Below are positions 1-64,000 of a DNA stretch of 64,000 nt, piece after piece. A program made the translations under genes and the position numbers. Within the stretch, counting starts at the first letter, position 1, and each line of letters opens with the position of its first letter. The notes below the pieces were generated by a model. That model searched no databases and was not told the DNA's origin. It saw only the letters and a list, made by a program, of their open reading frames with translations. Source of the stretch: Podarcis cretensis (taxonomy: Eukaryota). Where the stretch lies: the NCBI GenBank assembly GCA_951804945.1, contig OX638149.1:34038001-34102000 (forward strand). Direction: 5' to 3'.

Positions 1-1073
1 GAAGGGAACGCAGTGGATGTAGCCTACCTTGATTTCAGCAAGGCATTTGACAAGGTGCCCCATGATATTATTGTAAAGAAGCTGGTAAAATGCGGTCTTG
101 ACTATGCTACCACTCAGTGGATTTGTAACGGGCTGACTGACCAAACCCAAAGGGTGCTCATCAATGGTTCCTCTTCATCCTGGTGCCACAGGGTTCTGTC
201 TTGGGCCCGGTCTTATTCAACATCTTTATCAACGACTTGGATGATGGACTCAAGGGCATCCTGATCAAATTTGCAGATGACACCAAACTGGGAGGGGTCG
301 CTAACACCCCAGAGGACAGGATCACACTTCAAAACGACCTTGACAGATTAGAGAACTGGGCCAAAACAAACAAGATGAATTTTAACAGGGAGAAATGTAA
401 AGTATTGCACTTGGGCAAAAAAAATGAGAGGCACAAATATAAGATGGGTGACACCTGGCTTGAGAGCAGTACATGTGAAAAGGATCTAGGAGTCTTGGTT
501 GACCACAAACTTGACATGAGCCAACAGTGTGACGCGGCAGCTAAAAAAGCCAATGCAATTCTGGGCTGCATCAATAGGAGTATAGCATCTAGATCAAGGG
601 AAGTAATAGTGCCACTGTATTCTGCTCTGGTCAGACCTCACCTGGAGTACTGTGTCCAGTTCTGGGCACCACAGTTCAAGAAGGACACTGACAAACTGGA
701 ACGTGTCCAGAGGAGGGCAACCAAAATGGTCAAAGGCCTGGAAACGATGCCTTATGAGGAACGGCTAAGGGAGCTGGGCATGTTTAGCCTGGAGAAGAGG
801 AGGTTAAGGGGTGATATGATAGCCATGTTCAAATATATAAAAGGATGTCACATAGAGGAGGGAGAAAGGTTGTTTTCTGCTGCTCCAGAGAAGCGGACAC
901 GGAGCAATGGTTCCAAACTACAAGAAAGAAGATTCCACCTAAACATTAGGAAGAACTTCCTGACAGTAAGAGCTGTTTGACAGTGGAATTTGCTGCCAAG
1001 GAGTGTGGTGGAGTCTCCTTCTTTGGAGGTCTTTAAGCAGAGGCTTGACAACCATATGTCAGGAGTGCTCTGA
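1..1073 (+). pseudogene. Disrupted CR1 ORF2 reverse transcriptase fragment
   Basis: Frameshifting deletion near 183 (SSSSW jumps to PQGS in another frame). Premature TGA at 978-980 where RAVRQWN is expected (CGA>TGA). The frame continues QWNLLPRSVVESPSLEVFKQRLDNHMSGVL to TGA 1071-1073. Confidence 0.9.
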
Positions 1074-1150
1074 TGGTGTTTCCTGCTTGGCAGGGGGTTG
1101 GACTCGATGGCCCTTGTGGTCTCTTCCAACTCTATGATTCTATGATTCTA
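1..1150 (+). mobile_element. CR1 LINE 3' portion (RT domain, 3' UTR, ATTCTATG tail), cut by the window edge
   Basis: Translations [39 protein letters not shown] and [16 protein letters not shown] are CR1 ORF2 motifs. The element ends in tandem TCTATGATTC/ATTCTATG repeats at 1131-1150. Confidence 0.97.
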
Positions 1151-1390
1151 GATAAATCCATGGAGGGTAAAGTTATCAGTGGGTACTAGCCTGGATAGAT
1201 GTCTTCTATCTCCACTGTCAGTGCCAGTATGCTTCTGATGACTAGTTGCTGGAAATCACAAATGAGGAGAGCACTGTTGCAACCCCTTGCTTGTGGGCTT
1301 CCCATCTGGCATCTGATTGGCCACTGTGAGAAAGGGATGCTGGGGGAGATGGGTCTTTAGTCTGATCCAGCAGGTCCCTTCTTATGCACT
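1151..1390 (+). mobile_element. Older CR1-subfamily 3' end/UTR
   Basis: gataaatccatggagg...ggccactgtgagaaagggatgctgg...tctgatccagcagg...cttcttatg resembles the squamate CR1 3' UTR with a TTCTTATG-type tail. A related copy lies at 4520-4700. Confidence 0.65.
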
Positions 1391-2010
1391 TAGTTACTTT
1401 AGCCATGTTGAAAAAGAATTCCTCAGTCCAGCAATGCTTAGTAAGCTAAGAAAGATTCAAGACCTGTAGCTGAGAGCCAAAATTGAAACTGGGAGCCAAA
1501 ATTTAATTTTAAAATTTCCAGAACTGAAATGCTTATAAACAAACTTAGAATGCAGACTGTTCCCTTACTGTTTATATTATTAATTGGCTCAGATACTTAA
1601 AAAAAAAAAGGGGGGGGGTTCCATATGCATTTCATTACCGCATGGCATCTAAAAGCCAATGACATACTTACAGGTGTTAATATTTTTATTTATTAGACAA
1701 GCTTCGATATTGATTGTGAAAGATCAGAAATTTAGTAGAGGGACTCATTTTACAGAAATGCTATGTAGGCATGTTTACAAAAGACTGGCTTGCCAACTTT
1801 GAATACCTTAATAGCTTCAAATCTTTGGTCCCTGTTTGCATGCTGAACTTTAAAAAATGTGATTTACTCCAGGAACAAGTGCTGTTTTTTCTGCAGAATT
1901 AATGTTGAACGTAGGTATTCAATCACTACTTTGCAAAGTCCAGCTAGTGTATCCTTTAATAAGTGATTGTCCATATGCAATGCATAATGCCCATATGTAA
2001 TGCATAATGC

Positions 2011-2040
2011 AGAAAGAAAGAAAGAAAAAAGAAAGAAAGA
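2011..2040. repeat. (AAAG)n microsatellite
   Basis: agaaagaaagaaagaaaaaagaaagaaaga. Confidence 0.9.
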
Positions 2041-3389
2041 CTACAACTGGAATGGCTTAGCATTTTAGACTTAAAATATCATTTCCTTAGAAGAGATATT
2101 CTACCTTAGTATGACATAAGTGTTGTGTAATTGTGTCTTGAAAGGCAAAATAAATAGGCATTTAGAAAAGCCTATAGGTATATCCATAGATGATTACATA
2201 TCTAGATATTTTTATATGCATACAGTGGAATTTCTGATGCTACAGTAAATTAAGAAGTTGGATGCTTTTCATATGCTATCCTATTTCAGTAACACAGAAC
2301 AACCTTGAACCACACTAGAGCAATAATTACCTAACCTAAATCAGAGACAAGCCCAGCCAAACAGCTGTTTTCAGTTTGTTAGGAGATCCATTTGATTTAC
2401 TCTCTTGGTCAGCTTTCATTACTGTATAAGACAAAACTTCAGTTTAGTTTTTAACCCTGAATTCCCAGTCTTGTTTGCATGCTGCTACAAAATTGCATGC
2501 TTGAACTGTCAGAGCCATTCAGCATGCTAGAGAGCTACTGTTGTGTTTTGTAAGGACTCTGGTTTTTAGGAGGGAGACATTTGAGTTCCCAATTGTATGG
2601 GCAAAACAAAGCCCCAGATCCACACAGTATTCCTAAAGCAAACTGAAAGTTAACTTTCAGACACTCCTGTTTACTGACATGCCAAACCAACCTATAGGAC
2701 TGGGATATCCTCAACAGATTATTTCACAAGAGGGTACTGAATTATCCATAACCAGCACCTAGAATGGGAGCAGGAGCTGAGCCAGGAAGTTATGGAGCTG
2801 TGTAAGTGAGATGGTGCTAAGGAGCTCAGTAGGGAACTCAGCCCAGCAAGCATCAGGAGGACACTGAGAGACTTCTATCCTCGCTACCAATTTCTCCTCT
2901 TCCTGGTCATCAGATGGGAGGGAAAAGCTGAGTCTTTTCCTTTCTCCTGAGTTAACCATTACTTCTGAGGTGAGCTGTAAAAATATAGCTTTCTAGCAGC
3001 CAAAGGAGTTCTCCTAGGTTGGCTCTAGGCTTTCCACTCAGTCCATTGCTGCCTTCACTATTAAATGAGGAATCAAGGCAGGTCTTGATGGGTGATTGGA
3101 GGCCTTAGCTGAGACACCCATGAGCCAAGGCACTTCAGGCTAATTTGGAAATTTTGTGGGTTCTGCCAGGTCTTCAATTTTCTTCAGGATCTCCATGAGG
3201 CTCCATAATTGCTGTCTTAATTTCCATGTCATAAAATGCTTGATTCTGTTAAATTTACACCTCAGCAGTGCTGCTAGTTCATAGTCTAAAACTAAGTTGG
3301 GGGGAGTTTCAAGTGCTGTGTGTTTGGTGTACCTAGCCATATATGGGACCTTCAGCTTCCTTTGGGGGACGTTCAAGCCCACATCTTCG

Positions 3390-3768
3390 TTGCACTATGC
3401 ACTGTGTGATGAATTTCTTTCTTTTGTCTGCTTGAATTTTCCAACATTCACTGGATGGCCTTGGGTTTTAGTATTATTAGAGAGGAAGGAAAGCTTCTTT
3501 CTATTCAATTTCTCCACACTATGCACAATATTTTACAGCAAACCTCTATCATGTCTCTCCCTGACTTACCATTTTTCTAATCTAAAAATCCCTTATAGGG
3601 CAATTGCTCCAGTCTTCTCTTTGGAAACTTTCCTGTTCTGACGAAGCAAGCAGAACTGTACGCAGTATTCCAAGTGGGACGGCACCATAAGTATGTCAAA
3701 TGGCATTAGGATATTGGCAGTTTTATTTTCAAACCCTTTCCTAACCATCCCTATCATGGAATTTTCAC
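3390..3768 (-). mobile_element. Degenerate CR1 ORF2 fragment
   Basis: cagaactgtacgcagtattccaagtg is the reverse complement of HLEYCVQF. The rest is antisense CR1 ORF2 with many indels. Confidence 0.75.
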
Positions 3769-3773
3769 AGCGC

Positions 3774-4290
3774 TCAAACAGCGAATGCAGTAATTATAAG
3801 GACAGGTGCAATGTGATCATTGCATGCTGCTCCACTCAGAAGTTGAGCACTTACATTCTGTACCAATTGCACCTTCAGGATCATCTTCAAGGACAGCCCC
3901 ATGGAAAGAGCATAACAGTTATCCAAGTATGAGGTTATCAGGACATGCATAACTGAGACCAGGTTGTTCTGGTCCAGGAATTGCTGTACAGTGGTACCTT
4001 GGCACTTGAACCGCTTGGCTCCTGAACAAATCAGCTCCCAAACACTACAAACCCAGAAGTGAGTGTTCCAGTTTGTGAATATTTTTCGGAAGCAGAATGT
4101 CCAACGTGACTTCTGCGGCTTCCGGTTGAGTGCAAGAAGTTCCTGCAGCCAACTGGAAGCCGCACCTTGGTTTTTGAACTGACTCCCGGAACAGATTAAG
4201 TTCGAGAACCAAGGTACCACTGTAGCTATTATACCTGCTGAAGCTGGGCATGGGCACTCCTTGCCACTTAGGCCACTTAAGCCTGAAAGG
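3774..4290 (-). mobile_element. Degenerate L2 LINE ORF2 fragment, interrupted by a MITE
   Basis: Minus translation HVLITSYLDNCYALSMGLSLKMILKVQLVQNVSAQLL...DHIAPVL matches the L2 motif LVTSRLDYCNALY.GLP...LQLVQNAAARLL...HITPVL. L2-like sequence resumes after 4224. Confidence 0.8.
3989..4222. mobile_element. Tc1/mariner (Tigger-like) MITE
   Basis: TIRs CAGTGGTACCTTGG / CCAAGGTACCACTG, flanked by TA at 3987-3988 and 4223-4224. Confidence 0.9.
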
Positions 4291-4519
4291 GGTTTCCTTC
4301 AACAAGCCAAATGATAATGCACCACTAAAAGAAAAAGCCAGTGTGTCTCAATATGCTTCTGTACGTTATTTTGGGGATATTCTTTAGGGTGCACAATGGT
4401 GAAGGCCATATCTGCTGAAAGCCATGGTGGTAGAGGTGGCAAGGATGCTTCTGAAACATCCTTCTCTGCAAGAGGGAACATTATGGAAGACACTGCGTCA
4501 TTACAGTTTCGTTTTCAGG

Positions 4520-4700
4520 TTGCCTCGCCTTCTACTACTACAGTTCACGGCTGAAGTGCTCCTGAATTCCAGTTGCTGGACGCCACATGAGTGGGGAGTG
4601 CTTTTGTGCTCAGATCCTGCCTGTGGGTTTTCCACAGGCATTTGGTCAGCCACTGTGAGAAAAGAATGCTGTATTAGATGGGCAGGCTCCTCTTATATTT
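4520..4700 (+). mobile_element. Old CR1 3' UTR fragment
   Basis: ccagttgctgg...cctgcctgtgggttttccacaggcatttggtcagccactgtgagaaaagaatgctg parallels 1240-1385. Confidence 0.6.
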
Positions 4701-4978
4701 CCCAAGTGCTCCACAAGCTTCAGTCAGATGGTCTGTGAAGAGCCCTTAAAATCTGAATCCTATGGAATCCAAATTGTTATATAATAACATACAACATAAG
4801 AAACAAAAGAAGCAATATAAGACAATTAAAAATCACATAGCAACTAGTACAGCACATTACAGTTGCCAAAACAGGCAGAAAAATATTTTGGTGGTCCATG
4901 AAGAGCTTCAGCAATTTCTAAGTGTTCCATGGCGGGGTGTGTATGTGAGTTTGGGAACCAATGTTTTTCTACATTGTT

Positions 4979-6211
4979 TTTTTTTTTTAAATAATATTTA
5001 TTCAAATTTTAAAGGTTACAAAAAGCAAAAGGAAAAAAAGCAAAAAGAAAAGTAAAAAAGACAGAAAAAAGGCAGAAAAAATACAATCAGTTAAAAAAAA
5101 ATAGAACAAATCGAACCTTTACATAGCTTTCTTTCCTTTACTTATTTCCTTGACCTCCTCACACCTCCCATTTTTGTATTCTAATTCAAATTATTGTTTC
5201 AGCAAATCCTTCCAACCTTGTTTTTATCTTAATAATTTGTCTTAATATACTATAATTTTACATTCTCTCTTTCACCAATTCGTTTTTACTTAATCCTTTA
5301 TGTCCTTTCTGCCAAAACCACATAGTTTTCTTTTTCCAACATCTTTCTAACAATCCTTAATTTTACAATATTTTTGAAGATAAACTTTAAATTTTTTCCA
5401 ATCTTCTTCCACCGACTCTTCTCCTTGGTCCCGGATTCTGCCAGTCATCTCAGCCAGTTCCATGTATTCCATCACCTTCATCTGCCATTCTTCCCGGGTG
5501 GATAGATCTTGTGTTTTCCAATACTTTGCAATAAGTATTCTTGCTGCTGTTGTGGCGTACATAAAAAAAGTTCTATCCTCCTTGGCCAACCATGTCCAAC
5601 CTCTGGTTTCTTCTGAAAGGTATATTTAAATACCTTTTTCATATCATTATAGATCATCTCCCAGAAGGTCTTAATCTTTGGGCATGTCCACCAGAGGTGA
5701 AAGAATGTACCTTCAATCTCTTTACATTTCCAACATTTATTATCGGGCAAATGATAATTTTTTGCAAGCTTGACTGGTGTCAAATACCACCTGTAAATCA
5801 TTTTCATTATATTCTCTCTTAAGGCATTACATGCCGTAAACTTCATACCTGTGGTCCAAAACATTTCCCAGTCAGCCATCATAATGTTATGTCCAACATC
5901 TTGTGCCCATTTAATCATAACAGATTTAACCGTTTCATCCTGTGTATTCCATTTCAACAGCAAGTTATACATTCTTGACAAATTCTTAGTTTTAGGATCT
6001 AACAATTCTGTTTCCAATTTTGATTTTTCCACCTGAAAACCAATTTTCTTGTCCAAGTTAAAAACCTCCCTTATTTGATAATAATGAAGCCAATCTCGTA
6101 CTTTATTTTTTAGTTTGTCAAAGCTCTGCAGTTTTAATCCATCTCCTTCTTGTTCCAAAATTTCACAATATTTCGGCCAATTTGCCTCCATATTTTTTTC
6201 AGAGCCTTAGC
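4979..6211 (-). mobile_element. 5'-truncated L1-clade LINE (ORF2 C-terminus, 3' UTR, poly-A)
   Basis: CWKCKEIEGTFFHLWWTC zinc knuckle. Poly-T plus tttatt (AATAAA on minus) at the left end. 13-bp TSD TTTCTACATTGTT at 4966-4978 and 6212-6224. Frameshifting deletions near 5585-5600. Confidence 0.95.
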
Positions 6212-6853
6212 TTTCTACATTGTTGTTAATCAAAGGTTTCTAGTATGCTATAGCAAGAAATTTGAAATTTATTAATTTGATTAAGTATAAGTGTTTTACA
6301 ATGTGGAGTTGTTGAATAGTTATCATCATTTTACTTGATCAAAACAAAGTAAAGTATTATATTATTTTTATATATAAAATTTCATAGTACAACATATACA
6401 AATAAATACAAATAAACAGGCCAAACCCTACACCAAAGGATAAATGGAAATAAATCTGACATCAGGAATCACAAGACAGAGAAACCAGTAGGAGAACACT
6501 TCAATCTCCCAGGACATTCAATACAAGGTCTCAAAGTAGCTGTCTTATCACAAAAGAATTTCAGAAATAGACTGGAAAGAGAAGTTGCTGAATCGCAACT
6601 TATTACCAAACTTAAAACCATGGAGAGACCTGGTCTGAATAGAGACATTGGATTCTTATCTCATTATACATGATAAAGCTATTTTTAGCCATCTCACCCC
6701 TTGCTTTTTCCTGTAAGACCAATTGCAGTCGTTAACAGTCGTCATCAGGTTTACCACACCTATCAGCCAATCACCCATTCCCACCGCCCTTCTGAGTAAT
6801 ACTCCTCCCCACCCTCCCACTATACATAAGGGTCTGGTGACTTCTGTTTCAGT

Positions 6854-6891
6854 GTATCTGAAGAAGTGTGCATGCACACGAAAGCTCATAC
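6854..6891 (+). ncRNA. Minimal type I hammerhead ribozyme (Penelope-associated)
   Basis: GUAU-CUGAAGA-A-GUGUG CAUG CACAC-GAAA-GC-UC-AUAC. Stem I is GUAU/AUAC, the core is CUGANGA, stem II is 5 bp, then GAAA, a palindromic AGCU stem III and a UC cleavage site after 6887. Confidence 0.8.
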
Positions 6892-6928
6892 CAAGAACAA
6901 ACTTAGTTGGTCTCTAAGGTGCTACTCG

Positions 6929-7292
6929 TGGGACGCAGGTGGCGCTGTGGGTTAAAGCCTCAGCGCCTAGGGCTTGCCGATCGAAAGGTCGGCGGTTCGA
7001 ATCCCTGCGGCGGGGTGCGCTCCCGCTGCTCGGTCCCAGCGCCTGCCAACCTAGCAGTTCGAAAGCACCTCCGGGTGCAAGTAGATAAATAGGGACCGCT
7101 TACCAGCGGGAAGGTAAACGGCGTTTCCGTGTGCGGCTCTGGCTCGCCAGAGCAGCGATGTCACGCTGGCCACGTGACCCGGAAGTGTCTCCGGACAGCG
7201 CTGGCCCCTGGCCTCTTTAGTGAGATGGGCGCACAACCCCAGAGTCTGTCAAGACTGGCCCGTACGGGCAGGGGTACCTTTAACTTTACCTT
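6929..7292 (+). mobile_element. Sauria SINE (young GC-rich subfamily), full length
   Basis: tRNA-like head with A box TGGCGCTGTGGG and B box GGTTCGAATCC, and an (ACCTTT)n tail. 12-bp TSD TAAGGTGCTACT at 6915-6926 and 7293-7304. Confidence 0.95.
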
Positions 7293-8320
7293 TAAGGTGC
7301 TACTGGAAGGAATTTTTTTATTTTGTTTTGACTACGGCAGACTGACACGGCTACCTACCTGTAAATAAATACAACGTTACAGTGACAGATGCCTAAGCAT
7401 AGTACCTTCCCATTTCAGTAACTACACTGATATAACAATATTTGGTATTCCATCCCTTCTTTTTATCCCATTGTGCTCGGAGACCCAGCACTTCAGAAAG
7501 TTTGCAGCTACATAGGAATGTTTCATATACATGTCATAGTATGTATGTATATAATGCAATAAGAGTAACCAAGGTGAAACAGGTGACCTCAAGAAACAAC
7601 TTTTGGTTAACAAATGCATATCTTTAAGTTGAAAATTTAATTATTTGCCTTAAATTTGTGCTTCTCGGAGCTTAATGCCAGACCATGTTAAATAAACGTA
7701 TTGTTTCCGTTTTTCATTTAACCAATGGGTTATACTATGACAAATCTGTTTTATATCCTCAATCAACAGATGATTGTATTTGGTAATAATTTATCAAGAA
7801 TAAAATCTGTTTTTGAAACTAATCACCTCATGTTCGGTCTGCCCTTTTTCAAACCTACCATCTGATATTCATTTTGTCTGCAAGACAAACATAGTGATGA
7901 AAATGCATATGCCACAGGATATGGTCTGTGGAATGAAGCAGTTCTCGTTCTCTCTCTCTCTCTCTTTCTCCCCACATATATTTGAAATATATGGATAAAT
8001 TTATTCCCCCAACACATGGGCCAAATTTTCATATTGAAGAGGAGAGGAAAATCAATTTTGCATAGCACCAAAACAATTATGAAACCAGAATTATGTAATT
8101 CTGATTCGTTTTGCATCTTAGAATCCAGTGAAATGTATGGGTCAGCGCAGCCCGCTTCCAGGATGTAAAATCTGAAAAAAAAGGAAAATGGGTTGCCTTT
8201 GCAAGCTCAAATAGAGATTTCCTGTTTGACCAAATAAAATCACAAGCTACAAGATCACTGGTACAGAATGAACCTGGGGCCGTGTACAGAACTTGTTTCC
8301 AAAACTGTCTATATATTTCC

Positions 8321-10336
8321 TTCTTTTAAAAAAATAATATTTATTAAAATTTTACAAAATCAAAAATAAAAACATACATAATAAAACAAGAAACAGAAAA
8401 AATTCTCAAAAAGGAATACAAAATACAAAAAACAAGAAAAGTACAAAAAAATAGAAAGTAGAAAATTAAAACCACTCAATTTTTGATAATTTAAGCTCAT
8501 TAACTTGTTTCTTTGACTTCCTCACACCTCCCCCCTCTGTATTCCCATTAAAGTATTCAGATCAGCAAATCCTTATCCTCTTTCATTTATCTTAACTCTA
8601 AATCTTAACATATTGTAACCCTATAATTTCACCAAATTTTAATTCATTTTTGCATACTCTTTTTAACTTTTGTTGCTAGTACCACTTATTTTCAATTTAA
8701 CATCATTTTAACATTCATTAATTTTACAGTGTTTCCGCAAATAATCTTTAAATTTCTTCCAATCTTGTTCCACCAGCTCTTCTCCCAGATCTCGAATTCT
8801 GCCAGTCATTTCCGCTAATTCCATATAGTCCATCACCTTCATCTGCCACTCTTCCAGGGTGGGTAGATCTTGTGTCTTCCAATACTTTGCAATAAGTATT
8901 CTTGCTGCCGTTGTTGCATACATAAAGAAAGTTCTATCCTTCTTTGGCACCAATTGGCCGACCATGCCCAGGAGAAAGGCCTCTGGTTTCTTCAAGAAGG
9001 TATACCTAAATACCTTTTTCATTTCATTATAAATCATCTCCCAGAAAGCCTTAATCCTTGGGCACGTCCACCATAGGTGAAAGAATGTACCTTCAGTCTC
9101 TTTACAATTCCAACATTTATTATCAGGCAAATGGTAAATTTTTGCAAGCTGGACTGGTGTCATGTACCACCTGTAGGTCATTTTCATAATATTCTCTCTT
9201 AAGGCATTGCATGCCGTAAATTTCATACCGGTGGTCCACAACTGTTCCCAGTCAGCAAACATGATATTATGACCAATATCTTGTGCCCATTTAATCATGG
9301 CTGATTTAACCGTTTCATCCTGAGTATTCCATTTTAACAGCAAGTTATACATTCTTGAAAGTATCTTAGTTTTGGGATCTAACAGTTCTGTTTCCAATTT
9401 TGATTTTTCCACTTGGAAGCCAATTTTTTAATCCAAATTGTAGGCCTCCCTTATTTGAAAGTAATGAAGCCAGTCTCGCACTTTATCTTTTAATTTCTCA
9501 AAACTCTGCAGTTTCAATTTGTCTCCTTCTTGTTCCAATATTTCCCAATATTTCGGCCATTTGGCCTCCATATTGAGTCTTTTCAAAGCCTTTGCTTCCA
9601 TTGGTGACAACCACCTTGGGGTTTTATTTTCCAGTAAGTCTTTATATCTTGTCCAGACATTAAACAATGCTTTCCTGACAATATGGTTTTTAAATGCTTT
9701 ATGTACTTTAACCTTGTCATACCACAAATATGCATGCCACCCAAAAGCATTATTAAAACCTTCTAAACCCAAAATGTCTGTGTTCTCAAGAAGCAGCCAT
9801 TCTTTCAGCCAGCAAAATGCTGCTGATTCATAATAGAGTTTAAGGTCTGGCAGGGCAAATCCACCTCTATCCTTTGCATCAGTAAGTATTTTAAATTTTA
9901 TTCTGGGCTTCTTGCCCTGCCAGACAAATCTGGAGATATCTCTCTGCCACTTCTTGAAACAGTCCATCTTGTCCAAAATTTGCAGTGATTGAAACAAAAA
10001 TAACATTTTTGGCAATACATTCATCTTTATGGCTGCAATTCGACCCAACAAGGAAAGCTTTAAATTTGACCATATTTCTAAATCTTTTTTCACTTCTGCC
10101 CAACATTTCTCATAGTTATCTTTAAAAAGATTTAGGTTCTTAGCAGTCATATTAACCCCTAGATATTTCACTTTCTTAGCCAATGTTAAACCTGTCTCCT
10201 TCTGAAACCTCTCTTTCTCAATTGATGTAAAATTTTTCTCAAGTACTTTAGTTTTTGACTTGTTCAACTTAAATCCTGCCACATGACCAAATTCTTGAAT
10301 CATTTCTAATACTCTTTTCGTACTAGATTCTGGCTC
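8321..10336 (-). mobile_element. 5'-truncated L1-clade LINE, about 2.0 kb
   Basis: ORF2 with KYLG (end of RT), LSLLGRIAAIKMNVLPK, GGFALPDLKLYY and the CCHC knuckle. Perfect 22-bp TSD CCAAAACTGTCTATATATTTCC at 8299-8320 and 10337-10358. Confidence 0.96.
8708..10336 (-). pseudogene. L1 ORF2 C-terminal ~540 codons with one in-frame stop
   Basis: ORFs 9428..10303 and 8708..9412 share one frame and are separated only by TAA at 9428-9430 (NLD*KIGFQVEK, versus NLDKKIGFQVEK in the 4979-6211 copy). Confidence 0.9.
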
Positions 10337-10459
10337 CCAAAACTGTCTATATATTTCCAGTACTATTTATCCTTTCATTTATTATATTTGTTAGATGCTT
10401 CATAACGTGCAAAATTAATTAAAATAAACATAATTTATCATATGTAGTGGACCTGTAGA

Positions 10460-10928
10460 GTAGCTAAGGAATTTTGGGAAATGATACATAATGAGTTGAA
10501 AAAATAGTTTAAAAAGACTATTCCAAGGAGACCAGAGGGGTTTTTTTAAAGGTATAATGAGATCAGAGATATCAAATAAACAAATGAATTTATTTCTAAA
10601 TGAAACTACTGCTTCCAGAATTTTATATGCCCCAAAATGGCAAGAGGAAGCAGTCCCCACAAAAGAGAAGTGGCAGATGAAATTGATGGAATATGTAGAA
10701 TGAGCAAGATCAACAAGTAAAATTAGAGAAGAGACAACTTTTAAAGAGGACTGAAAATTATTTGTAGATTATTAAAATAATTATTGTAAGAATGCTAGAA
10801 TGCTAGCTGGTTTGGAGTAAGCTCAGCAGTTAAAATTGCAATGAGAAAAATTTGGAGGTAAGAATGATTAAGAAAAGCAGAATATGCAGCAGAAATAGAT
10901 AATTTGAGGAAACCATGGAAGGGCAGTC

Positions 10929-10969
<41 letters not shown>

Positions 10970-11080
10970 GTTGAATTGTTGAACTGAAATTGTTGAATTG
11001 TTGATGTGATTGAATTGTATAGTATTTTTCTTTTTTACTCTGATTGTATTTTGAAAAGTCTATAAATAAAAATTAAAAAA
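10460..11080 (+). mobile_element. Older L1-clade 3' end fragment
   Basis: Remnant translations WEMIHNELKK and TTASRILYAPKWQEEAVPTKEKWQMKLMEY resemble the neighbouring L1 C-terminus. It ends in AATAAA plus an A-rich tail and contains (AAT)n at 10929-10966. Confidence 0.75.
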
Positions 11081-11306
11081 CGTAATAATAAACGTAATTG
11101 ATAACCAGTGATGCAAACAATACAATCAAAATCGCATTAAAAGCCAGAACCAGCATGGATAGTGATGAAAACAGGATACAAATCACAATCAAGAACACTA
11201 AATAAAGAACACTAAAGCAACTTTATCAAAAGTGGAGACTAATAATATGAATATCAAACTTCAAAGTTGTATTACAATAAACTTTAAATGTTATTGATAG
11301 ATGTTA

Positions 11307-11653
11307 GGTAAAGGTAAAGTACCCCTGCCCGTACGGGCCAGTCTTGACAGACTCTAGGGTTGTGTGCTCATCTCACTCTAGAGGCCGGGAGCCAGCGCTG
11401 TCTGCAGACACTTCCGGGTCACGTGGCCAGCATGATGAAGCTGCTCTGGCGAGCCAGCACCAGCGCAGCACACGGAAACGCCGTTTACCTTCCCGCTATA
11501 AAGCGGTACCTATTTATCTACTTGCACTTAAGGGTGCTTTCGAACTGTTAGGTGGGCAGGAGCTGGGACCGAACGACGGGAGCTCACCCTGCCAACCATG
11601 CGATCGGCAAGTCCTAGGCGCTGAGGTTTTACCCACAGCGCCACCCGCGTCCC
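11307..11653 (-). mobile_element. Sauria SINE
   Basis: (AAAGGT)n tail at left, head cccacagcgccacccgcgtccc at right. Flanking AGATGTTA at 11299-11306 and 11658-11665. The B-box region is partly deleted. Confidence 0.92.
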
Positions 11654-11884
11654 TGAAAGATGTTAAGATGTTAAGGTAATTTTTAAAAGCCTGTGCTCAT
11701 AATAAGAAAATATTGGTCTGGCATTGAAAAGACATCAACATAGGTATCAGGTTAGCTTCTCTATGGGAATCACTCCACATTCAGTTTGAGCACTACTGAA
11801 AGGCCATGCCTCTGAAGGCCACCACCGAAAAGCCCACCCTCCATACTTTAGCTTCTGGACACACTTGGGGAAGTGCCTCCATTT

Positions 11885-12005
11885 GCAGGAATGGCTCTGT
11901 AGATGCTGCTAGACTACAACTCCCATCACTCCTTGCCATTGGCCATGCTGGCTGGCATTGATGAGAGCTGGGGTCAAACATCTGCAGAGCCACAGGTTCT
12001 GCCTG
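11885..12005. mobile_element. Degenerate palindromic hAT-type MITE
   Basis: agatgctgctagactacaactcccatca...tgatgagagctggggtcaaacatct are inverted arms. Same family as 25594-25733. Confidence 0.6.
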
Positions 12006-12400
12006 AAACCCTGGAGAGATGCTGCCAGGGTGTGACGCAGCCTTTCCTTTTTCTTGAGGGCCAAGTGCCCTCAGGAGTAATCTGTTTGAGGCCACATGAC
12101 AGAGGTGGATGAGACCAAAGCCAGGCACCTCTCTCTTTCTTCCATCCTTTCCTTTCCCTCCCCACTCGGCAAACTGCTGTGGGAGGTACAGACCGCTCTT
12201 CATCTTGGTCACTTACAGAGGCCTTTTGAAGTTTGGCCGAGAGCTGCTTGAGATTAGGCCAAGAGCTGAACATAGCCATACGGCTGCTGGCTGCCCAACC
12301 CTTGCTGGAAGCAGTACTGAGTTAGATGAACCTAGGCCTGACTTAGGCGAAATACACACCTTACATTTAATGCTCATTTACATCACCTGGGAACTATAGT

Positions 12401-12731
12401 TAAAGGTAAAGGGACCCCTGACCGTTAGGTCCAGTCATGGCCGACTCTGGGGTTCCGGCGCTCATCTTGCTTTATTGGCCGAGGGAGCCGGCGTACAGCT
12501 TCCGGGTCATGTGGCCAGCATGACTAAGCCGCTTCTGGCGAACTAGAGCAGCGCACAAAAACACTGTTTACCTTCCCGCCAGAGAGGTACCTATTTATCT
12601 ACTTGCACTTTGACGTGCTTTTGAATTGCTAGGTTGTCAGGAGCTCACCCCGTCGCGGGGATTCAAACCGCCGACCTTCTGATCGGAAAGTCCTAGGCTC
12701 TGTGGTTTAACCCACAGCGCCACCCGCATCC
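12401..12731 (-). mobile_element. Sauria SINE (second subfamily)
   Basis: aaaggtaaagggacccctgacc...ttccgggtcatgtggccagcatgac...cccacagcgccacc. Confidence 0.92.
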
Positions 12732-12976
12732 ATTAGTTTATCCCTTACAGACCTACAATTATCAGCACTCAAACAACTAGTTTTCAGGATTTTTGGCGGG
12801 GGTGGGGGTTGCTTTAAATTTATGTGTGTGCACAGCCTCAGTATAAAGCACCTTCCTCTGTTTATATACATCCTACGGGAAAAGCTATAATGTGGGAAGA
12901 TCTTCTCAGGAACAATTCCTTTCATGAACTAGTTAGTCTCCAGGCCTCTTCCGGTCTTCTTCTGCTTTAAACATTT

Positions 12977-13350
12977 AAGGTAAAGGTAAAGGTACCCCTG
13001 CCCGTATGGGCCAGTCTTGACAGACTCTGGGGTTGTGCGCCCATCTCACTTAAGAGGCCAGGGGCCAGCGCTGTCCGGAGACACTTCCGGGTCACGTGGC
13101 CAGCGTGACATCGCTGCTCTGGCCCGAGCCCGAGCCCAAGACAGAGCCGCACACGGAAACGCCGTTTACCTTCCCGCTGGTAAGCGGTCCCTATTTATCT
13201 ACTTGCACCCGGAGGTGCTTTCGAACTGCTAGGTTGGCAGGCGCTGGGACCGAGCAGCGGGAGCGCACCCCGCCGCAGGGATTCGAACCGCCGACCTTTC
13301 GATCGGCAAGTCCTAGGCGCTGAGGCTTTAACCCACAGCGCCACCTGCGT
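12977..13350 (-). mobile_element. Sauria SINE (young subfamily)
   Basis: Near-exact reverse complement of 6929-7292, with a small CCCGAG-type expansion at about 13122-13141. Confidence 0.95.
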
Positions 13351-13759
13351 GAGGCTAGTTATTCTTTGGGGAGCAGTGAATTTCTGTGAAACATAAAGTG
13401 ACCAATCAACTTGTATATTTAGGAAAGAAATTCCTTAAGTGTTAATTTGAGGCAATTATCAGGGCTGCAGCTTGATATCCAATAGTGGCATGATTATATA
13501 GTAGTATTTGTTTTAGAAAATCATAGGAGTTCAGTCAGTTCATGCCACTCGTATCTATCATAATGAAGGATATCCTGCTTCAGTCCCTGCTAGATTTATA
13601 TTCATTGACCCCCACTGTGATAGAACTAATGGACAGAGGGCATCTTAGTACCATGCAAACACATGGTTGCTGACTGACCAGCTTACCCTGCACAGATTTG
13701 GGCTACTGAACTAGACTTCCAGCTACCACACACTTAACTGAAGTGACTCCTGCCTATAT

Positions 13760-14125
13760 GGTAAAGGTAAAGGCAAAGGGACCCCTGACCATTACGTCCA
13801 GTCATGGCCGACTCTGGGGTTGCGGTGCTCATCTCTCTTTATTGGACGAGGGAGCCAGTGTACAGCTTCCAGGTCATGTGGCCAGCATGACTAAGCTGCT
13901 TCTGGCAAACCAGAGCAGCACACGGAAACGCCGTTTACCTTCCCGCCGGAATGGTACCTATTTATCTATTTGCACTTTGGCGTGCTTTTGAACTGCTAGG
14001 TTGGCAGGAGCAGGGACCGAGCAACGGGGGCTCACCCTGTCGCAGGGATTCGAACCGCGACCTTCTGATCGGCAAGCCCTAGGCTCTGTGGTTTGTGGTT
14101 TAACCCACAGCGCCACCCACGTCCC
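13760..14125 (-). mobile_element. Sauria SINE (second subfamily)
   Basis: Same architecture as 12401-12731. B box ggattcgaacc (GGTTCGAATCC on minus). Confidence 0.92.
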
Positions 14126-15061
14126 TGTATAGTATCTTCACATTAATTTCTGGTAATGATGGGAATTCCCCTCCCTCCCCTCTCGATCACTCTGCTGTGG
14201 TGACTAGCAGGTCTTACTAGTACAGTTCTTTTGCTTGTACGTCTTGGGTCTAGAGGGTGGACCTGCATATGGAAGCATGTAAATTGCCTAGTCTACCTAT
14301 ACTCCTCTGGTATGCATTTGTTCTGAGATGTGTCCATAGTCTGCAAAGTGAAACCTAACCGGTGGTCCTTTTTACCTAGCTCTGCTAATGCCTTGACCAC
14401 CTAGCACTAAGAGTTTCTTGGACACCAAGATGCCTTAAAAGTTGTTTTGGAAAACAGAATCCCAGGCAGGAGGGAATGAAATGCAGCTGTTTGCAGAAAC
14501 CCCCCCAAAACACAAAGCTTAAAATCCTTCCTGCTGATTGGCTGGATTACGTATAGTGTGGGTCACTGCTTTATAATAATTGTTGGTTATTTTCCCCCAT
14601 TAAAATGAGCACTAACTAAATATTAGAAACAGCTTTTAAAATGAACTGGGAATGTGGATATGCCTAGAGCCTTTATTTTCATTGCCTGCATAATAAGAGG
14701 ATCTGAGAAGGCAACATTTCACATGCTCTAATGTCTTTTGTTATATAATGAACTTTAATTTGATTTTCCTTCATAGGGAATCCTAGAATCAAGCTTAGGG
14801 AATCCTAGAATCCTGTGCGCAGAGAAAAGCTTAGTAGGAAGATAAATGCCAAATGTTCCCAGGTGTCCATGTTGGTGAAAATATGATATACCTAAACATT
14901 TTATCAAAATTAATATTCCTTCTGTCTCTTCAGGCATCTTAAGTTTCTAGAAATTTGGCAATGTACTTTTTATTTTTTATTTTTAAAGTTTATTTCTTAA
15001 ACATAACATGCTGGTGATACCCAAATGTATTTCTCCATGTCAGATGGGGATTTGTAAGTGT

Positions 15062-15402
15062 GCTGTGGGTTAAACCACAGAGTCTAGGACTTGCCGATCA
15101 GAAGGTCGGTGGTTTGAATCCCTGTGAGAGGGTGAGCTCCCATTGCTCGCTCCCTGCTCCTGTCAACCTAACAGTTTGAAAGCATGCCAAAGTGCAAATA
15201 GATAAATAGGTACCGCTCCAGCGGGAAGGTAAATGGCGTTTCCGTGCGCTGCTCTGGTTCGCCAGAAGCAGCTTAGTCATGCTGGCCACATGACCCAGAA
15301 GCTGTACGCCGGCTCCCTTGGCCAATAAAGCGAGATGAGCGCCACAACCCAGAGTCGGCCACTACTGGACCTAATGGTCAGGGGTTCCTTTACCTTTTAC
15401 CT
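15062..15402 (+). mobile_element. Sauria SINE (second subfamily), slightly 5'-truncated
   Basis: gctgtgggttaaaccacagag...gtcatgctggccacatgacc...cctttaccttttacct. Confidence 0.9.
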
Positions 15403-15535
15403 ATCTGGGCACTTATTGAGATGGATGAGGCAAAAATTAACTGAAACTGAATCCTGCCAAGATGCAGTGGCAGAGCATATGCAACCGCCAACCAGGGTGC
15501 ACACGCAAGGTGCCCCCAAAATGGGCAGAGGGAGG

Positions 15536-15850
15536 ACTTCCGGGTCGGCGCCATCGCCGAATGGCGGACTCCCTCCGAGCTCCGGAGGGAGTCGGCTGGG
15601 TAGGGGTCGGGTCCTGCCGTGCCGGCGACGCGGGGACCCTCAAAAACCATGGGCGGAGATGCCCATGGACTTGGTGACTCGGCGGGCACCGTTTGCGCCC
15701 CCCCGACCCGCGAAGGAGCCTTTTTAAAGGCTGCGGAGCGGGTGACGGGGTGTGTGTGGTGCTGTGAGTCCAATGCTTCCCCTGCCCAGCGAAGCCGCAT
15801 GCCATTCGGCAGAGAGCAACGACTTCTTCTTTGAAAATTTCGGATTTGGA
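15536..15850 (+). promoter_or_regulatory. CpG-rich internal promoter-like leader of the non-autonomous element
   Basis: ETS motif ACTTCCGG 15536-15543, inverted YY1 cores CGCCAT 15549-15554 and ATGGCG 15561-15566, and dense CpG. Promoter activity is inferred by analogy with L1 5' UTRs. Confidence 0.55.
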
Positions 15851-17276
15851 CTAAAAGGAACAACCCGTGAGTAAATTGATTGGACTTAAAAGGGAAATTT
15901 GATCTTTGAATTTGGAGCGAGCGGGGGGAGTGCAAAAAGGAAGTCCGCCCCCCCCTGTTGTAGATGGCTCAACGCAAGGATTTGACAACTAAGATCGAGA
16001 GATGAACTTGTTTACCTGAAAAAAAATTTTAACTTCACGAAGGGAAATTACAATAATTGTGCTGGAGGAGAAGACTGATTTGTGGGAACTAAAATGCAAC
16101 CCCCCCGGGAACCGGGAACGATCCGCTATGAGAGACTGGTGAAGAGACACAGAAACTTTGACAGCTGTCAAAGTAGCTGTCAAAGCAGGAAAATAAAAGA
16201 GAACTTTGTTACGATGGCTTTGCTGGTTAGATTTGTTACAATTTGGACATAAATTATTGGAAATAAAGGCAACAAGTTATTTGACTTTTGGGTCTGATTT
16301 TGAAAGAAATTAAGTTACTATATTCCCTCTAGAGGGAGGCTGGGACATTGCAACAGTAGCAGCAAGTGGAAAAATACTATGAATTTGAGCAGGATCTGTT
16401 ATCTCTTGGGAAAGCTGCAAAAACGAAGCATTATTTTGTCTACAGAGGTTTCTATACTAAAGGAGACAATGGATTTATCTATTGAAGAAAGGAAGGGACT
16501 TGACGCAAGTTATGTTCCTGAATAACAAAAGCCTCTGTGGAGAACAAGAAGTTTCTGAATTAGAAGGTTTCTGCAGCAGAACAGGAAAAAGCAACCTGAG
16601 GAATAAGAGCTGGACCAAATTTGAAGCCGGAGTATTTGGAACATCCAGACTTTAAAAGGACCAAGAAATAGAATTTAAGTTAGACTCTTAAACATAGAGG
16701 TCTGGATGGAAGAACAATGACTTTTTCTGAGAGTTTTTTCGAGATTGGACTTTCTGAAATTAAAAGCTATCAAAAGACGGCAAAGTGGAGTTGAGATATA
16801 GACGTGGATACACCAGGCTGGCAGTAGACAATGGATGAACTTTGGGGATTGGAACCGGGGAATGGGGGGGGGGGAGATTTGGAATCCAAAGGCTGTAAAA
16901 TTATATATTATTTCTTTCTTTTCTTTTTTCATGTTTGTTGTTTGAAAATAGGGGAATTCGTGGAAGGGAAATGGGGTCGATCTTAGGGAATTATATAAAA
17001 TATAAGGAGAAATGGTTCATTAAGATAAATAAGATAAATTAATTTGGAATAAATGGGTTATTTAAAATTACAAATAAGGTTTTAAAATTTGGGGTAAGAA
17101 TCTGTGGAATCAATTTAAGGGAAATGGAATACAAGAGGGGGGGGGAAGTCCGGGAAAGATGCCACTGAAACCAAGTGTAAATCATATTTGTTTTTTCTTT
17201 CTTTCTTGCTATCTTTCCTTTTTATTCTGGAAAATTTTTAATAAATATTATTTAAAAAAAACAAAAAAAAAAACAA
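15537..17276 (+). mobile_element. Full-length non-autonomous L1-dependent retroelement (~1.74 kb)
   Basis: 20-bp TSD CAAAATGGGCAGAGGGAGGA at 15517-15536 and 17277-17296. CpG-rich 5' leader. Ends AATAAATATTATTT plus poly-A, the same terminus as the L1 copies. No RT or endonuclease ORF. Confidence 0.85.
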
Positions 17277-17699
17277 CAAAATGGGCAGAGGGAGGAGGGA
17301 GCCCACTGTGCCCCTGGGTCACGCCTGACCCAGTAGTGGAGCTGCGGCTGGGCATGAGAAAGCTGCCTCGGCAGCTCCCTCATGGGCCACAGCCCAGCTG
17401 AGGAGAGGGGCAGCAGATTTGCCATTGACTCTTCTCTCCTCTCTCTGTCCCTGGACCAGGCTTGACCCAAGGGTGAAGCTGGGACTGAAGGAAGATGTAC
17501 GTAGTCTGGAAGTGCTCCTAAACTCAACCTTATCCTTCAGAGCAGAACTAGATTTCAGCGAGTCAGAGCGCTTGTGGCCAGCATTAGCCGGCTTGCCAGC
17601 TTTGACTCTTCATGGAATGTTCCTACTCCTGGGTTGTAGCCTCACCCCCACCCCCATGCTGATTAGTCCACAGGTTGTATTCAATATAGTGCTAAGTAG

Positions 17700-17875
17700 T
17701 ACTTTGCATGAATGGAATGACTTGTCCTGCACTTCTCCCCCTCTCCCACCACAATGCTCCCTAAATCTGCCTGGGCTTTTTTCCAACCCAGATTTGGAGT
17801 CAGTGCAGGACATGTGGGGCGGGTGGCGGCGGCGGGGGTTATTTGGGTAAGTGGAAGGTGTTCCGCTCACACATT
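17700..17875. repeat. Degenerate palindromic interspersed repeat (MITE-like)
   Basis: ccctaaatctg...cagatttggag arms. Similar-looking sequence lies at about 37060-37200, 41225-41300 and 59180-59320. Confidence 0.35.
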
Positions 17876-19409
17876 TTTTTTTAATTGGGATGTCATCCTA
17901 TGTTTCTTTCTGTTACAGTATTAGCAACAGCATGCTTAAACAAATATTCCTCAGTTTCCAACAATAACCAAACATCCAAATTTTTGCACCCCAGCATATA
18001 GAATTGGTATATTGTGTGTTAATTTATTTCATTAATTTTGCTCTTCTAGATAATAAATAGCTGTAAAGAACTTGCAGTCCCCAAGATGGGAGAAATCGGT
18101 TCAGTCATTCTAAAGTTCTCTTATCTACAATACAGGGCAATTTATTCACTGGGAAGAATTGGAGATTAGATGTCTGCTGAGGTTATTTATGATTAATCAT
18201 GTGGATATCTCCCAATTCAGCTTTGTTTTTGGGGGACATGTAACTAATCAGAATGATGTTAAAAGATGACAGATTTTTTTGTAGCCACTAGTCTGTTTCT
18301 TGGATATCATAAATACCTAATGGCAACCTAATACTGTAATTTAGTTATCCAGTTGTGGGATTGACTAGACAACTGTTCCTCTGGGAGTAATTTAAACTTT
18401 AATTTTAAGGAATGTGTCCTGTTACAGGTTAAACATCTGTATACAGAGGTTGTATCTTTGTGGTTTGTGTTATGCATATGTACTGCCTCTTTCCATATAC
18501 ATTTTAAATTAAATCTGTGTTCTATGAAATCCACATATTGCCTTCAGAGACCACCTACATCAAAACTCTGACATCATGTTTTCTTTGAGATTCATTGTGG
18601 TAAATTGTACAGATCATTCTTGCCAGCCCTTACTATTGTTACAAGTGAGCAGTTTGCTAATCATGCAGAAGAGAGGTAATTGCAGCAATGCTTTCTGGAT
18701 GCACATTTGTTTATACTTTCCAGAGAATAAAAGAATTAATCTAATCTGTGTATACTCATAGGATTGCTCTACTTGACTTCAATATATCAATCAGTCATCT
18801 CCATGCATTATGATTTAATGACTTCAATCTAACCCAGTTTGAGTTCTCCAACCACCTATCTCCTTGCACTATTTGCTGCGTGTCTGCATTTAATCTATTA
18901 AATACCATTGTTTCCTTTGCACATAGGCTCTGAAATACTGAAAGTATTTTGTAAAAAACTTCATTTTATTAACACTATTAGTCATTCTAAATCCACTTTG
19001 CATGTAATGTCACATAAAAAAGCGGTCTTAATCAGCGCTTGCAGTAATTATAACAATGATAACCTAACTGCCATTGTGCTTAAATGGTGACAATTTCAGT
19101 GAGATTGAATGAGCGGCATATGATTTTCATAGAACACAAAGCAATAAGAGAATGGTTTCTTTTGAATCATTGTTAACTTCAGCAACAAAAGCAATCCAAT
19201 GTAAATGATGTTTCTTCATGAGCTGTTTTACAATGTTTTGCCATGTTTATAGTAGGCCAATGATTTATTTAGTACTTTTGCATTCTAATTTTTTAATGCA
19301 GATTTTCAGCAAAGTTCATCAAAATGCATATGATGCAAAAATAGGTAGAAGATAAATATATTGTAAAGAGGAGGTTCATCACCATCATAATCATCAACAA
19401 CAACATGAT

Positions 19410-19460
19410 GACTAGATGACCCTCATGGTCCCTTCCAACTTTACAGTTCTGTGACTATGA
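19410..19460 (+). mobile_element. CR1 3' terminal fragment
   Basis: gactagatgaccctcatggtcccttccaactttacagttctgtgactatga parallels 1101-1145. Confidence 0.7.
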
Positions 19461-20114
19461 GCATCACTGGTAATACACTCTTGCATATCCCCTTCTCTTC
19501 ACACATCATTCCCTGACATTCAATGACTGAGGTTAACCCAACTTGCTCAGAGCTGAATTTGACACAGGAGCCTCTGTGTAGCTCTAGAAGTACTGAATGG
19601 GGCAACTGTGCATTAGGCCTGCATGAGAAGATGTTGTGATTATTCCTCTACAAACCTTGCATGAAACAAACCAAAAAAAGATAAATAACAAAAATATAAT
19701 ACATTTAAACCTGTTTGGAGATGCCATTTGGACATTGGATGAGACAATTTAAGATTTTGATCACTCTGAACACCACCAATGTTATCATGAATGTGTTACT
19801 TAAACACATTGGGAAACAAAGCAAAACCAAAAAAGACCTCTGGAATTGCACAGAAGCAACACACACATTTGTAGATCAATTTCATACTTGGTTATTATCA
19901 TCAACACAGCAATGCACAGTGTGCAAAGAATTGGGGTCATTCCTGCTATCCCCACTCCTGATCTCCTGATATGATAGTTTCTCCAGAGCCCATGGATTCA
20001 TACAACTTCCACATGTGTATGCTTCCTACATAATCAGCTTCCTACATAATCAGGAGCAAGTAACAGGCTAATACAGTTTCTTGCGTGAAGGCTGCCTCCT
20101 CTGCCAAATATTCA

Positions 20115-20297
20115 CAGAATCATAGAATTGTAGCGCGGGAAGGGATCCCAGTCATTTACTTCAACCCTGTGCAATGCAGGAATCACAGCTAAAGAATCCT
20201 TGATGGATCCATCCAACCTGTGCTCAATGACCTCCAATGAAGGAGAGTCCACTACCACCTTCCAAGGTAGTCTGGTCCACTCTTACCATCAGAAAGC
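20115..20297 (-). mobile_element. CR1 3' end fragment
   Basis: agaatcatagaat tail, then acctccaatgaaggagagtccactacc (antisense VVDSPSLEV). Confidence 0.75.
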
Positions 20298-20428
20298 AAC
20301 CACTTCATGTTGCCTTATGAGAAGCCTTGCCCTGGATATAGTATGCAGTGGAGAGATCCAGAAGGATAGTCTGTCTTAGGAGGTCTTGATTCTCTTCCAA
20401 ATCCTCTATCCTGGCATTAAGTCTATTA

Positions 20429-20590
20429 CAGCAAAATCAACAGAGAATCATGTGGCACCTTAAAGATAATAATAAACTTATTGTGGCATAAGTTTTTGGG
20501 ATGAAGTGGACTCCAGTTCTCAAAAACTTACGTCATCTTAAGTTTGTTAGTCTTTAATGTACCACAAGACTCTTTGTTGTTTTCCTCTGT
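20429..20590. mobile_element. Inverted pair of degenerate Penelope pLTR ends
   Basis: Left arm aacagagaatcatgtggcaccttaaaga is the reverse complement of right arm tctttaatgtaccacaagactctttgtt. A decayed hammerhead core (gatgaagtggac...caaaaactta) lies at about 20500-20530. Confidence 0.65.
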
Positions 20591-21229
20591 GGCAGGAACA
20601 GTTGATAAGAGATGAGAAATCATTTACTGTGTTGTAAAATAATCAGAATTATTAGAATTAAATGAATGGAAAGGGAGACAAGTGGTAGCAGAATATGTGG
20701 AACAGAGGTGCCTGATTCCAAATCGTGTGTGAGAGGGTGGCAGATAATCCTGACTCCTGAAGTTGAATGCCATCACTTCTGCCATTGCTGTATGATGGCC
20801 CCATAGTGCAATAAGAAAGCTGGGCTGCCACAATAACATTCTCGCTATCATGGAGTACCTGACAATATTTGATACTTATTTGACACATAATAATTTGGAT
20901 ATAATGAAACTCCAGAACTGGCAAATTGTAGGAAGCTGGAAATTGATGAGTCCTTAAATTAATTAAAATGAAACAACTGAGAAATAGTCATTTAAACAAT
21001 TCCATTTTCATAATTCATAAATGATTAAATCTTTATTAATTAGGGTTGCCATATGTGTGGATTTTCCCAGCGGTGAAAAATTCCCAAAAAAGCTCAACAA
21101 CTGATTTTTACTTCTTGAAATATGTATCTAGTACAGTATTGCACTGAGACCAAGCAAAAGACTTTGGTTTTTGAAGTTTGGATATCAGGTGCACTGCTTA
21201 TGGTTGTTAAAAGATAATGACACAATAGA

Positions 21230-21303
21230 TGCTAGTCTTTCAAATGCTCCAAGAGCCTTGTTGTTTTCTGCTACAACAGATTAACGTGGCTATCCTTTAG
21301 GAA
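21230..21303 (+). mobile_element. Degenerate Penelope tail fragment
   Basis: tagtctttcaaatgctccaagagccttgttgttttctgctacaacagattaacgtggcta resembles 20548-20590 and 7293-7355. Confidence 0.5.
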
Positions 21304-21859
21304 GATTCCCTGGGGAACATGAAATCTCTTTCTAGTAACACTATCGTGTTAAACCTCCATTTCCATCACTACAATTTCACGGTATTTGCCTTAGCTAAGT
21401 CATTTAACTACCTGGAAATGTTCTTCCACGCTTCCCCTTGCTTCCTGTCCTGTGCTTCAAGGAGGGGTGACAGGGGAGAAAATGAAGGGTTAAAAAGGAA
21501 GTGGAGAGGGAACAATAATTTTGCTTTTAAAATGGCAGTTGCCCAAAACTGCTCATGGGCTTGGAATGTTAAACAACTCCTGGTGAGGTGTATTAATGGT
21601 CAAGTGATGTAGTCATAGGTATCACATGCCTTTCCAGTTTATCATCATGGCCCCTCAACCACACACACAAACACACAGCTATGTTTTTGTAGAGGCATGG
21701 GGGTAGCACTCCACAGCTACTGGAAAAAGGAATATTTTCCTAATACACCGTATTTATTTACATCTCAACTATAATACGATGATTTGCTTTTAGCTGTACT
21801 TCTTCTTTAGTAATTAATGCTGATAAGTGGGTTGTGTAAATAAAGTAGAAATAAGACTA

Positions 21860-22101
21860 CAGTGGTACCTCAGGTTACATACGCTTCAGGTTACATACGC
21901 TTCAGGTTACAGACTCCGCTAACCCAGAAATATTACCTCGGGTTAAGAACTTTGCTTTGGGATGAGAACAGAAATCGTGCTCCGGTGGTGCGGTGGCAGC
22001 AGGAGGCCCCATTAGCTAAAGTGGTGCTTCAGGTTAAGAATAGTTTCAGGTTAAGTACGGACTTCCGGAATGAATTAAGTACTTAACCTGAAGTACCACT
22101 G
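21860..22101. mobile_element. Tc1/mariner (Tigger-like) MITE
   Basis: TIRs CAGTGGTACCTCAGGTTA / TAACCTGAAGTACCACTG, TA flanks, and internal TCAGGTTACA repeats. Confidence 0.92.
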
Positions 22102-23689
22102 TATCATTAAAATCAAGTAAAATATTGCTGTTTCATGTGATTTTGATATAAAGCCATCTAATGCAACATTCTGGGTTGAATTTGTAGGATATGGAATAAA
22201 ACTGGTTGCCCAACAGGGCTTTCTTGGGTATAACCCCACCCCCACCCCACCGAGGATAGAGGCACTCTCTGGAATAGATGGGGACATTGGGGGGAGGTGC
22301 AATGCAGCAGAATGGTAACAACCAAAGGATTAGATGGAACTCCCTTTAGTTTTTGCTCACAGTGCATGGTCTGAGGTTGATGTTGCATGTAAAGAATATA
22401 CTACCCAGTTTATCTGTATCAGCACCAACTCAGATGCCTCTTCCACTTGGCTTTGGTAATGCATGTATAGTCAGTGGTCTCCTTCATGACATGTTACACT
22501 GTCACAACATCATAGATAGGCTGGAAGCACTTCTTAATCTTTTCCTGGGTTTGCATAACCAGTATAGGGGAGGTTGAGGTTCACAATAGACAAAACTGAG
22601 CTAAATGCCCCAACAAGCTAGCTGTTCTTAAGTGCTCCGTGTGGATAATAATTGCTTTTCGAAATAATACTTGTGAATCCTACACTTTTGTTTTCTTTAT
22701 ATGTCTTTGGATATATTTTAATTTTAATCTGAGATTAAATTTAGGAATAAATTTAGGAACATTTTCTGAATGCCTTTCTTACCTAGTGATCTTGCCACGG
22801 CTGTAGATATCAACAAATGTTTGAAGATGCAGCATAAAGCACTGGTAAAAAATTAACCATTACTTAAAACTGCAAGGGAAATGTAAAAACAACAATAAAT
22901 ATGCAACCAGCCATTCAAATATGCTGGCTTGGGCAATTTTTGGCTAGAAAAGCATAAGTGAGTAATTAGATAATTGCTGCCTTGATTGAGCTTAATAGGA
23001 AACATTTCAATTAGGCTAAAGCTACATTGAGAGGAAGTAGGTTTTTACAAAGGGAAACATTCTTTGCCATGCAACTGTCAGCTTTTGCCCACACTAAGAG
23101 ATGGAATTAAGTGGATCGATGCAAAGGAAACAAAAAGAAAGAAAGAAAAATGATTGCTATAATTAGACATACATGAACATTCAAAAATTAGACTTATAGT
23201 CAAACTGATATAATTCCTTGATGATTCTTGCTTTGATAACATTGCACTTAGAAAGCTCTTGCCTGTAACAAATTAGAGCATTAGGTCTGTGGGACTGGTT
23301 AAATTTCCCCTTGACAAGAGAGAAAGTAATATTAGCGTTTTCTGCTATGTGACTTCCTTGAATTCCCAGGCTACCTACAATGTAAAGAAACAGATAAAAC
23401 CGTTTTGCAATTGGCTCGCTTGGCTGTTGATTTAAGATTAATATATTGATTTACAGAGACCTAGTTCATCTTAAAGAGGCTTGATGGAGCAGATCAGCTG
23501 AAGAGGATATGTTTGTCCATCTCCACAGTAGATAGGAAATATTTTAGGGTGCTTCTACATAGATGCATTTTCTTGTGAACTGTATATCTGATTCATTGGT
23601 ACCCTGGGATAGTATCCAGTTTTAGTCAAAGGAGACCCACAGAAATTTTTGAACAGGGAGGTTCACCTGGCGCCTTCATTATATATTTG

Positions 23690-23858
23690 ACTGATTAATA
23701 ACCTACAACCTTTTAAATGTATCCGTGGGGAGGGGATGTTATTGCTTCGTTGTTTTGCTTTAATTTTTTACTTGTTTTTATCTTGTATTGTATTCTGTGA
23801 ATCGCCATGAGATCTTTTGATGAAGGGTGGCATATAAAGTTAATAAAAAATAATAATG
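23690..23858 (+). mobile_element. L2-type 3' tail remnant
   Basis: T-rich stretch, then tgtgaatcgccatgagatc...gggtggcatataaa and an AAT-rich tail. Confidence 0.5.
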
Positions 23859-23984
23859 ACTAAGGTCCATTACTTTCAGTGGGTTTACTCTGAGTAGAAC
23901 TTAGTTGAATACCACCCATGGCATCCGTAATAGATAAGAACTCTGAACTGGAGGTTTAGTAACTGGTCTGATAGAAGTTCTATG

Positions 23985-24230
23985 AAATTATTGGCATTCT
24001 TCAGTCAGATTGTTAGTCCATTTAGCCTAGCGTTGTCTGGTCTAACTGACTGGCAGAGAGGTTTCCCCAGCTTTTATATCTGAATAAGGACTTAATTCCA
24101 TGGGGTCATGAAGAGTCGGACACGACTAAACAACTAAACAACAACAAAGACTTAATGCCATGTGGTAAGGAGTGAACCTGTGGTTTTTATGCGGGCAAAC
24201 ATTCTGCTTCAGCACTGAACTACAAACCCA
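23985..24230 (-). mobile_element. Degenerate tRNA-derived SINE (Squam3-like), interrupted by a BovB tail
   Basis: agtcagattgttagtccatttagcctagcgttgtct...ctgactggcag is the tail. cactgaactac is the antisense GTAGTTCAGTG A box. Confidence 0.55.
24097..24148 (+). mobile_element. BovB (RTE) extreme 3' end
   Basis: TCCATGGGGTCATGAAGAGTCGGACACGACTAAAC...(CAA)n is the BovB terminus. 8-bp TSD GACTTAAT at 24089-24096 and 24149-24156. Confidence 0.88.
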
Positions 24231-25593
24231 CCCCCTATCACAGACAGAATTTCTGAAATTTGATTGACAATTGTTTTCTACCACAGAATGATTCTACCAC
24301 AAAGCACATTCCTACCCCACCCGTTTTTGCAATGAAAAGAAATCTTGGCTATGTCTTGCAGATTCTTTCCTGTCAAAGTGTATCTGAGAATGGGCAGAGG
24401 GAGAGAGAGGGTGAAAAGTCAAAATTACCAAGTACATTGAGCATGAAATTGAGGAGCTCAAGGGAGAGTTTCATTTTCCTGCTTAAAATCAAAAAGAAAC
24501 CTAGCTCCTGATAATAATTCTAACAACAAAGACCAGACTGGGAATGATTTATGTCATATTTTCCCTCATCAATAAGTTATAAAATGCAATAAAATAAAAT
24601 AAATCCAATTCATGTATTTGTTAAATAGTGTGTGTGTATGTGTGTGTCTATTTTCATTGTGTGGCAGTAAGTTCCCTTAAAGAGCCTTCTGGAATAGTAG
24701 TACTGAAACCTGGTACTGAGTTTGTTTAGCCTGGAAATATTTTGCCTGAGGTAAAGAACCATTGGAGATTTGCATATCCGCAGTTATAATTTAGTCATTT
24801 GTGTTTGGCTGATGTATGACAAATTGACTAATGACTGCCCTGAAGAGGAATGCTTGCCAGCCTGACATTTTGGATACAGAATTCTCAAACCAATACTGAG
24901 GCATGCTGCCTGCATAAAGGACAGAGCCTCTTAAACTTTTGCTTTTCCATCGATTTGTATTCTGCTTGCAGTCTTTCCTCCAGGAGCTGGATTTAGATGA
25001 AGCTCTGTATTCTGACAGAAGCTTGACTCCCTGCCAGAAAAACTGGAAATGGAGGCAACCTAAAGTAAATACTGATAATATTTCTCTCCCTCTCTTTTAC
25101 TCTTGAACATTTTTTTTAATAAAAAGGAAAGGCATATGTTCATAGCCTAACTTGTCCCAATAGAGGGTCAATTACAACCATTTGGCTGCAAATCCAATCC
25201 AAGAAAAATACAAAGTAAAGAAACAGCAACAGCAGGTACCCAGGGCCCCCACTACAGTCAGATGTTCTCGGTACATGTCAAATGTGAACATAAAGCCTAT
25301 GGGTAAGATATTTTTCATCCTTCAGTTTCCCATGAAAGTCCAAAATGAATCAATAAACCAGGGAGACATTTTTGCATAGTTAGGTATTTTCCTGCATAGT
25401 CCTATAAATGTCTACAAAGATGTGAGTTCTTTTAACAGGAATCATGAGGAAAATAAATTCATATCTGATTTAGATAAAAATTGTCTGGCCAGATATTTAC
25501 ATACATATGCAAATCCAAGTTAATCAGGGCAACAGAGAGACTGAAATCCAAGGCTTACAGAGATGAAGTTCAAATGGTGACATATTTATAAAC

Positions 25594-25733
25594 CAGCGTT
25601 TCCAAAACTTGGGTCTCCAGCTGTTTTGGGGCTACAGCTCCCATCATCCCTAGCTAGCTAGTAGGACCAGAGCTCAGGGATGATGGGAATTGTAGTCCAA
25701 AAACAGCTGGAGACCCAAGTTTGGGAAACCCTG
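25594..25733. mobile_element. hAT MITE, 140-bp near-perfect hairpin
   Basis: Arms of about 55 bp, CAGCGTTTCCAAAACTTGGGTCTCCAGCTGTTTT... / ...AAAACAGCTGGAGACCCAAGTTTGGGAAACCCTG. 8-bp TSD TTATAAAC / ATATAAAC. Confidence 0.92.
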
Positions 25734-26104
25734 ATATAAACGGTCCCAAAGCATGGTTGGAAAGCACCTGATCTATTTCTGAAGCTGTGTAAATAGCAAC
25801 TATCTTGAAATCCACCTTCCTCACTTCTACCACATACATACAGCTCTATGATTTTGGCCCAAGGTAGGGATGCAGATGACTACACAATACAATAACAGAA
25901 CAGTGAAGAGACTTTGTAACAGTATAGAGAAAACTATGGATACACTTGATCTAGCAATTTGCTGCAGACGTTAAGAGATAAGCTTGTATGGGTTGTTCCA
26001 TGCCACGTATTCAGTGTGCTGTTTCTGAAGTTGAGTGCACAGGATGTCAGGCAGTGCAGTAATCTTATTTAAAACCTTATTTAAAACCCTACACAAATGC
26101 ATAG

Positions 26105-26349
26105 TGGAGTCCCTAAAACAGTTGGATGGGGCCTTGTGTTCTAGCAACTCCTGCAGCCAAGTTGGTGCCAAACATATTGCTCTGCTTTGCTTTAGACCAC
26201 TTCAGCAAGCCCAAGATGGGGCTATTGCCATCTGGGCAGCCCAGGACCTCCATACTCACTGCCCAGGCTTGCACCCCAGGGAGGTCACTTTGGGGCTGCT
26301 AACACAGTGGTCTGACTTCACCCCTGGAGGCACACTCCATTGTCTCTCG
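26105..26349 (+). mobile_element. RTE-related non-autonomous element or 3' end running into the gap
   Basis: ggtctgacttcacccctggaggcacactccattgtctctcg resembles the RTE terminus on the minus strand at 26774-26826. Confidence 0.55.
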
Positions 26350-26526
26350 NNNNNNNNNNNNNNNNNNNNNNNNNNNNNNNNNNNNNNNNNNNNNNNNNNN
26401 NNNNNNNNNNNNNNNNNNNNNNNNNNNNNNNNNNNNNNNNNNNNNNNNNNNNNNNNNNNNNNNNNNNNNNNNNNNNNNNNNNNNNNNNNNNNNNNNNNNN
26501 NNNNNNNNNNNNNNNNNNNNNNNNNN
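26350..26526. other. Assembly gap (177 N)
   Basis: Run of N. Confidence 1.
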
Positions 26527-26773
26527 AATATAATGAAACAAGTAAAAAAAAAAGAGAAAAAAACACAAAAGAGAAAAATATAAATGTTAAACAATACAAA
26601 ATAGACACTCATGGTAGAGCCCTCTTCATCAAGCTGGGAAGACTTGTCATAGCAAAAATGTCTTCTGTTGTTTCTGGAAAGTACACACAGTGGATGTATG
26701 TTATATCTTGACATAAATGCTGTTCCAGAGTTGGAGTCTAAAACAACTGAAGAGCACCAGGTTGGCAAATATT

Positions 26774-27055
26774 TGTTGGCATCAGGAGGCAATGGAGGAA
26801 TGCGCTTTTGGAGGCGAAGTCAAACTGTTGGAGAGTTACACTGTCTTCTGTGGCTGCAGAGACTGATATGGGAGAGACTGTTTTTTTGCAGCTGGGGCAG
26901 ATGAATGCGTTCGGTTGTGCTGCTGCAGTTGCACCACAACATTTCTTCATTCTGTGCTCCTCCCAGTAGTCGTTCCTGACTCTGGTCACTGCTGTGGATA
27001 GACAACCTGACTGCCTGTCTCCAGGCACTGCAGTCATCTGCAAGGGATTCCCACT
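26774..27055 (-). mobile_element. RTE-clade LINE 3' end
   Basis: Frameshifted C2H2-like finger FICPSC.K...SHISLCSHRRQC, preceded by a WESLADD-like segment. Ends ctccattg...gatgccaacaa. Confidence 0.8.
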
Positions 27056-27651
27056 CAGAGTTGGTCTGCCAATGCGCCTAATGCCTGAAGCCAGGCTTCC
27101 CTATACAGCAGCACATCCTCGTGAACTCAGACATGAACCTAAGGTTTCCTCAAATGAGCAAGGGACGTCTGGCCCTCCAGCATATTTCCACATTGGCAAT
27201 CACTTCTAGGAGCCATCAAATCTAGATGTCACTGCCTCAGAACTGGGGGTCCTGATCCCAGCTCTCTGGGTTTCTGGGTGGTTCTCAGACCCCTCTTCAT
27301 CTCCACCTGGGCTGTAGAACAGTGTGGAGTATCAATCAATGGCTCTTAGGATTTAGGAACCTGTTTTCTAACTCTGAATTTAATAGTTAAACTAAAACTA
27401 TGTTAATAGATTATGTTTGGTTGCATTAAATCATTTTATGCTGCATACATTTTTCCTCACTGATGCAGTGAATGACTTTTGGAAAGGTTAAAAGGTGACA
27501 ACCCTACCAAGAAAATAGGCGTGATTCAAGGAGGGCATGGTCTGACACATAAGATTACAGATTGTCTCTAAAGATCTGCCTTTTAGATCTCTGGTCAAAA
27601 ATTCCTTGTGAATGTGAAAGTTTTGATTCTGAAATTGCAGAGGAGCTTGTA

Positions 27652-28195
27652 CAGTGGTACCTCGGTTTTCGAACGTCTCGGAAATTGAACATTTCGGTTT
27701 TCAAACGCTGAAAACCTGGAAGTAACTGCTTCAGTTTTCAAACACTTTTCAGAAGTTGAATGTGCCACGTGCAGCAGCGTAGCTAGCCGCTCGGGTGCCT
27801 GGTGCGGGGCATGTCCTGCAGCCGGGGCGAGCATCTCTGATGCTTGGAGCCTCTTCACCACCTCCCCTTCAGCTGTAGGGCGGCTGAGGGAGAGGCAGTA
27901 GGCAGACGCAAGTCCCACGCTGCTGTTTCAGGCAGCGCGGAACCTGCAGGTGCCTCAGCCACCATGTCACTCCTAAAACGTTTTGTGAGCCCAATTTTTT
28001 AAAAACTCATTTTGTCACACACACACCCTCAGTGATGACACCCGGGGTGGGCCGCACCCCCCTTTCCTCCGCCATTGGCCAAGTGGCTTCCATATTGAGT
28101 TTTCCATAAGTAAATGCTTCTGGAAGCATTGCTTTGGTTTTCAAACATTTCGGAAGTTGAACGGTCTTCCGGAACAGAAAACCGAGCTACCACTG
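27652..28195. mobile_element. Tigger-like MITE carrying a nested hAT MITE
   Basis: TIRs CAGTGGTACCTCGGTTTTC / GAAAACCGAGCTACCACTG, TA at 27650-27651 and 28196-28197. Confidence 0.9.
27772..28077. mobile_element. GC-rich hAT MITE nested in the Tigger-like MITE
   Basis: Decayed TIRs CAGCAGCGTAG / CTCCGCCATTG. 8-bp TSD GCCACGTG (27764-27771) / GCCAAGTG (28078-28085). Confidence 0.75.
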
Positions 28196-28323
28196 TATTT
28201 TGAAGAGGGTTGGACAACAGAGTTAAGACAACAATATGTTATCTTTCTTTGAAGGTAACAGATTTCCTATATAAGGTTGGGCTCACTCAAGTTTCCTACT
28301 GCTGAAATGGCGTTTGACCATAT

Positions 28324-28735
28324 TGCAGGATGTTAGCATCCAAAATGCATACGGTATGTAAAGGGTTAATTGCAAGAGGTGTGGAACTCTGAGATGTCAT
28401 ATACCTTCTGGCAGTTATGGCAGTTGGTACAGTTATGGCAGTTAATGCTAATCTTAACAGTTAGAGCAGCAGGTATGCTATGTTGTGCCTCTAACCGTCT
28501 GTCACAGTTTAATCTATGTAAGAAATATTAGCAACTTAAGAAACAGACCCCTGCACTGTATATTTACTCTGCAGCTGTAAGTACACCAAGTAAAAGTTAT
28601 TTGTTCCTTAAACTTTAAAAGAGAGTATCTCGCGTAGTTTTTATAGGAGGGAAAAGAGAACTAATTAACGGGTCAAACGACCCAGGGCTGACATCCGCAT
28701 ACTCTGCAAATGGGAACTAGTGTCTAATTCCCACA
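28324..28735 (+). mobile_element. Solo LTR, 412 bp
   Basis: Starts TG and ends CA, with imperfect terminal IR TGCAGGA/TCCCACA. 5-bp TSD CATAT at 28319-28323 and 28736-28740. Internal CAGTTATGG repeats and an AGTAAA poly-A-like signal near 28589. Confidence 0.7.
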
Positions 28736-29556
28736 CATATGCAGCAAAAGCGTGCTCCTTCTTGCCTCGGCCTGCTTATTTCTGTTGCAGAGCATTTGCT
28801 GGTGAATATGGCAATCTTTCCTGTCTTCTTTCCACACCAGGGTCTCATTATGGAACTGTCATTGTAACACAGGTGCTATTTGCTCAAAATAGATGCAACC
28901 AAACAGAAGGGAGACTTATTCAGCAGAAGAACTGGCTTTATTGGGGAAAAGGGATAATTTAGTTTCAATATGTACCATCCAAGAAGAAGAAGAAAAATGG
29001 AAAATTCCTGTCATCATCTTCACTGTTTCCAACAGGCCTCCTTGTTGAACTGGAATCACTTCTGGATTTGATTTGGACTAATCTGACTGCTGAATATTTC
29101 TAGTTGCTGAGTATTTTGTAAATGAGACACAATTTAGAAACTTGCACCACCCTGAAGCATTTTTAAAGTTAACAATTTTTTAAAAGTCTGCATGACAGAA
29201 AGAAGCTCAAGGCTCGCTTGTGAAAATGGCAAAACACATCAGGGCTGCTTTTCCTAAAACATTGGAAATACTGAACTAACGCACAAGTATGAAAAATTAT
29301 ACTGCTATATGATTGAGGTGCCAATCCTATAATAACTTAGAAAGTAAATGCTATTGAACTCAGTGGGGTTTACTTCTAAGTAGACACGTATAAGATAGCA
29401 CTATATAGGAAGCTGGTACACTAATATTTATATTAGTTTGCAGCCTGTACCACATTAATCATGCAACGCTGGAGGTTGGTATGGTGTGATTTGATTTGTT
29501 CTGCTGGAGTTGTTTGTTGCTTATGTCTTTGGATTGGGTTTGGTTTCTATATGTTC

Positions 29557-29899
29557 AGACCCTCCCAGTGTCCCTATTTCCCAGGGACAGTTGCAGATTT
29601 ACATAAGCTGTCCCAGTTTCTGATTTGATCCCAGAACATCTCACTTTTCCTTAGGACGTCCCTATTTTCATCAGATAGATGTTGGAGGGTATAGAGTTAT
29701 GCAACCCCTGAGCTGTCTCAAGGCAGTACTGTATAGGGAAGTTTTTAAATGTTAAATGTTTTATTATGTTTTTATATATATTGGAAGCCACCCAGAGTGG
29801 CTAGGGTAACCATGCCAGATGGGTGGGGTATAAATAGTAAATTTATTATTATGGAATAGAACGTCCCTATTTTCATAGGAGAAATGTTGGAGAGGATGT
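29557..29899. mobile_element. Composite MITE-like element with duplicated right end enclosing an L2-type tail
   Basis: Left end CAGACCCTCC...GTCCCTATTT. The right-end block ACGTCCCTATTTTCAT..GA.A.ATGTTGGAG.G.AT occurs at about 29656-29692 and 29861-29899, flanking ttggaagccacccagagtggct...gggtggggtataaat. Confidence 0.65.
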
Positions 29900-30423
29900 A
29901 TGTTGTGTTTCTGTTTGTGGGCCTTCGATTTTCAAAAATATGTGGTATTTTCAGTTCCATTACTTTCCACAGCCAGGTCTGTAGCTTTCTGTGTTTCGCC
30001 CTCCCCCCCACAAGATTTCAAAGTGGATTAGAAGTTATTGTGCCTCAATAGTGCCCTTCTATAGCTTATAGGCTGTGTGGCCATTTTACATTTGCATGCC
30101 AGTGCTTTCTTGACCACCTCCAGGGATCAAGTATGAAGTTTGCAGATTGTTCATCCAAACCATAGATGCCAACTCTAAGAGGCTGAGGTGTCCTCAAAGT
30201 ATGTGGGGACAGGGCTGAACCCTCCCAATCTTGAGGGCCGAGGGCTTCCTGTAGTGGCAGCGGGCCTTGCTGGACCTCCCCGCAGTGGTGGCAGGTCTCA
30301 TTGGGTCTCCCCATGGTGGTAGTGGGCCTTGGCATGTCTCTTGGCCTCTTCCTGACATGCGTGATATTGCTAGAATATTGTATTTTAAAGTTTATAAAGT
30401 CTTTCTAGCCAATGTGGTAAATA

Positions 30424-30545
30424 AGGGTTGCCATATTTCAAAAAATGAAGATACGGACACAAACGTTGTTGAGCTTTTTTCAACATGGACACTAATTCCG
30501 ACTGCAATATTCCGGGTGTGCGCAGGCATTTTTTGGGCCACCTCT
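30424..30545. mobile_element. Degenerate AGGGTTGCCA-type MITE
   Basis: agggttgccatatt...gttgttgagctttttt...gggccacct. A related fragment, tagggttgccatat...aaaaaagctcaacaac, lies at 21041-21101. Confidence 0.5.
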
Positions 30546-32407
30546 CACGAAATGTCTCTTGGCCCTTTTTCGGATCAGGGCAAGTTGAGGCAGGGAGGTG
30601 GCGACAGAGATTCTTGCCTCACTGCATGGGCATAATGAGGAGGGCATGAGTTCCAATTCACTGCTTCTGTCACCAGAGACAGTGGACTCCTTCTGCCTCA
30701 TTATTGGGGAAGGAAATATGTTAGACGAATAGACAACATTAACCACAAGGAGGTAGATTCTCTAGACTGAGGGAATGCTAAAGAGACAAGCCACTGCTCC
30801 GTATAAAAATGTGATCTGCTTTTTCAACAGGTGGAACTTCTGTGAGAAAGTTGCGGGCGGAGTGGGGGCAAATGTGCTGCCCAAGCTTTTTTGGTGTTTT
30901 TCCTAGAGCAGTTCCACAAGCTGAAGAGACAAATCTCTTTTTTAAACTGATCAGTGGCTTGCCTCTTGGGCAAGAGGACCCTCTGTGGCAAAAAAAAACC
31001 TAAAGAGAAAGCTCCGGCAGTGGTTATCTTTGGCACATGCACAGAGCCTCATCATCGCATAAGCTCAGAGGGCAGGCCAATACCCTTTCAAAGACAATAT
31101 CCTTATACAAAACTGTGAAAACCACAGAAGGGCACTATCAGTAGAGAAGCTGGGATTAAGGAATGAGTCCTTCCCTGGGAGTTTCTCAAACGCTACCCCG
31201 CCTCCCTGCCCCAGGTTGCTCATGCAGAGTATCTTGTGGCCTACTGTAAGTTGGGGGGTGAGAACGCAAGCATATTCCTGCTGTGTAATGAAAGGAAAAG
31301 ACAACCAGTGAGTGGCTATACATATGTATACACACTGAGGTTATGCCACTCGCTGGGGTGCCTGTCCCAAACCTAGTTCTGGCTATGCCTGAATGGTTGC
31401 ATTCCTTTCCCTTCCCCTCCTCTCTCTTTTCCTTTGCTACACTACTGGTGGTCTGCTGGACTATGTGCAGATGTTTCTCCCATGCTATTTCATGCTTACT
31501 TTAAAGTGGCTGTTTAGTAGGGGAATAGAGAATCAACACATGGGGGACCATCTGCTCCGATGGTGTTCCTAAGCAAACAGCAGATAGCCCTGCCACTGTC
31601 TTTGATCCCATATCGCTGCTTTTGGCTTAAGTTTCAGGCTGCTGAGCAAAGGTGCATGTGAGCTTGTGCTTTCTGCCCTTTCTTTCACAGTAGCAGTCCT
31701 TACAGATGTTTGCTCTGGGACTTTCTTTTCCAGTCTGTTTCTCCTGTCACTCTGACTGTGACTGGAGGACTTGATTTCCTGGCTTTTCTCTCTCTCCTCT
31801 GTGAAGCCAAGATGCTTCTTCCAGTCAGCGACTCGTTTCTCAGCTGTTCTGGTGTTTGTGCTTTATTTGTGTACCCTCAGATGTACAACCCTACATTTGG
31901 TTTCTCCTTTCAGAGGAGGCCAGGCTCAGCACTGAATGTTATAATCCTTTCCAAATCAGGTGTCACACCAAAAAGAAGAAAATTCAATATTTGTGTTGTT
32001 AAAGACAACATAGAAAGAATTGTTCTAAGCACCAAGGACAGGCAGCAGCACACTACATAAAAATGGCATTTAAATGGCATTTGGGTGCTTGCATTTTGGT
32101 TGTATTCAGGACCATGAAATTCTTATTTGTTTAACATGACAGAGCATTTGTCTCTGGAGGACAAATATTGAGGACAAATATTAAGACTACCCCCTCATGA
32201 ATCACAGACAATGCTCAGGGAGAAAGCAGGAATTGCCTTTTTGTATTCTGTCAATTGATAAGTATGCCTGGGCTTTCAGGGGGAAATCTTGATTTTCAGT
32301 AATTGTAATTTTGCTTTTTAAAGTGTGCTAAGATCTTATGTATGGGTTAGATAAAATATGTTAAATATTAAATACATTGTAAATCACCTGGAGACCTTTT
32401 AGTGTTA

Positions 32408-32769
32408 AAGGTAAGGTAAAGGTACCCCTGCCCGTACGGGCCAGTCTTGACAGACTCTGGGGTTGTGCGCCCATCTCACTTAAGAGGCCAGGGGCCAGCG
32501 CTGTCCGGAGACACTTCCGGGTCACGTGGCCAGCGTGACATCGCTGCTCTGGCGAGCCAGAGCCGCACACGGAAACGCCGTTTACCTTCCCGCTGGTAAG
32601 CGGTCCCTATTTATCTACTTGCACCCGGAGGTGCTTTCGAACTGCTAGGTTGGCAGGCGCTGGGACCGAGCAGCGGGAGCGCACCCCGCTGCAGGGATTC
32701 GAACCGCCGACCTTTCGATCGGCAAGTCCTAGGCGCTGAGGCTTTAACCCACAGCACCACCTGCGTCCC
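32408..32769 (-). mobile_element. Sauria SINE (young subfamily), full length
   Basis: Near-identical to the 6929, 12977 and 61722 copies. TSD CCTTTTAGTGTTA at 32395-32407 and 32768-32780. Confidence 0.95.
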
Positions 32770-33843
32770 TTTTAGTGTTACAAGTGACTAATAAGTTGGA
32801 TAAATAATAATAATAATTGAAACTACTCTAGTGGTATCAAAGATAGCGGTTAGGGCCAGGCAGAGAACTGGAAAGAAAGGGAGCAGAAATGCTTGAGAAT
32901 AGCCCTCTGAACTCACTAGGACTTATTTCTTTGTAAACCTACATAGGATCATTCTGAAGATCCCATGTTCATTCCAGAGCTCTACATGAACCCAATTCTT
33001 ATATGTAAGAATTCTGTTTGCTGTCTTAATACCTTTGAAAGAGATGAATAAATAGAATGTTTTGGTGTGTGTGTTTTTCTACAGACAATTGGAAATTACT
33101 GTGCTGCTGTTCTATTTTCCAGATGTGGAAAACAGCTTGTCTTTCTCTTTCCTGTTTTAAAGAGGCTAGTCTAGCTGAATTTGTTTCAGATGGCAATGAA
33201 ATTAGAGGCACACATGGAACTGGGAATGTTCATTTTTGCATTACCCTACTAATTAATTAGGAGTGATGAAAAATCACTGCAGAAGTCTTCACTAGGCTTT
33301 TTAATCAAGTTAAATCCAGACACAGTATTGCTGCTTTTAGACATCTCAGCTTGAGCTACTTTATTGAGTCCACTTGGTTTGCACCTCAACCTAAGTATTG
33401 CATGAAATAAAGTATTTTGTTGGAACTGTACAGTTGTGCATGAACATGTACAGCTTAAAACTTTGCGATTGATTAATCCTACAAAAGATGAAATCTTCCC
33501 TAGTTCAATTCCATAATGGAAGCTAGGCCTGCTGCAGCAGCCGTGAACCAAGCTTTAGAACTGGTTCTTTCCTTTCCCTAGTAATTTGTGAACCTCTGCA
33601 CTGCCACTCCTTCCCATTCCGCTAAGTAATGTGAGAAACCCCAGACCACATTCCCTGTCAAGCGAAAATATTCAAGGAGGGCATGGAGCAAGGGAGTCCT
33701 GATAGCCCCCCAGAGAAACTGGTTGTGGAGGGGGGGCAGTCAATCCCCAAGCATGAGATTCTCCACCCTTAGACTCTGGCCAATGTGTGTGCATTCTGCT
33801 CAGTGATGTCACTTTATCTGTATCAAAAAGCTATGGAAAAGCA

Positions 33844-33845
<2 letters not shown>

Positions 33846-33889
<44 letters not shown>

Positions 33890-34369
33890 TTTTTTATTTA
33901 TACCCTGCCTTCCCCTGCCAGAACCGGGCTCAGGGCGGCCAACACCAATAAATTTACAATAAAACGAAATAGAAAAAAAAGAAGTTAATTAAAATATGGG
34001 TAGTACCCCATAAATCAAAACCATAAGGGGAGGGAAACATAAGGGTCAGACTAAGTCCAAACCAAAGGCCAGGTGGAACAGTTCCGTCTTGCAGGCCCCA
34101 CGGAAAGATATCAAATCCCGCAAGGACCTGGTCTCTTGTGACAAATTGTTCCACCAAGTCGGGGCCAGTACTGAAAAGACCCTGGCCCTAGTTGAAACCA
34201 ATCTAACCACATTGTGGCTTGGGACCTCCAAAGTGTTGTTATTTGTGGACCTTAAGGTCCTCTGCGGGGCATACCAGGAGAGGCGGTCCCATAGGTATGA
34301 GGGTCCTAGGCTGCATAGGGCTTTAAAGGTCAAAACCAGCACCTTAAACCTGACCCTGTACTCCACCGG
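33846..34369 (-). mobile_element. L2 LINE 3' end with (TTA)n tail
   Basis: ORF EYRVRFKVLVLTFKAL..LGPSYL.DRL..Y.P.RTLRS...RVFSVLAPTWWNNL...FR...KTELF..AF is the L2 ORF2 C-terminus. (AAT)n at 33847-33889. Confidence 0.92.
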
Positions 34370-35259
34370 TACCTTTTTTCAATCCCAGGCTTGTGGGAGC
34401 AAACTCTGATTAGAGAAATGTACATGCACTCTACATGCACTCTTATTAGCTCCTTTGCTTCAAGTCCAGATCATGATACATTAACACAGAATTCAGACTT
34501 CTCTTTCTGACTTAACTACATCCCTGAAGTTGCCATGTTTCTGTGACTACCTAACTCACTTCTCTGCTGTGGATTGTGACCATTTTGTATGGCCTTCTTT
34601 CACACAGAGAGAACGGCATTGCATGGAAAACTGTGTTGTTTGTCTGGGTCAGTCCCCACTGATAAATAATTTTATAAAACTTTCCCTCAATTTTAGTACA
34701 TACTGAATATATTAGTGATGTGCTTTCCATCAACCCACTGCTTTCCCAAGACAGTGTATCTACAGGCTTTTTCCACTTGCTTTGTAAAGAAGGGCATATA
34801 AAACAGCAAAATTAGCTTTCCCTCCTTTGAAATATCTTGTGAAATCATCTGCTTAATGGCTAGTTTAGCATCGCCAGGTTTTCAGGGCAGTTGACAAATT
34901 GTGCAGTTTTAATGCATGGGAATAATGGAGCTTATGGGGCATAAACCTACTGGTTGTAAATCCTCCTTTGATCTTCTGGTGGTTTGTTAGGGTTTTAGGG
35001 GGCATTTAATTTAATCGTTTAATTTTCGTCTAAGAAAACAAAAGAAAATGAGCCAGTACTGAGGAAGAGGGAGTAATACAATTTTACCATTTTTACCAAT
35101 GATAAAAACAAAATATAGCAGCAGCCATAGCTCTGCTCTGTCCACTGCTGATTTCAAAAGAGCAACAGTTTTCATCCACTACATCAGTAGTTATATGTAA
35201 TTTCATTATATCATGAATTGTTTAAGAAAGGCAATCGCAAAGCCTTTCATGGTGCAATA

Positions 35260-35485
35260 CAGTGTTACGTCGGGTTACAGACACTTCAGGTTACAGTCTC
35301 CGCTAACCCAGAAATAGTACCTCGGGTTAAGAACTTTGCTTCAGGATGAGAACAGAAAGCTCGCTGCGGTGGCACAGCGGCACTGGGAGGCCCCAGTAGC
35401 TAAAGTGCTACCTCAGATTAAGAACAGTTTCAAGTTAAGAACGGACCTCCAGAACGAATTAAGTTCTTAACCTGAAGTACCACTG
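35260..35485. mobile_element. Tc1/mariner (Tigger-like) MITE
   Basis: Same family as 21860-22101. TA flanks at 35258-35259 and 35486-35487. Confidence 0.9.
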
Positions 35486-35707
35486 TAGTGTTGTTTCCTT
35501 GTTGTTGTTTTAATAACAAAATAGTGTGAGGACATGATTTCAGCTTTGATGCTAGTATTTATTAGAATTCATATCCACCCATTAAAATCCATTAAAAATT
35601 ACATTCAAGAGAGTAGGGTGGGTTAGGGTTAATGTTTAGAGTATTTTCTCTGTAACGTTTAGAGTGTTGCTTCTGCATGAAATGAAATAGGATAGCCTTG
35701 CACAGAC

Positions 35708-35727
35708 TGTGTGTGTGTGTGTGTGTG
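35708..35727. repeat. (TG)n microsatellite
   Basis: Direct read. Confidence 0.9.
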
Positions 35728-37518
35728 TTCCTTTCCCTTTAGGAGTTTCATGGAAAGCAGGCTCTCACCAACTGCAATTTTCCTCATCTCAGTACCTCAG
35801 TGACACAACTGATTTCCCCTTTCTTTTAGATTTTAACAGAAGAGAACCTAGAAGCACCATCTGGTATTCTAAGAGGCCACGTGTACTTCTGTAAGCTTTA
35901 TTTACAGATGTACAGCAAAATGCTATCTTCTTTTAAAAATGTATTGTACTTTGCTTTCTAGAAGGCAAACTCACCCTGTAGTGGTAAACATGCTGGCATC
36001 AGGTCTCTCTGCTGGTGCTATGTGGAAAAGATAACAGCACGGGAGGCTTTAAATCCTCATATTGTTGTGGCTTCTTAGTTTTGTCAGGTGCTGTGACTTG
36101 GTCCTAACACTGAGCTTAGGAGACAAAACAGTTGGAAACCTGGTGAATGGCACCAAGGGTCAGTGAAATTTACTATGGGCAGCTGCTGCTTCAAAGCAAC
36201 TCTCTGTGCAGAAGCCTATTAAGAAGTAGTAGGTTACTTTCCTGCAGTTTCCCTTAGCATGATGGATGATGTTCTGAAAAGCGAAAGGACTTCCTGTGCC
36301 ATGGAGGTTGCGTGTGTGTGTTAGATGGTGAGGGCAAGACATTCTTTATTTAGTTAAGTTACCAAATAATTCATGCTACTAGGCTGTTCAGTACTGCCAT
36401 TTTTGTTCAGAACAATTTGTGTACAATAACATTGCCTCTAGCTCCTGAACAGTATTTTCATATTTGTAATCTGTAATAGGGTTCTTTGAATTAGTAATAG
36501 AATAAAGTCAGTGTATAACACATCAGTATCAAGAGTCGTCAGATATTTGGCTCCTGCTATAGTTATACTCAGTGGTATGTTTCTAGCAAAAGTGGTGCTG
36601 GGACACACCACGAATGCTTTTCTCGTTCTCTTAGAATGGCAATGGCGCCCACGTGAGAGGTGTTGGAACTGAGTTCTGGTGAGTTTTAGCTGAAAAAAGT
36701 CCTGTTTATACTGCACATTGGAGTCTTATTCTAGAACTGAGATTCCCAAATTGTGAGTCTGGATTTTTTTTTGTTTATTGTTTTCACAGTGAAAATTTTT
36801 TTTGGGGGGTCCCACATGCCCCTCTTCACATTTCATGTTGGATTTGCATATGGGAGATCTGGGTTCAAAACCCAGTTCTACCTTGAAACACACTGGATTA
36901 TCCGCTTGACAGGATTGCTGAGCAAATAAAATTAACCATAAATCTAGAGGAGATAGCGTACCCTCTAATATTTCAAAGATTTAGACTGCAGTCCTAGATA
37001 TACCTGGCTGGGAATAAGTTCCATCGGATGTAGTGCTAACAAAGTAGTTCTGTTAGTGCAAGGATTTCTGCTTGCGCAGTGGAACACCCCCCCCCCCTCC
37101 CTGCACACCCCTAACTTTGTTTTAGGGTTCCCCAAGCCTTCTAGCAAGGCACAGGGCACATGCAGGTAGTTGAGAAGGGGAAGGTTCTGTTGTGGTAATC
37201 CCTGTGCTGACAGGGCAGGTTAGAAGAATACAGCCCAATGATTCATAGAAGCAGACATACATAGGATTGTGCTCTTTGGCTACAGTCTTATATATACCAT
37301 AAAGCTAATACTGCACACAATCTGGGGAAGCCCCACTGAACTTCTGCTTAGATAAGACACGTATTGTGTTGCCATCTTCTAAAGATGCTCTTCACATTTC
37401 CTGACTCTAATAGAGCTGGCTCTGGAGACAGTAGCTGCAACTCTGAAAGCTTGACTTGAGCAGAGAGGCATACTAGAGTTCTCTTGTTTAATCTGTGCAA
37501 GGAGAGTCTCCTCACAGG

Positions 37519-37562
<44 letters not shown>

Positions 37563-37625
37563 ATTTTAAAAATTTATCTCCCACCCTCCCCAGCCGAAGC
37601 TGCGCTCAGAGCGGCTAACAACAGT
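37519..37625 (-). mobile_element. L2-type tail with (AAAT)n microsatellite
   Basis: (AAAT)n at 37519-37562, then tttatctcccaccctccccagccgaagctgcgctcagagcggctaaca, which parallels 33896-33945. Confidence 0.7.
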
Positions 37626-37632
37626 TAGATCT

Positions 37633-38167
37633 TATGGGGGAACTAAGCCTACCGGGGGAGGCAGGGGGCTGAGGTCCCACCTGTTATATACTGAAGTTCT
37701 CACCCTGGGCCAGCAGGGGAATACTGTAGATAGTTTTCACTCAGTTCCACATATGCAAATAAGGAATTGAAAGTGACGTTCAGTGATTGGATAGTTACAG
37801 AAAGTTGTTACTGTTGCGTTGTAGTGGAGCTCTATATAAGTAGGCTGGCTGAACCCTTCAGTTCAGTTCTGTTCTGGCCTGTGAATAAACAAGAGCTGTC
37901 TGAAGAATCGCTGAGTCGTCTGATATGTTCACCCACAATCTAATACCACCCAAATTTTCAAGGAGGGGGATTGGCCCCCTCAATACTCTGTAGCCACAAC
38001 GGGCCCCGTTGGGCATACCCACGGCCACAGCAGGCCTCATCTGGCCTTCCCGAGGCTGCAACGGGCCCTGTGGGGCCTCCTCCCACCTTGTGATGTCACA
38101 TGTGCGGTGCACGTGTGACATCACAATTCTGTGTGTGTCCCCCGAGTTGAGCGGAACCCAGCTTATG
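37633..38167. mobile_element. GC-rich MITE-like element interrupted by a solo LTR
   Basis: GC-rich sequence is continuous across the LTR TSD. Internal palindrome at 38088-38126. The termini are decayed. Confidence 0.45.
37682..37945 (+). mobile_element. Solo LTR, 264 bp (Gypsy-like)
   Basis: TGTTA...TAATA (terminal CA mutated). 5-bp TSD CCACC at 37677-37681 and 37946-37950. Ordered ATGCAAAT, TGACGT, ATTGG, TATATAA (37833) and AATAAA (37884). Confidence 0.85.
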
Positions 38168-39939
38168 TGTGCCAAGGCCAATTCTTTTCCCCGTTTTAGA
38201 CCTGTTCATTGCTCTTTGCTGCTACAGTAGGCAGCAGGGAGCACATATCCTGTCTTGCAGCACAAAGCCAATATCTGTGGCCCCTGCTAGCCTTGGGGAG
38301 GCCCTGGCCCAGAAACAGGATTTTGCCTCAAGGATTCTCCCAAGCCACAGAGGTCCATAGTTTCTCTCTCCTACCTTCTGTTCAGCATGCCCTTGTGCAT
38401 ACCACCCACTTCGTTAATAGGGAAATTGGTCAAAGCATATCCAGATGGTTCAAAAAGGTTATCGGTCACTGCACCAATGCTTCGTTTCTCAGAAAACATA
38501 TTCCACTCCTCTCATGGTGCTTCTGCAGTTGTGGAGATTATTCCCCACCCCACCGATTTTCATTTTATCTCCCAACATAAACAGATTATAAAGATCACAC
38601 GTAACGTATATTCAGTGCCCAGAAAAAGTACAGAGGCCGCCTGTTGTTTCTCTCCCTACCAGCCTCATGCACATAGGTAAAATCCTTTTGAGGAACCATA
38701 TCAAGTGCTAAGTAACTGGACACCACCATGCATCAAAGTTTTACAGCTCCAGCTGTACAGCATGTACATGAAGGGAAAGAAGTATGCAACAAGTCTCCTG
38801 TCTCCCTTCATCCTCTTGCAGAGTTCCCTACCACATATGCACATTGTGCGTTCTTCCGCCCACATTAGGCAGGGTAATATCCGGCCCCGAGTGAAGAAAT
38901 ACTGACAATAAAACTGCAGCACAAATGTTCCAAGAATAGTGTCCAAATAACCAGTTTTAGTACATCTATTCGTATCAGTTTAGGAAAGCAGCATAGGAAC
39001 TCTGTTTACAGGTTTTTCTTGTCCTAAAACTGCTTGCAGGTGCTTCCTTCTTGTACAACACATAGATGCCAGAGAATAGTTTTCTGGGATCTTTTTGAGG
39101 CAATTTACTTATGGAAATCAGTCAGTGGTTAGCATATACTGTAGATTATATTCTACCTCATCTACTGTTATTATATTTCCCCCCAAAAGTCTGCATTTAA
39201 AACTGAATTTTCCCTCTGTAGGTCTGTTAGCAACTGATCAAGCCTTAATATCTGTTATTATGCACTGACTTACAGTTCCTAGGTAGAATATCTAAATCCT
39301 GTTTAGGCCAGTTCTCCTCTGAAGTAAAGTTTCTCATGTTTTATGTTTTTAGAAATGCTGCAAGCCGCCCGGAGTGGCTGGGGAAAGTTATTTGCTATTC
39401 AAATTATTAATGAATTAAAATATTGATTTATATTAAAACGTGAATTGGATATGAGTTTTGCTGACTAGATGGGCAACACAACCTAAATTGTGTTGAGATC
39501 AACACAGATTGATACAAGACAATGTGCATGATATTGCCACATTTTCCAGAGAATGAACCTATACTTGTTTGAATATGCTATTCCACTGACTAAAAAGAAA
39601 ATCTAGTTTGATGGCAGCTTAAATTCAGGCATTTTAAAAACAGATCAGTTTGCAGCTCTATTGACTAGGATTCAGTATGCACCAAACTGCAAATATGTTC
39701 TATGAAACTACTTAGACTTGGATTTGGTCAATATCTGTGGAGGAATCCCCATCTATTTATTGAATTTCTATACCACCTTTCACCCAAGGATCGCAGGGCA
39801 GTTTACAATATAAAAACTATGCTGCTCTTCTGATGCAACATTAAAAAAAAATACAGATAAATTGAAAATGATTCAATAAAGAGCAGCAAAGAAGAAAAGG
39901 GATAAAATAAGATTGTTGAATAGGGAAATGTTAAATAAA

Positions 39940-40230
39940 ATGGGCATGTTTGCCTTTAGCAATATGATTTGGTCTTGACAGTCTTCAAATATCTAAAAAC
40001 CATCTAGAAAAAAATTTTCCCAACCGCTGGCAACAGATTATGGGACAAATTACGACAGTTTTCAAATGGAGTTAGCATCAGCAGTTGAAAAACCCATTGG
40101 CTGATAGAGCAAATTGGAAAGTGTAGAGCCCTTTTCTTTGGGATTTTTAAAAATAATAGTCTGGACAAACAGTTAGGAAAGATGATTACAGTCGAGTGGC
40201 CCCTACCTCAGTAAAGGGGTGAACCAGGAC
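39940..40230 (+). mobile_element. Ancient CR1 3' fragment
   Basis: ggcatgttt, acagtcttcaaatatctaaa and ccttttctttgggatttttaaaa...ctggacaaac follow CR1 ORF2-end order. Confidence 0.5.
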
Positions 40231-41129
40231 TCTGTGCAATAAACATTCTTATTACCCCCACCCCCAAATCTCTTGAATGGCCATTACAACTTCAGACCAA
40301 AAAATTCTAAATGTAGCCAGCATATATGAATTTCAGCAACAGATTCCTTGGATCTTGTACAGGGGGGTGGCGGGAGAGTTTTATTCTCCTTATGGTAGTT
40401 AGTCATTCCAGTCCTGTTTATTTATGTCTTTGCTGGCTTTTTTCCCTCCCCTTGACCCTAGGTCCAGAAGCAACTTCAGGGTCCTGCCAGTGAAGCCGTA
40501 TGTTATTCCTGGCTGGGTGAGCTGGGGAAAGTGTCAAAGAGAATACTTCTCTTGTACCCTGCATGTGTCAGAGAGAGGCAAGGAGAGGTAGTGAACATCT
40601 GCCCATTTTTGGCTTTGCTCTATTGAAAACAATAGAGGGGGAAGGAGGGAGAAAACCCTTGTTTTGCTGCCAAGACCAGGATCTGATGAATATGTAGCAT
40701 CTAAAAAAGCTACCGGGGATTCCAAATTTTACTTTAAGAACTTGAGCTTTTTTTGTACCAATGTTAGAAGCCAAACAGGACATGTGTGACTCTCTGTAAA
40801 TCATTTATCTTAGCAGCAAGTAAAACCCGCTTCATTCCTAATGCCCTGCTTTTAGAGTAGATAAGTGTTTGATTTGGTATTCCATTCTCCTCATTGGCTG
40901 TGAGCATCATGAGACAGATGACTGAGATGCTGTCACATAACCAGTTTTGTTCATTTTTTTAAGCAGGTGCTGGCACTGCTAACAGGAAGGGTCAGATGGG
41001 GACAGCTGAGAAGTTACACTAAAAAAAGAAGGTTCCTGATGTGGAAAATGTTGAGGACAGTTTAGCTGCTGTGAGACTCTGCATCAGCTCCATTTGCGAG
41101 ATTTCCAGGCTAGCTCTCAGGTTTTCTCT

Positions 41130-41213
41130 AGTGATTAGAGTGTTGGATTTAGACCAGGGAGACATTCTGGATTCAAGTCCCTGCACAGTTGCAAACTTCA
41201 CTGGGTGACCTTG
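41130..41213 (+). mobile_element. Old tRNA/CORE-type SINE head
   Basis: agtgattagagtg...ggattcaagtccc...ctgggtgaccttg. Confidence 0.5.
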
Positions 41214-41616
41214 CACCCCTTCAGTTGGCACTCCTTCAGTTCTCCATGTGCACCCCACAAATTGACTTTAGGGGTCCCACCAACTCTCTGGAGCAGATTT
41301 GACTACAGTGCAGAGATGTTTGCCTTTTTATAAAGCTATTGTCTCATTTAGAAGTAAAGACTTGTAAAGATAACAATTCCTTCAGATTTTGTTTTTTTCT
41401 TACTGCTCAAACGAAAACAAGTTGAACTTCTTAAAGCCAGACAGATCCACCTCAGTGTAGGAAAGCTAGCCAAATCTCATTTCCAAAACATATGGTTTGC
41501 CTGCTTCTCTTTGTTCAGTAAAATTCCATATCTGCAGTGTTTCCTACTTCTTGCCAAAGGATATCTAGGCTTGACTTCAAACACCCATGGGTAGAAGTCA
41601 ATGAAAGACTTGACCT

Positions 41617-41618
<2 letters not shown>

Positions 41619-41656
<38 letters not shown>
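41619..41656. repeat. (ATT)n microsatellite
   Basis: Direct read. Confidence 0.95.
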
Positions 41657-42469
41657 GGTTAGTAGCTAAGCTGACTTTGAAACTTCTAAAAGCATATAGA
41701 ATAACTTGATGTGCAAATGAAATCTTCCAAAATCAGAACTGGCAGCTATAATTTTCATGGGCATCTGTCAAATAAACCTGAGTTCCCAACCCAAAAAATA
41801 ATTTGTTCAGGTTTATTTTGCTTATGAGTACTTCTAAGGTGGCCATGAGTCCTGTATTTGAAAGGTTATCCATTGCAGATTTAAAGTTAAAGAACCTTTT
41901 GAAGGGAGAATTGTTGCCCATTGACAGTTGACATCTAGACAGCAGCATATGGGTCAACAGGCCACAGCCTTTCCTATTATGGTGAGATGTGTTTCTATTT
42001 GAATTAATAGTATTGTTATTTTTATAAATTTGCATCCAAATTCTTATCTGCATTTTTATTTTTGCAAATCTGTGTCACCATTTGTCTTCTTTTGATGTTC
42101 TACTTCCTCTTTTTATGATACCACCCTAATAAATTTTCATTCGACTTCTGAACCTATATATTTAATGGTCAATTAATATCAGCTACTAGACTATTTCTTG
42201 ATTATTAAATTATTGGATAAGTGGTTTACATAAAAACAATGACATACAATAAAATTTCCTTAATAAATAGATAAAACAAACACAACTGTACAAATAAAAC
42301 TGAGTGGTGTACAAATAAAAAAATTAAAAATTAAGAGTCAAAGTCAATGAGAGCATGGTAAACATAGAAGTCTCTGCCTCACAAATAAGCTATAATAAAG
42401 TTTTTCTGGTGATAATTGGAAGTGTGTAACAATCAAGTTCCATTATTAGCACCTCAGAAGCCAACCAAT

Positions 42470-42493
42470 ACACACACACACACACACACACAC
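42470..42493. repeat. (CA)n microsatellite
   Basis: Direct read. Confidence 0.9.
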
Positions 42494-43524
42494 CAGTTCT
42501 ATGTGCTGTCATCTTTTGAAATTGCTCAAGGGCAATTAAGCTTAACAATTCTCATAACTATGTCAAGGGAACCCCTGGATTTGTCTAGCAGGCATGTGCT
42601 AGGACATTCTATGAATAAATATTACACACACATATATACACACAGAGAGAGTTACTAGGAAATCAAAATGCGGTCATGAGCCTGAATCTCTTAGCAGCCA
42701 TAGAAAGGTTGGTTCTCTTCCAAATTCTGTGAATCAAACTGCAGGGGTCCGTTTTGTGAAGAGAGCCCTTCAGGATTCACACAGCTGTAGAGGGAAAGCA
42801 AGTATCTAATCCAGCTGAAACAATTCCAAACTCCAACAAAGCCAGTCAAGCCACAAAACTGTTGTTTTCTGTTTTTAATATTCATGAGTTGTATTGATTA
42901 CATGAAAAACGGTTTCCTTCTTCTGCCTCTGCTTAACTCATGGGGTAACTATTAATAGGGATCCTGTCTTTGTTTGCATCTAGTAAGTATACCCAGGAGT
43001 AACAAGATGAAACACAATAGCCTACCTTTGACCTTATTTCCTTAAAAAAACCCAAAAGAAGAATAATGAAAATATGCTTATTATTATACATAGGAGGCTG
43101 TAATGGTATGGGGAAATTAGGCGTATTCCGTGTGGTTGTCTGGATCCAGTGCCTAAAAACCAAACCAATAGTTACTGACTGCAACATCCAAACTGTTGGG
43201 GATCTGATATCCATTTTCTAGGCTCTGGTAACATCCAAGGTAGATTACTGGAATGAGTGCTACATGGGAGTGCCCAGGAAGACCAGAATACATCAGACCA
43301 TCCCCCGACCTAAACTAGTTCGTTCAAGAAAATCCCCAAACTCAGTTCCATGGGTGACTCTGGGTCATCTCTCTGCGGTAGCTTATCTTAAAGTTTTAAG
43401 TGTCTATATGCTTATCACATTTATACATTTTAAATTTATTGTTGTACATTGTTTTTAATGTTTGTTTTCCTTCTGGGATTGTACCCCCAAGTGTGTTTTA
43501 TAAGCTGGTCTCTGACCGTAATAA

Positions 43525-43526
<2 letters not shown>

Positions 43527-43582
<56 letters not shown>

Positions 43583-43595
43583 ATCTATCTATCTA
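43527..43595. repeat. (TATC)n / GATA microsatellite
   Basis: About 16 units with one interruption. Confidence 0.95.
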
Positions 43596-43809
43596 CCATC
43601 AATGAGACTGCTAACTGGGAGAAGCCAGGGACAGGATCTGTATCAGAGGAATAAGATCTCAGTTTGCACATAGATACTCTTGCTTCAGTGTGATGGAAGG
43701 TGCTGGGAGTTAACACTGGTCTGTTACCCTAGCATTTGCTCTGTGCTTCATTTGCCATATAAAGCGTTCCTCTTTCCAAAGTCATTAGCACAGAGGTATT
43801 CCCATTTAC

Positions 43810-44043
43810 TGATGTAGTGGTTAAGAGCGGTAGTCTCGTAATCTGGTGAACCGGGTTCGATTCCCCGCTCCTCCACATGCAGCTGCTGGGTGACCTTGGG
43901 CTAGTCACACTTATCTGAAGTCTCTCAGCCTCACTCACCTCACAGAGTGTTTGTTGTGGGGGAGGAAGGGAAAGGAGAATGTTAGCCGCTTTGAGACTCC
44001 TTCGGGTAGTGATAAAGCGGGATATCAAATCCAAACTCAAACT
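43810..44043 (+). mobile_element. tRNA-derived SINE with CORE-like body and L2-type tail (Squam2-like)
   Basis: GTAGTGGTTAAGAGC, B box GGTTCGATTCC, ctgggtgaccttgggctagtcac, and tail gccgctttgag...aaagcgggatat. Confidence 0.85.
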
Positions 44044-45342
44044 GCTGCTGCTGTGGTGCAGGGAGCAGAGTCTATTAGCAGTGTTGGAGCAACAAAATCA
44101 AGGGTCCTCGGTCCTCAGGTCCTGGCATGAAGAGCTTTGAACTCAATTGTAGGATTGAGCTTCTGGTGCTTTTTGCGCACTCTCCCTCTTAATTGCACGG
44201 CAGGGTTTTTGGTTCACCTATGCGAGTAACGTTTTAGTTTGGTTTCTATGTTCACATAGTCTTACAGTGCATGTACTATGAATCTCTGCTAGCCATTGAG
44301 CAGGGCTGGAAAAGATTTACATGTGTCTGAACTAGCAGAGAGAAGTGCATAAATTCACATAGTAATTCTCATAGTTCTCATGCTCGGTATGAGCTTAATT
44401 CAGTTCTGTGACATTTGGAAAAGTTTGTCTAGTATTAATACTTGGGTTGTTGTTTTTTAAGTAGGGGGTTATTCTGACAGATACTGTTGAAATAAAAACT
44501 TGAAAGAATGCACCTCAGATTTTACAGGTGCACGAACATTCATTTGTAATGACTAATAGATCTTTTTCTTAAAGGCTGACCTAATGTTGAAAGGAATGTT
44601 TTGTTTACATATGGTGCTTTCGTTTATTGACAAGTACCAAAATGTATGACCAAATCGGGATTTTGTACAGCATTTTTTATTTTTTCTGGAATCGTTTTCT
44701 TTATCTCCCCGACCACCAGCAGGTTGATACAGATTACTGTATTTCCAAAGGAAATAATATTCCTTAAAAGGCAGAATAATGCAGAATAAAGTTGATTTTT
44801 AAACAAAAACCAATATAACTCATGTATTGCAGTAAGACATATCTAATATAATATGCTATGATATTGTGATTAATTTCTGAAAAATAATGAACGAGCACTT
44901 ACTGTCATCATTAATGTCACATGTCTCCTGGGTAGGCTTTATTGACATAGTGTCAAAAAATGCTGAATGCCAGATGGAGTGGCAAGCAATAGGGAGAGGG
45001 ATGTCAGCTGGAGTGCACAGCTGGACTGATGTCATCACTCAGCACCAAATGCACAGCTGGTTGTAAATTGGGCATGAAGGGTTCAGAGGGAGAAGGAAAG
45101 ACTAGGCAGATCAGCAGTAGCAATGGCCGCATCAGATCTTTGTGTTGTGCCAAGGATGTTCAATGTGTTTCTTTTTTGCCACTGGACAAACCTGAAAGCA
45201 ATGCAAACAAGGAGATTGCTTTCTATTATCCTCCTTAGAAGTAAATGTTCAAAATAGCCCCACACAGTAAACGTACTGTTCAAAATTATATTTTGTGAGG
45301 TCTTTAGCTTCATTGGTTCCAGGCTTGATTGTGCCTTGTACA

Positions 45343-45555
45343 AGACTCGTAATCTGGTGAACCGGGTTCGTGTCCCCGCTCCTCCACATGTAGCTGCTGG
45401 GTGACCTTGGGCTAGTCACACTTCTCTGAAGTCTCTCAGCCTCACTCACCTCACAGAGTGTTTGCTGTGGGGAAGGAAGGGAAAGGAGAATACTAGCCGC
45501 TTTGAGACTCCTTAGGGTAGTGATAAAGCAGGATATCAAATCCAAATCCAAACTC
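45343..45555 (+). mobile_element. Second, 5'-truncated copy of the same SINE
   Basis: Highly similar to 43832-44043. Confidence 0.85.
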
Positions 45556-46689
45556 TTTATCCATGAACCTTCTTAGTTTGGCCCATGGTTGCTGCTTGCC
45601 CCACTTCTTTTGCCTCTTCTTTCCTATCATCTGTCTTAAATTTCTTCCAAATTCTGTCTGTCTGCTTGCTCCTTACCAGACCGTCCTGGTCGTCCTAGAC
45701 CAGATCTTGCCAAATTTACCGGAGTGAATCAACAGACATTATTCACACACAGGCTAAGTGACACTTAGCAAACCAACAAGGTGCAATAAACAGGTCCCCC
45801 TTCAAAATGAACGAGACAATTATTTGTCCGGAAGAGCTGATGATAAATATGCATATCATTATAATTTATCTTCATTATCATGATCAAAATACTTTGATTT
45901 GGACCCTTGTATTGCATGCTTAAATTAAAACAAAGTTCAGTCATCTGTGCTTAAATGCGAATGGATCCATCAGTGTGCAAGGTAATATATCTTCTACAAG
46001 TCACCTTAAGTTTATGTAGCAAATTGAAGGGGGGGTGATATACATCTAGGTGCTTGACTCTTTTATGGCACATACATTAAAAACATCATCAGGTGTGTTG
46101 GGGGAGGTGTTCTGGAAAACTCTATGTCATCATGCATTTTAGAGCAGACATGGTAAATCTATTCATCATGAAACGAAGACCACCACTGTGTTTGCAGAGC
46201 AGAAAGCCAGGCTTTCTTTTCTGGATAATAAATGATCACAGTGCTGGAAGTGAGTCAGACTGGCCAGAAGACAAACTATCTTTCATTCCAGTCTTCTGGA
46301 TTCACCTGTACATATTCAGGTGCTCAGCAGAAATGGGTTTTGTCTTCAAGGCTGAAAGACCCTTTAGTTTAATTTAGGGGCATTTCACTGGACTTCCCCA
46401 AGAAAGTAAAATAAATTTTCTAGTGGTTGCAAGTTGTAAAAAGCTGTTAAAATACACAGGTTCTGCCTCATTTCCAGTGAAATGCTGCGACTTAAGAACA
46501 CTCGTTTATTGTTACACACTACGCTCCCAGACTGTCCAGGTAGATGAAATTGGATACCCTTTCGTATTTCTTTAAGCATTTCATTATCATTTACGGGTTG
46601 TTTTGCAGGACAGGGAGGGGGAACCCAAAACCAAAGCCCTGGGAGAGAAGTACAATCTAACTTTCAGCAATGTGCAGCTGAATGCATTA

Positions 46690-46747
46690 AGAGAAAGAAA
46701 GAAAGAGAGAGAGAGAGAGAAAGAAAGAAAGAAAGAAAGAAAGAAAG
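46690..46747. repeat. Compound (GAAA)n/(GA)n microsatellite
   Basis: Direct read. Confidence 0.92.
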
Positions 46748-47344
46748 GACTCCATTTGACCTTTGACTCAGGAGAGCCCTTCTGGTTTTCTGTTGCTACG
46801 GAAACAAGTTTCCTTAATGGCAGCCCCATCAGAGGTGAGATGAGTAAAATAAGCTGTTATATAATGAAACATGAAGAGACATATATGAAGTATTAAAAGC
46901 TTGACTGGGCAAGTCAGCCTGTGTCAACAGTGCATTAAAAACATCTATCATAGTCCGACTTCAGCTCTTATGCCCAGACTGTGATACCCCGACTGCACAT
47001 TAGGTATGTAGTAAGAAGAGAAAAGTCTAGCCCTCCATCACTAACCTGTTACAGTAGTTTGAATTATGGTTGTGCATGTAGAAGAGCTGTCTGTGGGATA
47101 GAGTGGGCAGACTTGACTATGACTAGATCCATTCTTTTCATTGTTACAGAATATTTTAGGAACAGGAAGACCTTCTTTTGACTATCATTCATTTTCTTTC
47201 ACTAAATATGTAAATAAGGCTGTAAAGATGGTGACCACCTTGGCTATTTTTTACATAAGTTTTTTTTTTTAAAAAAATGCAACAACCCCATGATTCATGT
47301 AGAAGGCTCAGGGCATAATTGAAAACTTTATCACACAGTGGATT

Positions 47345-47600
47345 AGACACTGGGTTCAGTCAAAGTGTTGATACTGGTATGCAAGATCTCATGCAACCTG
47401 GAGGCCACATTCTTGAAGGAGAACCTCCCACAATACATTCTTAAGATCTGGAAGGCAGACCCTGCTTGTGGTGCAAAGCTCGTGAGGTGCTGGTACAAGG
47501 CAGGGACTTCTCAGTGGCAGCCCCCCAACTATGGAACTCCCTCTTGATTGATACTTGGTTGTCTCCCACATTGCATCAACTTAGAACATATTTATTTCAC
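47345..47600 (+). mobile_element. Degenerate L2 ORF2 fragment
   Basis: KVLILVCKISCNLEATFLKENLPQY, then ggacttctcagtggcagccccccaactatggaactccct (FSVAAP.LWNSL). Confidence 0.7.
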
Positions 47601-47854
47601 CAGATCTGTGGTAATTGGGGGCTCATTTTAACATAAAAAGTTTATCGTCAGCCACATTGTGTTACTCTTCCCTGGGCAATTTTAAATTTGTGACAATTAT
47701 ATTAGGTTTTAAGGAGGAAGGGCATGGTAGAAGAGCAGTCAATCAATACCCTCTATGATCCCACTCAATTTCTTCAGTCTGTGGAAATGGCACTGTTACA
47801 AGTGGCACATTAAAAAAATATTTGTTCCACTCTTGTGGTAAACTGGTGTTTTAG

Positions 47855-48050
47855 CTTGGCAGCCTTGGAACTCCCTGCTGATTGGCATCAGGTAGTTGCC
47901 TTTGCTGTCCTCTTTGGTGCCTGCTTAAAATGTTTTTGTTTTAGGCAAGCCTATCCAGACACTCTTTTTAATCTACTGTTGATTTTCATTATCTTTTTAA
48001 TTACTTGTTTTTATTGAAAATTTTAATATTTCTTGTAAACTGCATATGTT
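47855..48050 (+). mobile_element. Degenerate L2 3' end
   Basis: ttggaactccctgc...ttaaaatgtttttgttttaggcaagcctat (WNSL...LK..LFRQAY) followed by a T-rich UTR. Confidence 0.55.
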
Positions 48051-48603
48051 TTGTGTAAATATATTCTCAACAGGTATGAATATTTCCATGTTTTATTATT
48101 ATTATTATTACAGTTATATTTTTATTAAAGATTTCTTAGTTTACAAAAATACGTGCCTTGTCTCTCTTTTTCAAGTTGCATTTTCTACAGATCAGTTTCA
48201 TTTGTTGTGAGACATTAGTGTTGCATACAGTATTAGGATAGGAAGAAAAAAGAGGGAAAGAAGGGGAGCAGGGCATGGTGAATGGAGTGGGGTCGGGTGG
48301 CAATGCTTCTATTCTTCTACTTAGTGTATATGTGTGGGGTTTTTTGTCAGTGTCACTTGTATGGGTTCTCTTACTATTTGCTTGTTGTTGCCATGTTTAT
48401 TATTAGCATAAAAATGAGATCACACATTTATTTTATATCCCTGGTAAAGATTTTTAGCTGGTCTGCCATTGCTGGAGGGCTTGGATTTTTTTCCCCCCAG
48501 CAGGGCCCAAACCCAACCTCAGGAGCCCTGATTCTGAGAATGACCTGGAGGTCACATTTGGTCTCTGAGGCAGAGGCTACTGCTAGTTTACCGTGATCAT
48601 GCC

Positions 48604-48752
48604 CATGGGCATAACCAGGATTTTTGTTAAGGGAGGCAGGACTTTGTTGGGGTGCAAAACCGCCATGATTGGTCAATTAATTAAGATTTCTCTTGCTTTA
48701 TATGATGGGGGGGGGCAGCTGACCCTCCGTGCCCTGTCTTGCTACGCCCATG
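48604..48752. mobile_element. hAT MITE, 149 bp
   Basis: TIRs CATGGGCATAAC / GCTACGCCCATG. Perfect 8-bp TSD ATCATGCC at 48596-48603 and 48753-48760. Confidence 0.88.
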
Positions 48753-51110
48753 ATCATGCCTTCAACTGTGTGGGCAAAAATAAAAATGCAATGTGTTAAT
48801 ATGCTTATAAAGTTGATTACACAAGATAGTTGTATCAATAAGAATCATAGAATTGCAGAGAGAAGAAACATAAGCATGCCCATTTCCATGCATATATCCA
48901 GACTCCGTGGAATCTTAATACAAAATTACATATGTTGATAGCAGAAAAACCAGGGTAAATCAGTTCATGGGATTACAGTTTCATTGCTCTATCTGAAATA
49001 CATTCAATGTCTCTATGATTACTTATATGAATGGAATTCAACTTACTTTGTGTTTCTTGTTACAATAGTTTTTTTGCAATCAGCTTTATAAACATATTAG
49101 TCCACTGCATTTTTTCCACATAGTTTCAGTTATCCTTCTTTTTCCCCACCAATTATTCTTTGGGGAACCTGGTCCCCCCCCCCCCACCTCTGCTGTTTTC
49201 TATTACTTGTGTGGAGTATACAGTTGAGCAACATAACAGTTTGCACACATGTAGAATGGGTTCAGTGCCACTTCAAAACAGACACCATTTATTTATTTTA
49301 ACTACTGTGTGTGCTTCATTTTCTTTTCAGCACAGTTGAGACTGACTACAGACTTTCTCTGATTCCCGTAGTCTTCATCTTGAAAAATCAGCTACATCCT
49401 TATGAAGGAATGAAAATTACACATAATTCCATTCCCCCCTTCAAATAAAGTCCAGCGCATTAAGTCACAGCTGTCTCAGGTGCTGTAACTTCCAATTGTG
49501 TTACTACCATTAATCCCCCAAGATCATTCTAGGTCTCATTAACCTTGGCAGTCTGGAATGCTAACCACCACTATCAAGTACAAATTAGTTTTCATTGCAC
49601 ATATGCTATTTCCAGTCAACCAAGCTATTTAAGATATTACAAAGTAACCCAACTCTGTTAAATTCTCTTGTGTATAGTGGACAAATTGTATGGATAGGAT
49701 AATTAATAATGAATAGATATATATTTTGGAGGGAAGACTCTTTCTGTCTCTCTCCCCCTCCCTCTGTCTTCACTTCAAGGGAGTAAGGCAAAGAACGGAG
49801 ACATAAAGTATATGTCAGTCTGGAACTAGTATAGTTTATTCTGTTCTAGTTTATTGATACTAATTTAAATCCTAGGGAAATTTTTCTTGTTCGTGGACAT
49901 GTGAAGCTCATCTCCCATACTAGTGTGGCAGGGGAGAGAGATGGAACTTTTTAGCTGTTTAGTTATGTCTCCCAAAACTGTAGCTAACAGATTCATTTAA
50001 TTATTTGATAGTGTTGCATACTATAGATTTGGGTGAAAACAAGGAACCGCAAGGGAGACAACAGGACAGCACTGTAGCATTGTATCCTTGAGTTATTCCT
50101 AAGGCATTTCAGCCATTACTGAGCCCCGAGTAGGCCATTTAACATGGCACACAGTGGGATATGGAAGGTTTTGCCTCATCTACCCTCCCACTCTGCGCAT
50201 ACAGCCTTAATTGTCAATTGGGGCATTCAACCATACCCATCAACTGCCCCATTTTAAACAGAATGTCCCGGAAACACAGAAGCTGATCCCAGCTTCTGTT
50301 TGATTCCCAGATGTCCCATTGTTTTGGCTGGTACTCTGGCACAAGTCCTCATGCCAGAGTGCTGGACCAAAAGACTCTCACTTTGGTACTCATGAGCAGG
50401 GGCACATGATCCAGAGTGCCAAAGGTCTAGTACTCAAGCATGGCCTACTCACAAGCCCCAGGACACCTAAAGGCCCAGCACTCTGGCATGACTCTCTGAG
50501 GAGCCCAGAACGCTGGTGCCAAAATCTCACACTCTCTCACCCTGCTTGGTGTGGGGGCTGTGATCTTGTACAGCGCTCAAAAATGTGTGTTTTTGGATGA
50601 TGTGACTCACCTGGGAGTGACTTCAAGTACATTTTCCCGATTTCAAGTAGGAAAATGTTGATTGGTATGCGTTCAGCATGACACACTGACAATGCCTCAC
50701 TCATATGACCCTCTCCACCAAAAAGATCTAACAAGTGAGAACTATTTACATAGGGATTTTGCCGCATACCCCCTTCAAGAAGTAATCAAGTCATGGGCTG
50801 CCCGGAACCCAGTCAGGGTGAAACCCAGGGTGAAAACAAGGTACTGGCAGAGCAGCCCAAACTTTGGCTGCGCAAGGGGCAGAGACACCGCCACACCTGC
50901 AGCCCTGTTCCTCATACCAGGGTGAAAGGCAGGGAACAAGCCAAAGCTTTCTACAGTTGGTGTAAATATTGGGCAAAGTCATCAAGTGACTGCAGTGGGG
51001 CCAACTTGGGACCCAACCAAACCCGGTCCAGCTCAGTCCCTTTTGTCCCCAGAACACCCTATTTTTGGGATTTCCCTGGGCTGCTGTTCGTGAGAAGCCT
51101 TATAGTACTA

Positions 51111-51503
51111 GGTAAAAGGTAAAGGACCCCTGGACGGTTAAGTCCAGTCAAAGGCGACTATGAGGTGTGGCGCTCATCTTGCTTTCAGGCCGAGGGAGCC
51201 GGCGTTTGTCCATAGACAGCTTTCCGGGTCATGTGGCCAGCATGACTAAACTGCTTCTGGTGCAACGGAACACCGTTATGGAAACCAGAGCACATAGAAA
51301 CGCTGTTTACCTTCCAGCCACAGTGATACCTATTTATCTACTTGCACTGGCGCGCTTTCAAGCTGCTAGGTTAGGAGGAGCTGGGACAGAGCAATGGAAG
51401 CTCACCCCATCGTGGGGATTCGAACTGCAAACCTTCTGATCGGCAAGTCCAAGAGGCTCAGTGGTTTTTAGACCATGGCGCCACCTACGTCCCGCTAATC
51501 TTT
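51111..51503 (-). mobile_element. Sauria SINE (older variant)
   Basis: Sauria body and tail. 13-bp TSD CCTTATAGTACTA at 51098-51110 and 51504-51516. Confidence 0.92.
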
Positions 51504-52122
51504 CCTTATAGTACTACTTCATGGGCAGAGATTGGTGGAGCTTTCTGGGCTCTGCCGAGGCAGACCTTTAACTTGTCAAAAACTCCCACAACTACCAGTG
51601 TGATGGATTAGGGATTTGGATTGCAACCTAAAACAGGTTTAAGTTTCCCCATATATCCCCAGTCACAGATTACTCTGCACACTATCATAACTAAGTATAC
51701 ATTTAAGGCAGAAGTGAAAGGGACAGGGAATCAGTTCCAATTCAGTCATTTCTTCCCAGAGTAAACTAGTGGAGCTTTGCAAAGGAAAGCTATTGCCCAG
51801 ACAGGTATAAAGGAGATTGCGGTTAGGACAAAATAGCTACTATTAATACTACATATTTACTTCATGTTATTCCCTAGAGGAAATATACATTCTTTAATGT
51901 TTTGCAATAAAGGATGAATAACTGAAATGTATATTCAAGTTGAAATTGTCAGCTAATGTAACAGCAGTGCAGTCACTGTGGTTTGGCCATCATAAATTTC
52001 CTCTTGCAGTTTAACTGCTTCTATACAGACATTAATTTGACATGCAGTATATTTTGGACTTTCTCAAAGAGTAGTAAGTTGCAGAAATAAAATACTAGGT
52101 AGATTACTTCTACTACCTTTAT

Positions 52123-52138
52123 CCACTAGGTGACAGTA
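52123..52138 (+). promoter_or_regulatory. Candidate CTCF motif
   Basis: CCACTAGGTGACAGTA, about one mismatch to CCACYAGRKGGCRS, in unique AT-rich DNA. Confidence 0.35.
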
Positions 52139-55100
52139 CAACCCTTTTACCTTTTTTTCTTAGAAAAAGGTAATGGAAAAGAAAAAGGTAACTTAAACAA
52201 AAACCTGCTGAATGTGTGCTGTCCAGTTGAATAAATATTATGTAATATGTGTATGGAAATTATCTTTAGCTTTCGTATTACTATGAGGAAATATTTATCT
52301 TGATTGAAACATCTGGGTGATTCAGACAGTAGACCTTTAAAACAAAACTATACACTTTTCTGCTCTTTTCAAAAAGACCTTTTTACCAGGGCAGGTTATT
52401 GTAGAGCAATAGCAAAATAATAGATAATGGAAGTTAATAATGGAAATGAACTATACTTAAGGTAAGAAATATGGAATGTTTGTACTTTGAAGTTAGCTCA
52501 TGTAAAGGTAAATAATTACAATTCTTTATCCTAAGGATAGTAATGTATGAAATTAGCATTGCAAACAAAACAAATGTGTTATCTTTTAATCTTTAAACAT
52601 TGTTTCAACATCTGCTTTTTACTGTACTTAGCACATTACTGGAATGGTTTATTTATCAAAAAGAACTCCTTTGTTTGAAATGTAGTTTATTCTCAGCATG
52701 CTTAATCAGAAATCTCACTGAGTTCAACAGGCTTACTTGCCTGTATATTTTCCCATGAATTTATAATTTGATATATTGTGAAAGAAAACTATACAGTTTG
52801 TTTGGGGTTCAAACGATCACAAATGTCTGCAAAATAAATAATTCACAGTATTTGTTCATAAAAATCTTACCTGTTTAAATGTTTGGAGGCTCACACTTAT
52901 TACCACTTACAAATAGAGTTGTTCTGTATAATGCATCGTGTTGCATATACTTTGAGAATATTAGATAAGGTATTCCTTAGAATATAGCTTAACATATTTA
53001 TTGTTTATACAAAACTGCATAATGTTAATATTTCAAATATTAAAAACAGGAATATGAATAGCAGCAAAATTAAGACAGGAGTTGGATATTGTGACTATAA
53101 ATACTCAATTCTAATTAAATCAACTTTCTAAATGAAGCACAGTATGCACTTGCACATTTTATCACGACAGGTGAATTTCTGTTTGCTTTTCTTTCAAAAA
53201 GGCATTTTTTGGGGTAGCAATTAGAAGATTGATATATTATTTACACTCCATATGGAAAGCATGCAAGACTGTCAAAAAAGTTAGCCCATTTTTTTTTTGT
53301 TGGTTCCTGAGCACAAGAATTTATATTGTTGAAACACATGGAATATTATAGACACCCACTTTAAACTGATTCCCTTGTACCACGACTGCAAGGGAATCCA
53401 TGGATGGCAGCTGGACCTTTTCTCACCTGGACCTGTTACTCTTTCTGGTCCTCTCACATCCACCACATAGGATACCTGCATCGTAAGTTCATCACTAACA
53501 GCTCTAATTGCACTGATCATCTGTTGGTAGCATTGCATGGGACTGACAAGTTCCTTTTTTGCCCCAGTAGATGATTAGTGGTTTGGAAGGGGACAGTTTC
53601 ACAAACCAGAGCTGATGCACAGCTCACTGGCTGATGCAAGAATTTCCGGACTGAAACACAATGTATTTCACTCTTTCTAAGAAGTGTGGTTCTCTCTGTC
53701 TCCCTTCTTAGGCTTGTGGGCAAAAGACTGCATGCATGCGCACATTTATACTTGTGTTCAGTGCATAACACAACACTTTATTTCACTTCTAGTCCTCATT
53801 CCAAGAAAAATTAAGAGTGTTTTGTTCACGTGAGAGGCGGTTATAGCCTTTATTTATCTCCCTTAAACAAGAAAGGTAGCAAACCAGGTAAATGTGAATT
53901 CTGGTGATAGAGTGAGAGAAAGCACCACACTGAAAAAAATAGATAAAAGAATGTAAAATGGCTGAACAATAGTCAGTGTCATCCTAAAGGATGTTTACCT
54001 GGAAGTAAGGTAATTGATGATAGGAAGCTAACAACTTTACACAACTTGTAGTTTGAAGAGGAAAATTATCTGCCTGTTATGTTTATAAAAGCTATTTGAA
54101 AAGACTGTAATTTGAAGTGTGTGTGATGATTCAGGTGGAGCAGGGATACTGTACTTTAGAATCAGCACTATTATAACTGTACTTTAGAATTGGTGTTGTT
54201 AATATCAATACTAGAAACCTCTGTTTTTAGATGTAACTGAATCTAGTACTTTTTTTTGGGGGGGGAGATTAATATCATTCGTATGGTCTCCTCTTGGCAA
54301 TGAATTTATAGTTCTCACTTGGAATTTATAGTTCTCACTTTTATAAAAAGGAAAAGAGAAATTTTGAATGACTGTAACTTCAAGCTTTTTTTCAAGTGAT
54401 AATATATGTCACTTCCTGATAATTATACATGGCAACTAAACTGGGGGTATCTGAATGCAAGAAAATTACCACATTGACAACATTTTCAGGAAATGAGCAT
54501 TTCAGAAAGAAGCATGCCATCAGTTTCTGTAGAATTCTTCTCCATGATTAGCAGAATGTTCTCTATCATGAAAATGGCTTGCATAAACAGAGCACACTAT
54601 TTTGTAAGAAGTTTGGCCAGTTTATTATCTCCAGATTCCCTTTCTGCTACATAGAGACAAGTGCATATAAAATAATGTTTACTCAGCCTCAGTCTTTCAG
54701 CAAGCTTCTCATAAACTGTGGATACGATGGCTCCCTGCATTATGGTTATCTAGAGTTTTTCTTATGTTTGCTCCAGCGATTTATAAACTGCATTCAGAAC
54801 CCACATCAATTGGTGGGGAAGCTGAATGTCATTTTACCCTCATTTACTGAGCAATTCCTGCTCAGAAGCCAAGTAAATGCTGACATTTTCTTTTTATTGT
54901 TAGGGTAGTATTTATGATGTGTTGGATCACAAGGATGATTTTCCATTGAGGCATATATTATAAAAAATATTATGGGCTCAAGCATCACTGCTAATTTTGC
55001 ATATTCTAATTTCATGTGATTAATATAACACTCATGAAGATAATGCTGGAAGGAAAGTTATCAAACAGCAGCTGGTAGGCATAAGGCCCCTCCCCATATT

Positions 55101-55256
55101 TTAAAGATGAAATATTTCCTTTCAATAAGAACTTTGTGAAGAAAATGATGCGTAGAAATTACAAAGTTGATAAGAGGAAGGAAGCTCAGGACTTCTCCCA
55201 CTCCCCCCCCTTTTTTTTTTGAGGTGCACAGTTTTGAACTTTAGCTTGGTCTTGAG

Positions 55257-55580
55257 CAGGGGTCAGCAACCTTTTTCAGCCGTGGGCCAGTCCACCATCC
55301 CTCAGACCATGTGGTGGGCCGGACTATATTTTGAAGAAAAAAATATGAAAGAATTCCTATGCCCCACAAATAACCCAGAGATACATTTTAAATAAAAGCA
55401 CACATTCTACTCATGTAAAAACACCAGGCAGGACCCCACAAATAACCCAGAGAAGCATTTTAAATAAAAGGACACATTGTACTCATGTAAAAACACACTG
55501 ATTCCCGGACCGTCCACGGGCTGGATTGAGAAGGCAATTGGGCCGCATCCGGCCCCCGGGCCTTAGGTTGCCTACCCCTG
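55257..55580. mobile_element. hAT (Charlie-type) non-autonomous transposon, 324 bp
   Basis: TIRs CAGGGGTCAGCAACCT / AGGTTGCCTACCCCTG. 8-bp TSD GTCTTGAG / ATCTTGAG. Internal ~72-bp direct repeat. Confidence 0.92.
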
Positions 55581-55992
55581 ATCTTGAGGATTAGAAGCTC
55601 ACTTTTATAATAAATGGTTGAATATTCAGGTTTCCACATATTTACATGTATACACAGTCAAACCATCCCAGGATGTGCAAAAGTTTGTCATGTATCACAG
55701 CTCACTCAAAAGTTACATTTTGTCTAGCCCTGAATTATACAAAGCGATGAAATGTGTGTGAGAGAGAAAAGAATATTTAAAGTTCAGGGGAGATTGGGTT
55801 AAATAGTGAAATGCCCAAGGTTTATACACACACACACACAGCCCGTTCTGGAAGTAAATTGATTTGTGTTCTTTTCACTAACCTCTGCACTCCAGAGGTA
55901 ACAAACAGATCAGGGATATGGTAACTTTTCAATAACTGAAGCTTCTGTGCCCCCGCCCCCAGTGATCCAAGAACAAGTTGCTATTTTGAAAC

Positions 55993-55995
<3 letters not shown>

Positions 55996-56040
<45 letters not shown>
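55996..56040. repeat. (GA)n microsatellite
   Basis: About 22 perfect units. Confidence 0.95.
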
Positions 56041-56044
<4 letters not shown>

Positions 56045-59000
56045 CAAGGAATGTCCACAGACAACTCCATGGCTCTATAAACATGCACTTTATTTGCAGG
56101 TGAGGGAGAGAAAAAAATGAATCAAGTGTCCAGGTGCAAAACACATACAGAAGACAGGGTGTGAAAATGTACGCCAACTGCCCCAGAATAACCACAGTGT
56201 TTTATTGGGTACGCAATGAAACAGCCGCTGGTTTTCAGCAAGGCCCTGCAAATAAATAAATAAATAAATATGGAAAGAGGTGGTCAATACAGAGAATTAA
56301 CAGCACTCCTGTCTGCCTCTCCAGGATTAGATTTCTTTATGGCTCTAAATGTAAGGGTCCATTCATTCATTTTCTGCATTCCTTTTCTTGCCAGCCTTGA
56401 CTTCCGATTATATTCATTTGCTGAGATGAATTAGCTGTATCTTTGGGAAATGTTCAGATTGTCTCCAACAGCTTTCTAAATGCTCACTCCATATCTACTT
56501 TGTACACATAAGGCAGATCGTTATGGACTGTGAGTGATAGCTACCTTCTTCCACTAGAGAGTACTGACTGAAAATTCGAGATAAATTTGTGGATAAACAG
56601 TTCAAATCATTAGCTGCAATGCCCTAGGTACAAGTATAGAAGAACTGGACTAGACTGCATCAAAAACATTTCTTTTCCTATTTAAACTCTTTTAACAATG
56701 TCTAGTTTAGCCATGAAAAACATTATCTATTTTCCCATGGTTTCCTTTTACACTGCACTGGGAATTTTTTATTTCATAAGGGGCCAACTTCCACTGACCT
56801 CAGTAAAACAGGACCAGGCCAGGAGTACAATCACGATTAGGTTGCTTTTCAATCATTTGGTAAAATAACGATTAGGCTGCAGAATTTCAGAATAAAGCTT
56901 TGTTTCTTTCCATTGGGTATTTTTAATGTGGCAGCAAAATATTAATTTTTGGTATAGAAAAGTGAGAAAATGGGAAACGAAACCAAAGGGGAAAAAGACA
57001 TACATGGCATGAGAGACATTAAGGGGGAAAAGAAACACCTAAGGAATTTTCTGTTTCAGAGTGGTTTTTTTTATAGAAAAGATACCAATTAATGTAATGC
57101 ATATCTTTTGCAAATGAAAAACCATATTCATTCCATTTGTTAATTTGTATTTGCTAGGTCACTTTAAAAGTTACAAATTAGTTATGAGCAGGAATGAACT
57201 GTCAACATAATATTGTGAGGTACAATAATCTGCAAAACGATTTGGAAACATCACAAAAATAAATAAACAATGGCAGAAGGTATTCTTAAATTCTTTAGAA
57301 GCAGAGAGACTTTTCTTTTCTTATCAAATTACAGAATGGGTAATGACTGCTTACTACATACAGTTTTGCTTGAATAATTTTTGTAATCCACATGAAAATT
57401 TAGTTCTGGAGACTAAAGTTAATTTAGGAATTAATAACTTTGATTGACTTACAATGCTATCCTATATGTGTCTACTGCATATATGTGTCTACTGAAAAAT
57501 ATGGCTCATTAAATAGAATGATACTTAATTCTGAGCAGATATGAATGGAAATTTTTCACACTTGCATTTTTTCAGTTAATGTGAAAAGTTGAGTTTATAT
57601 GCTTTGATGTCAGGGCTGGAAAAATACACTTGAAAGCTAGATGCTCATGCTGTGGTATTAGGTAATTCTATAGAACTAGTTTATGATTTTTATCTGAAAT
57701 GAACTATTTTAATACTATTAATGTAGATATGGTGAACAGAACCACCATCCAAAGCACACTTACTTAGATATGATTTCCATTGCAATCAGCTGAACACCCA
57801 GTTTTTCAAAACCTTTCATATTCCAAATGCTTCCTTTAGGAATAACCCTAAAAAGGGTAGGTGTTTAGTTATGAAGATTAAAAGTTTTGGAGTTTTCTTT
57901 GTCACAGAATTGGCAGCGACAAAGGTGCAATGAGACCACAATAATCATAAAATCAGCTTAAGAGTAATTGTATGTATTCTTTAACCTTAATTATTTTATC
58001 TTTTTTCAAGGTTTTGTACTCATGTCTATGAGGCAGCTTTTGTTTAAACAAAATGACACATTATGTTCAGATATATACAGTACATGACAGTAATTCAAAG
58101 GACTTGCGATCATTAATTGGGCTTATTGTCATCGCTGAATCTTCAAGCTAACTTGAAAGTCCCTGCATACAGTGTATTTCCAAAATCCACTGCTCGGATG
58201 AGGCCGACATTTTATGGGTCAATTTGTGTGCCTGATTTAAAGGCCACAGAAGTAACAAGAGAACTGAAAACATCAGGAGAGGCAGAAGAAGTTTTGTTAA
58301 AGGGAGCATTCCAATCCATTTAGCAGCTTCACAAGTCCTAATGAGATGATAACTCATCGAGTCAAGCGTATTTGTTACTTTCAGGAAGTGCACCTCACGT
58401 AAATGAAGGGATTATTTGAGGAAGGATCATAGAAGGGTGGGGACTGTTTGTGATTCAGCTTGGAAAAGGCAGGCACAGATTTACTTTGGTGTTCAGTAAC
58501 CCACCAGTATTCGGTTCCCTCTGGTGTAGCTATCTGGTCTTTATCTGGTGTGATTCATGGGTTGTGAACTGAGAAGATGGAAGACACTTTAGAAAAGGAT
58601 TCTTTGTTCAAGCAGATAAAACATACTTTGTACAAAGACTGTACTTTTTGCTGAATTTAAGAGACAAAGTATAAATGAGTCGGGTAATTAGTTTGAAATA
58701 TTTCTACTTGTTTATTATGTTACTGTACTGTGAATCAAAACTCTTATTACTGAATTCATTTAATAGTATATTTATTATATCATTGCACAGGAAGATCTAC
58801 ATTAAGGTTATCCCATTTTATCCTCTAAACCCTGTGAGGTAGGGGAGACTGAGAGACCCATGACCATCTGCAGAGTGAATAAGCAGCTTGGGGGGGGGAT
58901 TAGATTAGAGAAAGGAGCTAGAGAAAAGTTCAGATCATGCCATTCCTGATCTTCTCTGGATCTGCTAATTATAAAAAAGAAAAAGAAAATCAAAGATTTG

Positions 59001-59727
59001 CGTGATGTCTAGTTTGGCCCCTTGTGAGAACAGAAAAGGCTGCATAAAATAGTTCATTTAAAAATAATTATATGGTTATCTCCATATCAGATTCAAGATA
59101 GCTATCTATGAGCAAAGTTTGACACATGGAAAGAGTGCCTCCTATCTATTAATGGAAGGGTGACAGTGAGGAGTCTTACGAATTCTACCCTACAGCCCCT
59201 AAAACTATGCCGTGGACATTAGGGGAGACCTTCAGGAACAGTATGGAATGGAGGGAAGGGTTCATGGGAGGGGGCAAAAATCCCCTCTCCCTTCAACAGC
59301 AAAATCCTCTGCTGGATTGAAGGCCATTTTGTTCATTAAATATGTCCTTTGGAGAATAGCAGGACACATTTTGATCCAATCTGATATGCTTTGCTTGCTA
59401 ATTTCCATTTTGTCTGGCAAATGGAACAGAGACTAATGGTTTGGCCAAGGTTACCAGGAAGCTGTCATGGTTGGAAAGATTGTCAGACTGGGCTAACACT
59501 GGCACTGTACTTCCGCCAAAATCCAGAAAAAAGTTCATACCTTACTCTGCACATCTGGTAGCACCTTAAGACATTTTGCTTTACATGGTGTACAGCAACC
59601 TTTTTGCTGAACTCATGGCACTTTGTCAGATAATGTGGGGGTGCTGATACTTAAAGAAAAGCTATTGTTTTCCAAATTTGTTTTATTATTTCAGAAAAAA
59701 AGCCCTTCAGTCCGGGGGGGGGGGCGG

Positions 59728-59816
59728 GCGGACCTGTGACCCTCCAGATGCTTTAGGGCTCATAACTTTCATCAGCCCAGGCCAGAACGGTCAACAGTGA
59801 GGGATTATGGGAGTTC
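59728..59816. mobile_element. Degenerate hAT MITE fragment
   Basis: acctgtgaccctccagatg...aactttcatcagccc...ggggattatgggagtt, same family as 11885. Confidence 0.5.
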
Positions 59817-61721
59817 CCTGTCTCTGCTGTAATTCTGCATTAGATGAATGTATGCATCTAAAATATCATTACACAAATTGTATAGCTGTAGTCGAGAAGA
59901 GGTAACAGCCACACAAGTACTTCAATGAAGCTTGCTGCTTTAGAAAAATAGTTATTTCTAAAACCTATGCCATAATTATTATTGCAGGGTGTTTTTATTT
60001 TGTTCTGTTGTTTTAGTATTCAGTGTGCTAAATGTTTTGTCAGATATTTAAATATTTGGCTCCCCCAAATAATAAAGTCTAATCTGAGTGGAGATCATTA
60101 TAAATTATAATGGTGATTTCAAGTCAATATTTATTATTTTTCCATGAAATGTCAACCTGATTTGGAAGATTTGCCTCCCCCCCCCCAATCAGAATTATTC
60201 AAAGAGCTTTTATTTAATTTCATTAAACTCCTGCGGGTAGTGAAGCTACCAGGTGATGATGCAGGACAGAACCTTCTTTGTAGTGGCACCCCATTGGTGC
60301 AATGCTGTCTAACACTGTTACCATTTTTTGGCTAGATCAAGACACATTTATATGCCCATACATTTTAAAGGTTCAGGGAGTTGTTTAAGCTGCCTGTTGG
60401 TGAATGTTGTTAATTTTTAGCTGCCTTTATTTGTTTTGACGAAGTGTTTTCGAATTGACTATTGTAGGGTGTGTTTATTTTTTACCTTCTGTACCTTGTC
60501 TGGTATTTGTACCAGGGTGTGGTACTGAAAGGCAAGTTATAGTTTTTGTTTTTTTAATAAATAAATCCTGGTCCTAAATTTAAAAACGGAAGTGTGGAGA
60601 GGAGGTAAAAAGAAAGACTAATATTTGGAGGGTAATTAAATTGCTTTCACTCCCCCCTCCCCCCAAAAAAATACTTGAAAGCCTTTTCACCATTTTTTGC
60701 ATAGATCCTGCTAGTTTACTGAACTGACCCCTTTGCTCAAAAAGAGTTAATTTTGTTTGTGGTTAATTCATTATTTACTCGATCCCTCTCTGGGCAGGAA
60801 ACCGTGGGATCTTTTTCATCAGTCATTTTTACTTCCTGCAGATAAACTCTTGTTCAAGCAGCTTAGAAAATTATTCAACTTCCCTCCCAGAACAATTTTT
60901 AATCAGGAAAAGGGGTACTTTTCAGAACATGCATTTTATTTGCACAAGGCATGGTCTGATGGATTAACCAGATGTAGAGAAATTGACATTAGTACTTAAC
61001 TGAGCAGTTCGGTATTCTCCACTGGGTTCCACATTAAGAGACCAAATAAAAATGGCAATTAAGCAGTTGTGAATGAATGACTCTGCAGCAGATTTTCGAC
61101 ATACATTTCTCTAGCCATTGGGCATGTCCCCTAGAACATGAGATGTTCTTCTGGCTGGATATTATAATATTACTGAGTGACTGTTTACTAAGTGGCAATT
61201 TAAATCATTTGGTAAGTCTGCCCTTTCAGAAGAGAATTTCATTACACACAGGTCCAGGTAAGCAGGGGGAACAGAATGTTCTAGACAACCACCTTACTGA
61301 ATGGCTGCGTGCATGCTGCATTAACTTCACATTGAGTGCCTCTATGATAAGTGATACATTACACTCACCAGCTATTCAATTTGCACTGCCTTAAATCCAC
61401 ACCAATGACACTATCTTATGCTGTTTTATCCAGAGTTACTGTCAATAACAACCAGTTCTCAGGCTCTGGCTTGGGTCTAAATAAGTTTATAACCCACATA
61501 ATCCCAGCAACTGTAATGGCCTTTTGTAATGAGTCATATGTGTCATAAAATTTCACCCATCATGAAAAGAGTAGCAATTTTCAATCTGCTTACAACGGCA
61601 AATAAACCAGGCATGCCAGCATCTATAGTGTTTTCATAAGTTGCTCTGGGGTTTCTTTTGGTCTTGTTTTATATTCTATACACTTTCTTGTGGAATGATT
61701 GTGCAATACTAATAATCAATA

Positions 61722-62082
61722 GGGGATGCAGGTGGCGCTGTGGGTTAAAGCCTCAGCGCCTAGGGCTTGCCGATCGAAAGGTCGGCGGTTCGAATCCCTG
61801 CGGCGGGGTGCGCTCCCGCTGCTCGGTCCCAGCGCCTGCCAACCTAGCAGTTCGAAAGCACTTCCGGGTGCAAGTAGATAAATAGGGACCGCTTACCAGC
61901 GGGAAGGTAAACGGCGTTTCCGTGTGCGGCTCTGGCTTGCCAGAGCAGTGATGTCACGCTGGCCACGTGACCCGGAAGTGTCTCCGGACAGCGCTGGCCC
62001 CTGGCCTCTTAAGTGAGATGGGCGCACAACCCCAGAGTCTGTCAAGACTGGCCCGTACGGGCAGGGGTACCTTTACCTTTAC
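61722..62082 (+). mobile_element. Sauria SINE (young subfamily), full length
   Basis: A and B boxes intact. 13-bp TSD CTAATAATCAATA at 61709-61721 and 62083-62095. Confidence 0.95.
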
Positions 62083-62249
62083 CTAATAATCAATAAAAAC
62101 TACCTTGCTAGGTTAGATGGGCTTCTTCTGTCCTCAGTTGGTCTATCTTACGTTTTTGATTAACCCAAAGAGGGAAGGGAAAGAAGCCTACATATTGTCA
62201 AAGTGGAATTGTTAGGGCAGAACAGAACTCTACATGCATGTAATTAAAC

Positions 62250-62365
62250 CCCCCGATGTTGTTGGATTTCAGCTCCCATCAGCCCCAGGTAGCACGGTCA
62301 ATAATTAGGGATGATGGGAGTTCTGGTCCTTCAAGTTCAAGAGGGCACCACGTTGACTACCTTGT
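62250..62365. mobile_element. Degenerate hAT MITE
   Basis: gatgttgttggatttcagctcccatcagcccc...gggatgatgggagt...gttgactaccttg. Confidence 0.55.
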
Positions 62366-64000
62366 CCTAGAAATCAACAACAACTTTGGAGGAAGTAATT
62401 TGATGCGGACACACTTCCGCCTGCAACTTCCCTCTCAGCTGCTTTATTCACCATACAGGGTTCCAGACATCTGTTTACCTGACACATCTGGAACTCTGCA
62501 GGGCAGGGAAGCAATTGAGGAGAGTTTCATGGGGAAAGCAGTAGGTGCCACACCCTTTCTGCTTCAAATCACCCTCTCCTGAAATGGTTCCGCCTAGAAG
62601 TAGAAGCTGTCAGGCTTTTATTGCAAACGTTAACATGTAACATGTAGTTCTGCCCCAAATTCAATCATGAAACTGCAATGCATTTTAAAATGCCCAGTTA
62701 AACACAAAAATAAAGCATCTATCCTTGATAAGTATAGGGAAGCAGAATGTCCACAAGTAAGTCGGTAGCCAGATTTATTTTATTTTAAGACTAGGGGTCA
62801 CATCAGACTTCTTGCAAATGTTTGAATCAACTTTTTCCAAATAATTGAATAGGCTTTTAGTAATATTTGATAGCAGCCTATTCTTATTTTGTTTACATTT
62901 AACTTTTTTAATCCCTAGTTTCCCAGTTACCAACTGGGAAATAACTGAGGGTTCACCTTTCCTTCCACCATTTTTATTATTGCTGTTATTATAGTGGTTG
63001 CTTCAATGTATATTCTACCTTTCCACAGTGCTTGTACTCAAGGCAGCTGAGCCATATCTTTATTATCTTAAAGATTATGAAGAGGGAAATGTACCGTTAG
63101 ATTATTAGTGCCTTGATATTATCTTCTTAAATGGACTCAGGGGTGGGGGTGAAATAACTGACCCACTGTCTTTCTCTTTCTCTTTTTATACAGATGGGCT
63201 TCATTAGTTCATCTTGTCAGGTTTACCAAGCGAGTGTTGATAAATTGCTCTCCTTCCTCGCGTCAAAGAAGGAGAGCAATTTCAAAAGTCTCCATGTTGT
63301 TTTACACTTAAAAGCCGAATCTGAAAAGGGACCTTTTACAATTCCACTCACAGAGAATGTTTAAGAGTGTTTTCCATTAGTTATTTTAAAAGGTAGTTAA
63401 AGGCATATGACAAAGTATTAGGTTGTTTTCACAACTGTTTTTATATCTGCTTACTTTAAATGGTTGACTATAAATTCTGCTTTTTAACAACTGGCATTCA
63501 GTTGTCTTGGATGCTATAAAATTACACACTGCAGACACCTTGTTTTTTTTTGGGGGGGGGGAGATGTATTTTTAAATTATAAGTCACTTGCTTTGTCTCC
63601 AGAATAAATTCTCTTTAATCTTTATCAATTTCTGCGACTACTGATATCTTTTCTAATAATGTGGTCCTACGGGTATAATCACTGTGAGAAGGGATTTATC
63701 CATAGTGTGATACTTCCATTAGCTCCAGCCCAGTGCCAGCAGTCAAAGAGGTATCCATGCCACAACTCTCTTGTGTTGGATTAATGCAATAGCGCTGCCT
63801 CTGTGTAGCATAAAGTCACACATTTTAGTGTACAAATGTTTCGGTAATGCCCTCAGCCTAGCTGCTTTTTGAAGTTTTACCATCACATGGGTACAATGAG
63901 GTACCATGGGGCAGCATAGAACACCAAGTCTTTTTTCCTTCTTCTTTTTTTGCAAAATGGGCATGGGTTTTGTTACTAGTCGAACTACAAACCATGTCAA

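Follow-up and report, generated by a model that had tools for sequence, protein, structure and literature searches.

An intact minimal hammerhead ribozyme, likely silent at its locus, in a dead Penelope-like element of Podarcis cretensis

Introduction

Penelope-like elements (PLEs) of metazoans carry minimal hammerhead ribozymes with a long helix II, a helix I of 4-5 bp, an unpaired base after A9 and a palindromic 15.2-16.2 (Cervera & De la Pena 2014, PMC4209133). These ribozymes are inactive as monomers and weak as dimers, and helices II and III stack coaxially in the hammerhead (PMC4209133). The parts of that paper covered here hold no analysis of transcription start sites or junctions; they do describe a Drosophila Penelope in which an intron ends at helix I. 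In the anole Anolis carolinensis, the hammerhead of the Poseidon element PAc cuts only with the protein of the element, uncut RNA is the dominant template in vitro, and no RNA-seq reads end at the cut (PMC11167929). Among Xenopus dimers, cleavage was seen in 1/9 (bioRxiv 10.64898/2026.07.22.740005). The function of PLE hammerheads has been called unclear (PMC8557442). With regard to transcription, a TATA box and initiator have been proposed in the pseudo-LTR (pLTR) of a rotifer PLE (PMC3846280), and in another class of retroelement an extra G is a sign of capped, full-length L1 insertions (PMC11702581).

Here we analyze a hammerhead motif within a 64,000-nt stretch of the genome of Podarcis cretensis (the window), together with its relatives elsewhere in the genome. 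The motif itself is one more family in the class described in 2014. The junctions of its copies are the one new point, a modest and testable addition to what is known of ribozyme use by PLEs.

Results and Discussion

The motif and its folding

The motif at 6854-6891 is, by its letters, an intact minimal type-I hammerhead of the known class (Table 1). Its core follows the consensus CUGANGA...GAAA...UH with CUGAAGA, GAAA and UC, its helix II has 5 bp and a tetraloop (at least 4 bp are expected) with G10.1-C11.1 closing and A6865 unpaired after A9, and the flanking helix I is short, though unstable in its context. AGCU, with no loop 3, can form helix III only between two molecules. An earlier sequence-only reading had placed every letter of the core, stem I, the extra A and AGCU correctly, and its assignment to the Penelope-like minimal type-I hammerheads with an intact core and a helix III formable only between two molecules stands.

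Table 1. Features of the PLE insertion and its hammerhead (window coordinates)
Feature	Position	Strand	Basis or remark
5' target-site duplication of PLE insertion, 12 bp	6400-6411	+	identical to 7363-7374
PLE ORF 3' end and stop codon (5'-truncated; C-terminal part of GIY-YIG endonuclease region)	6412-6673	+	85-aa frame
3' UTR / pseudo-LTR upstream of ribozyme	6674-6853	+	95-97% identity to other genomic copies
Family TATA box TATATAAG, putative promoter role	6823-6830	+	-31 from G6854; damaged here (C6825)
Minimal type-I hammerhead	6854-6891	+	letters, descriptor and folding; fits published consensus
First base of helix I, putative transcription start	6854	+	main 5' junction of short copies
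Helix I strands, GUAU / AUAC	6854-6857 / 6888-6891	+	
Core C3-A9, CUGAAGA	6858-6864	+	
Unpaired extra base A	6865	+	between A9 and helix II
Helix II, GUGUGCAUGCACAC	6866-6879	+	
Core G12-A15.1, GAAA	6880-6883	+	
AGCU (palindromic 15.2-16.2)	6883-6886	+	no loop 3
C17	6887	+	
Predicted cut	6887/6888	+	
Element sequence 3' of ribozyme	6892-6926	+	ends in left SINE TSD (6915-6926); family comparison, TSD match
Young SINE	6927-7292	+	40 nt downstream of cut site; 12-bp TSD at 6915 and 7293
Right SINE TSD, U-rich tract and PLE 'tail' (insertion 3' end)	7293-7362	+	matches family 3' ends
3' target-site duplication of PLE insertion	7363-7374	+	identical to 6400-6411

With both strands of the window scanned, a hammerhead descriptor matched once, at the motif. 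Its strict form matched 0/100 dinucleotide shuffles and its loose form a mean of 0.02, so the motif is not a chance match. The Rfam hammerhead families gave no match for the motif at the gathering score, nor at E<=10. The folding energy of the motif is no better than that of shuffles (z -0.44), and the evidence for it is the core letters, not stability.

Most of its peculiarities are already in print. Like the metazoan PLE hammerheads (PMC4209133), it is of type I, with a 4-bp helix I, a long helix II, an unpaired base between A9 and G10.1, and G10.1-C11.1; like them, it lies in a pLTR and belongs to a family with thousands of truncated solo copies. Its long helix II, its extra A and its AGCU helix III have a turtle homologue in Chrysemys picta bellii (PMC4209133, Fig. 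S3), which lists the same AGCU (GAAA-G-C-U) and is the closest among the S3 rows compared. Two differences are that the lizard-type family is absent among those rows and that its helix II loop is palindromic.

Stem II had been read as a 14-nt palindrome. The letters are palindromic, but ViennaRNA predicts a hairpin of 5 bp (pair probabilities 0.97-0.98) with a CAUG tetraloop and gives the sixth pair a probability of 0.0, so the palindrome amounts to a stem plus a self-complementary 4-nt loop. In terms of secondary structure, without tertiary contacts, two monomers are predicted at -13.6 kcal/mol, the double hammerhead at -11.1 and a helix-II duplex at -30.6. Helix I of this copy pairs with a probability of 0.73 when bare, falling to <=0.05 once the flank is included, be it 30-60 nt upstream or 40 nt downstream. 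We also considered a conserved 'anti-hammerhead' hairpin upstream of the core. In this family it leaves the core unpaired with a probability of 0.07-0.21, and 1.5-8.5% of shuffles are equally low; it was rejected as a conserved switch because it is missing from a sister family (L044, L056).

The host element

The motif sits in a single PLE insertion (6412-7362) between 12-bp target-site duplications (TSDs), which is split by a SINE and holds the last 85 ORF codons. This copy is dead and 5'-truncated. Its 85-aa frame shares 91-94% identity with the ends of 149 further scored copies, and one family copy (L215, G000:C10:28883369-28885687), which in its 3' part matches this copy at 92% identity, has an uninterrupted 773-codon RT-EN frame. 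The 773-aa protein matches RVT_1 (2e-11) and GIY-YIG (3e-5) and has a CX4CxxC linker; the single ORF with RT and C-terminal GIY-YIG is the hallmark of an EN+ PLE, as are a pLTR with hammerhead, a tail, 5' truncation and inverted 5' pieces, all of which we find. The open frame marks the family as young. The linker that joins RT to EN (CNKPRCQLC in P0001) fits the CX2-5CxxC zinc finger that marks Neptune/Nematis rather than Poseidon and also occurs in Naiad (PMC8557442); by this one motif, common to Nematis and Naiad, the element would be a Neptune-type PLE.

The partial-tandem arrangement needed for activity was not seen at this locus, where one hammerhead and one pLTR lie between the TSDs; an upstream direct pLTR was found in 0/5 long family copies examined. 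Neither the 64-kb window nor the 10 kb upstream contains a second hammerhead. Like the vertebrate non-LTR retrozymes (bioRxiv 10.64898/2026.07.22.740005), which occur in reptiles, the family has a PLE-derived type-I hammerhead and many monomeric copies. Unlike those tandem repeats with a hammerhead each, this is a solitary insertion that keeps ORF sequence. It also resembles PAc (PMC11167929), in that a lizard PLE carries its hammerhead near the pLTR/ORF junction, with reverse transcription starting in the downstream tail; it differs in its Neptune-type linker, and the PAc ORF starts inside helix II.

Copy number, decay and selection

A pattern of core plus helix I has at least 9,008 matches in the genome, compared with 0 for a reversed control pattern (1.5 Gb, 51 contigs). 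For conservation and junctions, we used the first 100 of 4,584 matches to a 19-nt anchor downstream of the motif, a sample confined to one anchor subfamily and to the first 19 Mb of a single chromosome; an initial table of the 30 best matches was set aside, being biased by selection on the motif.

With CpG and subfamily-diagnostic columns left out, non-CpG core positions are changed in 17/655 cases versus 80/2087 in the flanks (Fisher p=0.15). By this test the core is no more conserved than the flanks, and inserted copies decay neutrally. G12, which lies within a CpG, is changed in 20/79 copies (25%), and the full core is kept in 30/56 copies covering it. A core no more conserved than its flanks was the outcome that the sequence-only reading had set against itself; it is what we find within the family, but it shows only the neutral decay of inserted copies. 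N17 (the 6887 column) varies by subfamily, with C in 50 and U in 35 of 86; both are cleavable and leave the helix unchanged.

Between families the situation differs. A pattern with a longer spacer has 83 genome matches (control, 2), and 30 of these were examined, giving 19 distinct helix II sequences. Because the core was fixed by the search pattern, only pairing counts as a test between families. In helix II, 63/95 free pairs covary (shuffle mean 37, maximum 56 in 5,000 shuffles), and in helix I, which reads GCAU/AUGY in the sister families, 41/76 pair against 28.6 expected (p=0.0004). Of these sequences, 17/19 have U or C at N17. By its pairing, the hammerhead structure is under selection between families. 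One sister-family hammerhead (L044-L048, G000:C3:120.55-120.73 Mb) occurs as five identical copies 40-50 kb apart, a spacing that suggests a large tandem segmental duplication; in this family, too, a TATA-like word precedes helix I by about 30 nt.

RNA reads and insertion junctions

Four raw RNA runs from a relative (two studies, covering 6-12% of each run) were mapped on 6400-6930 at 90% likeness; at that likeness reads of many copies map, so the runs report on the family and not on this locus. Read depth was equal on both sides of the cut in all four (for instance 317 and 312, or 210 and 205), and neither starts nor ends of reads piled up at the cut in any of them, bearing in mind that degraded cut RNA is invisible to such libraries. 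Among the ends listed, loose ends with mixed flanks fall before 6852 and 6854 in 4/4 runs and before 6855 in 3/4. The family is transcribed from both strands, with 312 sense versus 386 antisense reads in X23 and 205 versus 409 in X24; sense at half of antisense in the latter, a stranded run, could reflect depletion of sense RNA. In X23, reads over the ORF end are strand-biased (7-13 vs 45-85), in the sense direction assuming a library of the usual kind.

The 5' ends of the 100 sampled copies give a record of the RNAs from which they were made. Sixteen end exactly at G6854 (background 1.05 per nt, Poisson p 4e-14), 12 of them with an extra G before it. In all, 34/100 end within 6847-6857 and 22/100 further upstream, and 89/100 cross the cut, reaching 6885 or beyond; a single copy ends at the cut site, 6888. 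Since 16/100 start at G6854 and 1/100 at the cut site, the templates of retrotransposition were usually uncut, as has been found for PAc, where RNA-seq ends at the cut are likewise absent (PMC11167929). Genome-wide, the base before the 22-mer from 6854 is G in 1,585 cases, A or C in 846 and the templated T in 6,331; among the last group, 3,632 run on exactly to 6848. At the cut site, 31 starts follow two purines, or about 120 once scaled, versus 2,431 at 6854, a ratio of about 20 that is only rough because the patterns differ in length and in subfamily cover. In 14 of 30 such starts inspected, the helix-I 5' strand of an inverted copy is joined to ATAC, and 2 others are longer copies with point mutations; the cut-site starts are therefore not clear cleavage products.

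We also inspected 30 loci with a G before 6854, of which 16 adjoin inverted element pieces, 13 have another flank and 1 is a direct continuation. Upstream sequences varied among the 29 classed as junctions, which rules out both a subfamily variant and a shared spliced leader as source of the extra G. Microhomology could supply the G at the 16 junctions with inverted pieces. Three of 11 host junctions examined have a recognizable TSD; in two of these the G belongs to the duplicated target (one mismatch each), and in one it is untemplated. A G inside the target duplication fits annealing of a cap-copied C, without proving it. In full-length LINE-1 insertions, too, an extra 5' G stands where the copy reaches the first base of the RNA and is read as a copy of the cap (PMC11702581); LINE-1 is of another retroelement class, and for this PLE the reading of the extra G comes from genomic counts only. 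On these counts, the templates were probably capped, and the element RNA likely began at G6854, the first letter of the motif. The TATA context upstream is CTATATATAAGG in 18/45 copies and CTATATAGAAGG in 10/45, while the form of this copy occurs once; T stands at 6825 in 29/30 family copies, and C here. Among titles and opening lines of abstracts, we found no report of a capped helix-I start with uncut templates for PLEs.

Many copies in the first 19 Mb of G000:C1 (L061-L194) consist of inverted pairs placed head to head, with the join at helix I (ATAC) or at the helix II CATG loop. Some of these have repeated 5' segments, as if the reverse transcriptase had restarted several times.

Proposed mechanism and alternatives

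We hold with good confidence that the motif is the intact hammerhead of a dead Neptune-type PLE copy and is likely silent at its locus. In the active element, the motif would probably form the first nucleotides of a capped transcript driven by the putative TATA box at -31. Cutting would require a helix-III dimer and help from the RT-EN protein, an aid that has been shown for PAc (PMC11167929) and would hold here by analogy. Reverse transcription would start in the downstream tail and pass through the uncut ribozyme; on reaching the 5' end of the RNA, it would leave short copies from G6854, often with an extra G, and on continuing into UTR and ORF sequence upstream in a read-through RNA, long copies such as 6412-7362. 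After insertion the motif would decay neutrally, and the copy at 6854-6891 would simply not yet have been hit.

The sequence-only reading had gone further, proposing that this copy may dimerize in trans with RNA of other copies and would cut any plus-strand read-through or intronic transcript after C6887. The intact core, thousands of identical partners, family RNA on both strands and the deficit of sense reads in X23 and X24 would favor such activity. However, helix III consists of just 4 bp (-2.5 kcal/mol), two monomers are more stable than the double hammerhead, helix I hardly forms within its flanks, and family reads run over the site and do not end there. The search for a host gene found none, as 226 of the 262 stop-to-stop frames of at least 62 aa in the window hold no host-gene domain by Pfam, RT matches being the only ones that passed or neared the cut-off; short exons would escape such a scan. 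Published monomers are inactive, the anole motif depends on the element protein, and 8/9 Xenopus dimers stayed uncut. Because there is no nearby partner copy, the flanks disfavor helix I, decay is neutral, reads cross the cut and the anole relative needs protein, we regard cutting of host RNA as very unlikely. The copy likely does not cut RNA at its locus. If host RNA were cut, some 9,000 intact copies across the genome would give rise to RNA breaks; the evidence is against this. Nor is the double palindrome the special feature it had seemed, AGCU and the extra nucleotide being published already. One could suppose that helix II is a dimerization signal, in which kissing CAUG loops open into a duplex of 14 bp, either to build active multimers or to package two RNAs. 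That duplex is by far the most stable dimer, and inverted junctions gather at the center of the palindrome (7/100 5' ends at 6871-6872). Yet 0/19 distinct sister-family helix II sequences are palindromic, and a self-complementary tetraloop arises by chance once in 16. Moreover, two strands cannot swap both helices II and III because these stack coaxially, and an active form would presumably need at least three. We give this idea hardly any credence: the palindrome is incidental and is predicted to trap an inactive duplex (-30.6 versus -11.1 kcal/mol).

The pile-up at 6854 might instead come from splicing, a stop of reverse transcription or microhomology joining, with the ribozyme making circular templates from tandem transcripts (the model of PMC4209133). 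Directly upstream, at 6835-6852, lies a stretch like a 3' splice site, with a branch-point-like GTGAC, a pyrimidine tract and CAG ending at 6852. The Drosophila intron that ends at helix I, the G within the target duplication in two of three TSD cases, and long copies such as 6412-7362, compatible with a re-ligated circle, point the same way. But splicing would give starts at T6853 and a shared leader, and the junctions start at G6854 with unrelated flanks; a reverse transcriptase stalled by structure should halt on a helix's 3' side; a circle predicts no end at 6854; and the TATA box is spaced at -31. We consider this account unlikely and favor a capped start. Separately, sense-oriented intronic copies might serve as cryptic acceptors through the splice-like stretch.

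The insertions, thousands in number, provide in vivo support, in a second clade, for the uncut template known from one biochemical study (PMC11167929). The junction record also places the likely start at the first base of the ribozyme, and such junctions are countable in any PLE-bearing genome. Tentatively, and aware that it could well be wrong, we suggest that in reptile Neptune-type PLEs the hammerhead sits at +1 of a capped, TATA-driven RNA, that the junctions are a fossil record of uncut templates, and that the ribozyme may be a protein-gated switch that removes cap and tail and limits the element, after or against copying, rather than a maker of templates.

Surroundings of the insertion

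The Pfam scan, which omitted 36 frames in SINE, PLE and LINE overlaps, found RT fragments at 1-977 and 9431-10366 and otherwise sub-threshold matches. LINE-like fragments lie at 1-977 (+), 5481-6206 (-) and 8711-10366 (-), the first and last with RVT_1. A tmRNA call at 43783 was taken as a chance match, and 26350-26526 is one run of 177 N. The SINE at 6927-7292, which we take to be Squam1/POM-like, has 98% identical copies at 32413-32769 and 61723-62083, and nine further SINE copies of differing ages lie in the window. In several independent PLE copies (6915-6926; L069, L085, L122), SINEs stand at or beside the same PLE-tail site, GGTGCTAC, a possible insertion hot spot.
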